DNA from: an uncultured Dehalococcoidaceae bacterium
GTDB taxonomy: Bacteria; Chloroflexota; Dehalococcoidia; Dehalococcoidales; RBG-16-60-22
NCBI GenBank assembly: GCA_964615345.1
Contig: CAZTMR010000001.1
Coordinates: 45,355-109,354 of the forward strand
Direction of reading: 5' to 3'
Length of the DNA: 64,000 nucleotides
Numbering within the stretch: position 1 is the first letter of the stretch; each line of letters starts with the position of its first letter. The position numbers and the translations under genes were made by a program. Of the stretch, positions 1-64,000 are shown piece after piece. Below the pieces are notes generated by a model. That model was given only the letters and a program-made list of their open reading frames with translations, did no database searches and was not told the origin of the DNA.

Positions 1-528
1 AGCACCGATGGCATCGGAACCGCTGGAACACGCGGAGGTGGTACACAGGTTCGGCCCTTTTATTCCCAGTGCAATCGATACCTGTGCGGCGGCGATGTCG
101 GAAATCATCATCGGGGCCAGAAACGGGCTCACCCGGTCCGGGCCTCTCTCCAGCATGATTTTTATTTGCTCGTAAAGGGTGGTCAGCCCGCCGATGCCGC
201 TGCCGATGATGACGCCAACCCGGTCATTGTTGTTGTCGTTGATTTCCACGTCCGCCTGTTTTATCGCCTCATAGCTGGCAGTTACCGCAAGCTGGGCGAA
301 GCGGTCCATGTGCCGGGATTCTTTGCGGCTGAGGTAATTGGTGGGTTCGAACCCCTTTACTTCACCGGCAAATCTGACTTCCAGAGAACTGGCGTCAAAA
401 AGGCTGATGTAGTCAATCCCTGACCTGCCGGCAAGAAGGCTTTCCCAGGTAGTGGAGGTATCCAGGCCAAGGGGGTTTAACATACCGATACCCGTAACTA
501 CGACACGGGTACTGTTTGACTTGTTTAT
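1..528 (-). CDS. fabF: 3-oxoacyl-[ACP] synthase (KAS I/II family), N-terminal part; the gene runs off the left edge
   Basis: My own minus-strand translation; it is absent from the ORF track because it is open at the window edge. It reads ..NKSNSTRVVVTGIGMLNPLGLDTSTTWESLLAGRSGIDYI..GPNLCTTSACSSGSDAIGA. This contains the KAS N-terminal RVVVTG strand and the active-site Cys motif. The start codon is uncertain (see finding). Confidence 0.8.
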   Translation of the reverse strand, partial: MNKSNSTRVVVTGIGMLNPLGLDTSTTWESLLAGRSGIDYISLFDASSLEVRFAGEVKGFEPTNYLSRKESRHMDRFAQLAVTASYEAIKQADVEINDNNNDRVGVIIGSGIGGLTTLYEQIKIMLERGPDRVSPFLAPMMISDIAAAQVSIALGIKGPNLCTTSACSSGSDAIGA

Positions 529-623
529 CGGAATCCCTCCGTGAAGGAGATTATTATCTATCTGTACTTAATTAAGTTTGTACCATATATACCGCCTTTT
601 TGCAAGTATACCGGCCGGCTTTT

Positions 624-652
624 TTGACCGTCCGGGGACCGGAAAGTATAAT
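624..652 (+). promoter_or_regulatory. sigma-70-type promoter candidate for mtaB
   Basis: TTGACC at 624-629 and TATAAT at 647-652 with a 17-nt spacer, about 75 nt upstream of the ATG at 728. Confidence 0.5.
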
Positions 653-727
653 GGACTTGGAGGTTTGCTTCTTTTCTTGGCTCGCCTCTTTTTCGGGTGC
701 TGGAAACGGCCCTGAAAGCACAGTGGG

Positions 728-2047
728 ATGGTCTCTATTTTTCAGAACGCGGTTACGAGGATGAGAGAACGGACAAGGATAGCTTTCGAATGTTTGGGTT
801 GCAAGTTGAACCAGGCGGAAACGGAGCACCTGTCCAGGCAGGTGGTGGCGGCGGGGTGTGAGACAGTTTCTTCAGTTGAGGAAGCGGATATTTATATCCT
901 GAATACGTGCACTGTCACCCATATCGCTGACCGCAAGTCTCGCCAGCTGCTCCGCCAGGCTTCCCGCCGCAATCCGGGCATCCGGACGGTGGCTACCGGT
1001 TGTTATGTCGAAGAGGCGGCTGCCGAACTGTCCCGGATTGCCGGAGTATCTCTGGTTCTGGATAACGCGCAGAAACCGCACTTGCTGTCGAGACTTGCCG
1101 AGGCCGGGTACCTGACCGCGGCACATGTGCCGTCGGAAACAACCGTGGTGAACAATCGCCGCACACGGTCGTTTATCAAGGTGCAGGACGGGTGTAACGG
1201 TTTCTGTACTTACTGCACCGTCCCGCGGGTGCGGAGGAATGAGAGCAGCATCCCGGCGGAGACAATCGTTGATGAAGTAAAACAGCGGGTAGCGGAAGGC
1301 ACCAGGGAGGTGGTATTGACCGGCACTGAAATCGGCCGTTATGATGACGGCCGCCACAACCTGGTGAAGCTGGTCCGGCGCATACTGGAGGGTACGGACG
1401 TTGCCCGGTTGCGGCTGTCCTCACTCCAGCCGCAGGAAATATCCGCGGATTTTCTGGAACTGTGGCAAGACCCTCGCCTGTGTCCCCACTTCCACCTCTC
1501 TCTCCAGAGCGGCGCTGATACCGTGCTCGGCCGTATGAAAAGACGCTATACCACCGGCAGCTATCAGCAGGTGCTCTCTCTGATCCGGGACAAGCTGCCG
1601 GAAGCCGCTGTCACCACCGATATTATCGTCGGCTTCCCTGGCGAGACTGAAGTGGAGTTTCGCGAGAGTCTGGACTTTTGCCGCCGTGCGGAGTTCGCCC
1701 GCATCCACGTCTTTGCTTACTCCCCCCGACCGGAGACAGAGGCGGCAGGGATGTCCGGCCAGGTTTCCTCTTCCGTGAAAAAGTGGCGCAGCCGGGAGGC
1801 GCTCCGTCTGGCCGCAGAATGCGCCCGGAACTTCAGCCAGCGTTTCCTGGACAGAACCGGGCTGGTATTATGCGAGAAAGCGGAGAAAGGCGTCTGGTCT
1901 GGATACACGGGTAACTATATCAAAGTGTATGCGCGGAGTAGCGGCAGTCTGTCCGGGGAAATATTGCCGGCCAGACTGGAAGGTCTCTGGAAGGACGGCG
2001 TATGGGGCGATATCAGCGTGGCTTCAGTTTCTCCGCCGGATTTCTGA
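728..2047 (+). CDS. mtaB: MiaB-family radical-SAM methylthiotransferase, MtaB-like
   Basis: 439-aa ORF with an N-terminal MTTase Cys pattern (ECLGCKLN..LNTCTVT), a radical-SAM CNGFCTYC motif and a TRAM-like C-terminus. An alternative ATG lies at 761. Confidence 0.7.
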   Translation: MVSIFQNAVTRMRERTRIAFECLGCKLNQAETEHLSRQVVAAGCETVSSVEEADIYILNTCTVTHIADRKSRQLLRQASRRNPGIRTVATGCYVEEAAAELSRIAGVSLVLDNAQKPHLLSRLAEAGYLTAAHVPSETTVVNNRRTRSFIKVQDGCNGFCTYCTVPRVRRNESSIPAETIVDEVKQRVAEGTREVVLTGTEIGRYDDGRHNLVKLVRRILEGTDVARLRLSSLQPQEISADFLELWQDPRLCPHFHLSLQSGADTVLGRMKRRYTTGSYQQVLSLIRDKLPEAAVTTDIIVGFPGETEVEFRESLDFCRRAEFARIHVFAYSPRPETEAAGMSGQVSSSVKKWRSREALRLAAECARNFSQRFLDRTGLVLCEKAEKGVWSGYTGNYIKVYARSSGSLSGEILPARLEGLWKDGVWGDISVASVSPPDF

Positions 2048-2897
2048 ACTCGCAGGGCACCCTGGTCTGGCACAGGCCGCAACCCTGTACGCCCACGCCG
2101 TACTCTTCTTTCAGGTAATTGATTTCTACATTCATATAGTCGGAGCACAGGTCCTTATCGTGGCCGGCTTCGGTAATGGCTTCGGCAGGACAGCGCGCGA
2201 TGCAGGCGCGGCATTTATTGTTTACATAAAACAGGCAGTTGGAAAGATGGTCACTGGCGGTACGGGGGCTGGCCGGTAGGGCCAGGTCCGTTACCACGCT
2301 GCCGCAGCGCTGGGCGATACCCAGTTCCGTGATAAATCCGTCGGAAAGGCTGAAGGTGCCCAGACCGGCCGCATAGGCGATGTGCCGTTCCGACCAGTTA
2401 GAGAAGCGCCCTTTCTCGTTACGCCCGCTTTCAAAGTAGGGCGCGATTGCCGGAGCCGCCGCCAGATATCCCCGGCGGGTTAGAGCTGCCATCACGTGCT
2501 CCCTCAGCGCGTCGTTGAACTTCTCTCCATACCAGCGGGTGTAAGACCAGGCACGGGAAGGGACTCTCTTTTCCTGTCGGTTGGTGCGGCGGGTCTTCTC
2601 CGTGATGGGCAGTACCCAGCTGATTACGGATAACCGGACTGGCAGCTCAGTGGGGGTTTTACCGGCGGCCAGGGCCAGCGCCTCCCGCGGAGTGAGGTGG
2701 GTGGGGTCGATAATCGCCTTGTACTCTTTGAAAAGAGGGTCATCACCGCTGGCAAATTGCACCAGCGGTTCATCAAATATCGCGTCGTCCCCGGACTCCG
2801 GCAGGCGGTTTGCGGGGCTGGTGCGGGCGAAGGACCTTATTTCATCGATAATGAGCCGCGACGATTGCTCTATCGCGGCTGGTTCGTGCGTGGACAT
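2013..2897 (-). CDS. QueG/RdhA-superfamily Fe-S protein (epoxyqueuosine-reductase-like)
   Basis: 294-aa ORF. The C-terminus has Cys clusters C-x8-C-x2-C-x3-CP (CLFYVNNKCRACIARCP) and GCGLCQTRVPC. There is no Tat or signal peptide. It overlaps the 3' end of mtaB convergently by 35 nt. Confidence 0.5.
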   Translation of the reverse strand: MSTHEPAAIEQSSRLIIDEIRSFARTSPANRLPESGDDAIFDEPLVQFASGDDPLFKEYKAIIDPTHLTPREALALAAGKTPTELPVRLSVISWVLPITEKTRRTNRQEKRVPSRAWSYTRWYGEKFNDALREHVMAALTRRGYLAAAPAIAPYFESGRNEKGRFSNWSERHIAYAAGLGTFSLSDGFITELGIAQRCGSVVTDLALPASPRTASDHLSNCLFYVNNKCRACIARCPAEAITEAGHDKDLCSDYMNVEINYLKEEYGVGVQGCGLCQTRVPCEFRNPAEKLKPR

Positions 2898-2945
2898 CGG
2901 TCACCACTTTCTTTGAAAAGCCGGGCAGAGAGCCGAAGCCCGGTT

Positions 2946-3308
2946 TTATTCGGCTTCCGGGTTCTGCGTGAGCAGTTCTTTCATATACGGGTCCGGCATC
3001 AGGAAATCTTCTTCTGTTCCGGCCCCTTCACTGACTATCCTCAGCCGTTCCAGCAGGGCGTGGAAGTTGATTGCCCATCCCAGACCGAACACTTCCGGGG
3101 TAAAGATACGGCTGTCACAGGGGTTCCAGTAGGCCTCCCTGAACTTCTCTACGGAGGGCATCCGGAAGTCGTAAGGGATGAATCCGGCTACCGTCCCGTG
3201 CCACCTCCGTTCTTTCCCTGATTTTTCCAGTTCCTGGCAGACTGCGATCAAGGTCAGGGTCACCGCCGCTGCCTGGAACAACCGGACGATATAATCCTGT
3301 GTCTTCAT
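2946..3308 (-). CDS. small hypothetical membrane protein
   Basis: 120-aa ORF with one N-terminal hydrophobic helix (AAAVTLTLIAVC). It is tightly packed between neighbouring genes. Function unknown. Confidence 0.45.
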   Translation of the reverse strand: MKTQDYIVRLFQAAAVTLTLIAVCQELEKSGKERRWHGTVAGFIPYDFRMPSVEKFREAYWNPCDSRIFTPEVFGLGWAINFHALLERLRIVSEGAGTEEDFLMPDPYMKELLTQNPEAE

Positions 3309-3320
3309 GACCGCTCCTTG

Positions 3321-3806
3321 TTAGCCCTCTCTGATATTTAACCCCAAAACCACCGATGTTTCAACCTGCCGGGCGGGTATTTCCCAGTAGGTTTCCAGTA
3401 ACCTGTTCTTTTTTGCCATCAGGCGGAAACCGTGCTGCTGATAAAAAGCGATTGCCCAGTGAGCGTCTGCCCATGTTCCCACCAGCAGCCGGGGGGTTCT
3501 TACCAGCGATTTGAGATGGTTCAGTAACTTCCCCCCGATACCCCGCTTCTGCCATTCGGGCAGCACGTAAGTATGCCGGACCAGGGTAACGTCTTGTACC
3601 GGCTCGATTCCAATCACGCCGACGAGCTCGCCGTCCGCCTCCCACCCGTAGAAATCAACTCGGCGCATTTCCCGTTTCAGCTCTTCCAGGGTCATATAGG
3701 GCTGATGGTACCGGTCCTCCGGGATAACTCCCTCGTAAGCCCGGGCAGCCTCATTGATGATGAAATATATCCTGCCGGTATCCTGTTCCTGACACTTCCG
3801 TATCAT
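3321..3806 (-). CDS. GNAT-family N-acetyltransferase
   Basis: 161-aa ORF with an acetyl-CoA-binding type motif, WQKRGIGGKLL (Q/RxxGxG/A). Confidence 0.75.
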   Translation of the reverse strand: MIRKCQEQDTGRIYFIINEAARAYEGVIPEDRYHQPYMTLEELKREMRRVDFYGWEADGELVGVIGIEPVQDVTLVRHTYVLPEWQKRGIGGKLLNHLKSLVRTPRLLVGTWADAHWAIAFYQQHGFRLMAKKNRLLETYWEIPARQVETSVVLGLNIREG

Positions 3807-3884
3807 TATCCGCCCTGAATTATACCATCTATCACCGTTTTCGCAAGAAAGCGGGAATTATTCGAGGAAAATGCTTGCTGACTA

Positions 3885-3912
3885 TTGTCAGGCGGGTAAA
3901 ATATGTTATAAT
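3885..3912 (+). promoter_or_regulatory. sigma-70-type promoter candidate for pckG
   Basis: TTGTCA at 3885-3890 and consensus TATAAT at 3907-3912 with a 16-nt spacer. Confidence 0.55.
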
Positions 3913-3932
3913 CAACCGTTGTTGGAGATAAT

Positions 3933-3954
3933 AAAAGGGGCGTAAGCCCCTTTT
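3933..3954 (+). promoter_or_regulatory. GNRA-capped hairpin with flanking A/T tracts in the pckG leader (terminator-like)
   Basis: The structure is aaaaggggc-GTAA-gcccctttt: a 9-bp stem, a GTAA tetraloop, then ATTTG. It lies between the predicted -10 box and the ATG at 3996. Confidence 0.4.
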
Positions 3955-3995
3955 ATTTGAATACGGGGCAAAATATCTTTATAAGAGAGGGGCTG

Positions 3996-5783
3996 ATGAC
4001 GGATATCAATGCGGTAAAGAAATGGGTAGAAGAGTGCGCTGCGCTGACACAGCCGGATAACATTGTCTGGTGTGACGGCTCTGAAGCGGAAAAAGAGCGA
4101 CTGGAGAAAGAAGCCCTGTCCACGGGCGAAATGATCCAGTTGAACCAGGAAAAACTTCCCGGGTGTCTTTATCATCGCACCGCGGTGAATGACGTCGCCC
4201 GCACGGAGAATCTGACCTATATTTGCACCACACGTAAAGAGGATGCCGGCCCGAACAACAACTGGATGACCCCGGAAGAAGGTTACGCCAGGGCCGGAGC
4301 CATTTTTGAGGGGGCAATGAAAGGCCGTACCATGTACGTTATTCCCTTCTCCATGGGACCGGTCGGCTCCCCTTTCAGCAAGATTGCCGTTGAGCTCACG
4401 GACAGCATCTATGTCTACCTGAATATGCGTATTATGGCCCGTATCGGCCAGCCGGTGCTGGACGTGCTCGGTTCATACGCGGATTTTACCCGCGGCCTGC
4501 ACAGTAAGGCTGCCCTGGACCTGGATAACCGCCTTATTCTGCACTTTCCGGAGGACAATACCATCTGGAGCGTTGGCAGTGGCTACGGGGGGAATGTTTT
4601 GCTGGGAAAGAAATGCCTTTCCCTTCGTATCGCCAGCTATCTGGGCAGACAGGAAGGCTGGCTCGCCGAACACATGCTCATCGTCGGTATCCAGGACCCT
4701 CGGGGTAATGTAACTTACATCGCCGGCGCTTTCCCCAGTGCTTGTGGCAAGACCAATCTGGCGATGCTGGTCCCCCCTGAAGTCCTGAAGGAAGAAGGCT
4801 ATAAAGTATTTACCGTCGGCGATGATATTGCCTGGATGCGCATCAAAGAGGACGGAAGATTGTGGGCGATTAACCCGGAAGCTGGCTTCTTCGGCGTGGC
4901 GCCGGGCACCAACTGGAAGACCAATTTTAACGCGATGGAAACCATTCAGGCGGACACCATCTATACCAACGTTGTCCTCAAGCCTGACGGTACGGTCTGG
5001 TGGGAAGACGGTGACGGTGACCCGCCTCCGGAAGCCCTGGACTGGAAAGGTAACCCCTGGTACCCGGGCATGAAGGATGAAAACGGCAACCCCGTCCCCG
5101 GGGCCAATCCGAACAGCCGCTACACCACTCCGGCCGCCCGCTGCCCGAGCATTTCCCCCCACTGGGAAGACCCGGAAGGAGTGCCTATTTCGGCGATAAT
5201 CGTGGGCGGGCGCCGGGCGCACCTGACACCGCTGGTCTATGAGTCATTTAACTGGCAGCATGGCGTGTTCGTCGGCTCGACCATGGCCTCCGAACGGACT
5301 GCCGCCCAGTACGGCAAGTTCGGCGAGGTGCGGCGCGACCCCATGGCGATGCTGCCATTCTGCGGCTACAATATGGCGGACTACTTCAGACACTGGCTGA
5401 ACACGGGAAAGAAGTTGGCCAGCCCTCCCCGGCTCTTTCACGTTAACTGGTTCCGTACCGGCGAGGACGGCAAGTTTATGTGGCCCGGGTTCGGCGAAAA
5501 CCTGCGCGTGCTCGACTGGATAGTACGGCGTTGCCGGGGTGAAGTCGAGGCGGTCGAAACTCCCATCGGTTATGTTCCCGCTCCGGATTCCATCAATATG
5601 GACGGCCTGGACCTGCCGGCCGAAATAATGGACAAGCTGCTCTCCGTGCACCCGGCTGATTGGACGAAAGAGCTGGGGGCTATCGAAGAGTTCTACGCCA
5701 AATTCGGCGACCGGATGCCGCCTGAGATATGGGAAGAGTTCCGGGCGCTAAAAAGCCAGCTGGGCAAGACCAGTGGGCGATAG
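3996..5783 (+). CDS. pckG: phosphoenolpyruvate carboxykinase (GTP)
   Basis: Full-length match in pattern to GTP-PEPCK, including the kinase-1a loop FPSACGKTN, NPEAGFFGVAPGT and FxVNWFR. I moved the start to ATG 3996 (GAGAGGGG SD just upstream) instead of TTG 3957. Confidence 0.9.
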   Translation: MTDINAVKKWVEECAALTQPDNIVWCDGSEAEKERLEKEALSTGEMIQLNQEKLPGCLYHRTAVNDVARTENLTYICTTRKEDAGPNNNWMTPEEGYARAGAIFEGAMKGRTMYVIPFSMGPVGSPFSKIAVELTDSIYVYLNMRIMARIGQPVLDVLGSYADFTRGLHSKAALDLDNRLILHFPEDNTIWSVGSGYGGNVLLGKKCLSLRIASYLGRQEGWLAEHMLIVGIQDPRGNVTYIAGAFPSACGKTNLAMLVPPEVLKEEGYKVFTVGDDIAWMRIKEDGRLWAINPEAGFFGVAPGTNWKTNFNAMETIQADTIYTNVVLKPDGTVWWEDGDGDPPPEALDWKGNPWYPGMKDENGNPVPGANPNSRYTTPAARCPSISPHWEDPEGVPISAIIVGGRRAHLTPLVYESFNWQHGVFVGSTMASERTAAQYGKFGEVRRDPMAMLPFCGYNMADYFRHWLNTGKKLASPPRLFHVNWFRTGEDGKFMWPGFGENLRVLDWIVRRCRGEVEAVETPIGYVPAPDSINMDGLDLPAEIMDKLLSVHPADWTKELGAIEEFYAKFGDRMPPEIWEEFRALKSQLGKTSGR

Positions 5784-5807
5784 TGCGCCGGAAAGTCAGG
5801 ATAACGC

Positions 5808-5883
5808 TGGCGCGCCCAGAGGGATTCGAACCCCCGACCCCCGGTTCCGAAGACCGGTGCTCTATCCGCTGAGCTATGGGCGC
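5808..5883 (-). tRNA. tRNA-Arg (anticodon TCG), CCA encoded
   Basis: The reverse complement folds by hand into a cloverleaf. The acceptor is GCGCCCA/TGGGCGC, the D arm is TAGCTCAGCGGATAGAGC, the anticodon stem is CCGGT/ACCGG with loop CTTCGGA, and the T arm contains GGTTCGAATCC. Confidence 0.85.
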
Positions 5884-6001
5884 GCGGCTTCTGACCAGAT
5901 TATAATTGATTCACCGCTGCCGGGCAATCAGCGCGTCGGAAGACGGCCTGACCGGCAGATGCAGGAAAATCGCTAATCCCTTCACAGGAGGAAAACCGCG
6001 T

Positions 6002-6832
6002 ATGGAAATGGAACTGAAAGGCAAGATTGCCCTGGTTACTGGAAGCGGCAGCGGCATCGGGAAAGCCATCGCCCTGGGCCTGGCCCGGGAAGGCGTTGAT
6101 ATCGCCGTGAATGACGTGGAGCCGGCCCGGGCCGAAGAGACTGCCGCCGACGTATCCGCTCTGGGCTGCCGGGCGCTGGCGGTTGCGGCCAGCGTCGCCG
6201 ATGCGGAGGAAGTCAACCGCATGGTGTCGCGCGTCGTTGCCGGACTGGGCGGTATCGATATTCTGGTCAACAACGCCGGAGCCACCAGCAGCCTCCTGGT
6301 GGAAGACATGGAGAAGAATGAGTGGGACAGGGTCCTGGCCGTTAACCTGGACGGGGCTTTCAATTGCTGCAAAGCGGTTTTTCCGGTGATGAAGCAGCGG
6401 GGCGGCGGCCGGATAATCAATACCATCTCCTATTCCGGCGCCAGGATGACCATGATTGGCGGAGTCCACTACACCTCGTCCAAAGCCGGCATCATCGGGC
6501 TGACCCACCAGCTCTCTTACGAGTTTGGCCGCTACAATATTACCGTTAACGGCATCTCACCGGGGAACGTGATTACTCCCATGCTCAAGTCGGGGACCAC
6601 TCCGGAGCGGCTCGCCGAGATGAAGAAAATGTATCCTCCGGGTGACATGCCCACTCCGGAAGACGTGGCAGACCTGGCCGTTTTTCTGGCATCCAGTCGG
6701 GCCCGGATGATAAACGGCACCAACATCGAGGTTGACGGCGGTATTACCGTGCCCGTGGCCATCGGTGTCGACTGGGATACCTACTGGGCCACCAAGAAAG
6801 AAGCTGCCCGGAAAAGAAAGGCCGGAAAGTGA
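6002..6832 (+). CDS. short-chain dehydrogenase/reductase (FabG-like)
   Basis: Contains the TGSGSGIGKA Rossmann motif, NNAG and the catalytic YTSSK (YxxxK). The start is set at ATG 6002 behind AGGAGG (5986-5991). The track start at 5906 would run back towards the tRNA-Arg. Confidence 0.85.
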   Translation: MEMELKGKIALVTGSGSGIGKAIALGLAREGVDIAVNDVEPARAEETAADVSALGCRALAVAASVADAEEVNRMVSRVVAGLGGIDILVNNAGATSSLLVEDMEKNEWDRVLAVNLDGAFNCCKAVFPVMKQRGGGRIINTISYSGARMTMIGGVHYTSSKAGIIGLTHQLSYEFGRYNITVNGISPGNVITPMLKSGTTPERLAEMKKMYPPGDMPTPEDVADLAVFLASSRARMINGTNIEVDGGITVPVAIGVDWDTYWATKKEAARKRKAGK

Positions 6833-6836
6833 GCGA

Positions 6837-6914
6837 TGGGGTGAGTGGAGGGATTTGAACCCTCGATCTCCAGGGCCACAACCTGGCGCCTTAGACCACT
6901 GGGCTACACTCACC
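6837..6914 (-). tRNA. tRNA-His (anticodon GTG) with G-1 and encoded CCA
   Basis: The reverse complement is G-GTGAGTG-TA-GCCC..; the anticodon stem is CCAGG/CCTGG with loop TTGTGGC; the T arm contains GGTTCAAATCC; the 3' end is CACTCAC-C-CCA. Confidence 0.85.
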
Positions 6915-6969
6915 ACAAGGGACATAGCCATTATAGCTGATGGGGAACGGATTTTCAACGTGCGGTCGT

Positions 6970-7281
6970 TTACCTGTCGCTCAGTTCCGCGATGCTGACC
7001 CCGGCGCCGCCCTCCCCATACCCGCCCGGGCGGTAGGACTTGACCAGGTCGTGTCTGGCCAGCTCTCTCCTCACTGCCTCCCGGAGAGTTCCTCCCCCCT
7101 TCCCGTGTATTACCCTGACCTGCCGGTGCCCGGACATAAAGGCGTCATTCAGGTATTTATCAAGCTTCAGAAGTGCTTCGTCCACTGTCATGTGGCGTAG
7201 CTGCACTTCGTCTCCCACTGTCCTCAGGCTGATATGAAAGCGGTTATTCTTCATCGTGCCAGAATACACCGATTGTAGCAC
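6970..7281 (-). CDS. Smr (MutS2-like small) domain protein
   Basis: Contains the [23 protein letters not shown] Smr signature. The start is ambiguous between GTG 7281 and ATG 7254. Confidence 0.7.
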
Positions 7282-7370
7282 CTCCGTGGTTCCGGCACAA
7301 ACCGCGCCAGACGGTTCTTGTTGCTCTCACGGCCAAAGTGCTAGAATTAAAAAGGGGTTTGGTTTTACTT

Positions 7371-10217
7371 ATGCCGCTTGATTCAATTGTTGTCAAAGGG
7401 GCCCGCGAGCATAACCTGAAGAACATAGACATTGTTATTCCCCGGGATAAGCTGGTAGTTATCACCGGTGTTTCCGGTTCGGGGAAAAGTTCGCTCGCCT
7501 TCGATACCATCTACGCGGAAGGTCAGCGCCGCTATGTGGAATCACTCTCCGCCTACGCTCGTCAGTTCCTGGGACGTATGGAAAAACCGGACGTGGACTA
7601 CATTGAAGGATTGAGCCCGGCCATCTCTATCGACCAGAAAGGGCCGAGCCGGAACCCTCGGTCCACGGTGGGTACGGTCACCGAGATTTACGACTATTTA
7701 CGGCTGCTTTTTGCCCGGGTAGGCCATCCCCACTGCCCCCGGTGCGGGCGGGAGATTACCATGCAGACGGTACAGCAGATTGTAGACGCCGTGCAGGGCC
7801 TGCCGGAAAAGAGCCGCATCATGATTCTGGCGTCGTTAATCCGGGACCGGAAGGGCGAATACCAGGCGGTATTTGATGACCTGCGCAAGGCGGGTTATAT
7901 CCGCGTCCGCGTTGACGGGCGCATTTATGACCTGGCGGAGAAGTTCCATCTGGACAAAAACAAAAAGCACACTATCGAGGTGGTGGTAGACCGGCTAATC
8001 ATCGGCCAGAGCGGCGGGCAGAGCCGCATCGCTGATTCCGTGGAAACGGCGCTCAAGCTCGGCGCGGGGGTGGTGCTGGTCTCGATTATCGACGGGGAAG
8101 AACTGCTTTTTTCGGAGCACTTCGCCTGCCCCCATTGCGGCATCAGCCTGGGTGAGATTGCGCCGCGCACTTTTAGCTTCAACAGTCCGCACGGTGCCTG
8201 CCCGGGCTGTACCGGCCTGGGCGTCAAGCTGGAAATTGACCCGGACCTGGTCATCCCGGAACGGGACCTGTCCATCGCCGGCGGGGCCATCCGGCCCTGG
8301 CAGTTTTCCAGCTGGTTCGGCTACCAGTTCGAGTCCCTGGCTCGCCGTTACGGGTTCTCTCTCCGCCAGCCGGTAAAAGAACTGAGCGAGGACAATTTAC
8401 AGGTACTGCTTTACGGTGAAGGTGGTGCCTCGCACCAGTATCGGAACCGCTTTGGAAAAGTAAGGGAATATTTTGAAGGTTTCGAAGGGGTAATTCCCCG
8501 CATGGAACGCCTCTACCGGGATACGGATTCGGAGAACTCCAGGGCGCAAATTGAGCGCTATATGGTCGCCCGCCCCTGTCCGGTCTGCCAGGGTAAGCGG
8601 CTGAAACCGGAATCACTGGCGGTTACCATCGGCGGGCGCAATATTATGGACGTCAGCGCCCTGTCCATCAACCGGTCTCTGGAGTGGATGGCCGCCACCG
8701 GCAGGGACGTGCTCAACGAGCGTGAGCAGATGATTGCCGGGCAAATCCTGAAGGAAATACGGACGCGTCTCGGCTTCCTGAAAGACGTCGGTCTGGAGTA
8801 CCTCACGGTTGACCGGGCCGCCGCCACGCTGAGCGGCGGCGAAACCCAGCGCATCCGACTGGCAACCCAGATAGGCAGCGGCCTGATGGGAGTGCTCTAT
8901 ATCTGTGACGAACCGACCGTAGGTCTGCACCCCGCTGATGATGCCCGCCTCATCGCTACCTTGAAGCGTTTGAGAGACCTGGGTAATACCCTGCTCGTCG
9001 TCGAACATGACGAGGCGATGATGAGGGCGGCCGATCATATCATTGATATGGGGCCCGGGGCTGGAGAACACGGCGGCCGGGTTATTGTTGCCGGCCCTCT
9101 GGCGGAGGTTATCGATTGCCGTCACTCGATTACCGGCCAGTACCTGGGCGGGAAGAAGCAGATCCCGCTTCCGGAAACCCGGCGCCCCGGCTCCGGCGAA
9201 GCCATCCTGGTTAAAGGCGCCCGCCAGAATAACCTGAAAAATATTGATGTGAGCATTCCGCTGGGTAAGTTCGTTTGCGTTACCGGTGTCTCCGGCAGCG
9301 GTAAGAGTACCCTCATTGACGAAATTCTTTACCGCAAGCTGGCACATATATTCTATCGGGCAAAAGAGCGGGCCGGGGCATGTGACGAAATCACCGGCCT
9401 GGAACACATCGATAAAGTGGTTGATATCGACCAGTCGCCTATCGGGCGCACCCCGCGCAGCAATCCGGCTACTTACACCGGTGCCTTTACCCCCATCCGG
9501 GAGCTTTTTGCTACCGTTCCGGAAGCGCGTATGCGGGGCTACGCTCCGGGACGCTTTTCGTTCAACGTCAAAGGCGGCCGCTGTGAAGCCTGCCGTGGTG
9601 AAGGCTATATCCAGATTGAAATGCAGTTTCTGCCGGATGTTACCGTCCCCTGTGAAATCTGTAAAGGAAAACGCTATAACCGGGAGGCGCTGGAAATCCG
9701 GTTCAAAGGCAAGAACATCGCCGAAGTGCTCGATATGACCGTGGAGCAGGCCCTGGCCTTCTTCGAAAATATCCCCAGGGTAAAAACCAAGCTGGCCACC
9801 CTGCATGATGTGGGGTTGGGCTATGTCCACCTCGGCCAGCCGGCGCCCACTCTTTCCGGCGGTGAGGCGCAGCGGGTCAAGCTGGCCACGGAGCTGTCGC
9901 GGCGGGCCACCGGCCGCACCCTGTATATCCTGGACGAGCCGACCACCGGCCTGGCTTTTGGTGACGTGGCGGCTCTGCTCGGTGTTCTTCAGCGTTTGGT
10001 GACTGCCGGCAACACGGTGGTGGTCATCGAGCACCACCTGGATGTAATCAAGAACGCTGACCATGTTATCGACCTCGGCCCCGGTGCCGGTGACCGGGGA
10101 GGCTACATGGTTGCCGCCGGCACTCCGGAAGAAGTGGCCGGAGTAGCCGATTCGGCCACCGGCCAGTACCTGGCAAAAGTCCTGCCGCGGGATGCGGCAC
10201 CGGGGCTGACCGGCTAG
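7371..10217 (+). CDS. uvrA: excinuclease ABC subunit A
   Basis: Two ABC modules (GVSGSGKSS and GVSGSGKST; LSGGE signatures) and Cys4 zinc modules. The start is set at ATG 7371 ([19 protein letters not shown]). Confidence 0.95.
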
Positions 10218-10280
10218 CGGAGAAGCGGTGACTCGTGCTAAAATTCGGCTAAAGCCCTGTTCGGGCGACACGGGAGGTAA

Positions 10281-10829
10281 ATGTTGAATCGGGCGGAAAC
10301 CCTGGACTCGGTAAAGGAAAACGTCGAGAACAGCAAACAGGTGCGGCATATGCTCGCTACCGAAGTCATCATGCGGACGCTGGCCCGGCGTCTGGGTGAA
10401 AACGAAACGGAGTGGGGCCTCACCGGCCTGGTCCACGATATCGATATCGAGCTTATCGACGGGGATATGTACCTTCACGGTAAACTCGGCGCTGACCTGG
10501 TACGTGACCTGGAGGGGAGTGAAGCGATGGCGCACGCCGTGCTCTGCCATAACCCGCGGCACAATATCTCTGTAGAAACCAGCCTGGATGCCGCGCTTAT
10601 CTGCGCTGACTCTCTGTCCAAGCTAATTATCTCCGCCGCCCGGGCCAATCCCCGGCAAAAGCTGGAAGCAGTCGATGCTGGCACGGTTGAAGACATGGTC
10701 CGGGACGGACAGGTCGTTTCTGACCGGGATAGAATTGCCTTGTGCGCTGACCTTGGTCTCACCCGTTCCGAACTGATCGATCTGGGCCTGAATGCCGTGA
10801 AAAAAAGCGCCGCTGACATCGGCCTCTGA
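10281..10829 (+). CDS. HD-domain phosphohydrolase
   Basis: 182-aa ORF with an H..HD pattern (RHMLATE..GLVHDIDIE). Confidence 0.65.
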   Translation: MLNRAETLDSVKENVENSKQVRHMLATEVIMRTLARRLGENETEWGLTGLVHDIDIELIDGDMYLHGKLGADLVRDLEGSEAMAHAVLCHNPRHNISVETSLDAALICADSLSKLIISAARANPRQKLEAVDAGTVEDMVRDGQVVSDRDRIALCADLGLTRSELIDLGLNAVKKSAADIGL

Positions 10830-10833
10830 AGCG

Positions 10834-13404
10834 TCAGCTGACCGATAGTACGGAGCCGGCGGCGGTTTTGGTGACCTCGATGCGATTGGGAAAAGCGTCT
10901 CGTAGTTCTTCGATGTGGGTAATCACCAGCAGCTTCTCAAAGTCATCCTGGATGGAATTGATCGCTTCTCTTAGCTTCTCAATGCCGGCGGCGTCCTGAG
11001 TGCCGAAGCCCTCGTCTATAATCAGGGTGGGCAGCGGCGCCCCGGAGCGGTGGGCGAGCAGCCGGGAAAGGGCGATGCGGATGGCGAAGTTGATCCGGAA
11101 GGCTTCCCCGCCGCTGAACATCTCGTAATTCCTCGTCCCCAGTTCGTCCGAGATATTTATATCCAGCACTTCTATCGGTTTGCCTTTTTTTGACGGCCGC
11201 TGCGTGTCAAACTTCAGGCTCATCCGGTTGTCCGTCATCCGCCCCAGTAACTGGTTGGCCTCAACCTCGATTTCCGGCAGCGCCGATTCTATTATCATGG
11301 TCTGTACCCCGCCCTTACCGAAGGCTTTTACCAGCTCCCGGTAAATACCCTCTTCTCTGCTGGCGCCGGACAGCAGCCGCGTCTTTTCTTTCTTCTTTTC
11401 TTCCTGCTCCGCACAGTACTGCAACCTGGCCCTGGCGCTGCCCACACTCTCCTGGGCCTGCTTCTGTTGGCGGGAAAGTTCCTGCCACTCCGCTTCCAGT
11501 CCGGCGATATCGTTTATCATCGCGGGGAGAGAAGCCATCTCCACGGCCAGCTCTTCTTTCTTTTGCGCGTCTTTACGGAGACTGTCCCTCAGGCCGGCTG
11601 CGTTGGCCTCCGCCTGCTTCAGTGACTCTCTTTCTTGCTCTATCTCCCGCTCCGCTTCCTCGAGCTGACGCTTGGGGGCCTCATGTTGCTCCAGGCCGCT
11701 TATCTCCTGTTTGATGCGCTCGTGTCTTTCCGGGTCGTATTCGATTTTCCCCAGCTCGCTCTCTACCTCGGCGAGCGCCGCTTGCTCGGCGGCGGCAAAG
11801 TCTTTGCGGGCCAGGCGGCGTTCTATTTCGCCGAGTTTTTCTCTTTCTCGGGCAAGCTGTTCTCCGGCCTCCTCTGCCTGCTTGAGCTCACTTTTCAAAC
11901 CGCCGGCATGGCTCTGGAGACTGGCCTTATCCCGGTTCAACCGGTCTTCCATCCGGGACAGCTCTTCTTCCAGCGTCCCTGATGCTGTTTTCCCTTCGGC
12001 AAGCTCGGTACGGCTCGCTTCTAAAGAGGAAACCTTGAGCTCACGCTCCCGGGTGTACTTCGATTCAATCAGCCGCCGCCCCTCGGCGCCCAGTTCCGTC
12101 TCGCAAAGAGGACATCTGGTTTCGGCATGCGCGGAAAGAAGCTTCATTTTTTCATCCAGCTCGCTTGCTTCCTTTTCCAGCCGGGAAATTTCAGCCTCCA
12201 GGTGGTTGAGCCGGGTCTGCTTTTCCCGGAAGGCTTTTCTCTTTGTCTGGAGCTCCGCCTCCCGCCCGCTGATTTTGTCCATCTCCGCCTGTACCTGCTG
12301 CCACTGGCTTTTTAGCCGGGGTAACGCCTGCGCCTCGGTTTCCAGCTGGTTGATTCTGGTTTCATGGACTCTATGTTCCGTTTTCAGGCCTTCCTGGGCG
12401 GTGAAGACCACCCTCTCCAGCTGCGCCTGGCGGTCTTTGAGCCGGCTGAGCCGCATCAGTTTCTGCCCGAACTCCTCGTTGGTTTTCCTGGCCTCGCTTA
12501 ACCGGTTGAACCCCTCTTCTATCGCTTCGCGCCGGGCAATCAGCCCCTCGTGTTTCTCGATGCGGGAACGCAGTTGTACCGCTTGCCCGTCAAAAAACTC
12601 GAGGTTCCGCTGTCTCTCCGCCATAATGTTTTCCAGCTGGTCCAGCTGTGTCTTTTTTCTATCCAGGACTTCCTTTTTCTGCCGTAAGTCATTGAGCCTG
12701 GTGTTTGCCTCTGCCGTTAGTTTTTCCGCTTCGGCAAGGGCATGCTGTGCGGCTTCGAACTCGCTTTCGTAGGTCGGTTTTGCCGCCAGTTCGTCTTCTA
12801 TCTCCCGCAGCGCGCTTTCCAGCTGCTCCTTTTCCGCTTCCTGCTGCCGGGCAAGCTCTCTTGCCTGCTCTTCCAGCCGGTCGTAGAGTGACAGTCCGAG
12901 GATATTCGCCAGCACCTGTTTGCGCTCGGCAGGGCGCTTGATGGTAAACTCGTCGGCGTGGCCCTGTCGCAGGAAGGCGCTGTTGACAAAGGTGTCATAG
13001 TCCATGTGCAGTTCGGCGCTGATTTTCTGCTGGGTCCGGAAAATGGGGTTGTCCGTCAGAGACTTCGCCTCGCCGTTGCTTAGTTCATAAAATTCCAGTA
13101 TGGACTGTCCGGGTCTCCCTTGTTTTTTGGGCCGGGAACGCTTGCGGATGACACGATACGTCTGGTTGCCGACCATGAAATCAAATTCCACTTCCATTTC
13201 CGGCTGCCCGGTATGTATCAGTTCGTCATCGCTTCCCGTGCGGGACTTCCCCCATAATGCCCAGGTCATGGCGTCAATCAGAGCTGACTTGCCGTTACCG
13301 TTCTCTCCGGACAGGCAGGCGGTGTGGATACCCTGAAAGTTCAGCGGCGGCACGTTGTCCCGGTAGCACATAAAATTGCTTACTTTTAACCTGACGGGAA
13401 TCAT
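10834..13404 (-). CDS. sbcC: SbcC/Rad50-family ATPase
   Basis: Walker A GENGNGKS, a ~600-aa coiled coil with a CPLC zinc hook, the signature FSGGEAFRINFA and Walker B LIIDEGF. The start is set at MIPVRLKVSNF (13404). Confidence 0.85.
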   Translation of the reverse strand: MIPVRLKVSNFMCYRDNVPPLNFQGIHTACLSGENGNGKSALIDAMTWALWGKSRTGSDDELIHTGQPEMEVEFDFMVGNQTYRVIRKRSRPKKQGRPGQSILEFYELSNGEAKSLTDNPIFRTQQKISAELHMDYDTFVNSAFLRQGHADEFTIKRPAERKQVLANILGLSLYDRLEEQARELARQQEAEKEQLESALREIEDELAAKPTYESEFEAAQHALAEAEKLTAEANTRLNDLRQKKEVLDRKKTQLDQLENIMAERQRNLEFFDGQAVQLRSRIEKHEGLIARREAIEEGFNRLSEARKTNEEFGQKLMRLSRLKDRQAQLERVVFTAQEGLKTEHRVHETRINQLETEAQALPRLKSQWQQVQAEMDKISGREAELQTKRKAFREKQTRLNHLEAEISRLEKEASELDEKMKLLSAHAETRCPLCETELGAEGRRLIESKYTRERELKVSSLEASRTELAEGKTASGTLEEELSRMEDRLNRDKASLQSHAGGLKSELKQAEEAGEQLAREREKLGEIERRLARKDFAAAEQAALAEVESELGKIEYDPERHERIKQEISGLEQHEAPKRQLEEAEREIEQERESLKQAEANAAGLRDSLRKDAQKKEELAVEMASLPAMINDIAGLEAEWQELSRQQKQAQESVGSARARLQYCAEQEEKKKEKTRLLSGASREEGIYRELVKAFGKGGVQTMIIESALPEIEVEANQLLGRMTDNRMSLKFDTQRPSKKGKPIEVLDINISDELGTRNYEMFSGGEAFRINFAIRIALSRLLAHRSGAPLPTLIIDEGFGTQDAAGIEKLREAINSIQDDFEKLLVITHIEELRDAFPNRIEVTKTAAGSVLSVS

Positions 13405-13482
13405 CCTGAATCTCCGGTAAAAATGTCCTTTCCATTTTAGCACATAAGTCCTCCGTATCTCTTTACCCCCGGACCGGCTGGC

Positions 13483-13511
13483 TTGACGCTGTGAGCGGCC
13501 CGGACTAGAAT
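13483..13511 (+). promoter_or_regulatory. sigma-70-type promoter candidate for ffh (leaderless geometry)
   Basis: TTGACG at 13483-13488 and TAGAAT at 13506-13511 with a 17-nt spacer. The ATG at 13518 begins 6 nt after the -10 box, and there is no SD. Confidence 0.5.
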
Positions 13512-13517
13512 AAAATT

Positions 13518-14846
13518 ATGTTCGAGGTTCTCAGCGATAAGCTGTCCGGGGTATTCCGGCGGCTGGGTAGCAAAGGTAGACTGACGGAAAAGGACATCGA
13601 TGAAGCCCTGCGGCAGGTGCGTCTGGCGCTGCTTGAGGCGGACGTTAACTTCAAAGTGGTCAAGGAGTTTATCGTCCGGGTGAAAGAGCGTTCGATGGGC
13701 GCCGAGGTGCACCAGAGCCTTTCCCCGGGGCAGCAAATGGTGAAAATTGTCAATGATGAGCTGGTTGGCATCCTCGGTGGAGAACCCGGAAAGCTGGCTC
13801 CATCATCCCGCCCTCCGTCGGTGGTAATGCTGGTAGGGCTGCAGGGTAGCGGTAAGACCACTACCGCCGCCAAGCTGGCGCTCCATCTGAAAAACTCCGG
13901 CCAGAAACCGCTGCTGGTCGCTGCCGATAACCGCCGTCCGGCTGCCATCGAGCAACTGGTTACCCTGGGAAGCCAGCTGGACATTCCCATCTATCATGAA
14001 AGCCCCCGGGTCTCTTCCCGGGATACCTGTGCCCGGGCCCTGAAAAAGGCAAAGGAGACCGCGGCCGGCTGGGTCATCGTGGATACGGCCGGCCGCCTCC
14101 ACATTGAAGAGGAGATGATGGCCGAACTGACCGGTCTGGAAAAGGAGCTGCAGCCGGCGGAAACGATGCTCGTGGTTGATGCCATGACCGGACAGGACGC
14201 GGTGAGGGTCGCCGCGGACTTTCATTCCCACGTTAATCTGACCGGGCTCATTTTGACCAAGATGGACGGTGATGCCCGCGGCGGAGCGGCCCTATCCATA
14301 CGCTGGGTCAGCGGGGTCCCGGTCAAATTTATCGGCACCGGTGAAAAAGCGGCGGCTCTGGAGCCTTTTTACCCTGACCGTCTTGCCTCCCGCATCCTGG
14401 GTATGGGTGATATCCTTACCTTTGTGGAGAAAGCGGAGGCGGCCCTTGAAGCTGACCAGGCCAGGGAACTGGAGAGAAAGGTAAAGACGGCCAGTTTTGA
14501 CCTGGAAGATTTCCTGGACCAGCTGCGGTCAATCAAGAAGATGGGGCCGCTGTCCCAGTTGATGGAGATGCTACCGGGTATATCCCGGATGTCCGCGCAG
14601 CTTCCGGAAGGAGCCGAGGAAAAGCAGCTCAGGAAAGTAGAGGCCATCATCCTCTCAATGACACCGGAAGAGCGCCATAACCCGAATATCATCGGGGGCA
14701 GCCGCCGCCGGCGCATCGCCCGGGGTAGCGGGCTGAAACCCCAGGACATTAACCAGCTCCTGAACCAGTTCCACCAGATGCAGAAGCTGATGAAAATGGG
14801 GGCAAAAGGTAAGCTCCCGCGCGGCCTGACGGGGATGTTCCGGTAG
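13518..14846 (+). CDS. ffh: signal recognition particle protein Ffh (SRP54)
   Basis: NG domain motifs GLQGSGKTTT, DTAGR and TKMDGD, followed by a Met-rich M domain. Confidence 0.95.
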   Translation: MFEVLSDKLSGVFRRLGSKGRLTEKDIDEALRQVRLALLEADVNFKVVKEFIVRVKERSMGAEVHQSLSPGQQMVKIVNDELVGILGGEPGKLAPSSRPPSVVMLVGLQGSGKTTTAAKLALHLKNSGQKPLLVAADNRRPAAIEQLVTLGSQLDIPIYHESPRVSSRDTCARALKKAKETAAGWVIVDTAGRLHIEEEMMAELTGLEKELQPAETMLVVDAMTGQDAVRVAADFHSHVNLTGLILTKMDGDARGGAALSIRWVSGVPVKFIGTGEKAAALEPFYPDRLASRILGMGDILTFVEKAEAALEADQARELERKVKTASFDLEDFLDQLRSIKKMGPLSQLMEMLPGISRMSAQLPEGAEEKQLRKVEAIILSMTPEERHNPNIIGGSRRRRIARGSGLKPQDINQLLNQFHQMQKLMKMGAKGKLPRGLTGMFR

Positions 14847-14853
14847 CCGGGTC

Positions 14854-16392
14854 TTATTCCAGGTAGTCTTTCAGCTTGCGGCTGCGGCTGGGGTGACGCA
14901 GTTTGCGCAGCGCCTTGGCTTCAATCTGCCGGATTCTTTCCCTGGTAACGTTGAATTCTTTACCCACTTCCTCCAGAGTGCGGCTGCGCCCGTCATCGAG
15001 CCCGAACCGGAGCTGGAGCACTCGTTGTTCCCGTGGGGTCAGGGTGAAGAGCACGTCTTCAATCTGTTCCTTGAGAAGCTGCTTGGAAGCGGCATCCACC
15101 GGCGGCAGTGCGTTCCTGTCCTCTATCGAGTTGCCCAGCGGGCTGTCTTCCTCTTCACCGATGGGCGACTCCAGAGAGATGGGCAACTGGGATACCTTGA
15201 CTATTTCTCTTACCTTATCCGAGGATATCTCCATCTCCTTGGCGATTTCCGTGGAGGACGGCTCGCGCCCGTACTCTTGGGCGAGGCGCCGGCTCGTTTT
15301 CAGCAGACGGTTGATTGTCTCTACCATGTGAACCGGGATGCGGATGGTGCGGGCCTGGTCAGCAATCGCCCGGGTGAGAGCCTGGCGGATCCACCAGGTG
15401 GCGTAGGTGCTGAACTTGTAACCTTTCCGGTAATCAAATTTCTCCACCGCTCTCATCAGGCCGATGTTACCCTCCTGGATGAGGTCCAGCAGTGACATCC
15501 CGCGCCCGATGTGCTTCTTGGCGACGCTGACCACCAGACGAAGATTGGCCTCGATAAGGTGCCTCTCCGCTTTCTTCGCCTCGTGCTCGATGTATCTGAG
15601 GTAAACCCCGAACTGGCTTTCGTGGATTTTGACCTTGTCTTTGAAAGCATCATCGACTACCAGTTGCTCCACGTTGGCAACAGTGACCTTCTCCCCGATG
15701 GCCTCGATGATTTCCTGGGGTATCAGCTTGCTGCTGATAGCCAGCTTGATTAACAGGTGTTCCGTCTCGGGCACCGGCAGGTTGAGCTGGTCGGCAACGT
15801 CATGCAGCAGCTGTTCCTCCATACTCCCGTTTTTTTCCAGGGACCGGGCGGAAACGACGTTTTCGATAAAGTTGGCTGATGTGGTCAGACCCAGTTGCTC
15901 ACGTACCGGCTGGATAACGGAAATCAGTCTCGCCGTATCTTTTACCAGTGCCAGAAATAGCTCGGTGGCGGTGGGAGAGGTCCCGTACTCTCGCAGGTAA
16001 CGTTGCTTCACTGCGTTGACGCGCTTGCCCTCCTCCATTTTCTTGGCGAGCACCTTTTCGTCATTGGCGTTGAGCAGATGTACTCGCCCTATCTCATGCA
16101 GGTAAATACGGACCGGGTCGTCAGTTATGTCCTGTTCCGTCAGTTCCGGGGCGGCAGATAGCTCCAGGTCTTTTGATGACTCTGGTTTCTCGGCCTTGAA
16201 ATGGATATCTTCCTGCCACACCCCGTGCGGACCCGGGATGCTTTTCCGTTCCGGTTCATCATCCGTGTCCTCAGAGCCGGTGTAAAGTTCGTGATTTTTC
16301 CCCAGCCCGTTTTCTACCTCCTCTGACATCCCTTCATCATTAACGTTCCGGTCTGGTAAACCTGATTGGTCCTTTTCCATTTCCTGACTCAT
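14854..16392 (-). CDS. rpoD: primary-type RNA polymerase sigma factor
   Basis: Region 2 ([24 protein letters not shown]) and region 4.2 ([30 protein letters not shown]), plus an acidic N-terminal extension. Confidence 0.9.
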
Positions 16393-16407
16393 TCCTCACC
16401 TCCTGCG

Positions 16408-18159
16408 TTATGGCTTCCTCTGTCTTCTTTGCTGGTGTAGTTCTCTTAATTGCATGGAGAGTTCCAGACTCTCCTCCCCAGGTCCACTCAGGGTAATGCC
16501 CGCGCCGTTCAATGCGGCTTCCCGGGCGAACCGGCTTTTCAAATACCTTTCTTTCAGTCTGTGCTCGTAGTCTGCCAGCCTGCGCTCCACCTGGTTTGCC
16601 GGCAGGTTGCGCCGGATGATGTTCTCCAGGTGTTCCTGGACTGACTCATCCAGACCATCCTTTACCGATTGTAGTTCATGGTCTCTTTGCCAGGCAAGAA
16701 AAATCTCCCGGTTTTCACTGTTATTGAAATACTCCGGGATTAGGATGGTATCTTTGCTCTTTATTTCCGGGTGCTGCAGTAGCAGCGCCAGGCAGTCTTC
16801 TTCCAGCCGGCTGCTCAGGATGTGCCGCGGTGCCGGTGCGGGCGCGGGTGGCTTTCGTCCCGTTGCCTGACGGCGGTAAGCTTCCGGCCGGGGTTTTAAT
16901 CGGCTCATCTCTGCTTCCAGTGTGGGCAGCGTGACGTCTATCATCCGGGCCAGCTTCTGCAGGTAATGGGCCCAGCGCACTCCGTCTTTTATCTCCGCCA
17001 GTACGGGCAAGAGCCGCTCCGCCGCCAGTGATTTCCCCCTTGCCGTGGTCAGGTCTAGCTCGGCGGTAACCATGCCGAAGGCATAGTCCATTATCGGCTG
17101 GGCGGTGGCCAGCAGCTCCTGCCAGGCTCCCCGGTTTTCTTTGATAACGTCATCCGGGTCTTTGCCCGCGGGTATGGTGACCACTCTTACCTCGGCTCCG
17201 AGGATGTTTTCGTAACTCACTCCTCGCAGCATGGCTTCCTTGCCTGCGGTATCGGCGTCAAGCGCCAGCACCACGTTCCGGGTCAGCTTCTTCAGGGAGA
17301 TGACCTGCCTTTCCGTGATTGAGGTACCCATGGAGGCAACCACGTTCTTGAACCCGTTCTGGTGCGCCGTGATAACGTCTACGTACCCTTCCACGATGAC
17401 GGCTGTCTCCTGCTGCCTGACGGCCGGCGCCGCCAGATTTAACCCGTAAAGCGTACCGCTCTTATCAAACAGCGGTGTTTGCGGCGAGTTGACGTATTTG
17501 GGCAGGGAATCGTCAAGCACCCTCGCCCCGAAACCGACCACGTGGCCCTTGATATCCTGGACCGGAAAAATCAGCTTGTTGCGGAACCGGTCGAATGATT
17601 TGCCGTCTTCGGTCTCTATCAGCAGCCCCGCCGCCACCAGTTCACTTTTCTGATAACCTTTCTCCACAAGGTGCTGCTTCAGTCCCTCCCTCTCGTTCCG
17701 GCTGTACCCCAGCCGGAAATCGCTGATGCTCCCGGAGGAAAAAAGGCGTTTTTTCAGGTAAGCGCGTGCCCTTTCCGCGGCCGGGGAGTTGAGGAGTATA
17801 TCATGATAGTACTGCGCTGCCGCTTCGTTAATCCGGCGGAAGCGTTCACGTTCCTCTTTTCCCTGGTCCGGTTCGGACCGGGATGGGATGATGACTCCGG
17901 ACCTGTCCGCCAGCAACCGCAGTGCCTCGCCAAAATCGGCATTATCCCTCTGCATGACGAAGGAGAGCACATCGCCGCCTCGGTTACAGCCGAAACAGTG
18001 CCAACTCTGCTGTTCCGGATAGACGAAAAAAGACGGATTTTTTTCACCGTGAAAAGGGCACAGCCCGGTCAGGTTCCGCCCCGCTTTTTTCAGAGTAACC
18101 TGCTGGCCAATAACGTCTGCGATATCCGTTTTCTGTTTTACTTCTTCAATGACGCTCAT
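16408..18159 (-). CDS. dnaG: DNA primase
   Basis: Zinc ribbon CPFHGEKNPSF..WHCFGC and a TOPRIM region (IVEGYVDV..LALDADTAG). Confidence 0.9.
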   Translation of the reverse strand: MSVIEEVKQKTDIADVIGQQVTLKKAGRNLTGLCPFHGEKNPSFFVYPEQQSWHCFGCNRGGDVLSFVMQRDNADFGEALRLLADRSGVIIPSRSEPDQGKEERERFRRINEAAAQYYHDILLNSPAAERARAYLKKRLFSSGSISDFRLGYSRNEREGLKQHLVEKGYQKSELVAAGLLIETEDGKSFDRFRNKLIFPVQDIKGHVVGFGARVLDDSLPKYVNSPQTPLFDKSGTLYGLNLAAPAVRQQETAVIVEGYVDVITAHQNGFKNVVASMGTSITERQVISLKKLTRNVVLALDADTAGKEAMLRGVSYENILGAEVRVVTIPAGKDPDDVIKENRGAWQELLATAQPIMDYAFGMVTAELDLTTARGKSLAAERLLPVLAEIKDGVRWAHYLQKLARMIDVTLPTLEAEMSRLKPRPEAYRRQATGRKPPAPAPAPRHILSSRLEEDCLALLLQHPEIKSKDTILIPEYFNNSENREIFLAWQRDHELQSVKDGLDESVQEHLENIIRRNLPANQVERRLADYEHRLKERYLKSRFAREAALNGAGITLSGPGEESLELSMQLRELHQQRRQRKP

Positions 18160-18187
18160 CAGTCAGATTAAACCGCTCTCCGTTCTC

Positions 18188-19231
18188 TCATGGCACCAGG
18201 TCTCCGGCCATTCTGGCGGCGTAGCCGTCCGTCATTCCGGCGATGTAGTCCACCACCCGCCGTTCCGGGTCGTCACTGTAAACGCTGTATTCAAGCGGCA
18301 GCTTGTCTTCGTGCTCCATAAAATACTGGTACAGGCGGCAGACTGTTTCCCTCGCCGCCACGGATTCTTCTTCCGGGGACTGTACATTATACACCCGCTC
18401 GAAAAGGAAATCACGCAACCTGTTGGTTGCTTCCAGCACCCGGCTGCTCATGCGGATAGCCGGTTTTTCGTTTTTCTCCGTTTCTCCATCCAGTACCGCC
18501 CAGGAGTTTTCGATAATGTCGGTGACCATGGTGTTGATACGCTGTGAATGAGAGATGCCGAGTACCTGTACCGCGGAAAGGGGCAGCTCGAACTCGGTGA
18601 TAATTCCCGCCCGCGCCGCGTCCCCGACATCATGATTGACATAAGCTATTGCGTCGGCAATCTGGCAAACCGCTCCTTCTAGAGTCGCCGGTTTCCCGCT
18701 GTCTTCACCGGACAGGTTTTCCCGTCCTTTGGAATGGTGCAACAGCCCGTCACGGACCTCCTCTGTCAGGTTCAGCCCCTGGCCGTCTTTCTCCAGCCGG
18801 TCAACCACCCGCAGGCTTTGCTCGTTGTGCCGGAAGCCGGGTGTATACAGCTCATTCAAAACGTCTTCTCCCACGTGCCCGAAAGGAGTATGACCCAGAT
18901 CGTGGCCCAGAGCGATTGCCTCGGTCAGGTCTTCGTTCAGATTGAGTGCCCGGGAAATGGTGCGGGCAATCTGGGAAACCTCCAGCGTGTGCGTCAGTCG
19001 TGTCACGTAGTGGTCACCGAGGGGAGCAATAAAGACCTGTGTCTTGTGTTTGAGACGCCGGAAAGCCTTACTGTGAATAATCCGGTCCCGGTCGCGCTGG
19101 AACGCCGTTCGTATCGGGCACGGCTCCTCCTCCCGGCGCCTGCCCCGTGACCATTTGCTTTTCACGGCATAGGGAGAAAGTTTCTCTTCTTTCTCTTCAG
19201 CCAGCCGGCGAACACCGAGTCGTCTGATCAC
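18188..19231 (-). CDS. dGTP triphosphohydrolase-like HD-domain protein
   Basis: Contains HSKAFRRLKHKTQVF, RLTHTLEVSQIAR and HDLGHTPFGH. It sits directly upstream of dnaG-rpoD on the same strand. Confidence 0.8.
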   Translation of the reverse strand: MIRRLGVRRLAEEKEEKLSPYAVKSKWSRGRRREEEPCPIRTAFQRDRDRIIHSKAFRRLKHKTQVFIAPLGDHYVTRLTHTLEVSQIARTISRALNLNEDLTEAIALGHDLGHTPFGHVGEDVLNELYTPGFRHNEQSLRVVDRLEKDGQGLNLTEEVRDGLLHHSKGRENLSGEDSGKPATLEGAVCQIADAIAYVNHDVGDAARAGIITEFELPLSAVQVLGISHSQRINTMVTDIIENSWAVLDGETEKNEKPAIRMSSRVLEATNRLRDFLFERVYNVQSPEEESVAARETVCRLYQYFMEHEDKLPLEYSVYSDDPERRVVDYIAGMTDGYAARMAGDLVP

Positions 19232-19539
19232 CTGTATTTCAACCTTTTACACTGGCAAAAGACCCGGTAAAGTTCGGTGAATTGCAGGGTACGCCAATGA
19301 AGTTCGGCTGCTGTTTACGGTTCCAATCATAGTATACCATACTTTCCCTTCCATATCCAGCCGCCGGATAAGTGACTGCCCCCGGCGGTCGCACTGTTGA
19401 CAGGATTTTTGCCCTGTTTTTGCTGTTCCCGGAGGGGCGCCATTGACTGAAGCCCGTGCCACCCGGAAACGGCAAATGAAGTTGACACAAATAGCGCTGT
19501 GACTTAGAATTATTATGCTGGTGAGACACCAGCGGAGGT

Positions 19540-20094
19540 TTGGTCATGATTGAGATGAGTATTGACAGCATTCGGGTTAGCTTGATGAACTACCAGCGGG
19601 TGGTGATACTGAAGGAGAAGGAAGCCAAGCGTTATCTGCCCATCTGGATTGGTCCGGCGGAAGCGGACGCCATCGCCGTAAAACTGCAGGGGGTCAACGT
19701 GCCGCGGCCCCTGACTCATGACTTGCTGAACTCGGTTATCGATTCTCTGGGGGCCAGCATCGACTCGATAATCGTGAATGACCTCAAGAATGACACGTTT
19801 TTTGCCCGGGTAATCCTCAACGTGGATGGAGGACAGATGGAAATAGATTCTCGTCCCAGTGACGCTCTGGCGCTGGCGGTAAGGGCCGAAGTGGCTATCT
19901 ACGCTGATGAGTCCGTGCTGGAAAAGGCGGGGATTCTGCTGGATGAGGAGACGGGTAAACCGCTTATGGAAGAAGCCGATGAATCAGAAGGCAGGGACCG
20001 GAAGGTAAGCGATGAAGAGATGAAAAAGATGTCCGCCTTTTATGACTTCATCAACACCCTGGACTTGGATGATTTCGATAAGCGGAAATCTTGA
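19540..20094 (+). CDS. bifunctional nuclease (DUF151/BFN) family protein
   Basis: The core RYLPIWIGPAEADAIAVKLQGVNVPRPLTHDLL matches my memory of the BFN family. The C-terminal tail is acidic. Confidence 0.7.
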   Translation: MVMIEMSIDSIRVSLMNYQRVVILKEKEAKRYLPIWIGPAEADAIAVKLQGVNVPRPLTHDLLNSVIDSLGASIDSIIVNDLKNDTFFARVILNVDGGQMEIDSRPSDALALAVRAEVAIYADESVLEKAGILLDEETGKPLMEEADESEGRDRKVSDEEMKKMSAFYDFINTLDLDDFDKRKS

Positions 20095-20438
20095 TCCTGT
20101 TGGGTGAGGCTAAAGAATTGCGGGAAAACGTTATCAAGAAACTGATGACTTCTATGAAGTGTGACTCGTGCGGCCGGCACTATGACGAGTATGACGTTGA
20201 CGTCATCGGCCACCGCCAGGATATGTGGTTCCTGAGAGTGTTTTGCCCGGAATGCAATACTCACTGCCTGGTGGCGGCTGTGGTCAGGGAAGGTAAAGCC
20301 TCTGAGCAGCCGCAGCGTGGGTACGAAATAACCTCAGGCGAGCACCGGGAAGCGGTAAGCGCTGATGACGTGCTGTCCATGCACCTGTTTCTGAAAAATT
20401 TCGAAGGTGACTTCTCTCACCTCTTCGGGCGGGAATAG
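20091..20438 (+). CDS. zinc-ribbon hypothetical protein
   Basis: CDSCGR..(24 aa)..CPECNTHC. The TTG start overlaps the upstream stop (TTGA). Alternative internal ATGs exist. Confidence 0.45.
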   Translation: MILLGEAKELRENVIKKLMTSMKCDSCGRHYDEYDVDVIGHRQDMWFLRVFCPECNTHCLVAAVVREGKASEQPQRGYEITSGEHREAVSADDVLSMHLFLKNFEGDFSHLFGRE

Positions 20439-20464
20439 TTCTGGAACCGGGTGCCGTGGAAATC

Positions 20465-20498
20465 AAAGCCCTCCGGTAAATATTATAGCGGGCTTTTT
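20465..20498 (+). terminator. possible intrinsic terminator
   Basis: aaagccc-(18-nt loop)-gggcttt followed by TT. The loop is larger than is typical. Confidence 0.35.
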
Positions 20499-20525
20499 GG
20501 TTAAAAGACCATATCCGGGGTAGCC

Positions 20526-20554
20526 TTGACCTCCGGGAGCATCTTTGCTATGCT
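20526..20554 (+). promoter_or_regulatory. sigma-70-type promoter candidate for the atp operon
   Basis: TTGACC at 20526-20531 and TATGCT at 20549-20554 with a 17-nt spacer. Confidence 0.45.
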
Positions 20555-20589
20555 ACCTGAGGCGGGATGACGAGGCTGGTGTGAGTAGA

Positions 20590-20805
20590 ATGCTACCTGC
20601 CTTGAGGCTGATTGGGGTAGGGTTTTTCATTGCTGGTTCTATCTTGCTCGGGGTGGTTACCGGCCTCTGGCTTGATGAACGGTTCAATACCAGCCCCGTT
20701 CTGGTACTAATCGGACTATTGGTTGGAATCATGGTTGCTTTTTATGGTGTTTATCGGATGCTGGAACCCCTTTTCGGGAAAAAGCAGAACAAGGGTAAAA
20801 ACTGA
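20590..20805 (+). CDS. small two-helix membrane protein preceding atpB (AtpZ/AtpI-like)
   Basis: MLPALRLIGVGFFIAGSILLGVVTGLWLDERF..VLVLIGLLVGIMVAFYGVY gives two TM helices. The position is typical of AtpZ/AtpI. Confidence 0.6.
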   Translation: MLPALRLIGVGFFIAGSILLGVVTGLWLDERFNTSPVLVLIGLLVGIMVAFYGVYRMLEPLFGKKQNKGKN

Positions 20806-21755
20806 TGCCTGAACGGAGAGGTTTACGGTTGACTTCTCCGCTGGTTATCGGCATTGCGGGTATCTTTCTGCTCCTCCTTGTCATCGGTTTTATCAGCGGG
20901 CCGCTGGGAACGAGTATGTTCGGTGACCTCGGTTTGCCGGAATGGATTAGCGTTCCCCGTCCGTCCCCGGAGCTGCCGCCGGAAGTGGTCTTTCACGCTT
21001 TCGGCTTTCCCATTACCAACAGCATCATCGGCGCCTGGCTTACCATGGGCTTCCTGGTTATCTTTTCCGCGATTGTTACCCGCCGGCTGAAACTGGTGCC
21101 GGGCCGGCTGCAAACCGCCTTCGAGCTTATGCTCGGCGCGCTCTTTGACTTCTGCCGGAGAGTCGCCGGGGAAGAAAATGGGCGGCGTTTTTTTCCGGTG
21201 GTGGCTACCATTTTCCTCTTCGTCGCCTTTAACGCCTGGCTGAGCCTGGTCCCCGGGTTTGGCTCCATTGAGATAACCAACGCTGAGGGCCATCACGTAC
21301 ACTTGCTGCGCGGCGCCAATACGGACATCAATATGCCGCTGGCCCTGGCGCTGGTTTCTTTCGCTTTCGTGGAGTATTTCGGACTCAGAACGCTGGGGCT
21401 TAACTACGTGAAAAAATTTCTTAACGTGGGGCAGTTTTTCCGCGGGCTGGCGCACATCGGCCGCGGGCGGCTCCGCGCCGGGTTCGGCGGTCTTTTTCAT
21501 GGTTTCATCAATATCTTTGTTGGCAGTCTGGAGGCGCTGAGCGAATTCATCCGCATCGTCAGCTTCACCTTCCGTCTTTTCGGCAACATGACCGCCGGGG
21601 AAATCCTGCTGCTGATTGCCGCCTTTCTCGTCCCCTGGGTATTCGCTCTGCCCTTTTACGGGCTGGAATTGCTTGTCGGCTTCGTCCAGGCGCTCATTTT
21701 CGCCGGACTGACATTGGTGTTTTTGACTCTGGCAGTGGCCCATCACGGAGAATAG
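20805..21755 (+). CDS. atpB: F0F1 ATP synthase subunit a
   Basis: Polytopic membrane protein with the conserved Arg helix (SFTFRLFGNMTAGE). The ATG overlaps the preceding stop. Confidence 0.9.
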   Translation: MPERRGLRLTSPLVIGIAGIFLLLLVIGFISGPLGTSMFGDLGLPEWISVPRPSPELPPEVVFHAFGFPITNSIIGAWLTMGFLVIFSAIVTRRLKLVPGRLQTAFELMLGALFDFCRRVAGEENGRRFFPVVATIFLFVAFNAWLSLVPGFGSIEITNAEGHHVHLLRGANTDINMPLALALVSFAFVEYFGLRTLGLNYVKKFLNVGQFFRGLAHIGRGRLRAGFGGLFHGFINIFVGSLEALSEFIRIVSFTFRLFGNMTAGEILLLIAAFLVPWVFALPFYGLELLVGFVQALIFAGLTLVFLTLAVAHHGE

Positions 21756-21812
21756 AGCAGTTTACATAAATATACCGGTTTCCGCTAAAATATTAAGGAG
21801 GTAGTTAGTTAG

Positions 21813-22043
21813 ATGGAAGCTGAAGTAATGAAAATGCTGGCGGTAGGCCTGACGGCTGGCCTGGGTCTGCTGGGACCGGCGCTGGGTATCGGCCTCATTG
21901 GCTTCTCTGCCTTGCAGGGAATCGCCCGCAACCCGGAGGCGAGCGGCCCGATACTGACCAACATGATTCTGGTCACCGCTTTTTGTGAAGCCATCGGCAT
22001 TTATGCGCTGATTGTGGCTATCATCCTGACTATGATTGTCTAG
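21813..22043 (+). CDS. atpE: F0F1 ATP synthase subunit c
   Basis: 76-aa hairpin protein with the GIARNPE loop and an ion-binding Glu in FCEAIGIY. Confidence 0.9.
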   Translation: MEAEVMKMLAVGLTAGLGLLGPALGIGLIGFSALQGIARNPEASGPILTNMILVTAFCEAIGIYALIVAIILTMIV

Positions 22044-22060
22044 GAAAAGGGAGAAATATT

Positions 22061-22159
22061 ATGGGACAGGACGGAATACCGCTGTCTATAGGCGTCATTG
22101 TTACTGCTGCCGTACCGGGGACGCTGGTCCTCGTCGGGCTGGTGGTGGCGGTTCTCTAG
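22061..22159 (+). CDS. unannotated 32-codon hydrophobic micro-ORF between atpE and atpF
   Basis: MGQDGIPLSIGVIVTAAVPGTLVLVGLVVAVL, with AAGGGAG about 8 nt upstream of the ATG. It fills the atpE-atpF gap and is below the length cutoff of the ORF track. Confidence 0.35.
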   Translation: MGQDGIPLSIGVIVTAAVPGTLVLVGLVVAVL

Positions 22160-22180
22160 GCCGTGTAAAGGGGGCAGTTC

Positions 22181-22690
22181 ATGGAAGGCATTTTGGAACT
22201 CGGCATCAATCCCCCGGTGCTGCTGGCACAGGTAGTCAACGTTTTCATTTTGCTGGTTCTTTTATACCTGGTAGCCTACAAACCGGTAATGAGAATGCTT
22301 GACGAACGCTCGCGCCGGGTCAAGGAGGGGATGGAGCAGGCGGAGTCCATCAAGGAGCAGGCGGCTCAGGCTGAAGAAGAAGTGAAAAAGCAGTTGAAGG
22401 CCGCCAGCCAGGAAGGACAGGAGAAAATAGCCCGCGCCACAAAAATCGGCGAGGAGACCAAGCAGAAGGCGCAGCAGGAAGCCCGGGAAGAAGCCGAGGC
22501 GCTTATTGCGCGCGCCCGCTCCGAGATTCAAAAGGAGCGGGATGAAGCCATTGATGAAGTGCGCCGGGAGGCGGCTGACCTGACTATACTGGCTGCGGAG
22601 AAAGTCATCAACCGGTCACTGGACAGGAAAGCGCACCGTCAGTTGATTGAAAGCGTACTGGAAGAAAGCAAAAAGCTGAGAAAAGGATAA
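22181..22690 (+). CDS. atpF: F0F1 ATP synthase subunit b
   Basis: N-terminal TM helix followed by a long charged helix. Operon position supports the call. Confidence 0.85.
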   Translation: MEGILELGINPPVLLAQVVNVFILLVLLYLVAYKPVMRMLDERSRRVKEGMEQAESIKEQAAQAEEEVKKQLKAASQEGQEKIARATKIGEETKQKAQQEAREEAEALIARARSEIQKERDEAIDEVRREAADLTILAAEKVINRSLDRKAHRQLIESVLEESKKLRKG

Positions 22691-22713
22691 AATGATGTTA
22701 CCCGGGAATCAGA

Positions 22714-23253
22714 ATGGCTAGGAAAACTTATGCCCGGCGCTATGCTCAGGCGGTTTTCGAGATTGCGTTACAGGCCGGCGAGCTCGACCGGTGGCAGGCG
22801 GACTTGGCAAAAATCGTGGCTGCCGTCGGTGATAAGGAAGTAGCCGCTCTGCTGGAACACCCCAGGCTGCCTTACGAAGACAAAAACCGGCTCCTGGCCG
22901 AAGGCTTGCCGGAGGTTAACCCGCTGGCGCTGAATCTGGTGCGCTTGCTGATGAGCCAGGACAGCCTTCACACTATCGGCAGCATCGTGGCTGACTACCA
23001 GCGGCGCCTGAACCGGCACCGCGGAATAGAAACCGCCGAGGTGATTACAGCGGTGCCACTTAACGAGAAAGACAGGGCGAGCCTGACCCGGCACCTTGGC
23101 GCTATCACCGGCAAGAAAGTAGTTATTGAGTCCAGCACTGCCCCGGAGCTGATCGGCGGCGTTGTCGTTAGAGTTGGCGGCAAGCTCCTGGACGGGAGCA
23201 CCCGGAGCAAGCTGGCTGCCCTGAAGAGAGCGATGGTCGGCGCCAAAATATAA
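22714..23253 (+). CDS. atpH: F0F1 ATP synthase subunit delta (OSCP)
   Basis: 179 aa with an OSCP-like pattern (ARRYAQAVFEIA..; C-terminal GGVVVRVGGKLLDGS). Confidence 0.85.
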   Translation: MARKTYARRYAQAVFEIALQAGELDRWQADLAKIVAAVGDKEVAALLEHPRLPYEDKNRLLAEGLPEVNPLALNLVRLLMSQDSLHTIGSIVADYQRRLNRHRGIETAEVITAVPLNEKDRASLTRHLGAITGKKVVIESSTAPELIGGVVVRVGGKLLDGSTRSKLAALKRAMVGAKI

Positions 23254-23299
23254 CGCCTTCCCGTGGCCGGTATGACCATCAGGACAGGAGGAAGACAGG

Positions 23300-24831
23300 T
23301 TGGCAAAAGCACAGGATATCGTTTCGGTTATCAAACAGCAGATTGAGCAGTTCGGCTCGCCGGTGAGTATGGTAGACGTGGGCACCGTAATCGAGGTCGG
23401 TGACGGCATCGCCCGCATTCACGGTCTATCCGGCGTAAAGTATAACGAGCTGCTGCAGTTCCCCGATGAGATTATGGGAATCGCCCTCAACCTGGAAGAA
23501 GATAGCGTGGCGGCTATCGTTTTGGGTGATTATACCCGGGTGAAAGAGGGCGATGAGGTCCGGAGCACCGGCCGGATTGCCGAGGTGCCCGTGGGCGATG
23601 CGCTCATCGGGAGAGTTGTTGATTCGCTGGGGCGGCCTCTTGACGGCAAGGAGGCAATAAAGACACGCAAGACCCGGCCCGTGGAACGCGTGGCGCCCAA
23701 CGTGGTCCTGCGGAAATCCGTGGATACCCCCGTGCAGACCGGTATCAAGGCGGTGGACAGCCTGATTCCTCTGGGCAGGGGACAGCGGGAGCTTATCATC
23801 GGTGACCGCTCTACCGGGAAAACGGCCATCGCTCTGGATACCATTATCAATCAGAAAGGCGGAGATTTAATCTGTATTTACGTTGCCATCGGGCAGAAGG
23901 CGGCCAAAGTGGCCCAGGTGGTGTCCACTCTGGAGTCCCACGGCGCGATGAAGCACACCATCGTGGTGGCGGCCAACTCTGCTGATTCCGTGGCCCTGCA
24001 GTACCTGGCCCCCTACGCCGGCTGTGCCATCGGCGAGGAGTTTATGGAAGATGGTAAAGACGTTCTGGTGGTCTATGATGACCTCTCCAAGCACGCCTGG
24101 GCCTACCGGCAGCTTTCGCTGTTGCTGCACCGCCCGCCTGGACGGGAGGCCTATCCGGGAGACGTTTTCTACCTGCACAGCCGCCTGCTGGAAAGGGCTG
24201 CCAAGTATGCGGATGAATACGGCGGCGGCTCCCTGACGGCCCTGCCCATTATCGAGACCCAGGCAGGTGATATGTCCGCCTACGTCCCGACCAATGTAAT
24301 CTCGATTACCGACGGCCAGATGTTCCTGGAATCAGACCTGTTTTATGCCGGTATCCGGCCGGCGCTGAGTATCGGCCTGTCCGTTTCCCGGGTGGGAAGC
24401 GCTGCCCAGACCAAGGCAATGAAACAGGTCGCCGGCCGGCTCAGGCTGGAACTGGCCCAGTACCGGGAGCTGGCGGCTTTTGCCCAGTTTGGCACCAGTG
24501 AGCTGGACAAAACTACCCGGGACCAGCTTAACCGCGGCCAGCGGATTATTGAAATCCTGAAACAGCCCCAGTTTGTGCCCGTGCCGGTTGAGAAGCAGGT
24601 GACGATTCTGTACGCCGCCATTAACGGATATCTTGATGACATACCGGTTGATAAACTGTACGCTTTTGAAGCCGGCTTGAATGATTTCGTGGGAAAAACT
24701 TATCCTGAAATCGGTAAGAAAATCGTCAGCGCTAAAGAGATTACCGCCGAGATTGAAGAGCAACTGAAGACGGCAATAGTTGAATTTAAACAGGGTTTCT
24801 TGCCCCTGGAGGAAGGAGACCAGGCTGACTG

Positions 24832-24832
<1 letters not shown>
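23300..24832 (+). CDS. atpA: F0F1 ATP synthase subunit alpha
   Basis: Walker A GDRSTGKT and a typical alpha sequence throughout. The TTG start follows AGGAGGAAG. Confidence 0.95.
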
Positions 24833-27095
<2,263 letters not shown>

Positions 27096-27097
27096 AT

Positions 27098-27529
27098 GTG
27101 ATGTCCGGCATTAGACTCGATGTGGTAACTGCGGAGCGGATGGTCTACTCGGAAGACGTGGAGACGGTTATCGCCCCGGGTATCCAGGGGCAGCTGGGGA
27201 TTTTACCCGGACATACTCCCCTGATGACCACCCTGCAGGCCGGCGAATTGAGGATTAAAAGGAGCGGTGAGGAAACATCTCTGGCCATCTCCGGTGGATT
27301 CCTCGAGGTGCGCCCGGACAAGGTCGTCGTGCTGGCGGACAGCGCGGAGCGGGCTGATGAAATCGACGTCACCCGGGCCGAAGAGGCGAAGCGTCGGGCG
27401 CAGGAGAGGTTGCACGAAAAAAGGGACACCACTACGGATGCCGCCCGGGCGGAAGCGGCGCTGCACCGCTCTCTGGCCCGGCTCAAAGTGGCGGAAACGG
27501 CAAAAAGGAAGCGAAAAAAGGCCTCCTGA
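27098..27529 (+). CDS. atpC: F0F1 ATP synthase subunit epsilon
   Basis: 143 aa with a beta-sandwich followed by a helical hairpin pattern. Operon position supports the call. Confidence 0.9.
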
Positions 27530-27549
27530 AGTGCGCCCGGCCGGGTCCT

Positions 27550-28065
27550 TTACCGGTTCAGGTCCAGCAGCCCCTCCATCGGCTCAATCACCATCACCCG
27601 TTCTTCCAGGTCCACTGATTTCACCACGTCACCAATCGCCGGAACGAGGATTTCCCCTTTTTCACGTCTTACCGCGTAATTGTCATTGCTTCCGGTGGGC
27701 AAAATCCCGGTGATTTCTCCCAGCACTTCTCCCCGGACCGTCCGTACTTCCAGGCCGATAAGCTGAAAGTGGTAGTATTCGCCCTCGGGCAGGGGGTTTA
27801 CCTGACTGCGGTTTATTTCTAGGACTTTACCGCGGAGCTTCCCGGCCTCTTCGATGCTATTGATGGAACGGAACTTGAGAACCAGCTTCTCGCCACGTCC
27901 CTCCGCGCTCTCGATGGTGAACGGCTGGCGGTTGATGTAGACCGTGGCATTTCTGGTGAACCGCTGCGGGAAATCGGTCTCCGGGATTACCTTGACTTTG
28001 CCGTTGATGCCGGACGTGGCCGCTATGCGGCCGACGGTAATGAACTCAGGTTCTGGTGTCTTCAT
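27550..28065 (-). CDS. rimM: 16S rRNA processing protein RimM
   Basis: The N-terminal ITVGRIAATSGINGKVKV is typical of RimM. It lies downstream of rpsP and the KH-domain gene. Confidence 0.85.
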   Translation of the reverse strand: MKTPEPEFITVGRIAATSGINGKVKVIPETDFPQRFTRNATVYINRQPFTIESAEGRGEKLVLKFRSINSIEEAGKLRGKVLEINRSQVNPLPEGEYYHFQLIGLEVRTVRGEVLGEITGILPTGSNDNYAVRREKGEILVPAIGDVVKSVDLEERVMVIEPMEGLLDLNR

Positions 28066-28224
28066 CGTGGGTGCGCTGGCTGCGGACTATCTGTAGCGGT
28101 GTAAAATGTTTTTGGGCTGTGGACATTTTCGGAAAAAAATCGCCATACTCCCCCTCTCCGGAATTGGCTGGCACTAAACTCCGGAGAGAATGCGGCTTAT
28201 CCGTAAGGCAAAGAGCAAGCGGCT

Positions 28225-28452
28225 CTAAACAATCTCCAGTCTTACCTTGGTTGCGGCTTTGGCTGCCTTCACCCGGAGCAAAGTTCGTATCGCTTCGGCA
28301 ATTCGTCCCTGCTTGCCGATGACTCTGCCCTTGTCTTCGTCAGCTACCTGCAGCTTGAGGGTCAGGCCTTCCTCGGTGGTTTCCTCCTCGATCTTGACAT
28401 CGTCTGGTGCGTCAACGATTGATTTGGCGATGAATTCTACGAGCTCTTTCAT
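28225..28452 (-). CDS. KH-domain RNA-binding protein (YlqC-like)
   Basis: 75 aa with [16 protein letters not shown] (GxxG KH motif). It overlaps the rpsP stop. Confidence 0.8.
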
Positions 28453-28724
28453 GATCTGGTTTTCTCCTTGCTTGTTTTGGACTTTTCAATGATGCCTGCC
28501 TTGGTCAGCAGCCTGGCGGCAGTTTCTGTTGGTTGAGCTCCCTTGCTTAGCCAGTCCCTCGCCCTGTCCTCATCGATGACCACCGTCTCCGGATCGGTAA
28601 GGGGGTTATAATGCCCCAGAATAGCAATAAAGGCGCCGTCCCGGGGAGACCTTGAGTCGGCCACTACCAGCCGATAGCTCGGTTGTTTCTTGGCGCCTAC
28701 TCTGCGCAACCTGATTTTTACCAT
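28449..28724 (-). CDS. rpsP: 30S ribosomal protein S16
   Basis: [30 protein letters not shown]. Confidence 0.95.
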
Positions 28725-28793
28725 GTGTACCTAGCCTTCTTTTTCTCATATTATGCACTATTGGCTTCTGACTGTCAATGGCGGGGGTAACGG

Positions 28794-28822
28794 TTGTCAT
28801 GCGGCGGCACTGATATTATAAT
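28794..28822 (+). promoter_or_regulatory. sigma-70-type promoter candidate for nfi (leaderless geometry)
   Basis: TTGTCA at 28794-28799 and TATAAT at 28817-28822 with a 17-nt spacer. The ATG at 28829 starts 6 nt after the -10 box. Confidence 0.55.
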
Positions 28823-28828
28823 CAAAGT

Positions 28829-29527
28829 ATGAAACGGGAAGGCCTGCCTGACTGGCAAATCGGGCGTGAAGCAGCCCTGGAGTTGCAGCGGCAGATGGCC
28901 GGGCACGTACTCCGGGAGGGAGACATTACCGGCATCCGTTACCTCGCCGGCGTTGATATATCAGTGAGACGTTCTCCGGAGGTGGCGGCTTCGGCCGTGG
29001 TGGTCCTGGATTATCCCGGACTGAGGCCGGTGGAAACCAGATTTGCCGTGGGAAAGCCGGGTTTTCCCTATATTCCGGGGTTGCTGTCTTTCCGGGAAGC
29101 GCCGCTGATGCTGGAGGCCTGCCGTCAGCTGGACACCACGCCGGACCTGGTAATGGTGGATGGTCAGGGAATCGCCCACCCCCGCCGCCTGGGCCTGGCC
29201 TCTCATCTGGGCCTCTTGCTGGATTTGCCCACCATCGGTTGCGCCAAGTCCCGGCTTTGCGGGACACACCGGACACCGGCGGATTGGCCGGGCGGCGCCG
29301 CTGATCTGGTTGACGAGACTGAGATTATCGGTAAGGTGCTGAGGACGCGACGCGGTGTCCGTCCCCTTTACGTGTCTATCGGACACCGCGTCGGTCTTGA
29401 CCCGGCCGTCCGGATAGTCCTTGACTGCTGCCGGGGTTACCGTTTGCCGGAACCGGTCCGCCGGGCCCACCTGGCCGCTGGCTGCGCTTCCCGGCACCCG
29501 GCTGGCTTTGTGCCGGTACTGCCGTAG
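28829..29527 (+). CDS. nfi: endonuclease V
   Basis: Contains AGVDIS, YIPGLLSFREAP and DGQGIAHPRRLGLASHLG. Confidence 0.85.
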   Translation: MKREGLPDWQIGREAALELQRQMAGHVLREGDITGIRYLAGVDISVRRSPEVAASAVVVLDYPGLRPVETRFAVGKPGFPYIPGLLSFREAPLMLEACRQLDTTPDLVMVDGQGIAHPRRLGLASHLGLLLDLPTIGCAKSRLCGTHRTPADWPGGAADLVDETEIIGKVLRTRRGVRPLYVSIGHRVGLDPAVRIVLDCCRGYRLPEPVRRAHLAAGCASRHPAGFVPVLP

Positions 29528-29560
29528 GTTTTTATATTTGTATGAGGAAAGTGAGGGAAA

Positions 29561-30659
29561 GTGCAGGAACTGTTTGATGCTCTGGAAGATTTAAAAAGCC
29601 GGATTGCTATGGCCCTGGTGCATCTTTGACATCGCCGGTAAAGAAACGGAGATGGCCCGCCTTGAGAAACAGTCCGCGCAGCCGGACTTCTGGCTGGACC
29701 AGGCTAACGCGCAGAACGTGATGCGCCGGCTGGCGGAGTGCCGGAAAAAGGTGGATACCTGGCGGGAACTTGAAAAGAGGGTAGCTGACCTTAAGGAGCT
29801 GGCTGCTCTTTCCACTGAAGATGAAGCCCTTCAAGCCGAAATTCAGGCTGAAGTGGAAGTGCTGGTTGCCCGCCTCGACGAACTCGAATTTCAGGTGGCC
29901 TTCAGCGGGGAATACGACGACCGGAACGCCATTCTGACCGTCCACGCCGGCGCCGGCGGCACCGAATCACAGGACTGGGCGGAGATGCTCATGCGGATGT
30001 ATCTGCGCTGGGCGGAACGGCGCGGCTATACGGCGGAGGTGCTGGATAGCTCTCTCGGAGACGAAGCCGGTGTAAAAAGTGTGGTCATCAGTATCAGCGG
30101 TGATTACTCTTTCGGTTATCTGAAATCGGAACACGGCGTCCACCGCCTGGTGCGTCTTTCTCCGTTCAATTCTGACCACGCCCGGCATACGTCTTTTGCC
30201 CTGGTCGAGGTTATGCCGGAGGCGAGAGAAGACACGGATGTCATCGTTGCGCCGGATGAGCTGAAGATAGAAACCTTTCGCTCCAGCGGCCCCGGCGGAC
30301 AGCACATGCAAAAAACGAGCAGCGCCGTACGGCTGACGCATCTCCCCACCGGAACGGTGGTCACCTGCCAGAGCGAACGTTCCCAGCACCGGAATAAGGA
30401 TATCGCGATGAAGATACTTCATTCCCGCCTGCTGGAACTGCGGCTGGAAGAGCAGGCCGAAGAAAGTGCCCGGCTGAAAGGAAAGCACGTGGCCGCTGGC
30501 TGGGGCAATCAGATACGTAGCTACGTCCTGCATCCCTATAAAATGGTGAAGGACCACCGCACAGACCACCAGGAAGGTAATACTGACGCCGTACTGGACG
30601 GAGACCTGGACGGGTTTATCAACGCCTACGCCCGGGCGGCAATGGGACAGGAAGAATAA
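29561..30659 (+). CDS. prfB: peptide chain release factor 2 (requires a programmed +1 frameshift at 29624-29630)
   Basis: Frame 0 runs from GTG 29561 (GAGGGA SD upstream): VQELFDALEDLKSRIAMALVHL then TGA. The +1 frame continues DIAGKETEMARLEKQSAQPDFW.. with SPF (RLSPFNS) and GGQ (SGPGGQHMQ). The ORF track shows only 29604-30659. Confidence 0.9.
29624..29630 (+). other. RF2 autoregulatory +1 frameshift site CTT TGA C
   Basis: Exact CUU UGA C heptamer at the expected position, about 22 codons into prfB. Confidence 0.85.
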
Positions 30660-31753
30660 TGCGAAAGACCGTCACTTTTATCTTGCTGGTGGTTCTGCTG
30701 GCGGTTTTGACCGGCACCGCTACCGCGCAAGGTGATAACGGGCCAGCCGTGCTGGATAGTTCGGTTGAAATTGATTTTCCGATGCGACTTAACTTCAGCG
30801 TCGCCGCCCGGAGCGGTACTGACATTACTGATATCCGGCTGCATTACCGGGTTGACCGGATGGCTTATGCCCGGATAACCAGCGAGAGCTTTCTCGATTT
30901 TAACCCGTCTCAACAGGTCAGCGCCGACTGGACCTGGGATATGAGAAAGACGGGCGGGCTGCCTCCGGGGAGCCGTATCGAGTACTGGTGGACGATTGCA
31001 GATGCCGCCGGGAAAAGCCTTAAAACCGCTCCCTCTACCGTCCGGATGGAAGACAGCCGTTATCCCTGGCAGAGCCTGACGGACGGGATGCTTACCCTGT
31101 ACTGGTATGAAGGCGATATTTCCTTCGCCCGGACGATAATCACGGCTGCCCGGCGTTCGCTCGAACGGCTGGAAACATCAACCGGTGCCGGCTTGAAAAA
31201 TCCGATAAGCCTTTATATTTATTCCGGCTCTGAAGATTTACAGAGCGCCATGATTTTCCCCCGGGAGTGGACGGGCGGAGTAGCTTTTGCCCGTTACAGC
31301 ACCATCGCCATCGGGATTCCCCCGGATAGGCTGGACTGGGGTTTGAGAGCCATGGCGCATGAACTAACACACCTGGTGACCCACCAGATGGTCTTCAATC
31401 CCTATAATCATCTTCCCACCTGGCTCGAAGAAGGTCTGGCAATGTATACGGAAGGCCCCCTCCAGCCCGTCTTCGCTGATTTACTCGCCCGGGCCATCGC
31501 TGAAGATAGCCTTATCTCCGTGCGCAGCCTTTCTAGCCCCTTTTCCGCTTTCCCGGAGAAATCGGCCCTTGCCTACGCCCAGAGCTTCAGCATCGTGGAC
31601 TTTTTGATTTCCGGGTACGGGCAGGACAGGATGCTGGAGTTGCTGAATACTTTCCGCCGGGGCAGCGGCTATGACCAGGCCCTCCTGGAAGTTTACGGCT
31701 TTGATATGGACGGTCTGAATAGCCGGTGGCGCCGGTCTCTGGGGCGGCGTTAG
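30659..31753 (+). CDS. secreted gluzincin-type metallopeptidase-like protein (peptidase MA clan)
   Basis: Signal peptide MRKTVTFILLVVLLAVLTGTATA|QG; HELTH zinc motif followed by WLEEGLAMY. The ATG overlaps the prfB stop by 1 nt. Confidence 0.6.
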   Translation: MRKTVTFILLVVLLAVLTGTATAQGDNGPAVLDSSVEIDFPMRLNFSVAARSGTDITDIRLHYRVDRMAYARITSESFLDFNPSQQVSADWTWDMRKTGGLPPGSRIEYWWTIADAAGKSLKTAPSTVRMEDSRYPWQSLTDGMLTLYWYEGDISFARTIITAARRSLERLETSTGAGLKNPISLYIYSGSEDLQSAMIFPREWTGGVAFARYSTIAIGIPPDRLDWGLRAMAHELTHLVTHQMVFNPYNHLPTWLEEGLAMYTEGPLQPVFADLLARAIAEDSLISVRSLSSPFSAFPEKSALAYAQSFSIVDFLISGYGQDRMLELLNTFRRGSGYDQALLEVYGFDMDGLNSRWRRSLGRR

Positions 31754-32910
31754 GCCTGCCGGCGGGAAAATGACATTTCACCCGGCGCCGCGGCCGGAAA
31801 AACGTCCTTACCGTTGAACGGCGTCAGTTTTACGTATCCGTTCTCACAGGGGTTGCCCTCAGTTACGTACATCGCCGCCTCTTCCAGGTCCATTATCACC
31901 GAGCTGATCGTGTTTATCCGGCTCAGCTCATCATCGGCGGGATTGATATGCCAGCATATGGAGTCCGGGTAGCTGACGTGGTCGCTGAGCACCCGCTGAA
32001 AACTCTCGATATCGATTTCTCCCCGCTCTGCTTCCAGCAGGCGCTGCGCCCGGTGGTGGCGGAAAAGAGTGCTGGGGGCGAAGCGCTTGAAAAGGTCTTT
32101 AAAGTCCGCCCGGTTGGTGAAAGTGAGGAAATGGTTGCTGTGTGTCAGGATGCCGTTCTCCGGGTGCACCGTGCCCACGTCCTCCGGGGTCACTTCCAGG
32201 TCTATGGCTTCCCCCTCCCGGCAGGCGATGAGGATGTTGCCGGAGACCGCGGTCCGGGTACCGAGTACCGCCTTCAGGCTCCGGGTAAAGTTATCCGCGT
32301 TGAGCGCTCCTCTTAACAAAAGCAGGAACGGCGTGCTCGGTTCGAAGCGGTCCTGGTTCGATATCAGACAGTTAACGCATACCCCCAGCCCTGCCGTGTT
32401 CATCCCTTTCATGCCGATAATACCCGCTTCCGTGGAAAGGATGATTTCCGGTTTTCCAATTTGCTCGATGGTCAGGATGATGCCCTGGTCAAAGTGCGCC
32501 GGGGCCATATCCCAGTTCTGCCCGATTATGGTATGACCATCCCGCGTGGTTTCCGGCAGGGTGGTAATGGAAGTACACCCACCGTGCGCCATCTGGCGGG
32601 CTACCCGCATTCCCCAGAGAAGCTCGTACCGTACGTTCAGCGCGATAACTTCCTCCAGGCTCAGTTCGGCGCCTCTGGCCAGCCCCTGTAGTTCTTCCAG
32701 GATATCGGCGTCATACTCTCCTATCGCCGGCGCAAACTGGCGGCACCGCTCCAGGATTTCCGCCCGGTTCATACCCAGCATTTCTCCCCAGAGGCGGAAA
32801 TACAGGTCTACATTCTGCCGTACCAGCTTGCCGGCCTGTCTGCCGTGCTGCTCGCCGCATTCGAAGGGTTTACCTTTGACCGAGACTACCGGAAAACTGC
32901 GTAATGCCAT
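31750..32910 (-). CDS. peptidase C45 / acyl-CoA:6-APA acyltransferase-like Ntn hydrolase
   Basis: 386 aa with the internal GGCTS motif expected for Gly-Cys autoprocessing. This is a family call from memory. Confidence 0.55.
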   Translation of the reverse strand: MALRSFPVVSVKGKPFECGEQHGRQAGKLVRQNVDLYFRLWGEMLGMNRAEILERCRQFAPAIGEYDADILEELQGLARGAELSLEEVIALNVRYELLWGMRVARQMAHGGCTSITTLPETTRDGHTIIGQNWDMAPAHFDQGIILTIEQIGKPEIILSTEAGIIGMKGMNTAGLGVCVNCLISNQDRFEPSTPFLLLLRGALNADNFTRSLKAVLGTRTAVSGNILIACREGEAIDLEVTPEDVGTVHPENGILTHSNHFLTFTNRADFKDLFKRFAPSTLFRHHRAQRLLEAERGEIDIESFQRVLSDHVSYPDSICWHINPADDELSRINTISSVIMDLEEAAMYVTEGNPCENGYVKLTPFNGKDVFPAAAPGEMSFSRRQA

Positions 32911-33160
32911 GACACGCCTCCTCGCCGGGTTGCTCGCCCGCTTATTAGAAAATTAGCATAGCCTCTGCCTCCTGTCAATTTTTGCGGTTCTGCTTGCAAA
33001 TAAAACAATATTTACCGCCCGTTGCGCCGATTTGATATTCGGTCGCGGTAGCCTTAAAATAGAAGCTGTCTTACCCGGCGCCGCCGCGGTAAAATCTCTC
33101 CCGTAAAGGACCTGAATAATTACTATCGGACTGCTCAGAAACCGCAACTTTATTCTTATT

Positions 33161-34021
33161 TTGGCCATCGGCCTCGGCCTGGCGGTTGGTAAGAGTGCCG
33201 CCGTCTGGACGCAGCCCCTGGTTTTGCCGGCGTTAGCCCTGGTGATGACCCTGTCCGCCACCAGCATCAGCTCTCGTGACTTTACCACCCTGAAGGCCAT
33301 GCCCCGTCCCATAGCAGTTTCGCTGTTACTGAACTACGTGGTGATGGGCAGCGTGACTTTGTTGCTCGCCTGGTGGCTGATAGACGACCCGGACCTGTGG
33401 GCCGGGTTTGTCATTGTGGCCGCGGTGCCGCCGGCCGTGGCGGTGGTTCCCTTCACCTATATCCTGGGAGGAAACACCCTTTTTTCGCTGGTGGGGATGG
33501 CTGCGGCCTATCTGGCGGCGCTGGGTATAATGCCCCTGGCCATCGTCTTGTTCCTCGGCGTGGACTTCTTTAACCCGCTTGACCTGCTGGTCATCCTCGG
33601 TCAGCTTGTTCTCCTGCCCATAGTCATTTCCCGCATATTGCTCTTTACCGGCTGGGCGCACTGGGTAAACCGGTGGCGTGGCCCCATCACCAACTGGAGC
33701 TTCTTCGTCGTTCTTTTCACCATCGTCGGGCTGAACCGGCAGGCCTTTTTCGGTGAGTTTGCCGTACTGCTGAAAATTTCCGTCATTGCCATTGTTATCT
33801 CTTTTGTGCTGGGTGAAGCCATCGAGTGGATAGCTAGAGCGCGGCATATCGACCGCGAAACCAGCATCAGCCTGATACTTATCGGCTCGATGAAAAACTA
33901 CGGGCTGGCCAGCGGCATTTTGCTGGCGCTCTTCAGCGAGCGGGCGGCCATACCCGCGTCCATCTGCGCCGTCTTCGCCATACTGCGTTTCCTGTGGCTG
34001 GGTTTTCACTATCGAAGATAG
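33161..34021 (+). CDS. polytopic membrane transporter, bile acid:sodium symporter (BASS)-like
   Basis: About 9-10 hydrophobic helices, with GSMKNYGLASGILLA resembling the BASS QNSGLA motif. The TTG start is uncertain. Confidence 0.45.
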   Translation: MAIGLGLAVGKSAAVWTQPLVLPALALVMTLSATSISSRDFTTLKAMPRPIAVSLLLNYVVMGSVTLLLAWWLIDDPDLWAGFVIVAAVPPAVAVVPFTYILGGNTLFSLVGMAAAYLAALGIMPLAIVLFLGVDFFNPLDLLVILGQLVLLPIVISRILLFTGWAHWVNRWRGPITNWSFFVVLFTIVGLNRQAFFGEFAVLLKISVIAIVISFVLGEAIEWIARARHIDRETSISLILIGSMKNYGLASGILLALFSERAAIPASICAVFAILRFLWLGFHYRR

Positions 34022-34072
34022 ACCGCTTTGCCATCTTGTAACCGGGTCCCGCCGGTGCTAAACTAGACCGAT

Positions 34073-34783
34073 ATGGAAAGAACGGCGGCGAAGAAAGTCA
34101 CCTCTTTTACCATTCACGATTTGCCGGTATCGGAGCGTCCCCGCGAGCGGTTACTGAAGTTCGGCATCGAGGCGCTCTCCGCCCAGGAAATTCTGGCGCT
34201 GATTATGGGGCGTGGTATCTCCGGTGAGTCCGTGATGGTCACTGCCCAGAGGCTGTTAAGGCAGTTCGGCAGTCTGAAAGACCTGGCCGCCGCCTCCACG
34301 GAAGAGCTGGCGATGGTGAAAGGAATCGGCATTGCCAAGGCGGCCCAGATTAAAGCTGCTTTTGAGCTGACCAACCGCCTGGAAAGCTACCCCGGGACCG
34401 GAGAGAAAGTCCCGGTCAGGACTCCGGAGGAAGTTGCCGGCCTGGTGCGAAGCCGTCTCCGGAACAAGAAAAAAGAGTATTTCCTGGCCCTGCTCCTGGA
34501 CACCAGGAACCATCTGATCCGGATTGCGGAAATCTCGGTAGGCAGCCTGGACAGCAGCATTGTCCATCCCAGGGAGGTCTTTAAAGAGGCTATCAGTTCC
34601 AGCGCCGCCTCGGTTATCTTTGTCCACAACCACCCCTCCGGCGACACCGAAGCGTCTGAAGATGACATAATGTTGTCAAAGCGACTCGCTGAGGTCGGAG
34701 CCATAATGGGCATAGACGTGCTCGACCACGTCATAATCGGGGATAACCGGCATCTGAGTTTGAAACGGGAAGGTTTATTTTAA
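34073..34783 (+). CDS. radC: RadC-family JAB/MPN domain protein
   Basis: HhH region followed by the HNHPSGDTEASEDD JAMM motif. Confidence 0.85.
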   Translation: MERTAAKKVTSFTIHDLPVSERPRERLLKFGIEALSAQEILALIMGRGISGESVMVTAQRLLRQFGSLKDLAAASTEELAMVKGIGIAKAAQIKAAFELTNRLESYPGTGEKVPVRTPEEVAGLVRSRLRNKKKEYFLALLLDTRNHLIRIAEISVGSLDSSIVHPREVFKEAISSSAASVIFVHNHPSGDTEASEDDIMLSKRLAEVGAIMGIDVLDHVIIGDNRHLSLKREGLF

Positions 34784-34847
34784 GCGTTACCCGGTTAAGG
34801 CGGGAAAACCGGGGGCTTGGCTGTAGCGCAGCGGAAAGGCGTTCGCT

Positions 34848-35471
34848 TTGTTTGTTCTCGGCCTGATACTGGTGCTTATCGGCGCTTATCTCCTCGGTTC
34901 GTTTCCTTCGGCTTATGTCATCGGGCGCCTCCGCAAAGGGGTCGATATTCGCCGGGTGGGCAGCCGCAATATGGGCGCCATGAACGTGTTCTACCAGGTG
35001 GGCTTTGCCGAAGGTCTCCTGGTACTGGCGGTGGATATCGGCAAGGGAGCGGCGGCGGTGGCCCTGGCTCACTTTGCCGGTATGCCGGTGCTGGTTCAGT
35101 ACTTGGCGGCGGTGGCTGTAGTGCTGGGGCATAACTTCCCGGTGTTTTTGAAATTTCAGGGCGGGCGGGGAGGCGCTACCTGTATCGGCATTCTCGCCTT
35201 TCTGATGCCCTGGGGGGTACCCGCTTATGTGGTCGCTTTTGGTGTTTCTCTCTTGATTACCCGTTTCCCCACTCTCAGCTACAGCGTTGCCTTTCTCGTC
35301 TTTCCCTTTACCGGGTGGCTCGTTTACCATGACTGGAGCCTGTCTGTTTTCAGTATCGGTCTGCTCCTGATGCCTCTGCTGGGGTATGTTCCCCGGATAA
35401 AGGAGATGCGTTCTCAGGGAGGTAGCTGGCAGCACGTCATCCACCGCCGGGGACTGCGTGACCGTCTCTGA
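34848..35471 (+). CDS. plsY: glycerol-3-phosphate acyltransferase PlsY
   Basis: GSFPSAYVIG..GSRNMGAMNV and HNFPVFLKFQGGRGGAT. TTG start. Confidence 0.85.
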   Translation: MFVLGLILVLIGAYLLGSFPSAYVIGRLRKGVDIRRVGSRNMGAMNVFYQVGFAEGLLVLAVDIGKGAAAVALAHFAGMPVLVQYLAAVAVVLGHNFPVFLKFQGGRGGATCIGILAFLMPWGVPAYVVAFGVSLLITRFPTLSYSVAFLVFPFTGWLVYHDWSLSVFSIGLLLMPLLGYVPRIKEMRSQGGSWQHVIHRRGLRDRL

Positions 35472-35534
35472 CGGGGTATCCGTTTCACCTGGCGGAGCAG
35501 CTCCATATTTTAATTGTGGAAAAAGGGAGGAAGA

Positions 35535-36683
35535 ATGATTTATCGGAAGCTGGGCAGAACCGGTCTGGATATCGGCGTCATCGGGCTGGGCGCGGAATAT
35601 CTGGAATATGCGCCCCGGGAAACGGTGGCTTCGGTGGTGCACGAGGTGCTCGACCGGGGTGTGAACTATATTGACTTGTTCATGGCCTCACCGGCGGTGC
35701 GGGACAACTTCGGCATCGCTCTGGCCGGCAAACGGCAACAGGTGATGATTGCCGGCCATCTGGGCGCGGTTATGCAGCATGGCCAGTACTGCCGCTCCCG
35801 GGATAATGATCTGAGTATAAGGTATTTTGAAGACCTGCTTACCAGGCTGCGCACCGACTATATTGATGTCCTGATGCTGCACTACATTGATGAACCGGAT
35901 GATTATGATTGTGTCTTCGGTCCGGGCGGGCTGCTGGAGGTAGCGGAAAGCTTGAAGCAAGAAGGCAAAGCCCGCTATATCGGTATGAGCAGCCATCGGG
36001 TTCCGGTATCTTTGCGGGCGGTAAACAGCGGCCGGATTGACGTCCTCCTCTTTCCGGTAAACCCGGCCTTTGATACCCTTCCCGGTGACGTTGAGCAAGG
36101 GCCGCTGAAGGCGGACAGCTCTTATCGGCAGGCAGGGACTGAGCGGGACAGGCTCATCCCGGAGCGCCGGGAGCTGTACCATACCTGCGCCGCACGTGGA
36201 GTGGCTATCGTCGCCATGAAACCGTACGCTGCGGGGGTGCTGTTTGCGGAAAACAACCCCAGCGATATCGTTTTAACGCCGGTCCAGTGTCTCAGCTATG
36301 CGCTCGCTCAGCCCGGCGTCTCCACCGCGGTGCCGGGATGCAAAGATACAGCCGAGTTAAAAGCGGCCCTGGATTTTCTGAATGCCACGGAAAAGGAAAA
36401 AGATTTCAGTGGCATCGATGTCAACTCTGTCTGGAGGCTCCGGGGTAGCTGTATGTACTGCAATCATTGCCTCCCCTGTCCGGTGGGGATTGATATCGGC
36501 GGCGTTACCCGGCTGCTGGATACTGCCAGCTATGGCCTCGATGAGCGGGTGCTTGCTCGCTATGAAGAGCTGCCGGTGAAAGCTTCCGCCTGCACCGAAT
36601 GCGGGGAATGTGAACCGCGCTGTCCCTTTGGCGTGAAAATAGTCGCCAATATGACCAGGGCCGCGGGGCTGTTCCGCGAATAG
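35535..36683 (+). CDS. aldo/keto reductase with a C-terminal 2x[4Fe-4S]-like domain
   Basis: AKR N-terminus MIYRKLGRTGLDIGVIGLG; C-terminal CMYCNHCLPCP and CTECGECEPRCP. The start is set at ATG 35535 behind GGGAGGAAG. Confidence 0.8.
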   Translation: MIYRKLGRTGLDIGVIGLGAEYLEYAPRETVASVVHEVLDRGVNYIDLFMASPAVRDNFGIALAGKRQQVMIAGHLGAVMQHGQYCRSRDNDLSIRYFEDLLTRLRTDYIDVLMLHYIDEPDDYDCVFGPGGLLEVAESLKQEGKARYIGMSSHRVPVSLRAVNSGRIDVLLFPVNPAFDTLPGDVEQGPLKADSSYRQAGTERDRLIPERRELYHTCAARGVAIVAMKPYAAGVLFAENNPSDIVLTPVQCLSYALAQPGVSTAVPGCKDTAELKAALDFLNATEKEKDFSGIDVNSVWRLRGSCMYCNHCLPCPVGIDIGGVTRLLDTASYGLDERVLARYEELPVKASACTECGECEPRCPFGVKIVANMTRAAGLFRE

Positions 36684-36728
36684 CCGTCATGCGCTTGAGG
36701 GCCTTCCCTGCTGTACCGGCGCCGTCGG

Positions 36729-37238
36729 TCAGGTCAGGTCTCTCAGGAACCGGAGGGAGAAGCGGTGGGCTACGGCCAGCGCCACGCTGCTGGTCAGCAC
36801 GGCAATCAAAACTTCCGGAGAAAAACCGGTAATGGCCACACCCAGGGCGGTGCCGCTGGCCGGCGGGTGCTCGAGGCCGAGGACAATCATGAGCAGGATG
36901 GAAGTCCCCACCGCCAGTGAATAGACCAAAACCGTAACCACTACGGATGATTGCGGGATCAGGGCGAACAAAGAGCCGCAGACGAGACCGGTAACATGTC
37001 CGCCGATAACCCTCCGGGGGCGTGCGGTAAGGCTCCTGGGCATGGCAAAGACGATGAAGGCGGTGGAGCCGATGGAAGCGGTGACCACCACGTGCTCCGC
37101 GTTAAGCAGTACCAGGACGATGGCGAGTACCACGGTGGCAAAAAGGCTCTGGTACAGATAGTTCCTCCAGAACCGCTTGAATTCCGCGCGGACTCTGAAA
37201 TACCAGCGGTTGATAACTGCCCGGGAAATGGAACTCAT
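36729..37238 (-). CDS. HPP-family membrane protein
   Basis: Four to five TM helices and the LEHPPASGTALG motif. Confidence 0.6.
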   Translation of the reverse strand: MSSISRAVINRWYFRVRAEFKRFWRNYLYQSLFATVVLAIVLVLLNAEHVVVTASIGSTAFIVFAMPRSLTARPRRVIGGHVTGLVCGSLFALIPQSSVVVTVLVYSLAVGTSILLMIVLGLEHPPASGTALGVAITGFSPEVLIAVLTSSVALAVAHRFSLRFLRDLT

Positions 37239-37380
37239 TTTCTGGCCAGATTATAATACTTTCCGGCAGCGTTGTACACCGGCTTGGCGGGTGATAGCCC
37301 AGAGCTGTCTGATGTGGTATATTGATATAGTAGCCATTACGGAATAAAATCTGGAATGAACAGAAAGGCGGGGATAGTTT

Positions 37381-38451
37381 ATGACCAGGAAAGTGTGCGT
37401 GATACAGGGCGATGATGCGTCACCGGAGGTAGTTGTCCCGGCGGTTGGCATTGTGGAGGGTATGGGCCTGGATATTGAGTTTACCTGGCCGGTCACCGGC
37501 GACCCGGCGCTTACCGAATACGGGACTGCTTTTCCTCAGGCGGCCAGAGAAGTCATTGATGAAGCTGACTGTGCCATTATGGGCTCTACCCGCACCCTTG
37601 GTGATGCTCACGGTTATCTGAGATGGGGTAAACAGTGCTACGCTAATCTGCGCCCCACCAGGTACGTCAGCGGCCTGAGAAGCCCGTTGAAAAATCCGGA
37701 GGGTATAGATTTCTATATCGTCCGCGAAAACCTTGAAGGACTCTATCCCGGATACGAAGGGGATATTGACCGGCTCGCCCCGCTGAAATTGCACAATGAT
37801 ATGCTTGATGTTGACCTGGATACGACCGCGCGGGGCAAATTCGCCGTCAAAATTACCACGGAAAAGAGGACGCGGGCTATATGTGAGTCCGCTTGCCGGC
37901 TGGCGATGAAGAGAAAGTCCGCCGGCGGCCGGGGCAAAGTTACCGTGGCTACCAAGTATAACGTGCTGACACAGTCGGACGAGCTTTTCCGCCGTATCGC
38001 CGAAGAGACAGTTGCCGCTTACCCGGAGCTTTCTTTTCAGCAGCTTATCATCGATAACTTCGCCCAGCAGCTGATTATCAACCCCCACCAGTTCGATGTC
38101 GTGGTGATGTCCAACGAAAATGGAGACATTCAGGCGGACGGGGCTGCGGCACTCATCGGCGGCCTGGGTATCGCCCCCAATGCCTGTATCGGTGAAGATT
38201 ACGCTTATTTCGGCTCCGTGCACGGCACCGCTCCGGACATCGTCGGCATGGATATTATTAACCCCACCGCCATGCTCCTGGCCTGTGCCATGATGCTGGA
38301 ACACCTCGGCTTTGCTGAAGCAGCTTCCCGGCTGGAAGCCGCTATCTACGGGGTTTACCGGGAAGGGAAATACCTGACCCGTGACCAGGGCGGAAGAGCC
38401 GGCACCTCCCGGTTCTGCGAAGCCGTCAAAGCCAATCTTTCCGCGGGTTAA
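37381..38451 (+). CDS. isocitrate/isopropylmalate dehydrogenase-family oxidoreductase
   Basis: 356 aa showing the family pattern (VCVIQGDDASPEV..; NENGDIQADGAAALIGGLGIAPNACIG). The substrate is not assignable by eye. Confidence 0.75.
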   Translation: MTRKVCVIQGDDASPEVVVPAVGIVEGMGLDIEFTWPVTGDPALTEYGTAFPQAAREVIDEADCAIMGSTRTLGDAHGYLRWGKQCYANLRPTRYVSGLRSPLKNPEGIDFYIVRENLEGLYPGYEGDIDRLAPLKLHNDMLDVDLDTTARGKFAVKITTEKRTRAICESACRLAMKRKSAGGRGKVTVATKYNVLTQSDELFRRIAEETVAAYPELSFQQLIIDNFAQQLIINPHQFDVVVMSNENGDIQADGAAALIGGLGIAPNACIGEDYAYFGSVHGTAPDIVGMDIINPTAMLLACAMMLEHLGFAEAASRLEAAIYGVYREGKYLTRDQGGRAGTSRFCEAVKANLSAG

Positions 38452-38457
38452 GACTCG

Positions 38458-40044
38458 GTGCCGGGCGGGATGATGAAAAGAAGCGCTGTCGTACTGCTCC
38501 TGCTGCTGGTTCTGGTCGGCCCCATGGTCGGAGGCTGTCAGGCACCGCCGCAGACAGCCAGACTCAATCTTGCCGGAGTCGACCCGATAACGTTTGATCC
38601 CGCCCTGTCTGCCGATATGCTTTCCCACCGCTATATCCTGCAGATATTCGGCGGCCTGGTCCGTCTCGATGATAACCTGGTTCCGGTGCCGGATATCGCG
38701 GAAAGTTGGGAGATAAGCGATGGCGGCCGGACCTACACCTTTTACCTGCGGCCGGATGTGCGGTTCCATGACGGAACCAGGGTCACCGCGGCTGACTTCA
38801 AATATTCCTGGGAGCGTGCCGCTGACCCGGAGACCGGCTCGCGCACCGTGGCTACCTATCTGGGTGATATTACCGGCATTGCCGATGTGCTCGCCGGCCG
38901 GGCCGGGGAAATCAGCGGGGTAGAGGCTATTGATGACTCCACCCTGCGGGTAACCATAAGCAGCCCCAGATCCTATTTCCTCTCCAAGATGACCTACCCG
39001 ACGGCGTTTGTCGTGGATAAAGGCAATGTGGAATCCGGCGGCGATTGGTGGCGCCAGCCTAACGGTACCGGCCCCTTTAAGCTCGGCCGCTGGGAAGAGG
39101 AAAACCTGCTTTTGCTGGAAAAAAACGAGCGCTATTACGCCGGCCCTGCTCGCCTGGACTCGGCAGCGTTCCATTTATGGAGCGGGCTTCTCATGAATAT
39201 GTACGAGACCGGGGAGATAGACGCGGCTGGCGTTTCCCGCGCCTATATCGATAAGGTTACTGATGAAACCGGCCCCTTCTATCCGGAACTGCAGATAGCC
39301 CCGGAGCTGAGCTTCAGCTATATCGGCTTTGACCATACCCGTCCACCTTTCGATGATATCAACGTCCGGCGTGCCTTCAGCCAGGCGGTTGACCGGGAGA
39401 AGCTGGCCTCACTGGTCTACCGTGATATGATGCAGCCGGCGGAGGGTATCCTGCCGCCGGGAATGCCCGGCTTTAACCAAAACCTTTCCGGGTTGAGCTA
39501 TGACATTGATAAAGCCCACCAGTTGATCGCCGCCTCACGGTATGGCAGCGTGGAAAACCTGCCCCGGATTACCATCACCACCTCTGGCTGGGGCGGTCTG
39601 ATTTCCAGCGGACTTGAGGCGATTATCGAGGAATGGCGGCGGAACCTGGGCGTGGAGGTGGAGGTCCGGCAGCTTGAGCCGGAACGGTTCCTCTATCACC
39701 TGGTGGAGGAAAAGGACGAGATGTTCTATACGGGGTGGGTGGCTGACTACCCTCACCCCCAGAACTTCCTGGAAGTGCTTTTCCGCACCGGGGAGGACAA
39801 CAACGCCGGGGAATACAGTAATCCGGAAGCGGACGCCCTGCTGGAGCAGGCCGGCCTCGAACCTGACTACCAGCAAAGCCTGGAGCTATACCGGCAGGTC
39901 GAGCAGGAACTGGTCGATGACGCCGCCTGTATCCCGCTCTGGTTCGGCCGGAACTATTACCTGGTCAAGCCGTACGTCAGCGGCTATCATTTGAACCCGC
40001 TGGGCTTTGTCCGCCTGGACCAGGTTTCCGTGAGCCCTGATTGA
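38458..40044 (+). CDS. ABC transporter substrate-binding lipoprotein, family 5 (peptide/nickel type)
   Basis: Lipoprotein signal ..LLLLVLVGPMVGGC followed by an SBP_bac_5-like sequence. No permease or ATPase genes are adjacent. Confidence 0.8.
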   Translation: MPGGMMKRSAVVLLLLLVLVGPMVGGCQAPPQTARLNLAGVDPITFDPALSADMLSHRYILQIFGGLVRLDDNLVPVPDIAESWEISDGGRTYTFYLRPDVRFHDGTRVTAADFKYSWERAADPETGSRTVATYLGDITGIADVLAGRAGEISGVEAIDDSTLRVTISSPRSYFLSKMTYPTAFVVDKGNVESGGDWWRQPNGTGPFKLGRWEEENLLLLEKNERYYAGPARLDSAAFHLWSGLLMNMYETGEIDAAGVSRAYIDKVTDETGPFYPELQIAPELSFSYIGFDHTRPPFDDINVRRAFSQAVDREKLASLVYRDMMQPAEGILPPGMPGFNQNLSGLSYDIDKAHQLIAASRYGSVENLPRITITTSGWGGLISSGLEAIIEEWRRNLGVEVEVRQLEPERFLYHLVEEKDEMFYTGWVADYPHPQNFLEVLFRTGEDNNAGEYSNPEADALLEQAGLEPDYQQSLELYRQVEQELVDDAACIPLWFGRNYYLVKPYVSGYHLNPLGFVRLDQVSVSPD

Positions 40045-40756
40045 GCAGGGAGCGCTTTTCCCGGTCGCTGATTTCGCGCAACTTCCCCTCCGGCAGATTG
40101 CCCAGCTCCAGCTTCCCCATCCTGACCCGTTTCAAGGCGATAACCCTGTGTTGCAGGGCCTCCAGCATTCGGCGGACCTGTCTTTTCCTTCCTTCGTGGA
40201 TGGTAATGCTGTAACGGAAGTGAGGAGAAGAGCTAACCTGCTTTACCTTTGCCGGGCGGGTCTGGCCATCTTCCAGCCGGATACCCTGCTCCAGCCGCTG
40301 CTTTTCTCGTGGCTCCAGTTGCTCACGGATATCCACCAGGTACTCTTTTTCTATCTCGTACCTGGGGTGGGTCAGCCGGTAGGCCAGGTCTCCGTCATTG
40401 GTCAGCAGCAGCAGCCCGGTGCTGTCTTTGTCCAGTCTTCCCGCCGGATAAAGCTTCCGGTGGTGATAGTGCGGGGGCAGCAGGTCGGTGACTGTCCGGC
40501 GTCCTCTCTCGTCGCGTACGGTGGAAAGCACTCCCGCCGGCTTGTGTAGCAGGAGGGTGACCGCCGCCCTGGGCTTGAGATTGATTTTCTTCCCGTCCAG
40601 GACAACCGTGTCCGTTTCTCTGTCTACCGGGTGGCGGAAATCTTCCACCACCTCTCCGTTTACCATTACCCGGTCCTGCTTGATGGCGTCAGCCATCCGC
40701 CGCCGGGAACCGGCTCCGGCGCCGGTGAGTACCTTGAGCAGAGGTTCTGGTTTCAT
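39977..40756 (-). CDS. pseudouridine synthase, RsuA/RluB family
   Basis: S4 domain plus the GRLDKDSTGLLLLTNDG catalytic motif. The start is trimmed to MKPEPLLK (40756) because the longer ORF reads through tRNA-Ser. The 3' end overlaps the SBP gene by 68 nt. Confidence 0.85.
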   Translation of the reverse strand: MKPEPLLKVLTGAGAGSRRRMADAIKQDRVMVNGEVVEDFRHPVDRETDTVVLDGKKINLKPRAAVTLLLHKPAGVLSTVRDERGRRTVTDLLPPHYHHRKLYPAGRLDKDSTGLLLLTNDGDLAYRLTHPRYEIEKEYLVDIREQLEPREKQRLEQGIRLEDGQTRPAKVKQVSSSPHFRYSITIHEGRKRQVRRMLEALQHRVIALKRVRMGKLELGNLPEGKLREISDREKRSLLNQGSRKPGPGGQSPAGSNDSR

Positions 40757-40765
40757 TGCCGAAGA

Positions 40766-40855
40766 TGGCGGAGGGGGTGGGATTCGAACCCACGGTCGTC
40801 TTGCGACGACAACGGTTTTCAAGACCGTCACCATAGACCGCTCGGACACCCCTCC
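40766..40855 (-). tRNA. tRNA-Ser (anticodon TGA), long variable arm, CCA encoded
   Basis: Reverse complement: GGAGGGGTGTCCGAGCGGTCTATGGTGACGGTCTTGAAAACCGTTGTCGTCGCAAGACGACCGTGGGTTCGAATCCCACCCCCTCCGCCA. Confidence 0.85.
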
Positions 40856-40941
40856 CCTCCCGGTTAAGTATAAGGATTCTCACAGTCAGACGTCAAACTG
40901 GCCGGGGCTTCGCGGTTCGCCCGGCGGTGGAAAAGCGGTGG

Positions 40942-41559
40942 TTATTTCCGGGTTGCACGGCGGCGCAGCCAGAGGAGGAACTGGTTCACCACCGGAACCC
41001 GGACCAGCAACAGTACCGCCAGAATTATCCCGTAAAGCAGGGGCCGGCTGTACTCTCCCCGTACCTGCCAGAAGAAATGGGTGATTGCCAGCGCGGCTGC
41101 CAGGTAAGCCAGCCAGTGCAGCCGGCCCCAGTTTTCTCCCAGCCGTTTCTGCCAGTCCCGGGTTGATGTTATCGCCAGTGGCAGAAGGCTGAAAAAGGCG
41201 CCCAGTCCGGCCAGGACAAACCGTTTGTTTCCCACATCCTCCAGCATCAACGCAAAATCGAACCGGTAGTCCAGGCCGATGAAGGTCATCAGGTGGAGGC
41301 AGGCGTAGAAAAAAGCATACAGCCCCAGGGTACGCCGGAGCGGCAGCAGCTGGCGGATGCCACTGATGGTTTTTATCGGGGTGATAGCCAGCGATGCCGT
41401 CAGCAGGATAAGCGTGGTACGTCCGGTGCGGAGAGTTATTTCCTGTATCGGGTTGGCAGTAAGCTGCCCCTGGCTGTAATCAAAGATAAGCAGCGCCAGC
41501 GGTAACAGCGCTGCCGGGTGGACCAGCATTCGGAGCCAGCTCCTTTTCCACTCGCCCAT
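40942..41559 (-). CDS. msrQ: protein-methionine-sulfoxide reductase heme-binding subunit MsrQ (YedZ)
   Basis: Six-TM ferric-reductase-like protein with conserved His residues. It lies immediately downstream of msrP. Confidence 0.75.
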   Translation of the reverse strand: MGEWKRSWLRMLVHPAALLPLALLIFDYSQGQLTANPIQEITLRTGRTTLILLTASLAITPIKTISGIRQLLPLRRTLGLYAFFYACLHLMTFIGLDYRFDFALMLEDVGNKRFVLAGLGAFFSLLPLAITSTRDWQKRLGENWGRLHWLAYLAAALAITHFFWQVRGEYSRPLLYGIILAVLLLVRVPVVNQFLLWLRRRATRK

Positions 41560-42539
41560 CAGTAGAGCTTTTGCGGGTCCATGCCGGCGTAGAGATGCGC
41601 CACTTCGTCGGCATAGCCATTCAGGTAAAGCGTCCGTCGGCGCTGGGCCTCGCCAATCCGGCGTTCACTGGCCTGTGACCAGCGTGGATGACGCACCTCC
41701 GGGTTAACATTGGCGTAGAACCCGTATTCAAGCGGGGCGGCGGCCATCCAGAGCGATACCGGCATCTCTTCCACCAGGTCTATTTTCACAATCGATTTGA
41801 TGCTCTTGAAGCCGTACTTCCAGGGTACCACCAGGCGTATCGGGGCGCCGTTCTGGGGTAAAAGTTGCTTGCCGTAGAGCCCGGTGCTCAGGAGAGTCAG
41901 GTCCTGCATCGCCTCATCTACCCGCAGTCCTTCAACATAAGGCCACTCGTAAAAGGAATCTTCCTGGCCGGGCATCTGCTCCGGGTCGTACAGGGTCTCA
42001 AAGCGCACGTATTTTGCTTCCGGAGTCGGTTCTACCTCTCGCAGCAGTTTGGCCAGCGGAAAACCCAGCCATGGAATTACCATTGACCAGGCTTCCACGC
42101 AGCGCAGGCGGTAAATGCGCTCTTCCGGGTCGAACTTCCGTACCAGTTCGTCGATGTCATAGGTCCCGGGGTTCTTTACCAGGCCGCCCACCCGCAGCGT
42201 CCAGGGCTCCGTTTTGAGGTCTTCCGCGGCCTCGGCCACTCCCACTTTACTCACGGTAAACTCGTAGAAATTGTTGTAACCGATGATGTCCTCACATTCG
42301 GTCAGCGCTTCTCCCAGCTCGTCCGTTTCCCGGCTGGCGGTGACTGAATCGCAGTAGTCCTCTCCCTCTGCGGACGGCGCTGATGCTTCCCTTTTACAGC
42401 TCCCGAACAGAAGCGCGCTGGCCATCAGGGCGCCGGCGCCGGTGATGAACTTGCGGCGGGAGATATAAAGGTGCTCGGGGGTAATTTCAGAAGGGTCTAT
42501 CTTTTCCATTGCCTTTCCCCCTGTCCGGGATAGATTCAA
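41559..42539 (-). CDS. msrP: protein-methionine-sulfoxide reductase catalytic subunit MsrP (YedY)
   Basis: Tat motif [12 protein letters not shown] and [19 protein letters not shown], typical of YedY-type molybdoenzymes. Confidence 0.8.
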
Positions 42540-42598
42540 GACCTTTAATAAATATTGTAAGCAGATGTGGGGGTGACTTGTCCAGCGCTGCCGGAAAA

Positions 42599-43855
42599 TT
42601 AGCTGTCCTGACTGATTACTGTGGTGCCCATGATGTGCTGGAGAGCTTCCGGCACGGCGATACTGCCGTCCGGCTGCTGGTAGTTCTCCAGGATGGCAAT
42701 CATTACCCTGGGCAGGGCCAGCCCGGAGCCATTCAAGGTGTGGACGTACTGGGGCTTACTCTCCGCCGTGGGACGGTACCGGATATTGGCCCGCCGCGCC
42801 TGGAAATCAGTGCAGTTGGAACAGGAGCTTACCTCCAGCCACTCCTCGCAGCCGGGTGCCCACAGCTCTATGTCGTAAGACTTTGCCGAGGCGAACCCAA
42901 GCTCGGTGGTGTTCAACTGGGCGACCCGGTAAGGCAGCCCCAGTTTTCGGCAGACATCTTCCGCGTCCGCGGTCATTTTTTCCAGCTCGTCGTTGGAAGT
43001 TTCCGGTTCGGTGAACTTGTACATCTCCACTTTATCAAACTGGTGTCCTCGCTTGATGCCGCGGGTATCCTTGCCGGCAGACATTTTCTCCCGCCGGAAG
43101 CAGGCGGTGTAGGCCACGTAGTGAAACGGTAGCTGTCCGGCCGGGATAATTTCATCGCGGTGGAGGTTGGTCAACGGCACCTCGGCCGTAGGCACGAACC
43201 AGAAATCATCCGTATCGTCATGGTAGAGGTTATCGGCGAACTTGGGCAGATTGCTTGAACCCACCAGGCACTCCCGCTTGACCATATACGGCAGGTAGAC
43301 TTCCCGGTAGCCGTGCTCTCTCACGTGCAGGTCCACCATGAACCAGATGAGCGCTCTCTGCAATCGGGCCCCGGTATTCCTGAGCACATAGAACCGGCTT
43401 CCCGATAGCTTCACTCCCCTCTCGAAATCGATAATCCCCAGCGATTCGCCAAGCTCCCAGTGAGGCGCGGGAGTAAAGCCAAAGCTCTTCGGCTCCCCCC
43501 ACGTCCGCAGTATCACGTTATCCTCTTCGCTCTCTCCCACCGGCGTGTCCGGATGGGGAACGTTGGGTACCTGGAGCAGCAGCGATTCCATTTCCTGGTC
43601 CAGGCTGTTTACTTCTTCTTCCAGACGGCGTATCGAGCTGCGCAATTCGCGCCCTTCTTCAATCCTGTCCTGGTCTATCTTCCTGTCCCGGGCCATTTCC
43701 TTGCGTTTGCGCCGGAACTCTTCCAGCTCCGCTATCCCCTGCCGGCGCCGCGCATCGAGCTCCAGAATGTCATCAATCGGCGCCGTGTCCCGGCGGTTTT
43801 CCAGAGTTTGCCTTACCGTATCGGTGTTTTCCCGGATGAATTTCAGTTCGAGCAT
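42599..43855 (-). CDS. serS: seryl-tRNA synthetase
   Basis: N-terminal coiled-coil arm and class II motifs (FRRE.., GSGLALPR). Confidence 0.95.
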
Positions 43856-43867
43856 CCCGCACTCCCT

Positions 43868-45364
43868 TTAAGGCTTGTCCCTGAGCTGGGGAAACAGGAT
43901 TACCTCCCGGATGGACTGGTTATTGGTCAGCAGCATCACCAGCCGGTCGATACCTACTCCCAGCCCGCCTGCCGGCGGCATACCGTGCTCTAGGGCCAGC
44001 AGGTAGTCTTCGTCAACAGTTGCCGCCACCTCGCCGTCCGTGTGGCGTTCTTTTTGCTGCTCTTCGAAGCGGCGGCGCTGCTCTTCCGGGTCGTTGAGCT
44101 CGGAGAACGCGTTGGCTATTTCCATTCCGCCGGCAAAGGCTTCGAAGCGCTCCACCACCCGCTCTTCTTCCGGCTTGTTCTTGGCCAGCGGTGACATCGA
44201 GACCGGGTAGTCGATAAGAAAGGTGGGCTGCACCAGTTCCGGTTCAACGAAAGTCGAAAGCAGCTCATCGACCAGCTTGGCCCAGCTCTTTTTCGGGTCT
44301 ACTTCCAGCCCCCGCTCTTTCATTTTCGGCCTCATCCTGGCTCTCAGGCCGTCCGCGGTGGGATACTTGACAAAATCGATTCCGCTGCACCTCTCCACCG
44401 CTTCCCGCAGGCCGAATCTGGGCCACGGGGCTTTCATCTCAATGGCGCTGTCGCCGTAGGTGACTCTGGTCGTGCCCAGCACTTCCCGGCAGACCCCGGC
44501 CACCATTTCCTCCAGCAAGCGCATGACATCGTTATAATCGGCGTACGCCTCGTAGCTTTCCAGCATGGTGAATTCCGGGTTGTGCTTGGTAGAGATGCCC
44601 TCGTTGCGGAAGATACGGCCCAGCTCGTAGACCTTGTCCAGACCGCCCACTATCAGCCGCTTCAGGTAAAGCTCCGGGGCGATGCGCAGGTAAAAGTCCT
44701 GCTCCAGGGCGTGGTGGTGCGTAACAAAAGGCCGCGCCAGCGCCCCACCGGGTGATGGCTGTAGCACCGGCGTTTCCACCTCGGTAAAACCGCGCTGGTT
44801 GAGGAACTGCCTGATGCCATTGATAATGCGGCCGCGAGTCTTGAAAGTCTCGATGACTCCCGGACTGCTGATGAGGTCCAGATAGCGCTGCCGGTACCTG
44901 GTATCGATATCGCTGAGTCCGTGCCACTTCTCCGGCAGCGGCTGCATCGATTTGGAAAGCAGCTCGAACTCGTCAACCTGGACGGTCGGTTCGCCGCTCC
45001 TGGTGCGGAGTAGTGTGCCTCTTGCTCCCAGGATATCGCCGATATCCAGGTTCCGGAACAGCTCGCCTTTTCTGCCGTCGTACCGGTTGATATTCATAAA
45101 CAGCAGCTGTATTTTGCCGGTACTATCGCGGATATCGGCAAAAGCGCTCTTGCCCATCCGCCTTATCGCCATTATCCGCCCGGCAACGCTTATCTCCGGC
45201 TGCCGGCTGGTGCCGGCTTCCTCACTCTCTTCCAGCAGGGAGATAGCTTCCAGCGCCGTATGGCTGCGGTGGTAGCGGGAGGGATAGGGGTTGATCTCAT
45301 GCGCCCGGAGGCGCTTCAGCTTCTCCTGTCTTTGCTCGGTAATCCGGTTCAGCCTGTCAGCCAT
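43868..45364 (-). CDS. lysS: lysyl-tRNA synthetase, class II
   Basis: OB-fold N-domain and class II core (ELGRIFRNEG, GGLGVGIDRLVMLL). Confidence 0.95.
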   Translation of the reverse strand: MADRLNRITEQRQEKLKRLRAHEINPYPSRYHRSHTALEAISLLEESEEAGTSRQPEISVAGRIMAIRRMGKSAFADIRDSTGKIQLLFMNINRYDGRKGELFRNLDIGDILGARGTLLRTRSGEPTVQVDEFELLSKSMQPLPEKWHGLSDIDTRYRQRYLDLISSPGVIETFKTRGRIINGIRQFLNQRGFTEVETPVLQPSPGGALARPFVTHHHALEQDFYLRIAPELYLKRLIVGGLDKVYELGRIFRNEGISTKHNPEFTMLESYEAYADYNDVMRLLEEMVAGVCREVLGTTRVTYGDSAIEMKAPWPRFGLREAVERCSGIDFVKYPTADGLRARMRPKMKERGLEVDPKKSWAKLVDELLSTFVEPELVQPTFLIDYPVSMSPLAKNKPEEERVVERFEAFAGGMEIANAFSELNDPEEQRRRFEEQQKERHTDGEVAATVDEDYLLALEHGMPPAGGLGVGIDRLVMLLTNNQSIREVILFPQLRDKP

Positions 45365-45522
45365 ATCGGTCCTTCGGTAATGAGTTAAAAAGCGGTGTTT
45401 TCATACGCCCGGCGGATATTCCATTATACGTTATTACCCGTCCGGGGTAAAGCGCCTGCTTTCGCCGCTGACTGGAACCAGCCGTGTTTTAAGCGTAGCG
45501 GCGCGGTGCAAAATGACTGGCG

Positions 45523-46326
45523 TCAGGCAGGTGGTTTTTGTCCGGAAACTTCCGCCTCGTCTCTTCCGGTGTCTTCCCTCAGGGCATTCAGCCACGCGGC
45601 TGACTTTACTTCTTTTTCCAGAAGGTGTTTGATATAACCTCCCAGCACCGCTTCGATTTCACGGGATAGCTTGTCGTCGATTTTCAGCCTGCCGGCGACG
45701 CTGAAATCGCTGTTCTGGAACAGCCGCAGCACTTTCTGGGCGTTGACGGAAAGCGGGTAGCCGGATGGATATTCCGGCCCGCAGTCCGGGCAGAGCACGC
45801 CGCCGGCGCCGGGGCGGAAATAATTGACGGTCGGCTCAATCTGGCGGCGGCAGGTGACGCACTCCTGGAGTTGCGGCCGGTACCCCGCCTCGTTGAGGAG
45901 GTGCAGCTCGAAATAGCGCAGAGTCAGCTCTTTGTTGCCCCCCTGGCACAGCCGCTGCATCGTCTCCAGCAGCAACCGGAATATCTCCTCGTCTTTAACA
46001 TGGTCGGCGGTAAACTGGTTCACCAGCTCCGCCACATAAAGGGCGCAGGAAGTGAGCCACAGGTCACTTTTCAGCGGCAAAAAACTGTTTATGGTCTGGC
46101 TGCCGGTTATCGTGTCCAGATTTCTGCCTCTGGCAAGAGATACCAGGCTGTGAGTAATCAGTTCCAGATGTCCGGAAAGCTTGCTCCGGGGACGCCGCAC
46201 CCCTTTGGCTACCGCCTGGATTTTCCCCAGTTCGGTAGTGTAAAGAGTCAGGATTCTATCTGCCTCTTTCAGCCGGGTCTTTTTGATAACTATCGCTTCG
46301 GTTTGATAGGTTCTCGGTGTGGACAT
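45523..46326 (-). CDS. recO: DNA repair protein RecO
   Basis: OB-fold N-terminus (EAIVIKKTRLKEADRILTLYT) and a Cys4 zinc motif (CVTC..CPDC). Confidence 0.85.
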   Translation of the reverse strand: MSTPRTYQTEAIVIKKTRLKEADRILTLYTTELGKIQAVAKGVRRPRSKLSGHLELITHSLVSLARGRNLDTITGSQTINSFLPLKSDLWLTSCALYVAELVNQFTADHVKDEEIFRLLLETMQRLCQGGNKELTLRYFELHLLNEAGYRPQLQECVTCRRQIEPTVNYFRPGAGGVLCPDCGPEYPSGYPLSVNAQKVLRLFQNSDFSVAGRLKIDDKLSREIEAVLGGYIKHLLEKEVKSAAWLNALREDTGRDEAEVSGQKPPA

Positions 46327-46381
46327 TACAGATTCCTGTCCGGCCCCGGGTGGGGATACCCGGTTTCTGCAGGGTAGGCAG

Positions 46382-46996
46382 TTAAAACTCCTGCCTGCCT
46401 TCTATCGCCCTGGTGAGGGTGACATCGTCGGCGTATTCCAGCTCCGTGCCGAAAGGCAGCCCCCGGGCCAGACGCGTGACCCGTATCCCCATAGGGGCAA
46501 TCAGGCGGTTGAGATATAGTGACGTCTGTTCCCCCTCCAGGGTGGGATTGGTAGCCAGAATCACCTCGGTGACCTCGCCGCTCCGGAGCCGCTCCAGCAG
46601 TTCTCTTATCCTCACGTCACCTGCGCCCACTCCTTCCGTAGGTGAGATAGCGCCGTGCAGCACGTGATAGAGCCCCCGGTACATGCCGGTATGCTCGATG
46701 GCCAGGATATCCTGGGGCTGCTCCACGATGCAAATCTGGCCGCGCTCTCGCCCCGGATTGCGGCAGGTGGGGCAGGGGTCGGATTCGGTAACATTACAGC
46801 AGACGGAGCACAGCTTTACCCTCTCCTTCAGCGCACGTATCGCTTCGGCGAGGAGGCTGGCTTCCTCTTCGGAGGCGCGCAGTAGGAAATAGGTGACCCG
46901 CTGGGCGCTTTTCGGGCCGATACCCGGCAGCTTGTTAAACTCCTCTATCAGCCGGTTGATGGCATCCTTGTCCGGGTTCATCAGGTTATCGTTCAA
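46382..46996 (-). CDS. recR: recombination protein RecR
   Basis: HhH ([11 protein letters not shown]), Cys4 zinc finger ([12 protein letters not shown]) and a Toprim domain. Confidence 0.95.
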
Positions 46997-47018
46997 CTGA
47001 AGCTCTCCCCCCGTCCGG

Positions 47019-47324
47019 TCAGGTTAACCCCGGAATGTTCAACCCGCCGGTCAAGCTCCCGAGCCGCTCGGCAGCCATCTCCCGGGACCTGTTCAGCGCT
47101 TCGCTTACCGCTGTCAGCACCAGGTCTTCCAGCATTTCCACGTCTTCCTGGCTGACCACGTCCGGTGATATTTTTACCGATTGTATCTCCTGCTGCCCGT
47201 TCACTGTTACGGTGACCGCGCCGCCACCGGAGCTGCCTTCCACGTTTGAGTCTTTCAGCTCCTCCTGGGCCTTTGCCAGCTGGGCCTGCAGTTTCTGGGC
47301 CTGCTGCATCATAAACCTGTTCAT
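47019..47324 (-). CDS. ybaB: YbaB/EbfC nucleoid-associated protein
   Basis: 101 aa, [30 protein letters not shown]. It is in the classic dnaX-ybaB-recR order. Confidence 0.9.
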
Positions 47325-48985
47325 TGTTCCTCCCCGTCCATAAGCTGGGCACCTATTTTTAAGGCTTCTTCAACCAGATGATTGGCTTCTGGTTCATGGA
47401 CGCACCGGAGACGGCAGGCGCGCCCCAGGAAACTGCTGATAATCTTCTCGGCGGTCTGCTGATTGTCCGGCTTTTCCATGTTTTCTTTATGCAGCGGATA
47501 GCGGAAAGACAGCACCAGGGTATTTCCTTCCAGAACGCTGGGCCGGGCGCTCCGGAGCAGAGCCGCCGCCGGGGTACGGCTGATTTCCGGTGGGGCGTCC
47601 GTAATTACCTGGCGCCAGTGCTTCCGCAGCTGCTCTATTTCACTGCTCAGCGCAGACAGGGACGCAGGGTTGCCCTCCGGCGTCTTTGCCCCCCCCGGTG
47701 CCGGGTTCTGCGGAACCTCAGGTACTGCTGATTGTTTTTTCTCCGCCGGTTTTTTCGGAGCGCTTTCCGGACCGGCGGTTTTGGCTGTATCCAGTTCGGT
47801 CTCATCCCGCCGCTGGTCTCGTCCCGCCGCCGGTTTGCCGGTTTCCGGCGGTGGAGGTCCGGTATCTTCCGCCTTTTCGGGGGCGGACTTTTCCGTGCCT
47901 GGTTCCAGGCTGCAGTCCACCAGGGCCAGCTCCAGGGGTAGCGTGGAATAGCCGTCGAGGCCGGCTTCGAGCTGGCCGAAAAGTTTGACCGCCTGTATTA
48001 TCCGGGGAAGAGAAGACTTTTTCGCCAGTTTCTTTAGCTCGGCAACGTCTTCCACCGGCAGGTCTATGGCCCCTTCTGCGCCGGATTTCAGCAGCAGCAA
48101 TGCTCTCAGGTATTCCACCAGCTCCCGGTTGAACTGGCGTAAATCAAGCCCGTCATTATTAACGCCGTTAACGGTGGCCACACCGGCGGAAACATCGTTA
48201 TTCACTATGTGTTTGACCAGGTCCCTAGCTCGCCAGTCACCGGTGATGCCCAGTAGCTTCTGGACCTGGGGTAGCTCAACATCGGAGCCGTAGTAGATGG
48301 TCAACTGCTGTAGCAGGTTTTCGGCGTCACGCAGGCTGCCGGTAGTCGCCCGGGCAATCAGCCGCAGTGCTTCCGGTTCTATCCGGATATCCTCCGTGCG
48401 GCTGATACTTTCCAGCTTGGCTACCACGTCGGCCTGAGAGATGCGCCGGAAATCAAAGCGCTGACACCTTGAAAGTATGGTGGGCAGAATCTTGTGGGAC
48501 TCCGTCGTCGCCAGGATAAAGATAGCGTGCGGCGGGGGCTCTTCCAGCGTTTTGAGCAAGGCATTGGATGCTTCCTTGGTCAGCATGTGGACTTCATCTA
48601 TGATATAGACTTTATAACGCGCCTGGTTCGGGGAGTAGGTCACTTTTTCCCGCAGGTCACGGATTTCATCGATTCCCCGGTTGCTGGCGGCATCCACCTC
48701 GATTACATCCAGAGCGGCGCCGTCCGTAACCGCCTGACACATGGCACAGGAATTGCATGGCTCCCCTTTTCCGTCGTTGTTCAGGCAGTTGACCGCTTTG
48801 GCCAGGATACGGCCGGTACTTGTTTTTCCGGTACCCCGGGGGCCGCAGAAGAGGTAAGCGTGGGAAATCTGCCCTTTATTCAGGGCGTTATGCAGGGTGC
48901 GGGTTGCCTGTTCCTGACCAACCACATCGGACAGCGTCTGCGGGCGCCACTTCCGGTAAAAAACCTGAGATCCCATTTCCCTCAT
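47321..48985 (-). CDS. dnaX: DNA polymerase III subunit tau (gamma/tau)
   Basis: Walker A GPRGTGKTS, zinc module CNSCAMC, DEVHML, SRC motif, and a Pro/Lys-rich linker followed by a C-terminal domain. Confidence 0.9.
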   Translation of the reverse strand: MREMGSQVFYRKWRPQTLSDVVGQEQATRTLHNALNKGQISHAYLFCGPRGTGKTSTGRILAKAVNCLNNDGKGEPCNSCAMCQAVTDGAALDVIEVDAASNRGIDEIRDLREKVTYSPNQARYKVYIIDEVHMLTKEASNALLKTLEEPPPHAIFILATTESHKILPTILSRCQRFDFRRISQADVVAKLESISRTEDIRIEPEALRLIARATTGSLRDAENLLQQLTIYYGSDVELPQVQKLLGITGDWRARDLVKHIVNNDVSAGVATVNGVNNDGLDLRQFNRELVEYLRALLLLKSGAEGAIDLPVEDVAELKKLAKKSSLPRIIQAVKLFGQLEAGLDGYSTLPLELALVDCSLEPGTEKSAPEKAEDTGPPPPETGKPAAGRDQRRDETELDTAKTAGPESAPKKPAEKKQSAVPEVPQNPAPGGAKTPEGNPASLSALSSEIEQLRKHWRQVITDAPPEISRTPAAALLRSARPSVLEGNTLVLSFRYPLHKENMEKPDNQQTAEKIISSFLGRACRLRCVHEPEANHLVEEALKIGAQLMDGEEQ

Positions 48986-49056
48986 TATACCGTAAACGAA
49001 AGGGCGTTTCTAGGCAGGACGGAGAAGAACCGGCGGCCGGTTGTCCGGGTACAACA

Positions 49057-49097
49057 TAGAAAAGCCAGCTTTACCGTAAGGCTACGGCAAAGCTGGC
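49057..49097 (-). terminator. intrinsic terminator after tubulin-like gene A
   Basis: Minus-strand RNA: GCCAGCUUUGCCG-UAGCCUUA-CGGUAAAGCUGGC-UUUUCU. This is a 13-bp stem (one G-U pair) starting 24 nt after the stop codon, followed by a U tract. Confidence 0.7.
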
Positions 49098-49120
49098 AGG
49101 CGTACCGGTGTTTTCTGCTT

Positions 49121-50293
49121 TTACAGCAGTGAAGGTATATCCTTGGAAGTATCTTCGATAACTCTGAGCTTGGTCTCCGTCTCCTCCTGCCTTCTCTTGA
49201 ACTCCGGGATAAGCCCGGTCGATTTGATATAGTAGCCTCTCACCTTCTCCAGGTCGCTCAGCTCGGAAAGAATGACGGTAACATCCAGCGCGCCCCTTTC
49301 CCGGGGATAATCGCCGTTTCTAATCATCGCTTCAGGAGCAAGGTCCCTCATGTAGTCCCCCAGAGCCTTTGACAGGTCCATATTCATTTCTTTAGACGGC
49401 CCGGAAAGGAGGTAAAGTGCCCTGCGGGCGTCCACCGGGTTGCACTTCAGTGACAACTCGCTGATAGCCTCATCCATGGTCTGGATGCCTTTCAGCGTTT
49501 CATTTCCCTTCTTACGGAAATCACCGCGCTCGCGGGGGAACTTGAACAGGGGGATATCGGAACGGCCGTAACCGATAACCGTCCAGCCTACCAGCGTCTG
49601 GATGATATCCCCGGCGTCAAGTACTTTTGAGGCTATGTACTTGGACTTTTTCTCTTCACCGGCGCAGAGCATATTGTAGAAAGGCTCCGCAATCATGGCA
49701 TTAATCTTGGACAGATTGCCTTTTATCGATGAATCTTTGCGGACGAACCGCTGGTTATCTACCAGGAACACGGCATCGGCTATTGAATAGCATGACTTCA
49801 AACAGGTGGCCGTGTTGTACACGGTGCGGTCCTCTGTGGTCTCCTCATGCTCGAAAGGTAAAACTATGAGGTTATATACTGGCTTATCCGCGTAGCGCTC
49901 TTTGATTTGCTGTGTCATCACGGCTACGGACCCGGAACCGGTGCCGCCGGCGGCACTGGCGATAAGTAAAAAGGCGTCCGTTTCAAAAAATCTCTTTGTG
50001 GTGCGGATGGAATCAATCACCTTATCGGCGTCTTCTCTGGCTATCTCCGCCCCCAGCTCGTTTATTTTCCCCACGCCGTGCCCGCCGGTCTTGCGCCCGC
50101 CGATAAGGATACGGTGCTGGTACCCACGCTGTATGTTGTGTAACCCGCTCAGGTCGGCCGCATCAGTATTTACGGCGTACGCTCCGGTAATAATTTCTAT
50201 CCCACGACGGCTGCGTGCCATTTTGTTTAGCCTGGAAAACTCGTCGGCAATTCTTCCGCCGCACTGCCCAAAACCGACAACTACTAACTTCAT
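49121..50293 (-). CDS. tubulin/FtsZ-superfamily GTPase, CetZ-like core with an FtsZ-like DIPSLL C-terminal peptide (paralog A)
   Basis: 390 aa. T1 loop MKLVVVGFGQCGGRIADEF; GHGVGKINELGAEIARED; T4 signature AAGGTGSGS (residues ~114-122); PVYNLIVLP; FLVDN; T7-like VLDAGDII (~224-231); GDYPRE; C-terminal ..KDIPSLL. Confidence 0.85.
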   Translation of the reverse strand: MKLVVVGFGQCGGRIADEFSRLNKMARSRRGIEIITGAYAVNTDAADLSGLHNIQRGYQHRILIGGRKTGGHGVGKINELGAEIAREDADKVIDSIRTTKRFFETDAFLLIASAAGGTGSGSVAVMTQQIKERYADKPVYNLIVLPFEHEETTEDRTVYNTATCLKSCYSIADAVFLVDNQRFVRKDSSIKGNLSKINAMIAEPFYNMLCAGEEKKSKYIASKVLDAGDIIQTLVGWTVIGYGRSDIPLFKFPRERGDFRKKGNETLKGIQTMDEAISELSLKCNPVDARRALYLLSGPSKEMNMDLSKALGDYMRDLAPEAMIRNGDYPRERGALDVTVILSELSDLEKVRGYYIKSTGLIPEFKRRQEETETKLRVIEDTSKDIPSLL

Positions 50294-50321
50294 TTCTCAC
50301 CTCGGTAGCAGAGTTACGTTC

Positions 50322-50351
50322 ATTGTATGCATAGTACCGGACTATTGTCAA
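50322..50351 (-). promoter_or_regulatory. sigma-70-type promoter candidate for tubulin-like gene A
   Basis: Minus strand has TTGACA (50351-50346), an 18-nt spacer, then TACAAT (50327-50322). GAGGTGA SD lies before ATG 50293. Confidence 0.5.
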
Positions 50352-50377
50352 TCTTTTGTCATCACCCAAAAAAGTTA

Positions 50378-50406
50378 TTGAAAAACGGTTTACCCTATAT
50401 TAAAAT
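50378..50406 (+). promoter_or_regulatory. sigma-70-type promoter candidate for the coiled-coil genes
   Basis: TTGAAA at 50378-50383 and TAAAAT at 50401-50406 with a 17-nt spacer. AAGGGG SD lies before ATG 50427. Confidence 0.45.
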
Positions 50407-50426
50407 TAGGAAACTAAGGGGTAGCA

Positions 50427-52574
50427 ATGGCTAAAGAAACGTCCCGGGACTCCATTATCAATGCGGAAAACAATATCGACGCTTTTGAAAAAGCGGTTGC
50501 CGAGGCAGAAAAACTAAGCCAGGCCGCCAGAAGTGCCGCAGAGGCCTCTACCCGGGCTGCCCAGGAATCTATCAGCCGGGCGGAGGCGATCGGCAAAAAG
50601 GCGAAAAAAGCGGCTGAAAGCTCTGCTGAAGCGGCAAATCAAGCGGTTGAACGCGCCCGCCAGATCTGTAATGAAGCCAGAGTGGCGGCTGAGGAGTCTA
50701 TACGAAAGGCTGAGGAGGCCATAAAGCAGGCGGAGGAATCCGCCCGGGTACCCAAGGAAGCCGCCAGGGGGACCGCCAGAAAGTTCCGGGAAGCGATAGA
50801 GCGTGCTGAAGAGACGAGCCGGGAAGCAATGGAAGCGGCGGAAGCTTCTTTCCTCGCTTCACAGGAAGGGCTGAATCGGGTAGAGGAAATAAGTACTGGC
50901 GCTAAAGAACTGGCTGAATCATCATCCCGGGCGGTGGACGAAGAACTGAAAAAAGCCCAGGAAGCCAGCAGGCTGGCGCGGGAAGTAGCAGAAAGCTCCA
51001 TCAGAGAAGCCAGGCAGGCCTCGGCAAGGGCGGAAAAGGCGAGCCGGGAAGCCCGGGAAGCCGCCGCCGCCGCCGCCAGGGAAGCCCGGGAAGCCGCCAG
51101 CAAAGCGGAAAAGACCGGCCAGGCCACCAGAGAAAACGCGGAAACTTCAGCCAAGGCTACCCGTGAGGTAGCGGAAAAAGCCGAACAGCTCAGCCGGGAA
51201 GCCCGGGAGGTGGCAGAAACCTCTTTAAAGGCCTCTCAGGCTACCACGCAGCGGGTGGAAGAGATAAGCAAGGAAATCAAATCGGTCGCGGCAGCTTCCG
51301 CACAATCGAACCGGCAGGCCGTCAGCAAGATAGAAACATTGAATCGGGACACCAGGCTGGCAGCGGAAGAAGCCTCCAGAGTTGCCCGGGAAGCCGCCGC
51401 TGAATCGACCAGTGCATCACGGGAAGCCATCAGTAAAGTGGAGAGTATCGGCAGTGAAATCAAGACCATGGTCGAGTCAATGGTGAAATCTTTCGGGGAA
51501 GAGATAAGCCAGGTCGAAGCCAAAAGCCAGGAAACGAAAGAGACGGCGGAAGCATCGGTAAAAACGGCACAGGAAGTCTCCGAGGCATCTGTAATCGCTT
51601 CTCAAGAGGCCATAAGCCGGGTGGAAGAAATATGCCAGACCACGCTGCAGACCACCGGAGAATCGGCGAAGTCGGTACAGGAAGCCAGTGACGAAGCGAT
51701 AAAAACCTCCCGGGAAGCGGCGGAAACATCCGTCAGGACGTCTCATGAAGCCATCAGCCAGGCGGAAAAGATAAAGCTGGAATCCAGGGAAAGTGCGGAA
51801 AATCTGTCCCGGTCAGCCATGGAAGCGGTCCAGGGAGCGATAAAAGCGGCGAAAGAAGCCGCGGAAGCCGTTGCCCGGACCTCGCAAGAAGCCATTGAAC
51901 GGGCGGAAGAGATGAACCGGACGACACAGGAAACCGCTGAATCCTCCCGGAAAGCGGTGCGGGAGGCTACCAGACTGGCCATCAAGACCGCCCGGGAAGC
52001 GGCGGAGAACTCGGCAAAAAATTTCGCCGATGCCATAAGCCGGGCGGAAGCCATCGGCAGAGAAACCAGGGAAGCTACCGAGGCTTCGGCCAAAGCGGCC
52101 CGGGAAGCGGCTGAGTCCACGGTAAGGGCGGCTCAGGAAGCCACGGAGGCTGCCGCTCGCGTTGCCAGAGAAGCGGCGGCGGTATCGGTGAAAGCGTTCC
52201 AGGAAGCTATCAGCCGGGCGGAGGCTTCCGGTAAAATGGCGCGGGAAAACGCGGAAGCGTCTCTCAAAGCCTTTGAGAGAGCGGTAAACAAAGATGCGGA
52301 GATTAAAGAAGAGGCTTCCCAGATACTTGAGTTCACGGAGCCGGCGGCGGAAACCAGAGAAGACGCGGCGGAAGACTCGTTGAAGGCCTTTGAAGAGGCC
52401 ATAAACAAAGCTAAAGAGAGCAATGCCGCGGAAAAGAAAAAAGCCAGGCCCTCCAGAGGCAGGGAGAAAATAGAGGCCAGGCTGGATTTTCTCTCCCGTA
52501 TGTATGAGTCAAAGTCAAACGGCGGACCGGAAGAAGACACCGGGAACCAGGATGCTGAAAATGCCCGTAAATAA
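50427..52574 (+). CDS. 715-aa Ala/Glu/Ser/Arg-rich all-helical repeat protein (hendecad-based coiled-coil candidate, CC1)
   Basis: Uninterrupted 715-codon ORF with SD and promoter. There is no signal peptide or TM segment and almost no Pro, Gly or aromatic residues until the last ~45 residues. A recurring (Q/R)EAIS(R/Q)(A/V)E anchor motif is present. The opposite strand carries only fragmented Ala/Ser-rich ORFs. Confidence 0.75.
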   Translation: MAKETSRDSIINAENNIDAFEKAVAEAEKLSQAARSAAEASTRAAQESISRAEAIGKKAKKAAESSAEAANQAVERARQICNEARVAAEESIRKAEEAIKQAEESARVPKEAARGTARKFREAIERAEETSREAMEAAEASFLASQEGLNRVEEISTGAKELAESSSRAVDEELKKAQEASRLAREVAESSIREARQASARAEKASREAREAAAAAAREAREAASKAEKTGQATRENAETSAKATREVAEKAEQLSREAREVAETSLKASQATTQRVEEISKEIKSVAAASAQSNRQAVSKIETLNRDTRLAAEEASRVAREAAAESTSASREAISKVESIGSEIKTMVESMVKSFGEEISQVEAKSQETKETAEASVKTAQEVSEASVIASQEAISRVEEICQTTLQTTGESAKSVQEASDEAIKTSREAAETSVRTSHEAISQAEKIKLESRESAENLSRSAMEAVQGAIKAAKEAAEAVARTSQEAIERAEEMNRTTQETAESSRKAVREATRLAIKTAREAAENSAKNFADAISRAEAIGRETREATEASAKAAREAAESTVRAAQEATEAAARVAREAAAVSVKAFQEAISRAEASGKMARENAEASLKAFERAVNKDAEIKEEASQILEFTEPAAETREDAAEDSLKAFEEAINKAKESNAAEKKKARPSRGREKIEARLDFLSRMYESKSNGGPEEDTGNQDAENARK
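50559..52286 (+). repeat. degenerate in-frame tandem repeats (11-residue modules plus 14-residue spacers; best copies have a 47-aa / 141-bp period)
   Basis: Anchor-motif spacings counted by hand are 25, 36, 47, 47, 47 and 58 residues (14 + 11n) between residues ~249 and 595. The more degenerate N-terminal copies are spaced 32 and 43 residues (21 + 11n). Confidence 0.7.
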
Positions 52575-52647
52575 GGTATCATTGACCTTGAAACGGTCTT
52601 CAGATAAACACAGTAAATAATGCAGACAATCGTTTAGGAGGTAGTCG

Positions 52648-53178
52648 ATGGCCGAGCCGAAGGGAGCTAAAAAAGTCAGCGAAGAGCCTGTGGAGGAGAT
52701 TGTGGAAGAGACAACTGCGGCGCAGGAAGAAGCTCTGGAACCGCCGGAACCGGCGGTAGAAGAAGAAACTACGGACACAAGGCCGCTCGATGAAGTCCTG
52801 GGACAGGCGGAAAAAGCTTACGCCGCTTACATGGAAGCACAGCGCCAGGTAGCCAACGCGTACCGGGGAAACGAGCAACAGATAGCCCGGGCATACCGTC
52901 GGGCGGAGCAGCAGGCGGAAAGCGCCTGCGAGGCGAGCATCAACGAAGCCATAAAGGCCCGGGAAGAGACCATTAACCAGGCGCTGAAAGAACGCGATGA
53001 CGCTATCACCCAGGTGGAAAAGGCCTACCGGAAGACGAAAGAACAGGCGGAAAAAACCTGCGAAGCTGAAATTGATAAAGCCTGGAAAGCGAGAGAGCAC
53101 GCCGTCGAGCAGGCCTGGCAGCTGCGCGAGGAAACTCTCGAGCAGGCCTGGAACATCTACGCCAAGCTGTCAAGATAA
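52648..53178 (+). CDS. 176-aa protein: acidic Glu/Pro-rich N-terminus plus an uninterrupted hendecad coiled-coil (CC2)
   Basis: Strong SD (TAGGAGGT) 5 nt before the ATG. Residues 55-175 parse into 11 consecutive 11-mers. It lies 73 nt downstream of CC1 with no obvious terminator between them. Confidence 0.65.
   Translation: MAEPKGAKKVSEEPVEEIVEETTAAQEEALEPPEPAVEEETTDTRPLDEVLGQAEKAYAAYMEAQRQVANAYRGNEQQIARAYRRAEQQAESACEASINEAIKAREETINQALKERDDAITQVEKAYRKTKEQAEKTCEAEIDKAWKAREHAVEQAWQLREETLEQAWNIYAKLSR
52810..53172 (+). repeat. eleven consecutive 11-residue (33-bp) protein repeats
   Basis: EKAYAAYMEAQ/RQVANAYRGNE/QQIARAYRRAE/QQAESACEASI/NEAIKAREETI/NQALKERDDAI/TQVEKAYRKTK/EQAEKTCEAEI/DKAWKAREHAV/EQAWQLREETL/EQAWNIYAKLS. 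Confidence 0.7.
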
Positions 53179-53248
53179 GTAAGAGATCCCCGGCAGGTTG
53201 AAACGGGAGGAATTACCGTCCTTTTCGTCTCTCGGGTGGTATCGGGTG

Positions 53249-54424
53249 CTATAATAGGGAAGGGATATCTTTAAGGGTAACTTCTATGCCGCGGGTCTGG
53301 CTCTCTATCCCTTCCTGTCTCTTCTTTAGAGTGGAGATAAGATTGATCGCCTTGGTGAAGTAACCCCGTATTTTGGCCACGTCACTGAGCTCGGAAAGAA
53401 TTACCGTAACCTCCAGAGCTCCCCCCTCCCGGGGATAATCGCCGCTCCTGATTACCGCTTCCGGGGTCAGGCTCTTCAGGTAGGTGCCCAGTTCCTTGAT
53501 CAGATCAACGTTCACTTCTTTGGCCGGCGCGGAAACCAGGTATAAAGCCCGCTTTGAGTCCACCGGGTTACACTTCAGGGAGAGCCCGCTTATCGCCTGG
53601 TCCATGGTCTGGGTCCCTTTCTGCGTTTCCGTGGCCTTGTTCCGGAAGTCCCGCGTCCGCTTGAAAAGCCCCCGGGTAAAGGAAAGGTTTGACCTGCCGT
53701 AGCCGATAGTCGTCCAGCCGGAAACGGTCTGGATAATGTCGCCGGCATCAAGTATCTTGGCGCCGATGTGCTTGTGCTTTTTCTCCTCCCCGGCGCAGAG
53801 CAAGTTATAAAAAGGCTCGGTAATGGTGGTGTTGATGCGGGAGAGATTGCTGCGTATGGGGGAATCTTTCATCACGTACCGCTGGTTGTCTACCAGAAAC
53901 ACCGCGTCCGCCACCAGATAAGAAGATTTAAGGCAGGTGGCCACGTTATACACCGTTCTTTCTTCGGTCGATTCTTCGTGTTCAAACGGAAGTACAATGA
54001 GATTGTATACCGGCTTGTCCACGTAGCGTTCTTTAATGTGCTGGGTGATTACCGGCACCGAACCGGACCCGGTGCCGCCGGCGGCGCCGGCAATGAGCAG
54101 GAAGGCGTCCGCTTCAGTAAAGCGGCGGCTCGTCCGGATAATCTCAATGACCTTGTCACCGTCTTCTTTGGCTATCTCCGCGCCCAACTCGTTTATCTTC
54201 CCCACGCCGTGACCGCCGGTCTTGCGCCCGCCAATCAGGATACGGTGTTGATAGTCCGGCCTTATGCCGGTCAGACCGCTCAGGTCGGCCACGTCTGTAT
54301 TTACGGCAAAAGCTCCGGCGATGATGTCAATCCCGCGCTGGCCGCGCGCTTTCCTATTCAACCGGGCAAACTCATCGGCGATTCTTCCGCCGCACTGCCC
54401 GAAACCAACTACCACAATTTTCAT
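53249..54424 (-). CDS. tubulin/FtsZ-superfamily GTPase, CetZ-like core with an FtsZ-like DIPSLL C-terminal peptide (paralog B)
   Basis: 391 aa, colinear with paralog A. MKIVVVGFGQCGGRIADEF; GHGVGKINELGAEIAKED; GAAGGTGSGS; PVYNLIVLP; FLVDN; ILDAGDII; GDYPRE; ..KDIPSLL. Confidence 0.85.
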   Translation of the reverse strand: MKIVVVGFGQCGGRIADEFARLNRKARGQRGIDIIAGAFAVNTDVADLSGLTGIRPDYQHRILIGGRKTGGHGVGKINELGAEIAKEDGDKVIEIIRTSRRFTEADAFLLIAGAAGGTGSGSVPVITQHIKERYVDKPVYNLIVLPFEHEESTEERTVYNVATCLKSSYLVADAVFLVDNQRYVMKDSPIRSNLSRINTTITEPFYNLLCAGEEKKHKHIGAKILDAGDIIQTVSGWTTIGYGRSNLSFTRGLFKRTRDFRNKATETQKGTQTMDQAISGLSLKCNPVDSKRALYLVSAPAKEVNVDLIKELGTYLKSLTPEAVIRSGDYPREGGALEVTVILSELSDVAKIRGYFTKAINLISTLKKRQEGIESQTRGIEVTLKDIPSLL

Positions 54425-54452
54425 CTTTTATCCTGTTAGCGGAATTTATGCT

Positions 54453-54482
54453 ATTTTAGGCATTATGCTAACGTGATGTCAA
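54453..54482 (-). promoter_or_regulatory. sigma-70-type promoter candidate for tubulin-like gene B
   Basis: Minus strand has TTGACA (54482-54477), an 18-nt spacer, then TAAAAT (54458-54453). This is the same geometry as the promoter of paralog A. Confidence 0.5.
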
Positions 54483-54556
54483 TTTAACAAAGCGCCGGAA
54501 ACACGGACGCATACGGCATCACGGATGCGCCGGAAGGGCATACCGGTATCCCGGGT

Positions 54557-55570
54557 TCACCGCCCCCTGTCGGCAACAAAGGCGGCCAGGTCAGCTAGAC
54601 GGCAGCTATAACCCCACTCGTTATCGTACCAGGCGATTATTTTGGCCATTTTATCGCTGATTACCATTGTGCTCAGAGAATCGAAAATGGCGCTCGCCGG
54701 ATTACCGATAAAGTCAGTGCTTACCAGGGGTTCCCGGCAATATTCCAGAATGCCGGAGAGATAACCCTCGCTGGCTTCCTGAAAAGCCTGGTTTATCTGC
54801 TCCGCGGTCACTTCCTTGCTCAGGTTGACCACAAAATCGACCACGGAAACGGTGGCGATGGGTACCCGGAAGGCCATGCCGTGCAGCCGTCCCTTCATCT
54901 CCGGCATAACGTGGGTGACGGCGTAAGCTGCGCCGGTAGTCGTCGGGATGAGGTTCGCCGCTGCGGCCCGGGCCCGGCGCAGGTCCTTGTGAAACATGTC
55001 CTGGATTCTCTGGTCATTGGTATAGGCATGGATGGTGGACATCAGCCCGCTGACACACCCGAAGTTCCGGTGCAGCACCTTGACCAGCGGCGCGATGCCG
55101 TTGGTGGTGCAGGAGGCGTTTGAAATCACGGTGTGCTTCGCCGGGTCGTATTCGTTTTCATTAACCCCCAGGACTATCGTGGCATCCTCGTTCTTGGCCG
55201 GGGCGGAAATGATTACTTTCCCGGCCCCGCCTTTCAGGTGACCGGCCGCTTTTTTGGCATCGGTAAAAAGTCCGGTCGATTCAATGACGATGTCCACACC
55301 GTAATCGCGCCAGGGTATACCGGCCGGGTCTCGCTCCGATAGCACTCTTACTTCTCTGCCGTCCACGCTGATGGCTCCGTCACCGGCCGTCACCTCTCCG
55401 GGGAAACGGCCGTAAGTGCTGTCCCATTTCAGCAGGTGGGCGTTCGTCCCGGTGTCGGTAAGGTCGTTTACCGCCACCACTTCAAGTTTGTCTTTATGGT
55501 ACTTGTTGATGGTCCGGAAAGTTAATCTCCCGATTCGTCCAAAACCATTGATGCCAATCCTGGTAGCCAT
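54557..55570 (-). CDS. gap: glyceraldehyde-3-phosphate dehydrogenase, type I
   Basis: INGFGRIGR and the active site SNASCTTN. Confidence 0.95.
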   Translation of the reverse strand: MATRIGINGFGRIGRLTFRTINKYHKDKLEVVAVNDLTDTGTNAHLLKWDSTYGRFPGEVTAGDGAISVDGREVRVLSERDPAGIPWRDYGVDIVIESTGLFTDAKKAAGHLKGGAGKVIISAPAKNEDATIVLGVNENEYDPAKHTVISNASCTTNGIAPLVKVLHRNFGCVSGLMSTIHAYTNDQRIQDMFHKDLRRARAAAANLIPTTTGAAYAVTHVMPEMKGRLHGMAFRVPIATVSVVDFVVNLSKEVTAEQINQAFQEASEGYLSGILEYCREPLVSTDFIGNPASAIFDSLSTMVISDKMAKIIAWYDNEWGYSCRLADLAAFVADRGR

Positions 55571-55589
55571 TTTTCCCTCCTCGTGTCTA

Positions 55590-56879
<1,290 letters not shown>

Positions 56880-57407
56880 TCAGTCTCCAGTCCGCTCAGA
56901 ATGGTTGTTTATTATTATCGCCAGGGCTTTCCTGACCGCGTCGGCGGCATCATTCGCCGGGATAATGCCCCCGTCCATCTGTCCGTTGCGGAACAGCGAC
57001 CAGGTATTGAGCCCGATAACCGGGATTCCGTTCTGCAAAGCGTGCCCGATCTCTGACAGTGTCCCGTAGCTGCCGCCGACGGCGATTACCGCCCGGCAGG
57101 ACTTTACCACGATAACGTTGCGGGCATAGCCCAGCCCGGTCACGATGGGTATCTGCACGTACGGGTTGGCCGTCCGGAAGCTGTCTCCGGGAAGAATACC
57201 GATGGTTGTTCCTCCCTCCTCGCTGGCTCCCCGGCAAGCCGCTTCCATTACTCCCCCCAGCCCGCCACACACCAGGGCGGCGTCTTTTTTCGCCAGCTGC
57301 CGGCCGACTTCACCGGCGGTGCGTAATTCGGACGCTGAAGCGTCTCCGCCGCCAATAACGGCGATACACACTTTCTGTTGACGGCTCGTTTTCGGCATAC
57401 TAATCAA
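56880..57407 (-). CDS. LOG/TIGR00725-family Rossmann-fold protein
   Basis: VIGGGDAS..ALVCGGLGGVMEAACRGA..GGTTIGILPG..AVGGSYGTLSEI. Confidence 0.7.
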   Translation of the reverse strand: MISMPKTSRQQKVCIAVIGGGDASASELRTAGEVGRQLAKKDAALVCGGLGGVMEAACRGASEEGGTTIGILPGDSFRTANPYVQIPIVTGLGYARNVIVVKSCRAVIAVGGSYGTLSEIGHALQNGIPVIGLNTWSLFRNGQMDGGIIPANDAADAVRKALAIIINNHSERTGD

Positions 57408-57463
57408 TGATTATAGCATTTTGGCCTTGTTTCCAGCAAAAGGAATGAGCGGAAAAAGCTACT

Positions 57464-57802
57464 TCAAGAGGTAGTTGACACCCAGTACCAGCAGGCCGGT
57501 GATGAACATCGCCGCGGAAAACCGGAAAACGTGGGGCACGACCATTTCGGGTAAAACATGTCCGTAACCGGGCCCCTGGCAGCCCCGTGCTTCCGGGCCA
57601 GCTCGGTGAGGGGGCACTGCCAGTTATTGAGAACAAGCACCAGGCCTTCCGCCAGCACCGCGCCAATGGCGGCAGCCAGGTACCAGTTATAGGTGCGGGT
57701 AATACCCGCGTAAAGCACATAGGCCACGCAGGCGGACATGAGGAGGAAGATTACGGTATGGATAAGCTTGATGGCAAACAGCTTATTCAGGGTAACGCTC
57801 AT
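57464..57802 (-). CDS. small membrane protein (DUF2784-like by memory); the 3' end is probably frameshifted
   Basis: Two TM helices followed by WQCPLTELARK. The last ~26 codons look out of frame, and an overlapping frame encodes a third hydrophobic helix (see finding). Confidence 0.5.
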   Translation of the reverse strand: MSVTLNKLFAIKLIHTVIFLLMSACVAYVLYAGITRTYNWYLAAAIGAVLAEGLVLVLNNWQCPLTELARKHGAARGPVTDMFYPKWSCPTFSGFPRRCSSPACWYWVSTTS

Positions 57803-57834
57803 GGAAACATCGCCTTCCCATAACGGAGTACTCT

Positions 57835-58410
57835 TCAGTTGTACTCGTTCATGGCGGCCGTCAGACCTCTGGTCAGCAGACAGAGAACGGCCCGGCTGAC
57901 ATCCGGAATCACTCCGGACATAATCTTTTTCTCTTCCGCGGTAAAGTCGCTCAGCACGTAGTCGATTATGGCCGCTTCCTTGTCTGCGGCTTCGGAGAAG
58001 GACGGCCGGCCGATACCCACCCGGACGCGAATGAAGTCCGGGCTGCCCAGCCGGCTGATAATGGACTCGATACCGTTGTGCCCGCCGGAGCCGCTTCCCT
58101 GGCGGATACGAATCTTGCCCGCCGGCAGGTCGAGGTCATCATGTATCACCACCAGGTCATCGAGCCTGATTTGCAGCCGGTCCACCAGCGGGGCTATCGC
58201 TTCTCCACTGTGGTTCATATAGCTCTGGGGCCGTGCCGCCATCAGCGGCACTCCGTCTGCCTGGCCGGTACCCGTCCGGGCCTTTCCCCGCTTTTTGTCC
58301 AGCTTGATCCCGTGCGCCCGGCAAAAGTGCCTCAGGCACATAAAGCCGATGTTATGCCGGTGGCGGGCATAAAAACACCCCGGGTTGCCCAATCCGACGA
58401 CTAGTTTCAT
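57835..58410 (-). CDS. pth: peptidyl-tRNA hydrolase
   Basis: MKLVVGLGNPG..RHNIGF..GHNGIESI. Confidence 0.9.
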   Translation of the reverse strand: MKLVVGLGNPGCFYARHRHNIGFMCLRHFCRAHGIKLDKKRGKARTGTGQADGVPLMAARPQSYMNHSGEAIAPLVDRLQIRLDDLVVIHDDLDLPAGKIRIRQGSGSGGHNGIESIISRLGSPDFIRVRVGIGRPSFSEAADKEAAIIDYVLSDFTAEEKKIMSGVIPDVSRAVLCLLTRGLTAAMNEYN

Positions 58411-58411
58411 C

Positions 58412-60475
<2,064 letters not shown>

Positions 60476-60566
60476 TTAGTGGCTACACCAAGTATAGCAC
60501 AGCGCCTTTCGTGGCAAAAGGAAGAGCGGGCGGCAAAAATGACAGTTGCGACTGCGCCGGCTGATA

Positions 60567-61124
60567 TCAGAAGGGTTTTATCCGTAGCGGCAGGCCGGAG
60601 ACCACCAGGTAGACCTCATCCGCTCTCCGGGCGAGTTTTTGGTTGGCTTTGCCCAGCAGGTCGCGGTACAGCCGGGCCGCGCGGTTGGCGGGAACTATTC
60701 CCAGCCCCACCTCGTTGGTTACCATGATAAAGTTTGCGTCTACCCGGTTAATGCAGTCGATGAGGGCGTCAACCTCGGTCAGCGTTTCTTCCTCGGCGTG
60801 AGCCGTATTCTTGGGCTCCCCGTTCGCGTCACAGTGTTTCTCCAGGATGTTGCTTACCAGCAGGGTAATGCAGTCTACGACCACCGTTTTTGCCTCGCCG
60901 GCATCTTCGATGATGCGCTTGCCTATTCCGCCGGTCGCTTCCAGAGTGCGCCATGATTTGGGCCGGGAGCGGCGGTGTTTTTCAATACGGTCGCGCATAT
61001 CCGGGTCCCTGGCTTCGGCGGTAGCCACGAACAGTACCGGCTGGCCGGAATCAAGGACCAGTTCCTGCGCCAGCTGGCTTTTGCCGGCGCGGACCCCGCC
61101 ACTGATGAGGGTGCATTTCGTCAT
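60567..61124 (-). CDS. cobU: adenosylcobinamide kinase / adenosylcobinamide-phosphate guanylyltransferase
   Basis: P-loop SGGVRAGKS, about 185 aa, in a cob operon context. Confidence 0.85.
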   Translation of the reverse strand: MTKCTLISGGVRAGKSQLAQELVLDSGQPVLFVATAEARDPDMRDRIEKHRRSRPKSWRTLEATGGIGKRIIEDAGEAKTVVVDCITLLVSNILEKHCDANGEPKNTAHAEEETLTEVDALIDCINRVDANFIMVTNEVGLGIVPANRAARLYRDLLGKANQKLARRADEVYLVVSGLPLRIKPF

Positions 61125-61130
61125 CTCGCC

Positions 61131-61808
61131 TTACCTGTCTTTCAGCGCCAGCTCTTTGATTTCCAGGTAGCGGTGTTCTCCCCGGCTGACTTTCTCGGCT
61201 GCGGTGATTTCCAGTCGTTTCCGGAACAGCGGCCCGTCCACCACCAGCGTGTGAAATTCCCCGGCTTCACCGCAGGGTGTGACCTCCGTGGTCTGGCTCA
61301 TCTCTTCCAGCTCGCGGATAAAGTCGTAGTCGATTGTCCTCCCCAGCCACTCTTCTCCCAGTATCTCTGCCCTGGTGGCGACTATCACCGACTTGAACCC
61401 CGCGTCGATGAACTCTCGTATCAACCGGTCTTGGTTCTCCTGCCACAGCGGCAGGTGGGCCCTGAGTCCGGCCCCGGCGCAGATCCGCTCGTTCCATCTC
61501 CGGTGCTCGATAAAATCGATATCGCCGAAGATGCCCCCCTCTATCCCTTCCTGCCGAAAACCGTTCAGCAGGCTGACAAACTCGGCTTCATAGGTCGGAC
61601 GCGTTGTGCGGCGCTGGACTAGCGGTATCCCCAGGGCCTCCGCCTGAGACCGGATGACGTAAGCCGCCACTCCGTGGCTGCAGGAGCGTTTCCCGTCTTC
61701 GGTCACCATATTTGCCAGGTAGCGGAGTTGAAAGCCTTCCCGCTGGGCGCGGTAAGCGGCCAGGCAGCCGTCCTTCCCCCCGCTCCAGGAAACGAATACC
61801 CCGTACAT
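61131..61808 (-). CDS. PP-loop ATP pyrophosphatase, MJ0570/Dph6-like domain protein
   Basis: N-terminal VFVSWSGGKDGCLA (SGGKD PP-loop), 225 aa. It is packed 1 nt after cobC and 6 nt before cobU. Confidence 0.6.
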   Translation of the reverse strand: MYGVFVSWSGGKDGCLAAYRAQREGFQLRYLANMVTEDGKRSCSHGVAAYVIRSQAEALGIPLVQRRTTRPTYEAEFVSLLNGFRQEGIEGGIFGDIDFIEHRRWNERICAGAGLRAHLPLWQENQDRLIREFIDAGFKSVIVATRAEILGEEWLGRTIDYDFIRELEEMSQTTEVTPCGEAGEFHTLVVDGPLFRKRLEITAAEKVSRGEHRYLEIKELALKDR

Positions 61809-61809
61809 T

Positions 61810-62427
61810 TTATTCTCCTTCCGGTTGCAGGTGCGATACGTCGTTCAATAAGCTCAGGATTGCCCCCTGCGGGTAGGTGTCCACGATGGTGAGCGAGGCG
61901 ATGTCGGTGCGCAGCTGTCGCCAGCGCTGCGGTTCTATCTCCAGCAAATGGCAGAGGAGCAGCCTCAGCACCCCGCTGTGGGCCACGATGAGTACGGTGT
62001 CCTCCGGGGAGTGCCCTTCCAGTCTCTTCGGGAAGCGGCTCACCCGCCGGTTAAGGTCGCCGATGCATTCTCCCTCGGGAAACCCGAAGCTCAGGTCTCT
62101 GGTGGACCAGTTTGCTGCCAGTTCCGGGAACTGCTGGCTTATTTCGCTGAAGTTCAGTCCTTCCACCCTGCCGAAGTTTATCTCGTGCAGTTCCGTGCAG
62201 GCCACCGGTTTCAGCCGGTGGGGGATGGCGATAATCTCCGCGGTCAGAGTCGCCCGGCACAGGTCGCTGGCGTAAACGCAGCTTATCTTTTCCTCCCGCA
62301 GCCGGTCGCGCAGGCGCTCCGCCTGTCTCACCCCCTCTTCGCTCAGCGCCACGTCCGTGTGGCCCCAGAAACGCTCGGCACTGTTCGATCTGGTGTTGCC
62401 GTGCCTTACCAGCAGCAGTCTGGCCAT
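61810..62427 (-). CDS. cobC: alpha-ribazole phosphatase (histidine phosphatase family)
   Basis: LLLVRHGNT catalytic RHG motif and a second His in VAHSGVLR. Operon context supports the call. Confidence 0.75.
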   Translation of the reverse strand: MARLLLVRHGNTRSNSAERFWGHTDVALSEEGVRQAERLRDRLREEKISCVYASDLCRATLTAEIIAIPHRLKPVACTELHEINFGRVEGLNFSEISQQFPELAANWSTRDLSFGFPEGECIGDLNRRVSRFPKRLEGHSPEDTVLIVAHSGVLRLLLCHLLEIEPQRWRQLRTDIASLTIVDTYPQGAILSLLNDVSHLQPEGE

Positions 62428-62441
62428 TTTTTTGCTCCCGC

Positions 62442-63191
62442 TCAGAACAGTCCCATATTGGCGAGCAGGCTGATGAAAAGTAGCACGCCCACCTCGCTGA
62501 TTTCGTTTATCGCCCCGTAGTTATCTCCGGTAAGACCGGAAAACTTGTTCCGGAAATAAGCGGCCGCGGTCAAGGTCACCACCCAGGCGACGAACATTAT
62601 CGCCAGCCCGATGAGCTGGGCGATAAGCATAACCGCCACTGCCGTGAAAGTCGTCGCTGCGGTAAATCGCGGCCAGCTGGTGCCCTGCTTGAATGCCGCC
62701 CCCATACCCGTCGGCTTGGCATACGGGTAGGCTAATATCGCATAGACCATCGCCCACCGGCCGAGCATCGGCATCATCACCAGGGTTATTATCAGTGACT
62801 GGCCCGGAACGCTGTTCAGCGCGGAGTATTTCACCAGCAGCAGCAGGACGACGCTGATGACGCCGAAACTTCCCGCCCGGCTGTCGCTCATTACCCGCCA
62901 CCGGTCTGACGCCGTTTTTTGCCCGCCGATTCCGTCACAGGTATCGGCAAAACCGTCCAGGTGCAGCCCCCCGCTGACGATGACCATAAAAGTAATCAGC
63001 AGCGCACTGGTAACACCGGATGGTAAAAACAGGCCGAACAGCCAGCTCAGACCGGCCAGAATAAGCCCGATGATAACCCCGATTATCGGGAAATAACCGG
63101 TTGACCGCCCCGGCGTCTCCAGGCTGAAGTCCCGCCGTCCCGGCACCGGGATGCTGGTCAGGAACTGTAATGACGCCAGGAAGCTTCTCAA
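62442..63191 (-). CDS. cobS: adenosylcobinamide-GDP ribazoletransferase (cobalamin synthase)
   Basis: Polytopic membrane protein with LQFLTSIPV and HLDGFADTCDG motifs. Confidence 0.85.
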   Translation of the reverse strand: MRSFLASLQFLTSIPVPGRRDFSLETPGRSTGYFPIIGVIIGLILAGLSWLFGLFLPSGVTSALLITFMVIVSGGLHLDGFADTCDGIGGQKTASDRWRVMSDSRAGSFGVISVVLLLLVKYSALNSVPGQSLIITLVMMPMLGRWAMVYAILAYPYAKPTGMGAAFKQGTSWPRFTAATTFTAVAVMLIAQLIGLAIMFVAWVVTLTAAAYFRNKFSGLTGDNYGAINEISEVGVLLFISLLANMGLF

Positions 63192-64000
63192 CTGCTTGCT
63201 CCGTCTCCTTCGGAGACACCGGCTTCGGTAAAAGTGGCCATTTCTGCCAGGATCCGGACGGCTGCCTCCGCCAGAAATATACCTAGTGCCGCACCGGTGC
63301 CTTCACCCAGGCGCAGTCTCAGGTCGAGCAAGGGCTGCAGTCCCAGGTGCTCCAGCATTAGGCGGTGCCCCGCCTCCGCGGACAGGTGTGAAGCAATAAG
63401 GTAATCTTTCAGGCCCGGACAGATGGACGTGGCGATGAGTGCCGCCGCCCCGGAAACGAAGCCATCGATTACTACCGGTACCCTTCGGGCTGCTGCGCCC
63501 AGCATTACTCCCGCCAGCCCCCCGATTTCGAACCCTCCGACTCTGGCCAGCACCTCGAGCGGTCTGCCGGGGTCGGGACGGTTTAGCTCCAGCGCCCGGC
63601 GGATAACCTCTGTTTTACGGGACAGTTGTTCGTCGGTCAGTCCCGTGCCGCGGCCCGTAACCGCCTCTACCGGCTTGCCGGTGATGGCGGCGCAAATGGC
63701 GCTGCTGGCGCTGGTATTGCCGATGCCCATATCCCCCGTGCCCACGATGTCCAGACCTTTCTCCGCCTCCTCCTCTGCCACCCTTATTCCCGCTTCGACC
63801 GCTCTCTCCGCCTGCTCGAGCGTCATCGCCGGCCCGGCGGCGATGTTGGCGGTACCGCGCCCGATGTTACAGCTTACCAGCCGGCGGTCGGCTTTCAGTT
63901 CGGTCGCCACTCCCATATCCACGATAACAACCCTCGCTCCTGCCTGCCGGGCAAGGACGTTGATTCCCGCGCCTCCTCCCAGAAAATTATATACCATCTG
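63188..64000 (-). CDS. cobT: nicotinate-nucleotide--dimethylbenzimidazole phosphoribosyltransferase, C-terminal ~270 aa; the gene continues past the right edge
   Basis: GDMGIGNTSAS, LGEGTGAAL. The reading frame is open to position 64000, so the ATG at 63997 is probably internal. Confidence 0.85.
   Translation of the reverse strand, partial: QMVYNFLGGGAGINVLARQAGARVVIVDMGVATELKADRRLVSCNIGRGTANIAAGPAMTLEQAERAVEAGIRVAEEEAEKGLDIVGTGDMGIGNTSASSAICAAITGKPVEAVTGRGTGLTDEQLSRKTEVIRRALELNRPDPGRPLEVLARVGGFEIGGLAGVMLGAAARRVPVVIDGFVSGAAALIATSICPGLKDYLIASHLSAEAGHRLMLEHLGLQPLLDLRLRLGEGTGAALGIFLAEAAVRILAEMATFTEAGVSEGDGASS

Follow-up and report, generated by a model that had tools for sequence, protein, structure and literature searches.

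Two CetZ-like GTPases and two coiled-coil proteins in a conserved chromosomal locus of Dehalococcoidales, a candidate cytoskeletal module

Four adjacent genes in the chromosome of a Dehalococcoidales bacterium (Chloroflexota) raise the question of whether two tubulin-superfamily GTPases and the two coiled-coil proteins encoded between them form a dedicated filament system, or whether the GTPases serve cell division, belong to a former mobile element or simply lie beside unrelated genes. The cultured members of this lineage are disc-shaped cells bounded by an S-layer and lacking peptidoglycan.

Organization of the locus

Within the window, the whole 64,000-nucleotide stretch of DNA analysed here, all four open reading frames were found at the positions and in the orientations of the original prediction, in the order A(-), CC1(+), CC2(+), B(-) at 49121-54424. 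A and CC1 diverge from a 133-bp spacer, and CC2 and B converge on a 70-bp gap. The features of the locus are as follows:

49064..49097, minus strand: terminator-like hairpin of the intrinsic type immediately after A, with a T-rich tail and a 15-bp stem that includes 8 GC pairs
49121-50293, minus strand: GTPase A, 390-aa CetZ-like tubulin-superfamily protein (T1 GFGQCGG, T4 AGGTGSG, T7 D226/D229)
50322..50351, minus strand: sigma-70-like promoter-like site of A, TTGACA-18-TACAAT, 11/12
50378..50406, plus strand: promoter-like site of CC1, TTGAAA-17-TAAAAT, 10/12, back to back with that of A
50427-52574, plus strand: CC1, 715-aa Ala/Glu/Ser-rich, all-helical fibrous protein
52636..52641, plus strand: ribosome-binding site of CC2, AGGAGG
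52648-53178, plus strand: CC2, 176 aa, with an acidic, Pro-containing N-terminus followed by 11 hendecads
53249-54424, minus strand: GTPase B, 391-aa CetZ-like paralog with catalytic motifs as in A
54453..54482, minus strand: promoter-like site of B, TTGACA-18-TAAAAT, 11/12

The predicted promoter candidates and the strong terminator after A are both present, and the promoter elements of A (-35 and -10) and CC1 are kept across the orthologous spacers of 49 species. Because the 73-bp CC1-CC2 spacer contains no convincing promoter of its own, CC2 is probably co-transcribed with CC1. Pfam assignments bear out the core-gene surroundings, with dnaX, ybaB, recR, recO and lysS on one side and gap and eno on the other.

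Family assignment of the GTPases

Over their full length, A and B share 72% identity, close to the roughly 70% guessed beforehand, and 84% similarity. Both contain the predicted GFGQCGG, AGGTGSG and LDAGD motifs, of which the last falls on the catalytic T7 acids in the alignment (D229 is equivalent to E218 of CetZ1 and D212 of Escherichia coli FtsZ). Both proteins exceed the Pfam cut-offs for Tubulin (1e-31) and CetZ_C (2e-15 and 1e-20), lack an FtsZ_C domain and score 51-61 bits against the NCBIfam FtsZ equivalog model, far under its cut-off of 295. The best relatives of solved structure are CetZ1 (4b46; 1.9e-43, phmmer, residues 1-384), followed by CetZ2 (4b45) and 3zid, whereas FtsZs and tubulins of solved structure reach only 1e-8 to 1e-4; the best three Foldseek matches, obtained with a poor structure model as query, are the three solved CetZs. 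In a neighbor-joining tree, the A clade (79 sequences) and the B clade (56 sequences) are each monophyletic and mutually sisters, and lie inside a clade that adjoins the archaeal CetZs and whose named or context-checked members all belong to Dehalococcoidia; one relative with 35% identity comes from an archaeal genomic context. Identity is 40% or more within the bacterial clade and about 30-35% to archaeal CetZs. These data directly support the assignment of A and B, predicted to be CetZ-like, to the tubulin superfamily, either within the CetZ branch as bacterial representatives or as its close sisters, as well as a duplication that predates the sampled species. Canonical FtsZ duplicates are excluded by the FtsZ model score, the CetZ_C domain, the ranking of solved structures and the tree.

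Comparison with archaeal CetZs (CetZ1 and CetZ2 of Haloferax volcanii and the Methanosaeta CetZ 3zid) reveals a common Tubulin plus CetZ_C architecture, T1, T4 and T7 motifs, several paralogs per genome and, as aligned by Foldseek, about 34% identity with CetZ1; the long basic/hydrophobic M-loop of A recalls the CetZ1 subfamily, and the hosts of archaeal CetZs share an S-layer-bounded envelope with the cultured relatives of the present host. The archaeal proteins carry GQAGG in T1 and an acidic C-terminal tail, whereas the separate bacterial clade has GQCGG, with Cys as in tubulin, and an FtsZ-like tail. The nucleotide-binding and T7 residues for polymerization-coupled GTP hydrolysis are intact in both A and B, T4 and T7 residues are conserved, and fixed differences between A and B amount to only 6 positions. 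Since every GTP-binding and T7 residue is kept, each protein should form GTP-dependent protofilaments, and neither should be a catalytically dead partner in the manner of alpha/beta-tubulin. BtubA/BtubB of Prosthecobacter (with BtubC) likewise combine two paralogs and a helical-repeat accessory gene in one bacterial locus, and a foreign origin is likely for both pairs. However, BtubA/B are true tubulins with Tubulin_C that form obligate heterodimers and are encoded in an operon, whereas A and B are CetZ-type, catalytically complete and encoded on either side of CC1 and CC2.

Both GTPases end in KDIPSLL. Throughout the bacterial clade the C-terminus keeps the pattern D/E-[ILV]-P-x-L-L, which Haloferax CetZ1 lacks. 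The peptide resembles the anchor-binding DIPAFL of FtsZ, matching its D, I, P and final L. In FtsZ, the tail reads DYLDIPAFLRKQAD, with I374 and L378 critical for ZipA, FtsA and MinC (PMC4117426), and the Bacillus subtilis version is DIPTFLR (bioRxiv 10.1101/459685). This FtsZ-like tail of the bacterial CetZ clade is new in the present analysis. Dehalococcoidia CetZ-like paralogs without coiled-coil neighbours keep it as well, so its receptor is probably a general one of the FtsA or SepF type rather than CC1 or CC2.

Coiled-coil partners and their linkage to the GTPases

The predicted Ala/Glu-rich repeats, poor in Pro and Gly, are evident in both proteins: CC1 consists of 23% A, 18% E and 11% S, with 4 Pro and 15 Gly, whereas Pro and Gly of CC2 are confined to residues 1-74. 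The claim that both follow hendecad arithmetic stood for CC2 and failed for CC1. In CC2, the first 45 residues precede the hendecads, identity autocorrelation has maxima at 11/22/33/44/55, hydrophobic residues recur with a period of 3.66 (power 145 vs. a shuffle maximum of 92) and a Tyr/Trp/Cys stripe recurs every 11 residues. The first half of CC1 is instead built of ~12 in-register 25-residue units (7+7+11; period 3.57, residues 21-320) and the second half of 47-residue units (141-nt DNA repeats; period 3.60-3.63), with an overall hydrophobic periodicity power of 449 (shuffle maximum, 95). Conservation is concentrated in the N-terminal third of CC1 (about residues 20-180), its invariant C-terminal motif R-L-D/E-F-L-S/A-R-M-Y-E (residues 685-694) and blocks 46-90 and 156-173 of CC2; CC1 orthologs range from 520 to 911 aa.

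Neither protein displayed detectable homology to known families or filament-binding proteins, including those in Pfam and NCBIfam (no Pfam match to Zap, EzrA, SepF, LEA, PspA or phasin), and their sole PDB profile matches were designed bundles, MCP coiled coils and apolipophorin-III. No signal peptide or transmembrane segment is evident in the CC1 sequence, and all four genes have dN/dS values of 0.03-0.10. The data directly support CC1 and CC2 being lineage-specific cytoplasmic fibrous proteins under purifying selection. Crescentin, FilP/Scy and Ccrp are, like CC1, long, helical and Pro/Gly-poor, with non-heptad arithmetic (a 51-residue repeat in Scy) and repeat numbers that differ among species; however, they share no sequence homology with CC1, whose units are 25 and 47 residues long, and, unlike CC1, none is genetically paired with a tubulin homolog.

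The order gap-B-CC2-CC1-A-dnaX, with the same orientations, is found in 53 of 79 species loci; another 4 of the 79 lack CC2 only, and 8 end at a contig edge with CC1 adjoining A. In a metagenome search seeded with CC2, a B-type GTPase was the convergent neighbour of CC2 in 75 of the 78 loci; CC1 lay upstream of it in 60 of 66, and CC2 stood apart from GTPases in 2-3 loci. Linkage in relatives, which the original prediction had singled out for checking, is accordingly tight and reciprocal. In one close relative (L017), B, CC2 and CC1 are cleanly missing beside a retained, non-chimeric A, whereas the sister L015 has the whole module; two deeper lineages also lack B, CC2 and CC1. A-type GTPases without adjoining coiled-coil genes (L017, L066, L068, L052, L055, L059, L063, L065, L070, L072 and L073) indicate that the GTPase can do without CC1 and CC2 in cis, and more distant Dehalococcoidia paralogs have unrelated neighbours. 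The CetZ-type assignment and the tight linkage thus answer two of the objections raised against a module at the outset, namely FtsZ membership and absence of linkage.

The block had also been called undescribed. That is true only in part: Santana-Molina et al. 2023 (PMC9871819) briefly mention CetZ-like proteins of Chloroflexota-Dehalococcoidia, whereas our literature search found no paper on the four-gene module or its coiled-coil partners. The same study reports the genomic contexts of CetZ and CetZ-like genes to be unrelated, in contrast to the two dedicated coiled-coil genes seen here. Its Halo.Tub and Asg.Tub groups likewise comprise divergent CetZ-/tubulin-like genes with quasi-tandem paralogs and neighbouring coiled-coil genes of unknown function; however, these are archaeal and sequence-unrelated, and their contexts are reported as non-conserved between groups, whereas the present context is kept in at least 57 species.

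A possible shape or envelope cytoskeleton and its alternatives

We give slightly better than even chances to a chromosomal CetZ-type shape or envelope cytoskeleton of Dehalococcoidales with dedicated fibrous partners. The K-D-I-P-S-L-L peptide, which would mimic the key residues of the FtsZ tail that binds FtsA, ZipA and MinC, would fasten filaments of A and B to the membrane or an adaptor. The long, length-variable CC1 with its conserved ends may serve these filaments as scaffold, cross-linker or spacer, and the small CC2, which one subclade manages without, may be an accessory like ZapB. Such a system would control the shape of the cell or the organization of its envelope, a role played in Haloferax by CetZ1, which governs rod/disc morphogenesis via GTP-dependent polymers (bioRxiv 10.1101/2024.04.08.588506; PMC9856176). 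In Dehalococcoides mccartyi BTF08, the tubulin/FtsZ GTPase btf_0551 and the nearby hypothetical protein btf_0548 are co-regulated in proteomes: both are plentiful in the disc-shaped cells of pure cultures and scarce or undetected in the barrel-shaped cells of co-cultures (PMC8163811). The suggested shape role is an extrapolation from an archaeon and this one proteomic correlation, which concerns putative orthologues in another genus.

The latter authors read barrel cells with little tubulin-like protein as delayed in division (PMC8163811), which would suit a rather unlikely alternative: A and B as additional Z-ring-type proteins that work alongside FtsZ or in its place during the cytokinesis of a wall-less bacterium, dock on FtsA/SepF anchors by their FtsZ-like tail and are organized by CC1 and CC2 in the manner of Zap/EzrA. 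Polymerizing tubulin-superfamily GTPases, short docking peptides (DIPxFL vs. DIPSLL) and, by analogy, coiled-coil partners that organize filaments would be common to FtsZ with FtsA, ZipA, SepF, ZapA/ZapB and EzrA and to the present locus; moreover, external sources label A/B-type proteins "cell division GTPase FtsZ," and the D. mccartyi "FtsZ" genes DET0589 and DET0636 are networked with growth and division transcripts (PMC5102406). However, A and B are not FtsZ-type, characterized CetZs are non-division proteins (PMC9856176), the locus lacks dcw or ftsA linkage, CC1 and CC2 fall outside the Zap, EzrA and SepF families, and the related genus possesses a canonical FtsZ-FtsA pair, DET0343/DET0342 (PMC5102406).

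A protective function of CC1 and CC2 at membranes or under stress, as amphipathic-helix proteins with LEA, apolipoprotein or PspA-like behaviour, is quite improbable; their linkage would then reflect shared regulation or inherited core synteny instead of joint filament function. Their composition and periodicity do resemble those of repeat amphipathic-helix proteins, and apolipophorin-III is among the PDB matches, but no Pfam model of LEA, PspA or phasin was matched. The hypothetical operon DET0586-0588 of D. mccartyi 195, adjoining DET0589, marks solvent (saturating PCE) toxicity (PMC4340931, PMC5102406), but its genes are only putative CC1/CC2 orthologues. Flanking genes are syntenic across species too, so synteny alone is weak evidence; against mere adjacency stand the joint loss of B, CC2 and CC1 in three lineages that retain A, gap and dnaX, the almost invariable location of CC2 homologs beside a GTPase and the divergent A/CC1 promoters kept back to back. 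A domesticated, chromosomal TubZ/PhuZ-type DNA-segregation system of mobile-element origin is effectively refuted: tubulin-superfamily GTPases do lie beside small genes, with weak matches to Tubulin_2 (18.8 bits, below the cut-off of 27) and to a PHROG of unknown function, but A and B carry CetZ_C, no TubR-like DNA-binding gene, centromere-like repeats or phage genes were found at the locus, the dnaX-gap location is fixed over dozens of species, and GC content (54-56%) is only slightly under the neighbouring 57-59%. As had been claimed, no integrase or transposase gene adjoins the block and no mobile-element repeats border it, the repeats seen being A/B paralogy and CC1-internal units.

CetZ proteins have so far been studied only in archaea, and the pair described here is bacterial. 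Given its conservation over dozens of species, the block of CetZ-type GTPases and fibrous partners is probably an uncharacterized cytoskeletal system.

Gene layout and expression signals

An ORF check recovered all four genes of the original prediction at the positions claimed there, namely two CetZ-like GTPase paralogs, A and B, and, between them, two coiled-coil proteins, CC1 and CC2.

Genes of the four-gene block (window positions)
49121-50293, minus strand: GTPase A, 390 aa
50427-52574, plus strand: CC1, coiled-coil protein, 715 aa
52648-53178, plus strand: CC2, coiled-coil protein, 176 aa
53249-54424, minus strand: GTPase B, 391 aa

A 133-bp spacer separates the divergent A and CC1, and 70 bp lie between the convergent CC2 and B. 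With Pfam, one flank was identified as lysS, recO, recR, ybaB, and dnaX; the other comprises gap, eno, and a SLOG-family gene. The GC content of the block (54% to 56%) is slightly lower than that of its surroundings (57% to 59%), and around it no repeats were seen other than the A/B paralogy and those within CC1. Several long antisense ORFs (89 to 171 aa) overlie CC1 on the minus strand (window positions 50639-52582); these look less like genes than like by-products of its GC-rich Ala/Glu/Arg codon repeats. Three tRNA genes, for Arg-TCG, His-GTG, and Ser-TGA (window positions 5808-5883, 6837-6913, and 40766-40855), were the only Rfam or ARAGORN matches in the 64-kb window, with no riboswitch or RNA family near the module.

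Candidate expression signals of the block (consensus scan)
Upstream of A: promoter-like site, TTGACA-18-TACAAT
Upstream of CC1, back to back with the A promoter: promoter-like site, TTGAAA-17-TAAAAT
Upstream of B: promoter-like site, TTGACA-18-TAAAAT
After A: terminator with a 15-bp stem

Eight promoter-like sites were found, compared with 2.6 ± 2.0 expected from shuffles, and the conserved islands in 49 aligned orthologous A–CC1 spacers are the −35/−10 elements of both divergent promoters and the Shine-Dalgarno sequence of A. CC2 is preceded by an AGGAGG site, and the consensus scan gave no convincing promoter of its own. A terminator in the convergent CC2/B gap was considered and rejected, the fold of this gap being no better than that of its shuffles, with no significant hairpin (z = −0.45). 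In one relative locus (L012, positions 7478-8000), the A–CC1 spacer has grown to 523 nt through an insert with many GC-rich inverted repeats (e.g., CCTCTCCCCTTCAAAAGGGGAGAGGG), which resembles a small repeat element.

CetZ-type GTPases in a bacterial host

Aligned from end to end, A and B share 72% identity (84% similarity), the first figure being close to the approximately 70% previously estimated by eye. Profile searches place both with the Tubulin and CetZ_C families rather than with the FtsZ equivalog, in line with the GTPase assignment of the original prediction. The N-terminal Tubulin/FtsZ GTPase domain (PF00091) was matched at 110.2 bits by A and 110.9 bits by B (curated cut-off, 33), and the CetZ_C domain (PF21011) at 56.9 and 74.2 bits, respectively (cut-off, 21.6); a precomputed CetZ_C assignment is also carried by all 120 of the 120 closest homologs. 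By contrast, the FtsZ equivalog model of NCBIfam (TIGR00065) aligned only with the N-terminal 200 residues and scored 51.1 and 61 bits versus a cut-off of 295.2, and neither FtsZ_C nor Tubulin_C (PF03953) was matched by A or B in Pfam. The dcw/ftsA neighborhood is absent at the locus, which adjoins dnaX and gap instead.

Among all PDB sequences searched with phmmer, the best match was CetZ1 of Haloferax volcanii (4b46; 1.9e-43, residues 1-384), followed by CetZ2 (4b45; 1.3e-26) and the Methanosaeta CetZ (3zid; 5.6e-15), with FtsZs and tubulins at 1e-8 to 1e-4 (the best of these at approximately 3e-8, the tubulins at 1e-6 to 1e-4). Foldseek returned the same three CetZ structures at ranks 1 to 3 (4b46, 3zid, and 4b45) for an AlphaFold model of A, which offers weak corroboration only, because the model was built from a shallow alignment (≥78% identity) and is poor (pLDDT 53).

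In the family alignment, the T4 motif GGTGSG aligns with residues 109-114 of CetZ1, and the T7 acids D226 and D229 align with D215 and E218 of CetZ1 and with D209 and D212 of Escherichia coli FtsZ; CetZ1 E218, the counterpart of D229, is the residue mutated in GTPase-defective CetZ1. Both the T4 motif and the T7 acids are invariant across the 37 aligned GTPases and kept in both paralogs; thus, neither A nor B is a catalytically dead partner. The T1 motif (residues 9-12) reads GQCGG in A and B, with a tubulin-type cysteine (C10, also invariant among the 37 sequences), whereas archaeal CetZ1 has GQAGG, with alanine. As in the CetZ1 subfamily, the M-loop is long, and it is basic and hydrophobic (in A, DIPLFKFPRERGDFRKK).

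Both paralogs terminate in KDIPSLL, another difference from Haloferax CetZ1, whose tail is acidic and has no such ending. KDIPSLL is nearly invariant in the A and B clades and varies in more distant clade members (KDLPSLE, KDIPTLL, EVPSLL, DLPSLL, and GLPSLL). The C-terminal peptide of FtsZ, D-[IL]-P-x-F-L, binds FtsA and ZipA and occurs in versions such as DIPAFLR and DIPTFLR (PMC4117426; 10.1101/459685). The D, I, P, and final L of that peptide are kept in A and B, a likeness that we treat as a resemblance. Since the tail is also kept in paralogs without coiled-coil neighbors, we infer that its receptor would be a general anchor of the FtsA/SepF type rather than CC1 or CC2.

The CetZ family has been described as archaea-specific, whereas A and B sit in a host that is bacterial by its flanking genes (dnaX, ybaB, recR, and recO) and by its relatives, which are Dehalococcoidales metagenome-assembled genomes (MAGs). 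Dehalococcoidales and Chloroflexota MAGs encode the closest proteins (78% to 92% identity), under the names “tubulin/FtsZ family protein,” “cell division GTPase FtsZ,” and, once, “Tubulin-like protein CetZ.” All 79 retrieved genome loci likewise derive from Dehalococcoidales/Dehalococcoidia MAGs, a few evidently mislabeled bins excepted. When 1.84 billion cluster representatives were searched exhaustively with HMMER, only 787 matched at E ≤ 1e-3, and the named relatives are Dehalococcoidia down to approximately 42% identity. A 35%-identical relative (P0161) is archaeal, because it lies among aIF2-gamma, S6e, and aIF5B-type genes. Another relative, the 54%-identical Dehalococcoidia CetZ-like paralog P0272 (from a cluster of 269 members), is convergent with a conserved 457-aa gene matching Terminase_6C (Pfam) in three independent contigs (L080, 842-3623; L081, 2264-4996; L082, 710-3434), where coiled-coil genes are absent.

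We placed 204 sequences in a neighbor-joining/BLOSUM tree that has no support values and no Thermococcales, in which most representatives lack an assigned taxonomy and the sole outgroup is one E. coli FtsZ. In this unsupported tree, the A-type proteins (79) form one clade and the B-type proteins (56) another, the two being mutual sisters; both nest in a clade in which every member with a name or a checked gene context is from Dehalococcoidia, and this clade adjoins an archaeal clade of CetZ1, CetZ2, and P0161. The boundary of the CetZ branch has been placed at the Thermococcales CetZ (Brown and Duggin 2023), and the group containing the relatives of A and B is called “CetZ-like” in the phylogeny of Santana-Molina et al. 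(PMC9871819). Judged from their sequences, A and B are new bacterial members or sisters of the CetZ family, both placements being retained because the neighbor-joining tree has no support values.

Coiled-coil proteins and their linkage to the GTPases

CC1 and CC2 are Pro/Gly-poor, helical sequences with hydrophobic periods in the 3.5 to 3.67 range of coiled coils in general, but the hendecad organization ascribed to both in the original prediction holds for CC2 and fails for CC1 as a whole. CC2 consists of an acidic, proline-containing head of 45 residues followed by eleven hendecads in perfect register, the last position of every row being filled by a Tyr/Trp/Cys stripe; its hydrophobic period is 3.66 (power 145; shuffle maximum 92), and its identity autocorrelation peaks at lags 11, 22, 33, 44, and 55. 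The hydrophobic period of CC1 is 3.59 (power 449; shuffle maximum 95), and its autocorrelation is dominated by lag 25, followed by 36, 50, and 75. Residues 21-320 of CC1 comprise approximately twelve in-register units of 25 residues (7+7+11; period 3.57), and its second half is made of 47-residue units that correspond to four 141-nt DNA repeats (period 3.60 to 3.63). A single-sequence AlphaFold model of CC1 (pLDDT 67) is almost entirely helical, its breaks coinciding with the conserved P109 and with glycines around residues 230, 411, 544, and 602, and a fold search with this model gave no meaningful match.

Above noise, neither protein matched a family in Pfam, NCBIfam, PADLOC, or PHROGs, and neither belongs to the ZapA, ZapB, EzrA, SepF, TubR, TubY, or BtubC families of Pfam and NCBIfam. 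PDB profile searches with the CC1 and CC2 alignments returned compositional matches only (designed bundles, methyl-accepting chemotaxis proteins [MCPs], and apolipophorin-III). Readings as a defense system or as phage genes were rejected, PADLOC and PHROGs giving nothing above noise. The word-indexed homolog search was too insensitive for such low-complexity coiled coils, with 4 matches for CC2 and 1 for CC1, and orthologs were therefore collected by tblastn on the fetched loci. Across species, CC1 ranges from 520 to 911 residues and CC2 from 159 to 193; in CC1 orthologs, the N-terminal third is conserved and the C-terminal motif R-L-[DE]-[FM]-L-[SA]-[RK]-M-Y-E is invariant. Compared with the two nearest relatives, dN/dS is 0.08 to 0.10 for CC1/CC2 and 0.03 to 0.05 for A/B, at saturated dS. 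CC1 and CC2 are real genes under purifying selection.

Gene neighborhoods were surveyed from both sides, and the coiled-coil genes proved to be linked to the GTPases in either direction, as the original prediction had proposed to check. Among 79 species-level loci fetched with A, the arrangement gap-B-CC2-CC1-A-dnaX, with the same order and orientations, is found in 53; 4 further loci have B-CC1-A without CC2, and 8 end at a contig edge with CC1 beside A. From the other side, 80 metagenome loci were fetched using a CC2 profile. A convergent B-type GTPase adjoins CC2 in 75 of the 78 loci with room for it, CC1 lies upstream of CC2 in 60 of 66, and in the two or three exceptional loci a CC2 paralog sits amid small HTH-like ORFs. 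The linkage of B and CC1, with or without CC2, to A is strong and specific. The only clear cases of CC2 without a GTPase among the 80 metagenome loci are L142 (6854-7396) and L155 (4063-4584), both surrounded by small HTH/XRE-like ORFs. In a rearranged locus (L069, 2574-7468), the A-type and B-type GTPase genes share a strand as a tandem pair, and CC2 and CC1 come after them on the opposite strand.

In three loci (L017, L066, and L068), A stands alone between gap and dnaX, and none of B, CC2, and CC1 is present. L017 represents a clean joint loss, because its GTPase is A-type along the whole length and its sister, L015, has the full module; the same end-to-end A-type sequence led us to reject A/B recombination as the origin of the deletion. 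In several lineages, A-type genes occur without any coiled-coil gene within 8 kb, and the neighbors of more distant Dehalococcoidia paralogs are unrelated; thus, the GTPase family does not depend on CC1/CC2 partners. It has also expanded independently of them in some lineages. A single MAG (CAYVOV01) holds three A-type paralogs on three contigs (L059, L065, and L070), with no coiled-coil gene within 8 kb.

Proposed function and alternatives

The sequence data define a pair of CetZ-type paralogs with complete catalytic residues, two fibrous partners genetically linked to this pair, and conserved independent promoters. The module is a good, testable candidate cytoskeletal system with a putative function. 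A and B would form GTP-dependent filaments, either homopolymers or mixed polymers, that would dock through the DIPSLL tail and possibly also the M-loop; CC1 might scaffold or space the filaments, with CC2 as an accessory. By analogy with Haloferax CetZ1, which drives morphogenesis (PMC9856176; bioRxiv 10.1101/2024.04.08.588506), the output may be the organization of cell shape or envelope. The four products are small and soluble and can be expressed, so that assays of polymerization and binding are directly feasible.

To our knowledge, cultured Dehalococcoides lack peptidoglycan. They are disc-shaped (PMC4644273, PMC8163811) and bear an S-layer (PMC5102406). The genus has a canonical FtsZ–FtsA pair (DET0343/DET0342 in Dehalococcoides mccartyi) and two other “FtsZ” genes, DET0589 and DET0636 (PMC5102406). 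Next to DET0589 lies a hypothetical operon, DET0586-0588, that responds to solvent toxicity by induction (PMC4340931). Disc-shaped cells from pure cultures of D. mccartyi BTF08 contained abundant btf_0551, a tubulin/FtsZ GTPase, and btf_0548, a hypothetical protein encoded nearby; levels of both were low in barrel-shaped cells from co-culture (PMC8163811). We regard these expression data on DET0586-0589 and btf_0548-0551 as a lead only, the genes being candidate counterparts of the module.

A role of A and B as accessories of division, for which the FtsZ-like tail might be read and against which the CetZ-type profile matches might be set, appears rather unlikely. Canonical ftsZ/ftsA genes were not found within the 64-kb window. 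We consider it somewhat less probable still that CC1 and CC2 are functionally unrelated stress or membrane proteins: B, CC1, and CC2 are missing together in three lineages that retain A. A TubZ-like segregation system is effectively excluded, as Tubulin_2 (PF13809), the TubZ/PhuZ profile, stayed below its cut-off of 27 bits (18.8 and 13.2 bits), the locus has no DNA-binding (TubR-type) or mobile genes, and its chromosomal position is fixed among relatives.

The cytoskeletal reading can be extended to a more speculative scenario, which we hold to be improbable as a whole. Dehalococcoidales would have taken CetZ from Euryarchaeota, rewired it onto FtsZ anchors via the DIPSLL tail, duplicated the GTPase, and evolved the orphan CC1 and CC2, with cortical or marginal filaments setting the disc shape of wall-less S-layer cells. 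If true, the cytoskeleton that shapes these bacterial cells would rest on a tubulin homolog instead of MreB and peptidoglycan.

The GTPases themselves are already known to exist and are uncharacterized, as they are mentioned in passing in one phylogenetic paper, that of Santana-Molina et al.; our literature search found no paper on the four-gene module, the two orphan coiled-coil families, or the FtsZ-type tail. CetZ is now regarded as archaea-specific, and even in Haloferax little has been learned of its partners and mechanism. CC1 and CC2 would be the first candidate CetZ-associated proteins, and the locus would be a natural case of a tubulin-superfamily protein with an FtsZ-type docking peptide. 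The module offers a hypothesis for how shape or envelope organization is controlled in Dehalococcoidia that lack peptidoglycan, among them Dehalococcoides and Dehalogenimonas, which serve in bioremediation.

Follow-up and report, generated by a model that had tools for sequence, protein, structure and literature searches.

CetZ-like paralogues A and B

The window (the whole stretch of DNA that was analysed, 64,000 nucleotides in length) carries two genes of the tubulin/FtsZ superfamily, A and B, which flank two coiled-coil genes, CC1 and CC2 (Table 1). A and B share 72% identity in a pairwise alignment, and each has a Pfam Tubulin domain (PF00091; E=1.9e-31 for A and 1.3e-31 for B) and a CetZ_C domain (PF21011; E=2.4e-15 and 1.2e-20, respectively, both over the gathering score). 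The G-G-T-G-S-G signature is present in both proteins as AAGGTGSGS; G116, G117, T118, G119 and G121 are (near-)invariant across 81 family members. The T7 loop of A (vlDagDiiqtl), of which LDAGDIIQT is common to A and B, aligns with vvDssEiintl of CetZ1, where the acidic catalytic residue is E218.

Table 1 Features of the CetZ-like locus, with positions in the window
Feature	Position	Strand	Basis
CetZ-like paralogue A, tubulin/FtsZ-superfamily GTPase, 390 aa	49121..50293	-	ORF, Pfam, AF2/Foldseek
Tail of A, K384-D-I-P-S-L-L390	49124..49144	-	sequence; stop codon 49121-49123
Long C-terminal helix of A, residues 349-383 (predicted helix H11 and charged extension bearing the tail)	49145..49249	-	AF2 model
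CC1, 715-aa Ala/Glu/Lys-rich repetitive protein between A and B, candidate partner	50427..52574	+	ORF
CC2, 176-aa helical protein downstream of CC1, candidate partner	52648..53178	+	ORF
CetZ-like paralogue B, 391 aa	53249..54424	-	ORF, Pfam, alignment to A
Tail of B, K385-D-I-P-S-L-L391	53252..53272	-	sequence; stop codon 53249-53251
Putative C-terminal helix of B, ~residues 350-384	53273..53377	-	placed by alignment to A

A phmmer search of the PDB sequences with A gave CetZ1 (PDB code: 4b46) as the best match (E=1.9e-43). Foldseek placed the AF2 model of A (pLDDT 93) closest to the same CetZ1 entry (E=1e-33) and to CetZ2 (PDB code: 4b45), with target-normalised TM values of 0.91-0.92. These two and the M. 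thermophila CetZ (PDB code: 3zid) outrank every FtsZ entry, and the phmmer order is identical. Against the FtsZ equivalog TIGR00065, A and B reach 51-61 bits, below the cut-off of 295, and their C-terminal domain is CetZ_C, not FtsZ_C (PF12327). An earlier reading of this DNA from its sequence alone (the sequence-only reading) had assigned CetZ-like cores to both proteins, which is borne out by the two Pfam domains and by the Haloferax CetZ1 and CetZ2 structures being the best structural matches. Identity to archaeal CetZ proteins is 25-33%.

CetZ proteins are usually described as archaea-specific cell-shape regulators. The genes around A and B are those of a bacterium, since the window has bacterial dnaX, recR, recO, lysS and F1Fo ATPase genes and a sigma-70 gene. 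As the host is bacterial and not archaeal, CetZ-like is the safer name, as used in PMC9871819. The gene order of the window is common to more than 60 Dehalococcoidales genomes, and the order eno-gap-B-(CC2, CC1 on the opposite strand)-A-dnaX is kept in about 50 Dehalococcoidales loci. An assembly chimaera, with archaeal DNA in a bacterial bin, is ruled out by the recurrence of eno-gap-B-CC2-CC1-A-dnaX-recR in dozens of independent Dehalococcoidales assemblies.

The C-terminal heptapeptide is under strong purifying selection

Both paralogues end in KDIPSLL, as the sequence-only reading had pointed out. On the minus strand, A reads AAG GAT ATA CCT TCA CTG CTG TAA (49121-49144) and B reads AAA GAT ATC CCT TCC CTA TTA TAG (53249-53272). 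The observation that divergent C-terminal regions share an identical end is also correct: A and B are 75% identical over residues 1-350, 45% identical (15/33) over residues 351-383, and identical at 7/7 positions of the tail. The A/B alignment has 11 runs of at least seven identical residues, so the pair taken by itself is weak evidence. The codons are more telling: five of the seven differ synonymously between A and B and none non-synonymously, which indicates selection, not gene conversion.

Alignment of the orthologues confirmed that the tail is conserved. Among 115 Dehalococcoidia sequences, with identities down to ~45%, the weighted entropy is 0.62 bits for the tail, 1.85 bits for the preceding 33 residues (the linker) and 1.02 bits for the core; the tail is the lowest-entropy stretch of the C-terminal 40 residues, and its Pro (P387) and penultimate Leu (L389) are invariant. 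B-type orthologues terminate in KDIPSL[LI], and the motif is the protein end in A, in B and in nearly all orthologues. Among 74 distant full-length relatives, 18 have the strict terminal motif, whereas shuffling of the tails gives an expectation of 0.5 and, over 1000 shuffles, never more than 4. The synonymous codon differences, the conservation in 115 sequences and the excess in distant relatives together put the identity of the two tails far beyond chance; chance and gene conversion are both ruled out, and the tail is under strong purifying selection. Within the window, the C-termini of A and B are the only places where the pattern D-[ILMV]-P-x-[LFYW]-[LIF] lies in a real reading frame. The independent changes in the tail are too few for reliable tail-core covariation. 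A further publication (PMC13556191, mBio 2026) does not mention the tail.

A predicted helix and a spacer of constant length precede the tail

In the AF2 model of A, residues 349-383 form one continuous helix (block pLDDT 88-90) that is followed by a seven-residue coil; the tail itself is non-helical (mean pLDDT 81 for residues 381-390). The charged helical linker that had been proposed ahead of the tail is thus upheld by the model. The linker was also thought to have drifted, and this stands only in part. It is indeed divergent between A and B, but it has not drifted freely: within each paralogue class it is conserved nearly as strongly as the core, with a class-specific consensus (LIPEFKkRQEETE.KLrA.eD.S in the A type and aInLI..LKKRQEG..s.qRGId.ti in the B type). 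The idea that DIPxLL is the sole conserved element of the C-terminal region is ruled out by this within-class conservation of the preceding helix.

The length of the region is constant as well. The spacer between the GDYP motif and the tail is 59 residues in 228 of 235 Dehalococcoidia sequences, and in archaeal CetZ it is 53-63 residues (mode 60-61) in 118 of 120. Such constancy is more in keeping with a structural ruler than with a flexible tether.

One way in which such an end could act is by targeting the membrane directly, as the amphipathic helices at the C-termini of FtsA and MinD do. The hydrophobic residues at the very C-terminus would suit this role, and so would the localisation of CetZ1 near the envelope, described in the accessible portion of a preprint (bioRxiv 10.1101/2024.04.08.588506). 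However, seven residues with an invariant Pro cannot make an amphipathic helix, the segment is predicted to be coil, and basic-hydrophobic periodicity is absent. A membrane-targeting helix is ruled out by the length, the Pro and the predicted coil, and we regard direct membrane targeting by the tail as extremely improbable.

KDIPSLL is the usual terminal motif of the CetZ family

The combination of a CetZ-like core with an FtsZ-like tail had been called unusual. The archaeal proteins do not bear this out: of 120 archaeal CetZ proteins from Halobacteria, Methanomicrobia, Syntropharchaeia and Bathyarchaeia, 111 terminate in acid-aliphatic-x-(S/P)-L-hydrophobic-COOH, with the spacing from the core unchanged, so that such a tail is normal on a CetZ core. 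The archaeal form is [DE][DE][LI][DE][PS]L[FIY], as in DELDPLF or DELESLF, one group of Bathyarchaeia has KDIPPLL, and KDIPSLL fits the same register. KDIPSLL is therefore the C-terminal motif, probably for docking, that CetZ proteins normally have, and not an unusual graft of an FtsZ tail. Two distant relatives with the Pro were roughly placed as bacterial by their neighbour genes (GntR, SBP_bac_5).

The tail of Haloferax volcanii CetZ1 (LESLF) has already been described as conserved and critical for function. According to the accessible portion of that work (bioRxiv 10.1101/2024.04.08.588506), a CetZ1 in which LESLF is changed to AESGG does not support rod development, and the tail is predicted to contact the neighbouring subunit; the same portion contains no report on polymerisation of the mutant.

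A hydrophobic C-terminus could instead be a turnover signal or a site for a PDZ-type reader, with no part in assembly. PDZ domains and certain proteases (ClpXP, Ctp) recognise non-polar C-termini, and S-L-L-COOH conforms to the class I pattern [ST]-x-hydrophobic-COOH in its exact C-terminal position, its free carboxylate and its Ser at -3. That position is Pro and not Ser/Thr in 65 of 120 archaeal CetZ proteins, and such a signal would leave the conserved acid (-6), the aliphatic residue (-5) and the fixed spacer unexplained. The CetZ1 tail mutant, as far as the portion of the preprint cited above describes it, loses function, which is the opposite of what removal of a degron would give. We consider this reading very unlikely.

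Resemblance to the FtsZ C-terminal peptide

The C-terminal peptide of FtsZ is a docking site for FtsA, ZipA, SepF and other proteins. The sequence-only reading took the end of A and B for a hub peptide of this type, and the resemblance is real, to the FtsZ of their own lineage included. The Dehalococcoidales FtsZ peptide (EDELDMPSFLRRPLF) has LD[MV]PSFLRRP in 120 of 120 sequences (in fuller form E[DE]ELD[MV]PSFLRRP). The A/B tail shares the core D-aliphatic-P-x-hydrophobic-L with the bacterial FtsZ peptide, both are short linear motifs on tubulin-superfamily proteins, and D-I-P-S-L-L matches the hub core D/E-[IV]-P-x-[FY]-L at five of six positions but has Leu at the aromatic one. In its residues it is closer to the D-[MV]-P-S-F-L of the lineage than to the archaeal CetZ consensus E-L-D-P-L-F.

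What does not hold is the context of a hub peptide. In FtsZ, the peptide comes after a disordered linker and has more residues behind it, usually basic ones; in this lineage it is internal (RRP and ~28 residues come after the core motif). The A/B tail, by contrast, comes after a predicted helix and forms the end of the protein. A disordered variable linker is absent before the tail, as the predicted helix and the constant spacer indicate. The aromatic position of the FtsZ peptide is Leu in the A/B tail, and the core behind the peptide is of the CetZ_C and not of the FtsZ_C type.

The tail might nevertheless mimic the FtsZ peptide and bind FtsZ adaptors (FtsA, perhaps SepF), by which the polymer would be tethered to the membrane or the divisome, or would compete with FtsZ. 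D-I-P-S-L-L has the D, P, S and final L of the Dehalococcoidales FtsZ peptide as well as two conservative positions. E. coli FtsZ touches ZipA mainly through the hydrophobic residues I374, F377 and L378, which we take to correspond to the I, L and L of KDIPSLL, a further point in favour of mimicry. The tail Pro is invariant in the 115 sequences, as it is in bacterial FtsZ C-terminal domains (PMC8178401), and in Dehalococcoides mccartyi the FtsA gene adjoins the FtsZ gene (DET0342/0343, PMC5102406). A canonical FtsZ gene was found in one related locus only (L063), 5.5 kb upstream of the module. On the other hand, the motif is family-wide in CetZ, including archaea that to our knowledge lack FtsA, and the form with Pro at -4 also occurs in Bathyarchaeia. 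The differences given above (end of the chain, predicted rigid helix of fixed length, Leu for the aromatic residue) count against mimicry as well, and a search for FtsA, SepF and ZipA genes near the module found none in the window, nor was an FtsA or SepF gene found next to the module. Overall, mimicry of the FtsZ peptide appears unlikely. It is likewise doubtful, and if anything less probable, that an ancestral CetZ tail was tuned (Pro at -4, Leu-Leu end) to plug into FtsA/SepF anchors, sharing or competing for the docking site of the host FtsZ.

The coiled-coil neighbours

CC1 has no match in Pfam or NCBIfam, and CC2 no family of either above threshold. About 50 Dehalococcoidales loci have CC1 at the equivalent place, and it bears a conserved C-terminal segment, KIEARLDFLSRMYES; CC2 adjoins CC1 in about 55 loci and has a conserved core (aa 44-95) and C-terminus. 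Both remain with the pair even where A and B adjoin (L052, L074, L061 and L065).

The tail may dock onto CC1 and/or CC2, which would then act as scaffold or adaptor of A/B polymers. The arrangement of the genes, kept also where A and B adjoin, speaks for this, and the short, strongly conserved non-repeat segments of the two proteins could be the docking sites. A hypothetical protein of D. mccartyi that is encoded near the tubulin-like gene co-varies in abundance with it (PMC8163811). The proteome of D. mccartyi also contains the tubulin-like protein btf_0551, a candidate orthologue of A or B (PMC8163811). However, the tail is unchanged in seven loci without an adjacent CC gene (L050, L053, L056, L058, L062, L066 and L067), and it is kept throughout archaeal CetZ, for which we know of no relative of CC1 or CC2. 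Linkage of genes shows a shared function, but a contact through the tail does not follow from it. Neither CC protein has a membrane segment, so neither would be a membrane anchor on its own. We judge docking of the tail onto CC1 or CC2 to be of low probability.

Proposed role of the tail

We propose that KDIPSLL is a hydrophobic docking peptide of the CetZ family that clasps onto an adjacent CetZ-like subunit and is needed for the function of the polymer, a proposal with about an even chance of being right. KDIPSLL would be the Dehalococcoidia form of acid(-6)-aliphatic(-5)-x(-4)-S/P(-3)-Leu(-2)-hydrophobic(-1)-COOH. The ~35-residue helix (H11 and its charged extension) would keep the tail 59 residues away from GDYP and so at a constant distance from the GTPase core. 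The tail would work as a short linear motif: its Ile, its two Leu and its free carboxylate would enter a hydrophobic groove of the partner protein, and the polymer would need this contact to serve its cytoskeletal function. Within a protofilament or sheet, the neighbouring CetZ-like subunit (A or B) is the probable partner, which would make the tail an inter-subunit clasp. By analogy with CetZ1, the same requirement and the same contact may hold for A and B. Both paralogues would have kept the same peptide because it docks into the same kind of pocket, and their helices would have diverged for paralogue-specific roles.

We know of no binding partner of a CetZ tail, Haloferax included. The persistence of the tail in loci without CC genes and in archaea without FtsA argues against the CC proteins or FtsA as the general partner, and, of the possible partners, only the CetZ core itself accompanies the motif everywhere. 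The tight linkage with two coiled-coil genes is compatible with a partner from outside and counts against a clasp between subunits. Two features of the peptide were also counted on that side: its closeness to the FtsZ peptide of the lineage and the invariance of Pro at -4, a residue that is found at this position in Bathyarchaeia too.

In the Dehalococcoidales, a lineage of bacteria, very strong selection maintains a CetZ tail on two conserved paralogues that flank two conserved coiled-coil genes. The cultured relatives are wall-less, disc-shaped and covered by an S-layer. The Dehalococcoidales thus offer a second, independent system for finding the partner of the tail. As the tail is almost identical to the docking peptide that FtsZ carries in these organisms, the question is whether the dock is the protein itself, a coiled-coil neighbour or an FtsZ anchor, and its identity would tell how this branch of the tubulin superfamily connects to the cell envelope. 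If the tail were an FtsZ mimic, an archaeal-type cell-shape system would be coupled to the bacterial divisome. If it is only a subunit contact, which we judge most likely, it would be an ordinary feature of the family in a new host.

Comparison with known systems

A and B belong to the same protein group as the CetZ-like proteins of Chloroflexota-Dehalococcoidia (Santana-Molina et al. 2023, PMC9871819). In the accessible portion of that study the Dehalococcoidia sequences form paraphyletic CetZ-like groups, and that portion describes neither the terminal peptide nor the A/B pair nor the coiled-coil neighbours.

With the archaeal CetZ proteins (...DELESLF in CetZ1, ...DELDPLF in most), A and B share the family, the fold and the extreme C-terminal position of the tail. 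The register (acid, aliphatic, x, S/P, Leu, hydrophobic), the GDYP-to-tail spacing and the long preceding helix are shared too. They differ in the host, a Dehalococcoidales bacterium and not an archaeon, in the invariant Pro at -4 where archaeal CetZ has Asp/Glu, and in the last residue, which is Leu (or Ile) instead of Phe. The A/B tail is far less acidic than that of archaeal CetZ, and, unlike archaeal CetZ, A and B are two conserved paralogues that flank two coiled-coil genes.

In TubZ and PhuZ, the plasmid and phage tubulins, the C-terminal tail binds the next subunit in the filament. A long C-terminal helix leaves the core and is followed by a short tail, which is also the arrangement predicted by the AF2 model of A, and we have adopted it as the working model for the proposed adjacent-subunit contact of A and B. 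TubZ and PhuZ are of different subfamilies, and their tails have a different chemistry (acidic residues in PhuZ) and are not related in sequence to the A/B tail. Contact of the tail with the adjacent subunit is known for TubZ/PhuZ, is a published prediction for CetZ1, and would by our proposal extend to A and B.

Identity and genomic setting of A and B

The two CetZ-like paralogues, A and B, are 72% identical overall. Both have a Pfam Tubulin/FtsZ GTPase domain (E about 1e-31) and a CetZ_C domain (E 2e-15 in A, 1e-20 in B), while their scores against the FtsZ equivalog model (51-61 bits) lie far below its cut-off of 295. Among proteins of solved structure, those nearest in sequence are CetZ1 (4b46, E 1.9e-43) and CetZ2 (4b45) of Haloferax volcanii. 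The fold predicted by an AlphaFold2 model of A (81-sequence alignment, mean pLDDT 93, pTM 0.91) is likewise nearest to CetZ1, CetZ2 and Methanosaeta CetZ, every FtsZ ranking behind.

Elsewhere the window carries bacterial housekeeping genes (dnaX, recR, recO, lysS, gap, eno, pth, ATP synthase genes and sigma-70). A scan with one genome per species yielded 74 related loci, titled nearly all Dehalococcoidales, Dehalococcoidia or Chloroflexota, and the gene order eno-gap-B-(CC2,CC1)-A-dnaX-recR is common to most of them. Given these surroundings and the recurrent order, a chimaera is ruled out and the A/B locus is native bacterial. CetZ-like proteins in Chloroflexota-Dehalococcoidia were previously noted in a phylogenomic survey (PMC9871819). 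A SLOG cluster4/LOG-like protein (PF18306, E 9e-44) adjoins eno in the window and in locus L063. Two A-type orthologues are irregular, that of L038 consisting of two overlapping ORFs (a frameshift or an assembly error) and that of L016 being broken by masked bases.

CC1 and CC2, the two coiled-coil genes, are linked to A and B in about 50 Dehalococcoidales loci, in some of which A and B are adjacent; this co-occurrence is good evidence that they share a function with A and B. The C-terminus of CC2 is also conserved (EQAW..Y.KL). In D. mccartyi, at loci that are at most putative counterparts of the window genes, the proteome is rich in a tubulin-like GTPase and in a hypothetical protein encoded nearby, the levels of which co-vary (PMC8163811), and FtsA adjoins FtsZ (PMC5102406).

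Features of the window and of related loci
Feature	Sequence	Position	Strand	Remarks
A, CetZ-like	window	49121-50293	-	390 aa; tail at 3' end of gene
A-type linker	window	49145-49249		helix before tail; consensus LIPEFKkRQEETE.KLrA.eD.S
CC1	window	50427-52574	+	between A and B; helical, Ala/Glu/Lys-rich, without family assignment
CC1 conserved segment	window	52470-52514		aa 682-696, KIEARLDFLSRMYES; non-repeat, near C-terminus, behind variable basic stretch
CC2	window	52648-53178	+	between A and B; helical, Ala/Glu/Lys-rich, without family assignment
CC2 conserved core	window	52777-52932		aa 44-95; Tyr/Ala-rich, non-repeat
B, CetZ-like	window	53249-54424	-	391 aa; tail at 3' end of gene
B-type linker	window	53273-53377		helix before tail; consensus aInLI..LKKRQEG..s.qRGId.ti
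SLOG-family protein	window	56880-57407
A-type orthologue	L016	14187-15114
A-type orthologue	L038	14405-15610
Third paralogue	L053	8730-9936
Third paralogue	L056	3042-4248
Third paralogue	L058	8730-9936
Canonical ftsZ	L063	242-1369
B, CetZ-like	L063	6852-8027
P0555 region	L075	10001-12305
P0555 region	L076	10001-12296

Conservation of the terminal peptide

As the sequence-only reading reported, both proteins end in KDIPSLL, stop codons included in its positions. A and B agree at 75% of positions in residues 1-350, at 45% in the linker (351-383) and at 7/7 in the tail; since their alignment holds 11 runs of at least seven identical residues, the pair alone is no proof of constraint. Of the seven tail codons, five show synonymous differences and not one a non-synonymous difference, which rules out recent gene conversion and demonstrates purifying selection. 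Across 115 sequences from Dehalococcoidia, which cover the A and B classes and a third one about 45% identical, the weighted entropy per column amounts to 0.62 bits for the tail, compared with 1.02 for the core and 1.85 for the 33 residues ahead of the tail; Pro387 and Leu389 are unchanged throughout. In the database, each of the 120 closest relatives ends in [KRS][DE]IPSLL, followed by two additional residues at most.

The earlier description of the preceding segments as drifted apart holds between A and B but not inside each class, where the linker is conserved (0.75-0.85 bits, versus 0.52-0.58 for the core). The tail is not the sole conserved C-terminal element, the subject of a check which that reading had proposed, though across classes its entropy is lowest. 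The helices are paralogue-specific and the terminal peptide is common to A and B. Such class-specific helices suggest paralogue-specific contacts.

The tail as a CetZ family motif

HMMER, run exhaustively on 1.84 billion cluster representatives, returned about 1000 relatives. Many of full length (25-54% identity) have similar peptides at their ends: DLPSLE, DIPLLL, ELPLLL, DIPTLL, EVPSLL, DLPSLLD, DIDSLL, DIESLL, DLEPLF and DIQPLF. Of 74 relatives, 18 carry a strict pattern, [ILVM][PDE]xL[LFI] inside their last 14 residues (0.5 expected when the last 40 residues are shuffled), which 0.7% of internal windows also contain. A Bathyarchaeia archaeon protein with this pattern ends in KDIPPLL and, as a query, retrieves canonical archaeal CetZ of Halobacteria, Methanomicrobia and Syntropharchaeia; 111 of 120 archaeal CetZ end in [DE][DE][LI][DE][PS]L[FIY] (e.g. 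DELDPLF, DELESLF, DEIDPLFE). The common register from the C-terminus is acid (-6), aliphatic (-5), x (-4), Ser/Pro (-3), Leu (-2) and hydrophobic (-1), and D-I-P-S-L-L matches it at every constrained position.

Measured from the conserved GDYP motif, the aliphatic residue lies 59 residues away in 228 of 235 sequences from Dehalococcoidia; for 118 of 120 archaeal CetZ the spacing is 53-63 (mode 60-61). This constancy is explained by the single continuous helix predicted for residues 349-383 in the A model (pLDDT 88-90), with coil only in the last seven residues. On the family-wide register, the fixed spacing and the modelled helix, the tail is the CetZ family's own C-terminal motif, carried on a predicted helical spacer of fixed length. 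In CetZ1, the change of LESLF to AESGG abolished support of rod development, according to a preprint (bioRxiv 10.1101/2024.04.08.588506). The peptide is a CetZ-family docking motif under strong selection, the partner of which we infer below. Real and selected as it is, the feature is a trait known from the family, in a host group from which the family has been reported before.

The third, divergent paralogue ends in GDELPTLD and lies directly upstream of a CetZ-like gene in three loci without CC1 and CC2; two of the three genomes bear the title Deltaproteobacteria, which may reflect mis-binning. P0555, a distant CetZ-like protein, ends in ALLPDL. Its gene is present on two contigs from a single assembly, followed by an unknown gene of 324-327 aa, amid resolvases, IS66 and IS605/TnpB transposases and a group II intron reverse transcriptase; the region may be a mobile CetZ-like cassette.

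Candidate partners of the tail

In L063, from a Dehalococcoidales genome, a canonical ftsZ lies 5.5 kb upstream of the CetZ-like module on the same strand, separated from it by the SLOG-family gene, eno, two further genes and gap; in the window, a small membrane ORF and pth occupy the counterpart position upstream of the SLOG gene. All 120 closest relatives of the L063 FtsZ (Dehalococcoidales FtsZ where named) have E[DE]ELD[MV]PSFLRRP and then about 28 residues. This conserved extension (RRPLFSHRRH ... RHFQ, after LD[MV]PSFL in P0300-P0419) far exceeds in length the short variable end that FtsZ usually has.

The resemblance to the FtsZ peptide is real and closest for the FtsZ of this lineage, which shares D, P, S and the final L with the tail and differs conservatively at two positions (M/V for I, F for L). 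Pro is almost universal in the C-terminal domains of bacterial FtsZ and sets them apart from those of archaea (PMC8178401). Such near-identity would fit a mimic of the FtsZ peptide that binds FtsA or SepF, which we nevertheless consider unlikely, as the FtsZ hub peptide follows a disordered variable linker on an FtsZ core and has residues after it, whereas the tail follows a predicted helix instead of such a linker, ends the chain and belongs to a CetZ core. Pro also occurs at -4 in Bathyarchaeia and at -3 in most archaeal CetZ, and FtsA is not known from archaea. These differences, and the related terminal motif of most archaeal CetZ, leave unsupported the claim that a CetZ core with such a tail is unusual.

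Docking of the tail on CC1 or CC2, to which their linkage with A/B and their short, strongly conserved non-repeat segments could point, is similarly improbable, the tail being kept in archaeal CetZ and unchanged in several loci without an adjacent coiled-coil gene (L050, L053, L056, L058, L062, L066 and L067). A role as degron or PDZ ligand seems very unlikely, and one as membrane anchor even more so.

The CetZ core is the only partner present wherever the motif is, and the constant length of the helical spacer points to a defined geometry more than to a flexible tether; on these grounds we favour, with moderate confidence, a clasp between subunits. The helix would project from one CetZ-like subunit, and the terminal Ile/Leu/Leu and carboxylate would dock on the next, be it A or B. 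What makes the tail a reasonable experimental lead, though no surprise, is its Pro-containing form, its near identity to the FtsZ peptide of the host, and the conserved module in which the two paralogues occur with two coiled-coil genes. For archaeal CetZ1, too, a contact of the tail with the neighbouring subunit is a prediction. In TubZ and PhuZ, the C-terminal tail is known to dock on the next subunit.

Follow-up and report, generated by a model that had tools for sequence, protein, structure and literature searches.

CC1, a protein of 715 residues encoded in the window (the whole stretch of 64,000 nucleotides of Dehalococcoidaceae DNA that was analysed), is, judging from its sequence, a member of an undescribed family and not a Scy/FilP protein, an LEA protein, an apolipoprotein or a convincing phasin. 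With a probability of roughly one half, CC1 and its neighbour CC2 would form a non-heptad coiled-coil scaffold, with CC1 as its large subunit, which works with a pair of CetZ-like proteins in the peptidoglycan-less Dehalococcoidia. CC1 is proposed as a candidate new cytoskeletal partner for the shaping of cells without a wall. The genes of the module and the signals predicted between them are:

49121 to 50293, minus strand: CetZ-like tubulin paralog a, 390 aa (Pfam Tubulin 1.9e-31, CetZ_C 2.4e-15, above cut-offs)
50322 to 50351, minus strand: divergent promoter-like site for CetZ-like a, TTGACA-18-TACAAT (consensus match only)
50378 to 50406, plus strand: promoter-like site for CC1-CC2, TTGAAA-17-TAAAAT (consensus match only)
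about 50416, plus strand: Shine-Dalgarno-like AAGGGG for CC1 (consensus match only)
50427 to 52574, plus strand: CC1 gene, 715-aa all-helical repeat protein (ORF, orthologs, dN/dS, AF2 model)
52648 to 53178, plus strand: CC2, 176-aa companion, directly 3' of CC1 in nearly all loci
53249 to 54424, minus strand: CetZ-like tubulin paralog b, 391 aa (Pfam Tubulin 1.3e-31, CetZ_C 1.2e-20)

The promoter-like sites of CetZ-like a and CC1, which are consensus matches only, lie back to back in the intergenic gap. The tubulin-like neighbours assumed in the earlier note are real, and both flanking genes are predicted to encode the Tubulin/FtsZ GTPase domain and the CetZ_C domain that characterize the CetZ family (Pfam Tubulin 110 bits; CetZ_C 57-74 bits, cut-off 21.6). 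The best PDB matches of CetZ-like b were H. volcanii CetZ1 4b46 (6.4e-46) and 4b45 (5e-29), followed by 3zid, whereas FtsZ structures were matched at 1e-11 or weaker. CC2 has an acidic disordered N-terminus followed by one helix of 129 residues (AF2 helix 47-175, pLDDT >90) with hendecad periodicity (period 3.65-3.66) and no Pfam family match. The exact CC1 sequence had no record in public assemblies, and for CetZ-like b the sole record was a 2.8-kb Logan contig.

The residue counts of CC1 (A 166, E 128, S 78, R 65, K 53 and T 39, with Trp 0, Tyr 1, Phe 10, Pro 4 and Gly 15) agree with the earlier description of a protein rich in A, E, S, R, K and T that lacks Trp and has few aromatic residues. 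This biased composition and the long antisense ORFs that overlap the gene would be compatible with a spurious, non-functional reading frame in purine-rich low-complexity DNA, but such an origin is extremely improbable and was rejected on the basis of conservation: intact orthologs of similar size (466-823 aa) were found in ~130 loci, dN/dS between close ortholog pairs was ~0.15-0.25, the terminal motifs are invariant, and indels occurred only in phase-preserving quanta of 11 or 25 residues. By these sequence comparisons CC1 is a genuine gene under purifying selection. Neither a signal peptide nor a transmembrane segment was found (the 19-residue Kyte-Doolittle window peaks at only 0.44), and CC1 was shown to be a cytoplasmic protein.

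The repeat unit common to the whole family is 25 residues long, corresponds to seven helical turns and consists of a 14-mer (SQEAISRAEEISKx) and an 11-mer (AKEAAEASxKA), that is 7+7+11 with 3.57 residues per turn; added copies of the 11-mer lead to the spacings of 36, 47 and 58 in CC1. The mixture of 11-residue and 14-residue modules that had been proposed for CC1 was recovered by the repeat parsing. Likewise, the recurring motif matched exactly at residues 274, 299, 335, 360, 396, 443, 490, 537 and 595, with spacings of 25, 36, 25, 36, 47, 47, 47 and 58 as reported, and as a regular expression it occurred 8 times against 0.035 expected (2000 shuffles, maximum 1). In a BLOSUM autocorrelation of the full-length protein against shuffles the strongest lag was 25 (z=14.7), and the 11-residue periodicity on which the earlier note had made its case depend was significant (z=10.3), as were lags 36 (z=10.2) and 47 (z=9.3). 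The value at lag 51 was z=0.4 (z=-1.9 in the N half and z=3.2 in the C half). Lag 25 was significant in 53/53 orthologs (z=10-26), with a hydrophobic peak at 3.57-3.60.

The spacing rule of 14 + 11n holds across the family. Among 52 orthologs the repeat starts were separated by 25 (302 times), 50 (94), 47 (55), 36 (33), 33 (23), 22 (22), 75 (20) and 11 (16) residues, and off-phase values were rare. The proposed 47-residue super-repeat is real locally, in the C-terminal half of the window ortholog, where it consists of a 25-mer and two extra 11-mers (residues 261-620: lag 47 z=10.5, lag 94 z=10.0, lag 58 z=8.5), but it is not the unit of the family. No tandem repeat of 75 or 141 nt was found in the CC1 gene at the DNA level, indicating that it is at the protein level that the periodicity is kept up. 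CC1 was divided into the following parts:

50484 to 51383, plus strand: N-terminal block, 12 in-phase 25-mers (residues 20-319; starts 20+25k, lag-25 z=12.9)
50751 to 50753, plus strand: Pro109, conserved at repeat position 15, where a kink or hinge is predicted (88% Pro, AF2 break)
51384 to 52286, plus strand: C-terminal repeat region (residues 320-620), 25-mers with 1-3 extra 11-mers
52287 to 52466, plus strand: low-conservation linker, acidic then Lys-rich (residues 621-680; conservation 0.38-0.40, pLDDT ~50)
52467 to 52511, plus strand: short amphipathic helix near the C-terminus, KIEARLDFLSRMYES(K), with the motif RLxxLxxMYExK (conservation, AF2 helix 677-697)
52512 to 52571, plus strand: acidic disordered tail (alignment; pLDDT <50 for residues 696-715)

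The N-terminal ~300 residues, which had been left unparsed in the earlier note, are thus accounted for by the 12 in-phase 25-mers, with strong autocorrelation (residues 1-260) also at the multiples 50/75/100/125. This block has the same length in all orthologs, its alignment is free of gaps at residues 26-300, and the distance between F20 and P109 is exactly 89 in 33/33 orthologs where both motifs were found. Position 109 is Pro in 88% of 34 orthologs and coincides with an AF2 helix break at 106-109. The length of the C-terminal repeat region varies between orthologs around residues 376-475, and no clean quantisation was seen in the total length from F20 to the C-terminal motif (541-777 residues), given that this span takes in the non-helical linker. 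The N-terminal block is the only candidate "ruler" in CC1.

The hydrophobicity Fourier peak was at 3.56 in the N half and 3.60 in the C half (power 370-430 compared with ~75 for the 95% shuffle maximum), from which it follows that the helix is nearly unsupercoiled. A single-sequence, single-chain AF2 model was almost entirely helical (~94%), and at a pLDDT of 67 and a pTM of 0.36 it is usable for secondary structure only. Together these data bear out the long, non-heptad and nearly unsupercoiled rod that had been suggested. A classical heptad or crescentin-type intermediate-filament-like coiled coil was rejected, since no dominant period of 3.5 was seen in CC1 or in the 53 orthologs. On a helical wheel each 25-mer has an uncharged face of ~160 degrees with two Ile/Val ridges ~115-130 degrees apart and an Ala/Ser groove between them (core Ala 83-89% at repeat positions 4 and 8), and elsewhere the surface carries a dense network of i/i+4 Glu-Arg/Lys salt bridges. 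Large hydrophobic residues make up only 14% of CC1, a small share for a stable coiled coil. Opposite-charge i,i+4 pairs were enriched (102 versus 42 expected, z=11.4), yet a single alpha-helix (ER/K) domain was rejected because of the strong apolar stripe. Surface positions were as conserved between repeats as the core (E9 0.89, E3 0.72, R7 0.72, E17 0.74, E20 0.74).

The hydrophobic/aromatic C-terminal patch noted earlier (KIEARLDFLSRMY, nt 52467-52505) was confirmed and is the most conserved element of CC1. In RLxxLxxMYExK the R, L, L, M, Y and E are invariant and the final K nearly so (22 sequences), and the distant L156 ortholog retains the motif as RLESLTRMY. This conservation makes a docking role plausible for the patch, which had been suggested to be a targeting or partner-binding element.

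The window CC1 had no Pfam or NCBIfam match. An exhaustive HMMER search with CC1 against 1.84 billion representatives gave 53 matches, all of them fragments of the same family (≤564 aa, most <400, mostly N- or C-terminal regions), and no distant relatives. A full-length homologue search was swamped by low-complexity candidates with one chimeric match (P0001), and a search with a C-terminal profile gave short fragments only (P0002-P0017), which is why AF2 was run without a deep alignment. The best PDB matches of the family profile were the designed long-helix bundles 4uos (1e-9) and 4tql (8e-9), followed by MCP four-helix coiled coils (2e-4); CC1 had no MCPsignal Pfam match. A Foldseek comparison of CC1 with the PDB gave generic long helices with TM ≤0.2 (top Umb1 toxin 8w20) and was discarded as meaningless.

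The CC1 family was seen solely in a four-gene module (CetZ-like, CC1, CC2, CetZ-like), which was found in ~130 Dehalococcoidia loci, including an 80-locus metagenome sample anchored on the CC1 C-terminal motif only. In a genome scan anchored on CetZ, 74 Dehalococcoidia/Chloroflexota loci were recovered, ~50 of which had CC1-CC2 between two CetZ genes, and in the rearranged loci L052, L061, L074 and L139 CC1-CC2 still lay beside a tandem CetZ pair. In the CC1-anchored metagenome scan 76/80 loci had an adjoining CetZ-like gene; three of the other four were contigs ending inside or after CC2, and the fourth (L098) contained shortened remnants next to recombinase genes. At L156 the CC1-CC2-CetZ trio was found amid other genes (nitroreductase, methyltransferases), and this different neighbourhood indicates that the trio moves as a unit. 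Given that the housekeeping genes dnaX, gap and eno, which flank the module, are syntenic too, the adjacency signal could largely be single-clade synteny, and the sole arguments against plain synteny are L156 and the rearranged variants. CetZ-like genes without CC1/CC2 were present in the related genomes L053, L058, L062, L066 and L067, so the CetZ-like proteins do not need CC1, and their conserved KDIPSLL tails are kept in genomes without CC1/CC2, so the tail is not a CC1-specific handle.

In the scaffold that we favour, straight CC1 helices would each lie side by side with two neighbours and form multi-helix bundles or fibres of up to ~100 nm rather than a two-stranded heptad coiled coil. 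The fixed 12-repeat N-terminal block with the Pro109 kink might serve as an assembly or partner-binding core, and the RLxxLxxMYExK helix on its flexible Lys-rich/acidic tether might dock the rod to a partner, the likeliest being CC2, the CetZ-like proteins encoded on either side or filaments of the latter. We infer that the CC1-CC2-CetZ module as a whole probably governs cell shape or envelope support in wall-less cells, much as CetZ1 does in Haloferax. Dehalococcoidales have no dcw genes and no peptidoglycan but retain ftsA-ftsZ, to which the CetZ-like genes are thus an addition (PMC10608941). Earlier work had already pointed out that Dehalococcoidia possess CetZ-like genes and that archaeal tubulin-like genes adjoin unknown coiled-coil genes (PMC9871819). 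Disc-shaped cells of D. mccartyi BTF08 contained abundant amounts of a tubulin/FtsZ GTPase and of a hypothetical protein encoded nearby, neither of which was quantified in barrel-shaped cells (PMC8163811).

It is possible, but on balance unlikely, that CC1 is instead an autonomous intermediate-filament-like protein comparable to crescentin, FilP or Scy, which would assemble by itself into fibres or a lattice and whose adjacency to CetZ would reflect inherited gene order and no physical partnership. The non-heptad Ala-rich core does resemble the hendecad rods of FilP and Scy (PMC9858780), and this explanation is also favoured by the synteny of the entire region with dnaX, gap and eno and by the CetZ-like genes that occur without CC1 in related genomes. 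However, the trio was kept in the L156 neighbourhood and through local rearrangements, the CC1-anchored scan gave no CC1 away from a CetZ-like gene (with the three early contig ends and the L098 remnants as described), and CC1 has neither a DivIVA-like head nor a 51-residue repeat. Quite unlikely is a side-binder or ruler similar to tropomyosin, stathmin or tektin, in which one 25-mer (~3.7 nm) would span one CetZ-like protofilament subunit, the 12 N-terminal repeats would set or stabilise a defined and probably curved filament stretch (length or curvature), and the complex would have CC2 and the RLxxLxxMYExK helix as its cap or anchor. The invariant length of the N-terminal block and the conservation of surface positions to the level of the core, which holds without DNA-level repeat homogenisation, speak for such a ruler. 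Against it, subunits in tubulin-family filaments are spaced at roughly 4.0-4.4 nm, more than the 3.7 nm of one repeat, the irregular 36/47/58 spacing of the C-terminal region cannot fit a fixed lattice, and intrahelical i/i+4 salt bridges explain the conserved charges equally well.

It is very unlikely that CC1 acts as a stress protectant or, like phasins, LEA proteins, apolipoproteins or perilipins, as an amphipathic coat over a membrane, an inclusion body or some other interface, although the 11-mer module is present and Pfam Phasin_2 matched 19/34 orthologs (best E 8e-15), with L020 (44.4 bits), L005 (38.5) and L022 (33.9) above the gathering threshold of 24.9. The window CC1 had no Phasin_2 match even at E≤1, and the match was also absent from L052, L061, L028 and L036. 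Reversed sequences kept 16-18 bits, indicating that the score is partly due to composition and periodicity, NCBIfam phasin models matched 0/34 orthologs, and after these and the shuffled controls the Phasin_2 lead was downgraded to a compositional or analogous likeness. The resemblance to LEA group 3 proteins and apolipoproteins raised in the earlier note was not upheld: LEA_4 had no match in 34 orthologs at E≤1, and ApoLp-III was marginal (3/34, best E 0.0067; apolipophorin-III PDB match 0.023). Exchangeable apolipoproteins such as apolipophorin-III have 11/22-mer amphipathic helices that are punctuated by Pro and carry large residues on the apolar face; this identity was rejected, as CC1 has only 4 Pro and an apolar face of mostly Ala/Ser. 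That face, the net charge of -22 and the low Kyte-Doolittle maximum also weaken the membrane-lining helix array suggested earlier, and any coat would leave the obligate CetZ-like linkage unexplained.

We know of no partner protein of CetZ-type tubulins. Dehalococcoides, a peptidoglycan-less bioremediation organism, belongs to the Dehalococcoidia, and no explanation for the disc shape of peptidoglycan-less Dehalococcoidia was found in the literature searched. The CC1-CC2 pair of non-heptad coiled-coil proteins, which travels with CetZ-like genes, supplies concrete, clonable candidates here. If CC1 binds along CetZ-like filaments, the tropomyosin/MAP principle would extend to prokaryotic tubulins, and if the ruler were true it would be the first lattice-matched helical side-binder of any tubulin homologue from bacteria or archaea, and a device by which wall-less bacteria determine their shape. 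As a natural 7+7+11 (25/7) periodicity with phase-quantised indels, CC1 is also useful for coiled-coil structural biology and design.

Phasins (Pfam Phasin_2, PF09361) share with CC1 an A/E/K/T-rich amphipathic helix, and several orthologs scored above the gathering threshold across the full 100-position model, but CC1 is 5-7 times longer and CetZ-linked. The designed bundles 4UOS and 4TQL and the MCP four-helix coiled coils (2CH7) likewise have small-residue cores, E/K/R surfaces and long helices packing on more than one neighbour, an analogy of packing style and not homology (TM-scores ≤0.2). The earlier note gives Scy and FilP a 51-residue repeat. The Scy/FilP-like identity that had been suspected was not supported, with lag 51 over the full protein at the level of shuffles and no Pfam match to the DivIVA-like N-terminal domain in the window CC1 and 34 orthologs at E≤1. 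That domain is common to Scy and FilP, which like CC1 are long, nearly unsupercoiled bacterial rods with a mix of heptads and hendecads and an Ala-rich core (PMC9858780); a hendecad-containing Ala-rich core was found in CC1 as well (one hendecad per 25-mer plus extra 11-mers). CC1 differs in its 25-residue unit with 11-mer insertions, in showing no detectable homology, and in belonging to another phylum and to tubulin-linked genes.

Tropomyosin, stathmin and tektins are helical proteins that run along cytoskeletal polymers and have a sequence period to match. CC1 resembles them in its periodicity, which is far above what a coiled coil needs, in surface charges conserved per repeat, and in having a polymer-forming protein encoded next to it. 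They differ from CC1 in that there is no homology, the ~3.7 nm period has no obvious tubulin-family match and the spacing in the C-terminal half is irregular. Archaeal CetZ-like/tubulin-like genes have unnamed coiled-coil genes beside them, which like CC1 are uncharacterised (Santana-Molina et al. 2023, PMC9871819); these coiled-coil genes were described as mutually unrelated, none was reported with the CC1 repeat or C-terminal motif, and the Dehalococcoidia neighbours of CetZ-like genes were not part of that analysis. Arcadin-4, which accompanies crenactin, is like CC1 a coiled-coil protein encoded beside a non-canonical prokaryotic tubulin/actin homologue.

The CC1 gene, which encodes the 715-residue repeat protein, lies between two CetZ-like tubulin paralogs (CetZa and CetZb) and is followed by the gene for a companion protein, CC2:

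49064..49097, minus strand: strong terminator-like hairpin between CetZa and dnaX (15-bp stem, 8 GC pairs, T-run; consensus match only)
49121..50293, strand opposite to CC1: CetZa, CetZ-like, Pfam Tubulin and CetZ_C
50427..52574, plus strand: CC1 open reading frame, 715 aa
52648..53178, plus strand: CC2, 176 aa, starting 73 nt after CC1
53249..54424, strand opposite to CC1: CetZb, CetZ-like, Pfam Tubulin and CetZ_C

The composition of CC1 is dominated by Ala (166), Glu (128), Ser (78), Arg (65) and Lys (53). Trp is absent, and there are a single Tyr, four Pro and 15 Gly. The recurring motif described in the earlier note was reproduced exactly, both in position (274, 299, 335, 360, 396, 443, 490, 537 and 595) and in spacing (25, 36, 25, 36, 47, 47, 47 and 58), and so was the location of the C-terminal patch (52467-52505); the motif, as a regular expression, occurred eight times compared to 0.035 expected from shuffles. 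BLOSUM-based autocorrelation (z-scores relative to 300 shuffles) gave the anticipated 11-residue periodicity (lag 11, z = 10.3), with z = 14.7 at lag 25, 10.2 at lag 36, 9.3 at lag 47 and 0.4 at lag 51. Residues 1-260 were a pure 25-residue array (z = 12.9, lags 50, 75, 100 and 125 also being strong) and in residues 261-620 the maxima were at 47 and 94 (z about 10). The periodicity was thus confirmed, whereas the 47-residue super-repeat turned out to be a local elaboration of a basic unit of 25 residues. The hydrophobicity spectrum had one dominant peak, at 3.56 residues in the N-terminal half and 3.60 in the C-terminal half, 5-6 times the 95% shuffle maximum. AT skew over the gene reached +0.31 (50001..52000) owing to a purine-rich sense strand (GAA, GCA and AAA codons), and the long Ser/Ala/Leu-rich antisense open reading frames overlapping it (50639..51154, 51743..52120 and 52133..52582, minus strand) are by-products of its codon usage.

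CC1 was parsed with a repeat HMM trained on sixteen perfect 25-mers from the ortholog at locus L052. Residues 20 to ~319 contained 12 in-phase 25-residue repeats, and later repeats began at 331, 356, 392, 439, 486, 533, 591, 616 and 655 with one to three extra 11-mers between them. In 52 orthologs the repeat-start spacings were 25 (302 times), 50 (94), 47 (55), 36 (33), 33 (23), 22 (22), 75 (20) and 11 (16) and out-of-phase spacings were almost absent, so that the rule of 14 + 11n residues read from the single protein holds as a property of the family. The consensus of 560 ungapped repeats was S/A/F-Q-E-A-I-S-R-A-E-E-I-S/G-K-E followed by A-K-E-A-A-E-A-S-(A/I/V)-K-A, and the inserted 11-mers were copies of the second part. 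The architecture of CC1 is a 25/7 (7+7+11) repeat whose indels are phase-quantised. A search for DNA tandem repeats of matching period found none, which indicated that the repeats are old and maintained at the protein level.

On a helical wheel at 25/7 residues per turn, 12 positions formed one continuous, uncharged arc of ~160 degrees, with Ile/Val ridges at ~288 degrees (position 11) and 43-58 degrees (positions 5 and 23), an Ala/Ser/Gly groove between them and E/K/R elsewhere. Opposite-charge i,i+4 pairs numbered 102 compared to 42 expected (z = 11.4). The AlphaFold2 single-sequence model was nearly all helix, with breaks at 106-109, 228-230, 410-413, 542-546, 599-602 and 671-676 and a separate helix at 677-697; its topology is not trustworthy (pLDDT 67, pTM 0.36) and its Foldseek matches (TM ≤ 0.2) carried no information. 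The best PDB matches of the family profile were the designed long-helix bundles 4uos and 4tql and four-helix coiled coils of MCPs; this fits the two-ridge, small-groove face, which suggests that each helix packs against two neighbours. Neither a signal peptide nor a hydrophobic segment was found (maximum 19-residue Kyte-Doolittle mean 0.44), and the net charge was -22. CC1 is a real, conserved and cytoplasmic protein, helical over almost its full length, and represents a new family.

In an alignment of 34 sequences, residues 26-300 were without gaps, the length varied around residues 376-475, and Pro109 (88%), Gly148 (85%) and Gly602 (76%) were conserved. F20 and P109 could both be placed in 33 sequences and were exactly 89 residues apart in every one of them. 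The C-terminal R-L-x-x-L-x-x-M-Y-E-x-K was invariant in 22 diverse sequences, the final K nearly so, with a Lys-rich linker before it and an acidic tail after it. Such an amphipathic helix, short, invariant and flexibly tethered, is typical of docking motifs, and CC1 combines a fixed N-terminal block of 12 repeats with an invariant C-terminal helix of this docking type. By inference, the acidic tail and overall negative charge argue against membrane targeting by this helix.

The tubulin-like nature of the neighbours was borne out by matches to Pfam Tubulin (110 bits) and CetZ_C (57 and 74 bits, cut-off 21.6), and their closest solved relatives were Haloferax CetZ1/CetZ2 (4b46, 6e-46, and 4b45), with FtsZ far behind. 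The window, which comes from a bacterium, also carries dnaX, NAD-dependent ligA, type I gap, eno, lysS and serS. The interval between CetZa and CC1 holds back-to-back promoter-like sites, and another lies upstream of CetZb (consensus matches only); given the hairpin after it CetZa is probably monocistronic. Both paralogs end in K-D-I-P-S-L-L (49121..49141 and 53249..53269), as do nearly all Dehalococcoidia CetZ-like proteins. The FtsZ C-terminal peptide, of which this tail is reminiscent, recruits FtsA, ZipA or SepF. Since the tail is also present at L053, L058, L062, L066 and L067, in genomes without CC1 and CC2, it probably has some other partner.

The N-terminus of CC2 is acidic and disordered, and one 129-residue helix was predicted in the protein at pLDDT >90 even without an alignment. 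The hydrophobic period of CC2, 3.65-3.66, indicated hendecads in all orthologs tested, and CC2 matched no Pfam family. It is conserved at 160-190 aa, with a variable N-terminus and conserved Tyr/Trp positions; a solitary CC2-like gene adjoins a pentapeptide-repeat gene at L158.

A genome scan anchored on CetZb gave 74 loci, nearly all labelled Dehalococcoidia, Dehalococcoidales or Chloroflexota, and in about 50 of them tblastn recovered the order eno-gap-CetZb / CC2-CC1 / CetZa-dnaX with CC1 orthologs of 466-823 aa (27-70% identity). In every ortholog the sequence repeated at 25 residues (z 10-26) and the hydrophobic peak fell at 3.57-3.60, and dN/dS was 0.15-0.25 for close pairs. Variant loci carried a tandem CetZ pair with CC2-CC1 after it (L052, L061, L074 and L139), a tandem pair without CC genes (L053, L058 and L062) or a lone CetZ without CC genes (L066, and in Dehalogenimonas L067). 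L053, L056 and L058 are labelled Deltaproteobacteria and L011 Gemmatimonadales, MAG labels that look like binning errors given the Dehalococcoidia gene order of these loci (gap-CetZ-CetZ-dnaX); one tandem copy is very divergent in L053, L056 and L058 (44-46% identity), ending in ELPTLD in L053 and L058.

The adjacency of CC1 and CetZ-like genes could be merely inherited gene order, dnaX, gap and eno being likewise syntenic around these loci. However, when a metagenome scan was anchored only on the CC1 C-terminal motif (RL[ED]xL[AS][RK]MYE), 76 of the 80 loci had an adjacent CetZ-like gene and none had CC1 in an unrelated context, three of the others being short contigs ending in or after CC2 and one (L098) holding truncated remnants close to recombinase genes. 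Furthermore, at L156 homologues of CC1 (561 aa, 25-mers, C-terminal RLESLTRMY, acidic tail), CC2 and CetZ occur together in a different neighbourhood, beside nitroreductase and methyltransferase genes. At L098 (800-3197), the sole locus with truncated CC1 and CC2, the two measure 99 and 145 aa and adjoin integrase-/resolvase-like genes, which suggests mobile-element disruption or a chimeric contig. When 1.84 billion representative proteins were searched exhaustively with HMMER, CC1 gave only 53 matches, all shorter than CC1 and aligned partially, mostly in the N- or C-terminal regions, indicating a narrow family confined, as far as detectable, to the CC1-CC2-CetZ module. In a further protein, P0001 (499 aa, 3.5-kb JGI contig), ~150 N-terminal residues resemble CC1 (25-mers), and the region after them looks globular and has no repeats; a chimeric assembly or a genuine fusion could account for this. 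Wherever found, CC1 is co-encoded with the hendecad helix protein CC2 and CetZ-like tubulins.

CetZ-like proteins have been reported in Chloroflexota-Dehalococcoidia (Santana-Molina et al., PMC9871819), where unknown coiled-coil genes were described as often surrounding archaeal tubulin-like genes, the CC1 family not being among those described. Dehalococcoidales are without the dcw cluster and peptidoglycan, yet mraZ-mraW-ftsA-ftsZ are kept (PMC10608941), so that the CetZ-like pair comes on top of the FtsZ used for division. In D. mccartyi BTF08, disc-shaped cells from pure culture had abundant 'FtsZ/tubulin GTPase' btf_0551 and nearby hypothetical protein btf_0548, neither of which was quantified in the barrel-shaped cells of the co-culture (PMC8163811); btf_0548-btf_0551 may be the CC1-CC2-CetZ module in a cultivated organism.

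CC1 would assemble, perhaps together with CC2, into straight bundles or fibres of several helices. With a probability of roughly 0.5, it works together with CetZ-like filaments to shape or support cells without a wall. An autonomous intermediate filament-like scaffold appears unlikely, and a lattice-matched ruler along CetZ filaments more doubtful still. Least probable is a phasin- or LEA-like surface coat. Phasin_2 matched 19 of 34 orthologs, three above the gathering threshold, but not the CC1 of the window or several others, reversed sequences retained 16-18 bits, and NCBIfam phasin models matched none of the orthologs. We regard these matches as probable convergence of A/E/K-rich amphipathic helices.

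As for the other families named earlier, LEA_4 was not matched and ApoLp-III matches were marginal, which leaves neither identity standing for CC1. Scy/FilP rods combine heptads and hendecads with an Ala-rich core, little supercoiling and a DivIVA-like head (PMC9858780). The suggested likeness to them held for the rod principle, which CC1 shares in all of these respects except the head, and failed for membership, which we rejected since CC1 has neither a DivIVA-like head nor a 51-residue period (lag 51, z = 0.4). CC1 is classed among the bacterial coiled-coil-rich cytoskeletal proteins as a variant, one that works like a Scy/FilP rod.

Follow-up and report, generated by a model that had tools for sequence, protein, structure and literature searches.

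CC2 (52648..53178, + strand; 176 amino acids plus a stop codon) is a genuine protein-coding gene under strong purifying selection in the 64,000-nucleotide stretch of Dehalococcoidaceae DNA analyzed here (the window). We think it fairly probable that its product is an Ala-cored, probably dimeric strut or adaptor of fixed length (~19 nm) in a tubulin/coiled-coil cytoskeleton of Dehalococcoidia. Because the gene lies beside CetZ-like tubulin genes, CC2 probably belongs to a bacterial cytoskeleton that has yet to be described; we infer its oligomerization, its binding to the tubulins and/or to the protein encoded upstream (CC1), and its cytoskeletal role.

The CC2 gene was delimited from the open reading frame (ORF) list, dN/dS values, and orthologues in Dehalococcoidia genomes, which number 69–70. 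Its dN/dS is ~0.06–0.07 and third-position changes dominate, with the third codon positions of the + frame carrying 58–61 of ~90 differences. A Shine–Dalgarno sequence, AGGAGG (52636..52641, +), sits 6 nt 5′ of the ATG, and in a six-species comparison both the GGAGGTA Shine–Dalgarno sequence and the ATG are unchanged, while the remaining intergenic sequence is not conserved. CC2 indels occur in 33-nt units only, and 179 clusters (50% identity) match the CC2 profile at E ≤ 0.001 in an exhaustive search. The view that CC2 is not a gene, being either a chance ORF or the shadow of an antisense ORF (52600-53100), can point to the overlap with that 166-residue antisense frame and to the absence of any annotation or family for CC2; it is already refuted by the comparative data above, and we give it practically no chance of being correct. 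The initial annotation was correct in describing a 73-nt gap between CC1 and CC2 (52575-52647) with a strong Shine–Dalgarno sequence and no terminator-like site. Neither the CC1–CC2 nor the CC2–tubB interval holds an outstanding terminator or structured RNA (z-scores 0.56, 0.93, and −0.90).

An exact look-up of the CC2 protein sequence returned no record. Word-indexed protein searches gave 4 relatives with the single sequence and 18 with a profile because low-complexity candidates saturate the pre-filter; relatives were gathered by the exhaustive profile search and a genome scan seeded with the tubulins. CC2 has no Pfam, NCBIfam, or PDB family match: it matches none of the ZapA, ZapB, EzrA, and SepF profiles, no Pfam or NCBIfam family reaches threshold, and the closest PDB sequence matches (E ≥ 0.18) are designed or viral coiled coils, none of them a relative. 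Members of the DivIVA-like superfamily (DivIVA, GpsB, FilP, and Scy) begin with an RGYDxxEVD motif, after which a heptad coiled coil sets in (PMC9858780). Pfam DivIVA matches neither CC2 nor 36 orthologues, and we rejected a DivIVA-like head, since the helix start RPLDEVLGQ has no G-Y-D loop and PLDEV, although it resembles DxxEVD, has the wrong spacing and lacks the G-Y. Sub-threshold matches to TIGR04358 XXXCH (19.3 bits, cut-off 40), F0F1 subunit B′, DUF6658 (15–17.5 bits, cut-off 27), Sds3, Cor1, LeoBC (15.9 bits), and the tape measure phrog_1533 (19 bits, composition-level) were all dismissed as coiled-coil or compositional noise.

Residues 55-175 of CC2 (52810..53172, +) divide into eleven in-phase 11-mers. 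Kyte–Doolittle power for the CC2 sequence of the window peaks at a period of 3.667 (150, compared with 5.7 at 3.5), a peak reached by 0 of 2000 shuffles, and no heptad (3.5) signal is present in its hydrophobicity. The 70-species profile behaves in the same way, with hydrophobicity and entropy powers of 118 and 7.7 at 3.667 and of 5.3 and 1.1 at 3.5. Every 33-residue segment across residues 57-166 has an 11/3 phase between about −31 and +8 degrees, and therefore there is no stutter, as had been proposed from inspection of the repeats. In its own sequence, in the 70-species profile, and in steadiness of phase, CC2 thus has the periodicity of the hendecad (11/3) class. The register reaches back to L47, V50, and A54, which together with the predicted helix start at residue 46 gives ~12 hendecads.

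Superimposed on this pattern is the 44-residue super-repeat noted in the initial annotation, which our analysis bears out: self-identity at lag 44 is 0.30, equal to that at lag 11, and hendecad position 7 reads Y, Y, Y and then (C, R, R, Y) twice. The super-repeat spans ~66 Å and so does not fit a tubulin/FtsZ subunit repeat of ~43 Å, and for this reason a tropomyosin-like commensurability was dropped. The two Cys residues correspond to each other within the super-repeat. They had been described as conserved, which the alignment contradicts: roughly half of the species have Tyr, Phe, His, Ser, or Ala in their place (among 70 sequences, Y38/C25/H3/F2/A1 in the C94 column and C35/Y16/S6/F5/A5 in the C138 column).

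The hydrophobic stripe is six positions wide, in the order 6-10-3-7-11-4, with mostly Ala at 3, 6, and 10, Tyr or invariant Arg at 7, Ile/Val/Leu at 11, and Trp/Leu at 4. Small or hydrophobic residues do recur at positions 3, 4, 7, and 11, as first noted, but the stripe also includes the mostly-Ala positions 6 and 10, four repeats have an invariant Arg, neither small nor hydrophobic, at position 7, and repeats 1-3 and 7 carry a polar residue at position 11. Equating 3/4/7/11 with an a/d/e/h core is geometrically valid but incomplete: the family data center the stripe on positions 3 and 7. All eleven repeats have Ala (eight of them), Val, or Ile at position 3, which has the lowest entropy, 0.43 bits over 70 species.

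AlphaFold2 predicts residues 1-42 with pLDDT <50, suggesting disorder, and residues 46-175 with pLDDT >90 as a single helix. CC2 would thus be one uninterrupted helix of ~130 residues (~19 nm), which agrees with the earlier expectation of a helical protein and, as far as this prediction goes, with the uninterrupted α-helix of the hendecad class. Coiled-coil sequences typically give high pLDDT when a long helix is modeled on its own, which is no proof of oligomerization. The rod would self-associate along its stripe, giving a coiled coil with hardly any supercoiling. For a hendecad coiled coil to be dimeric, the core position that points toward the axis has to be small, above all Ala, as in Scy and FilP (PMC9858780), and by this standard CC2, if dimeric, carries the expected Ala. 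By analogy with Scy and FilP, in which the knobs-to-knobs position is likewise Ala, a dimer is the most likely assembly. The four invariant Arg residues lie on the stripe and are hard to accommodate in a parallel homodimer that is in register, so the stripe partner could be a different protein or a second CC2 running antiparallel. Residue covariation (mutual information with APC, deletion columns removed; Neff ~32) gave no contact pattern, parallel or antiparallel; when the deletion columns were kept, they dominated the signal.

Conservation divides CC2 into five segments. The N-terminal tip (residues 1-12; 52648..52683, +) is semi-conserved and basic in the alignments, with the pattern M-x-x-P-K-x-x-x-K-K and a median net charge of +2 over 70 species. 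It is followed by an acidic, Pro-containing arm (residues 13-45; 52684..52782, +), delimited by pLDDT, charge, and entropy, whose net charge of −12 and low pLDDT fit the earlier suggestion of a probably disordered Glu/Pro head. Across the family, the head (before P46) varies from 28 to 62 residues, and beyond its first 12 residues it has a median net charge of −6 and an entropy of 2.16 bits, the highest in the protein. The N-terminal third of the helix (residues 46-90; 52783..52917, +; PLDEVLGQAEKAYAAYMEA.RQVA.AY..NE.Q.A.AY.RAEQQA) is well conserved, with a mean entropy of 0.70 bits and 13 of 45 columns near-invariant, among them L47, E49, A54, A57, Y58, A60, A64, V68, Y72, N75, and E76. The middle of the rod (residues 91-153; 52918..53106, +) is variable (mean entropy 1.78 bits) and retains the 11/3 pattern together with invariant Arg105, Arg116, and Arg149. 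Conservation returns at the C-terminal helix end (residues 154-176; 53107..53175, +; ..AW..R.ET.EQAW.IY.K..R), where mean entropy is 0.89 bits and 9 of 23 columns are near-invariant (A156, R160, T163, Q166, A167, W168, I170, Y171, and K173).

The sole tolerated indel falls in the variable middle and is exactly one hendecad, an 11-residue deletion in one clade. Among 86 family members, the two anchors lie either 122 residues apart (72 sequences) or 111 residues apart (14 sequences) and never at another distance. Since spacer length changes by whole hendecads only, the two ends keep the same azimuthal phase. CC2 may accordingly be pictured as a short basic tip, a disordered acidic arm whose length varies, and a ~130-residue helix of ~12 hendecads, in which the 11/3 periodicity would keep the stripe straight over the whole rod, the conserved ends would be specific binding sites, and the variable middle would be a spacer. 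Such a rod could act as a fixed-length strut or adaptor.

Helices that lie on surfaces also use an 11-residue repeat, which gives them a wide and straight apolar arc of ~200 degrees, and the CC2 helix could instead be a surface-lying amphipathic helix that binds membrane or lipid and tethers filaments to the cytoplasmic membrane. Its 11-residue periodicity and straight stripe, on which Trp, Tyr, and Arg are enriched, would recall the 11-mer repeats of apolipoproteins, α-synuclein, perilipins, and LEA proteins, and one of 36 CC2 members matches LEA_4 (E = 0.006), below the cut-off and in our judgment coiled-coil or compositional noise. We nevertheless regard this role as improbable. The face is mostly Ala and mean helix hydrophobicity is just 0.09 (Fauchère–Pliska), the helix is negative (median net charge −2, range −7 to +1) and follows a strongly acidic head, which is unfavorable on anionic bacterial membranes, and the near-invariant residues at both ends point to protein–protein specificity. 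By profile, charge, and hydrophobicity, CC2 falls outside the lipid-binding 11-mer class (LEA_4, apolipoprotein, and synuclein); the neighboring CC1 protein, not CC2, carries a candidate membrane-targeting amphipathic motif.

CC1 (50427..52574, +), upstream of CC2 and in the same direction, encodes a 715-residue Ala/Glu/Ser-rich protein with 25-residue repeats. Its orthologues span 640-911 amino acids and conserve the N-terminus and a C-terminal motif, KIEARLEFLARMYE. The proposal that CC2 shares the periodicity of CC1 does not hold, as CC1 has 25-residue repeats with a period of 3.58, not hendecads, and the two sequences show no significant similarity (E = 0.19) and are not detectably homologous. 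A promoter-like site (TTGAAA-17-TAAAAT; 50378..50406, +) upstream of CC1 stands back to back with a tubA promoter-like site (50351-50322, −), both being consensus matches only.

CetZ-type tubulins are archaeal cell-shape proteins, and we know of no defined partners for them. Two paralogues with the CetZ architecture, a Tubulin/FtsZ GTPase domain plus a CetZ-type C-terminal domain, flank the coiled-coil genes: tubB (53249..54424, −), convergent with CC2, and tubA (49121..50293, −), 73% identical to tubB and divergent from CC1. Both score above the cut-offs (PF00091, 110 bits; PF21011, 57–74 bits), with best PDB matches to 4b46, 4b45, and 3zid; for tubB, Pfam Tubulin and CetZ_C match at 1.3e-31 and 1.2e-20, and the top PDB match is a 4b46 chain (E = 3.1e-45). 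The entries 4b46 and 4b45, deposited under the name "cell division protein FtsZ", are those we take to be Haloferax volcanii CetZ1 and CetZ2, and the Tubulin + CetZ_C architecture is common to them and to tubA and tubB. The AlphaFold2 model of tubB has a mean pLDDT of 44.7, from an input alignment ≥73% identical. Both proteins end in an invariant KDIPSLL tail, which could serve as a partner-binding peptide. A protein search with the tubulins gave at least 5729 relatives at E ≤ 1e-10. Orthologues at 77 loci are 70–91% identical, and all these loci come from Chloroflexota/Dehalococcoidia assemblies except two bins labeled otherwise, a distribution unlike the Euryarchaeota distribution of CetZ. 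CetZ-like proteins in Dehalococcoidia have been mentioned, not characterized (PMC9871819), and a tubulin-like protein of Dehalococcoides mccartyi was seen by proteomics together with an adjacent hypothetical protein, besides canonical FtsZ (PMC8163811).

Genetic linkage ties CC2 to these neighbors. Taking as informative any locus with tubB and enough downstream sequence, we found CC2 beside and convergent to tubB in 69 of 70, 38-172 nt past the tubB stop. CC1 is adjacent and on the same strand in 64 of the 69 loci carrying CC2, which upholds the expectation that the two are neighbors in relatives, and the four-gene cassette tubB, CC2, CC1, tubA is present in 50. The proposed module would thus comprise CC2, tubB, CC1, and usually tubA. 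The CC1–CC2 adjacency, together with the conserved CC2 Shine–Dalgarno sequence and the absence of a terminator-like site between the two genes, also suits a different arrangement, in which CC2 is an obligate CC1 partner that caps, bundles, or nucleates the CC1 rod as a hetero-coiled coil, with the tubulins indirectly linked or unlinked. One distant lineage (L083) keeps a pair consisting of a CC1-like gene (25-residue repeats) and a CC2-like gene in a different context, with no tubulin within 200 nt. Against such a partnership, which we consider rather unlikely, L022 has tubB and CC2 without CC1, the tubB–CC2 adjacency is at least as tight as that of CC1 and CC2, the two proteins lack sequence similarity, and with periods of 3.667 and 3.58 the two partners would not stay in phase along an extended in-register hetero-coiled coil. 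L022 and L083 indicate that the module is separable.

CC2-like helices also occur away from tubulins: one forms the C-terminal part of the DUF4062-PAS protein P0148, and another, P0127, which is extended by a C-terminal tail, is encoded upstream of a PemK toxin, so the helix may be a general oligomerization module. In the extreme case it would have no dedicated cytoskeletal role, and its adjacency to tubB would be a frozen accident of the housekeeping neighborhood, as the cassette sits in the very stable ligA-pth-eno-gap / dnaX-ybaB-recR region. The L072 lineage argues otherwise: it has a single tubulin in the same eno-gap/dnaX context, and tubB, CC1, and CC2 are all absent together, indicating that these genes are gained or lost jointly relative to the flanking housekeeping genes. 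Conservation at the CC2 ends also far exceeds the needs of simple oligomerization, and the length is quantized, leaving this explanation a slightly poorer prospect even than membrane binding.

The fixed-length cytoskeletal strut or adaptor that we favor has partial parallels in known systems. Scy and FilP, cytoskeleton-associated rods of Streptomyces, are, like CC2, largely hendecad with an Ala-rich core, and they form dimers with knobs-to-knobs packing and almost no supercoiling (PMC9858780); the packing of CC2 would be similar by analogy. We found no sequence relationship, however, and CC2 lacks their DivIVA-like RGYDxxEVD head and heptad start, has a helix fixed at ~130 residues where theirs span hundreds to more than 1000, and is linked to tubulin-family genes in Chloroflexota, not Actinobacteria. 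CC2 also resembles ZapB and ZapA (FtsZ), TubY (TubZ), and BtubC (BtubAB), small proteins encoded with or acting on a tubulin/FtsZ-family polymer, of which ZapB is essentially one coiled-coil helix; it differs in having no Pfam/NCBIfam match, in hendecads instead of heptads, and in neighbors that are CetZ-like, not FtsZ, TubZ, or Btub. Unlike archaeal CetZ, tubA and tubB are bacterial, occur as two paralogues flanking two coiled-coil genes, and have an FtsZ-like DIPSLL tail. To our knowledge, no CC2-like partner has been described for archaeal CetZ. Only unrelated coiled-coil genes have been noted near archaeal tubulin-like genes (PMC9871819).

The quantization of CC2 length in 11-residue units is reminiscent of molecular rulers such as phage tail tape-measure proteins, long helices with aromatics every 11 residues in which residue length is the functional variable, but the CC2 locus has no phage context. 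The crenactin/arcadin ("arcade") cluster of Thermoproteales likewise combines a cytomotive filament gene with accessory genes that are restricted to the lineage, in part coiled-coil, and without a known function; it is actin-based and archaeal, whereas the CC2 module is tubulin-based, and there is no sequence relationship.

A CetZ-like tubulin pair is thus strongly conserved in a bacterial class of environmental importance, one with a canonical FtsZ besides, and its genes are locked to two lineage-specific coiled-coil genes without a database name. The tubB/CC2/CC1/tubA module is presumably a non-FtsZ cytoskeleton. Dehalococcoidia are known for wall-less, disc-shaped cells, and we offer, as a speculative extension with a modest chance of being right, that CC2, CC1, and the two CetZ-like tubulins form a peptidoglycan-independent cortical cytoskeleton that sets cell shape, with CC2 as a ~19 nm strut, its length evolving in 11-residue quanta only, that spaces or cross-links tubulin filaments relative to a CC1 lattice. 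If true, CetZ-type tubulins would gain their first set of accessory proteins, a counterpart to the microtubule-associated spacers of eukaryotes. CC2 would in addition offer a clean natural model for long, pure hendecad coiled coils, a class described as largely unexplored (PMC9858780). With 176 amino acids, one predicted helix, and sharply defined conserved ends, it is a small, experimentally tractable component and, if it binds the tubulins or CC1, would give direct access to the organization of a non-FtsZ tubulin cytoskeleton in bacteria.

As judged from its codon-level signature, the CC2 gene (52648−53178, + strand) is shown to encode a translated, strongly constrained protein of 176 amino acids. 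Between its helical part and those of the two closest relatives, 58−61 of ~90 nucleotide differences fall at third codon positions, and dN/dS is 0.06−0.07. A canonical AGGAGG lies 6 nt ahead of the ATG; neither this Shine−Dalgarno sequence nor the start codon varies across six species, and the remaining spacer to CC1, the repeat protein gene upstream, is unconserved. Because all of these features favor the CC2 frame, an overlapping antisense ORF (52600−53100) was rejected as a shadow ORF.

A word-indexed protein search returned just four CC2 relatives. Searching 1.84 billion cluster representatives with a CC2 profile gave 179 clusters at E ≤ 0.001, 101 of them at E ≤ 1e-10. A genome scan seeded with the neighboring tubulins yielded 77 loci, labeled almost entirely as Dehalococcoidia, Dehalococcoidales, or Chloroflexota, with 69 additional full-length CC2 orthologues. 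Such proteins are labeled "hypothetical" in all sources, no family in Pfam, NCBIfam, PADLOC, or PHROG matched CC2 at threshold, and our literature search turned up no publication devoted to CC2. As a protein family, CC2 is unannotated.

The initial annotation split residues 55−175 (nt 52810−53172) into eleven uninterrupted hendecads (11-residue repeats), and our division matches its list exactly. The observation is confirmed far beyond chance: the Kyte−Doolittle spectrum of this segment has a single sharp peak at 3.667 residues per turn (11/3), with a power of 150 versus 5.7 at 3.5, the heptad value, and 0 of 2000 shuffles reached this peak. In sliding 33-residue windows, the 11/3 phase stays between roughly −31 and +8° over residues 57−166; because it is near-constant, this stretch contains no stutter, as claimed, and no stammer. 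The 44-residue super-repeat was also recovered, with a self-identity of 0.30 at lag 44 and again at lag 11. Family-averaged hydrophobicity and per-column entropy are both maximal at 3.667. These spectra show an 11/3 stripe that runs straight over ~120 residues. In the first window (residues 46−78), the phase is shifted and the 3.5 power equals the 3.67 power, indicating that the cap PLDEVLGQA is heptad-like.

AlphaFold2 bore out the expected helical structure, predicting residues 46−175 as one unbroken helix (pLDDT >90) that spans ~19 nm (130 residues at 1.5 Å per residue). With E55 as position 1, the apolar arc on the 11/3 wheel comprises positions 6-10-3-7-11-4. Every repeat has Ala or Val at position 3, where entropy is the lowest of all positions (0.43 bits). 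Ala predominates at positions 6 and 10, repeats 4−6 and 8−10 carry Ile/Val/Leu at position 11, and position 4 is occupied by Trp, Leu, Tyr, or Ala. Position 7, second in conservation (0.59 bits), is Tyr in repeats 1−3, Tyr/Cys in repeat 4, invariant Arg in repeats 5 and 6, Tyr/Phe in repeat 7, Cys/Tyr in repeat 8, invariant Arg in repeats 9 and 10, and Tyr in repeat 11. The core originally proposed, with positions 3, 4, 7, and 11 as a/d/e/h, is a valid contiguous arc but incomplete relative to the full one; an alternative register (a = 7, d = 10, e = 11, h = 3) puts the two positions of highest conservation at its center. The two supposedly conserved Cys residues are Cys in just 25 and 35 of 70 species, and both occupy sites where Tyr stands in other repeats. 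They are therefore core-position variants, and a conserved disulfide or metal site was ruled out.

Each repeat of a hendecad coiled coil turns one core residue toward the bundle axis, and a dimer requires Ala at this position, a higher oligomer resulting otherwise (Martinez-Goikoetxea and Lupas, PMC9858780). The small invariant residue at position 3 of CC2 fits this rule. Along the stripe, CC2 would associate with itself, most likely as a dimer, in a coiled coil with almost no supercoiling. If parallel and in register, such a dimer would stack the four invariant Arg residues on themselves. An antiparallel dimer with position 7 against position 7 would instead form mostly Tyr/Phe−Arg layers (for example, Y72−R160, Y83−R149, and R105−Y/F127), and this pairing would also hold in the clade whose CC2 is one hendecad shorter (Δ11). 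An 11/3 amphipathic helix might alternatively bind membranes, a reading that we consider very unlikely because the helix has an Ala face, its net charge is negative, and the head is acidic.

Both ends of the helix are highly conserved (0.70 bits over the first 45 residues and 0.89 bits over the last 23), with L47, E49, A54, A57, Y58, A60, A64, V68, Y72, N75, and E76 in the N-terminal part and A167, W168, I170, and K173 in the C-terminal part invariant or nearly so. Residues 91−153 are variable (1.78 bits), the periodic Ala and Arg excepted. N- and C-terminal sequence anchors are separated by 122 residues in 72 family members and by 111 in the other 14, with no third value, so the sole tolerated indel is exactly one hendecad, or three helical turns. 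Such an indel keeps the azimuthal phase between the conserved rod ends. The head preceding the helix (residues 1−45 in CC2) is 28−62 residues long across 70 species; its N-terminal tip is basic and semi-conserved (M-x-x-P-K-x-x-x-K-K; median net charge +2). The acidic linker that follows varies in sequence and is consistently negative (median −6 in 70 species), and AlphaFold2 assigns pLDDT <50 to residues 1−42 (alignment of 14 sequences), in agreement with the acidic, probably disordered head described previously.

CC2 lies between two CetZ-like GTPase genes, convergent with tubB (53249−54424, − strand) and 73 nt downstream of CC1 (50427−52574, + strand), which diverges from tubA (49121−50293, − strand). 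Both GTPases contain Pfam Tubulin and CetZ_C domains above threshold; they are 73% identical to each other, and their orthologues across the 77 loci are 70−91% identical. Among solved structures, their best matches are 4b46 (E = 3.1e-45), 4b45, and 3zid, which we take to be Haloferax CetZ1, CetZ2, and Methanosaeta CetZ structures. Past the CetZ_C domain, a heptad-patterned stretch of ~30 residues precedes the C-terminus KDIPSLL, which is invariant in both paralogues of every species aligned. The partner-binding peptide at the C-terminus of FtsZ is DIPxFL, which this tail recalls.

The genetic linkage of CC2 to a CetZ-like tubulin and CC1 is shown to be tight. Among 70 loci with tubB and sufficient downstream sequence, 69 have CC2 38−172 nt past the tubB stop; the full cassette, tubB>|<CC2<CC1|>tubA, is present in 50, and in a further 9 the contig ends after CC1. 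Five have tubB−CC2−CC1 with no tubA nearby, and the CC2 proteins they encode belong to the set that carries the 11-residue deletion. Housekeeping genes border the cassette, with ligA-pth-eno-gap at one end and dnaX-ybaB-recR at the other. In one Dehalococcoidia lineage (L072), the eno-gap ... dnaX-recR synteny is preserved around just one tubA-like gene (5998−7176), and tubB, CC1, and CC2 are all missing, indicating that these three behave as a unit; they seem to enter or leave a genome together. That CC2 is an obligate partner of CC1 we judge unlikely: locus L022 has tubB and CC2 without CC1. In favor of such a partnership, a distant lineage (L083) carries a CC1-like and CC2-like pair elsewhere in its genome, with no tubulin in the remaining 200 nt of the contig.

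In the Δ11 clade (L068, L069, L070, L073, L075, L080, and L081), tubA is missing beside CC1 wherever the contig is long enough, and L068 has an aldehyde-oxidoreductase-like gene in its place. A bin labeled Gemmatimonadales (L016) encodes a Dehalococcoidia-type tubulin, 83% identical to tubB, in a tubB−CC2−CC1 arrangement whose contig ends before tubA; this content points to mis-binning. A bin labeled Syntrophaceae (L040) has a lone tubulin, likewise of the Dehalococcoidia type and 72% identical to tubB, without CC2.

Promoter-like sites, identified by consensus match only, lie upstream of tubB (54482−54453, 11/12) and, back to back, of tubA and CC1 in their 133-nt divergent region (50294−50426, 11/12 and 10/12). 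The CC1−CC2 gap has only a weak 9/12 match and no terminator-like site. The strong ribosome-binding site and terminator-free 73-nt gap described initially both stand; co-transcription of CC1 and CC2 is plausible on this arrangement. A small GACC...GGTC inverted repeat immediately past the CC1 stop codon (52584−52602), shared with the two closest relatives (L006 and L007) and absent from more distant ones, may be a weak attenuator; the fold of this region is not significant.

Contrary to the initial annotation, CC1 does not share the periodicity of CC2, nor is it simply a longer CC2. Its dominant period is 3.58 versus 3.667, and this value, together with its best self-identity lags of 25, 75, 36, and 50, indicates 25-residue repeats (25/7 = 3.57); BLASTP between the two proteins gives E = 0.19. 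CC1 orthologues range from 640 to 911 aa, so CC1 length is variable, whereas that of CC2 is fixed or quantized. Conserved in them are the N-terminus and, in the C-terminal region, an amphipathic motif, KIEARLEFLARMYE (about nt 52461−52505), which looks like a putative membrane-targeting or partner-binding helix.

CC2-like helices also occur away from tubulins. P0148 (L087, 1050−2339; 429 aa) carries DUF4062, a PAS domain, and a CC2-like helix in that order, the C-terminal helix being the version shorter by one hendecad, so the helix occurs as a fused module too; its gene adjoins a selD-like gene on a contig without tubulin. P0127 (L085, 250−810) joins a CC2-like helix to an extra C-terminal tail (…DPVLAQLWDNLDDNIYDSL), and its gene overlaps a PemK-family toxin gene (L085, 785−1144) at the start of the latter, the expected antitoxin position. 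The DUF4062−PAS fusions and the PemK-adjacent variant suggest a generic oligomerization module, a prospect that we regard as remote for CC2.

Solved structures include no CC2 relative, the best matches (E = 0.18 and above) being coiled coils of designed or viral origin. In the way it is built, though not by homology, CC2 comes closest to Scy and FilP, Ala-cored dimeric hendecad rods of the bacterial cytoskeleton; these differ in their DivIVA-like RGYDxxEVD head, which CC2 lacks. In genomic role, again without homology, CC2 resembles ZapB, ZapA, TubY, and BtubC, small accessories of tubulin-family polymers, and the crenactin/arcadin cluster. CetZ-like proteins have been listed in Dehalococcoidia, and uncharacterized coiled-coil genes noted near archaeal tubulin-like genes (Santana-Molina et al., PMC9871819); the tubB−CC2−CC1−tubA cassette is not described there. 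The D. mccartyi BTF08 proteome contains canonical FtsZ (btf_0595), a tubulin/FtsZ GTPase (btf_0551), and, from a nearby gene, an abundant hypothetical protein (btf_0548) (Kruse et al., PMC8163811); btf_0548 may be a CC1 or CC2 orthologue.

The initial interpretation of CC2 as a rod with a flexible acidic arm, linking CC1 to the GTPases, survives in its single predicted helix, acidic head, and linkage, but not in its CC1-like periodicity or conserved Cys. The greater interest lies in the full cassette rather than in CC2 by itself. By analogy with the systems named here, CC2 is best described as a cytoskeleton-associated hendecad coiled coil, whose conserved rod ends would be docking sites and whose rod, as a strut or adaptor of fixed length, would belong to a cytoskeleton made of the tubulins and CC1.
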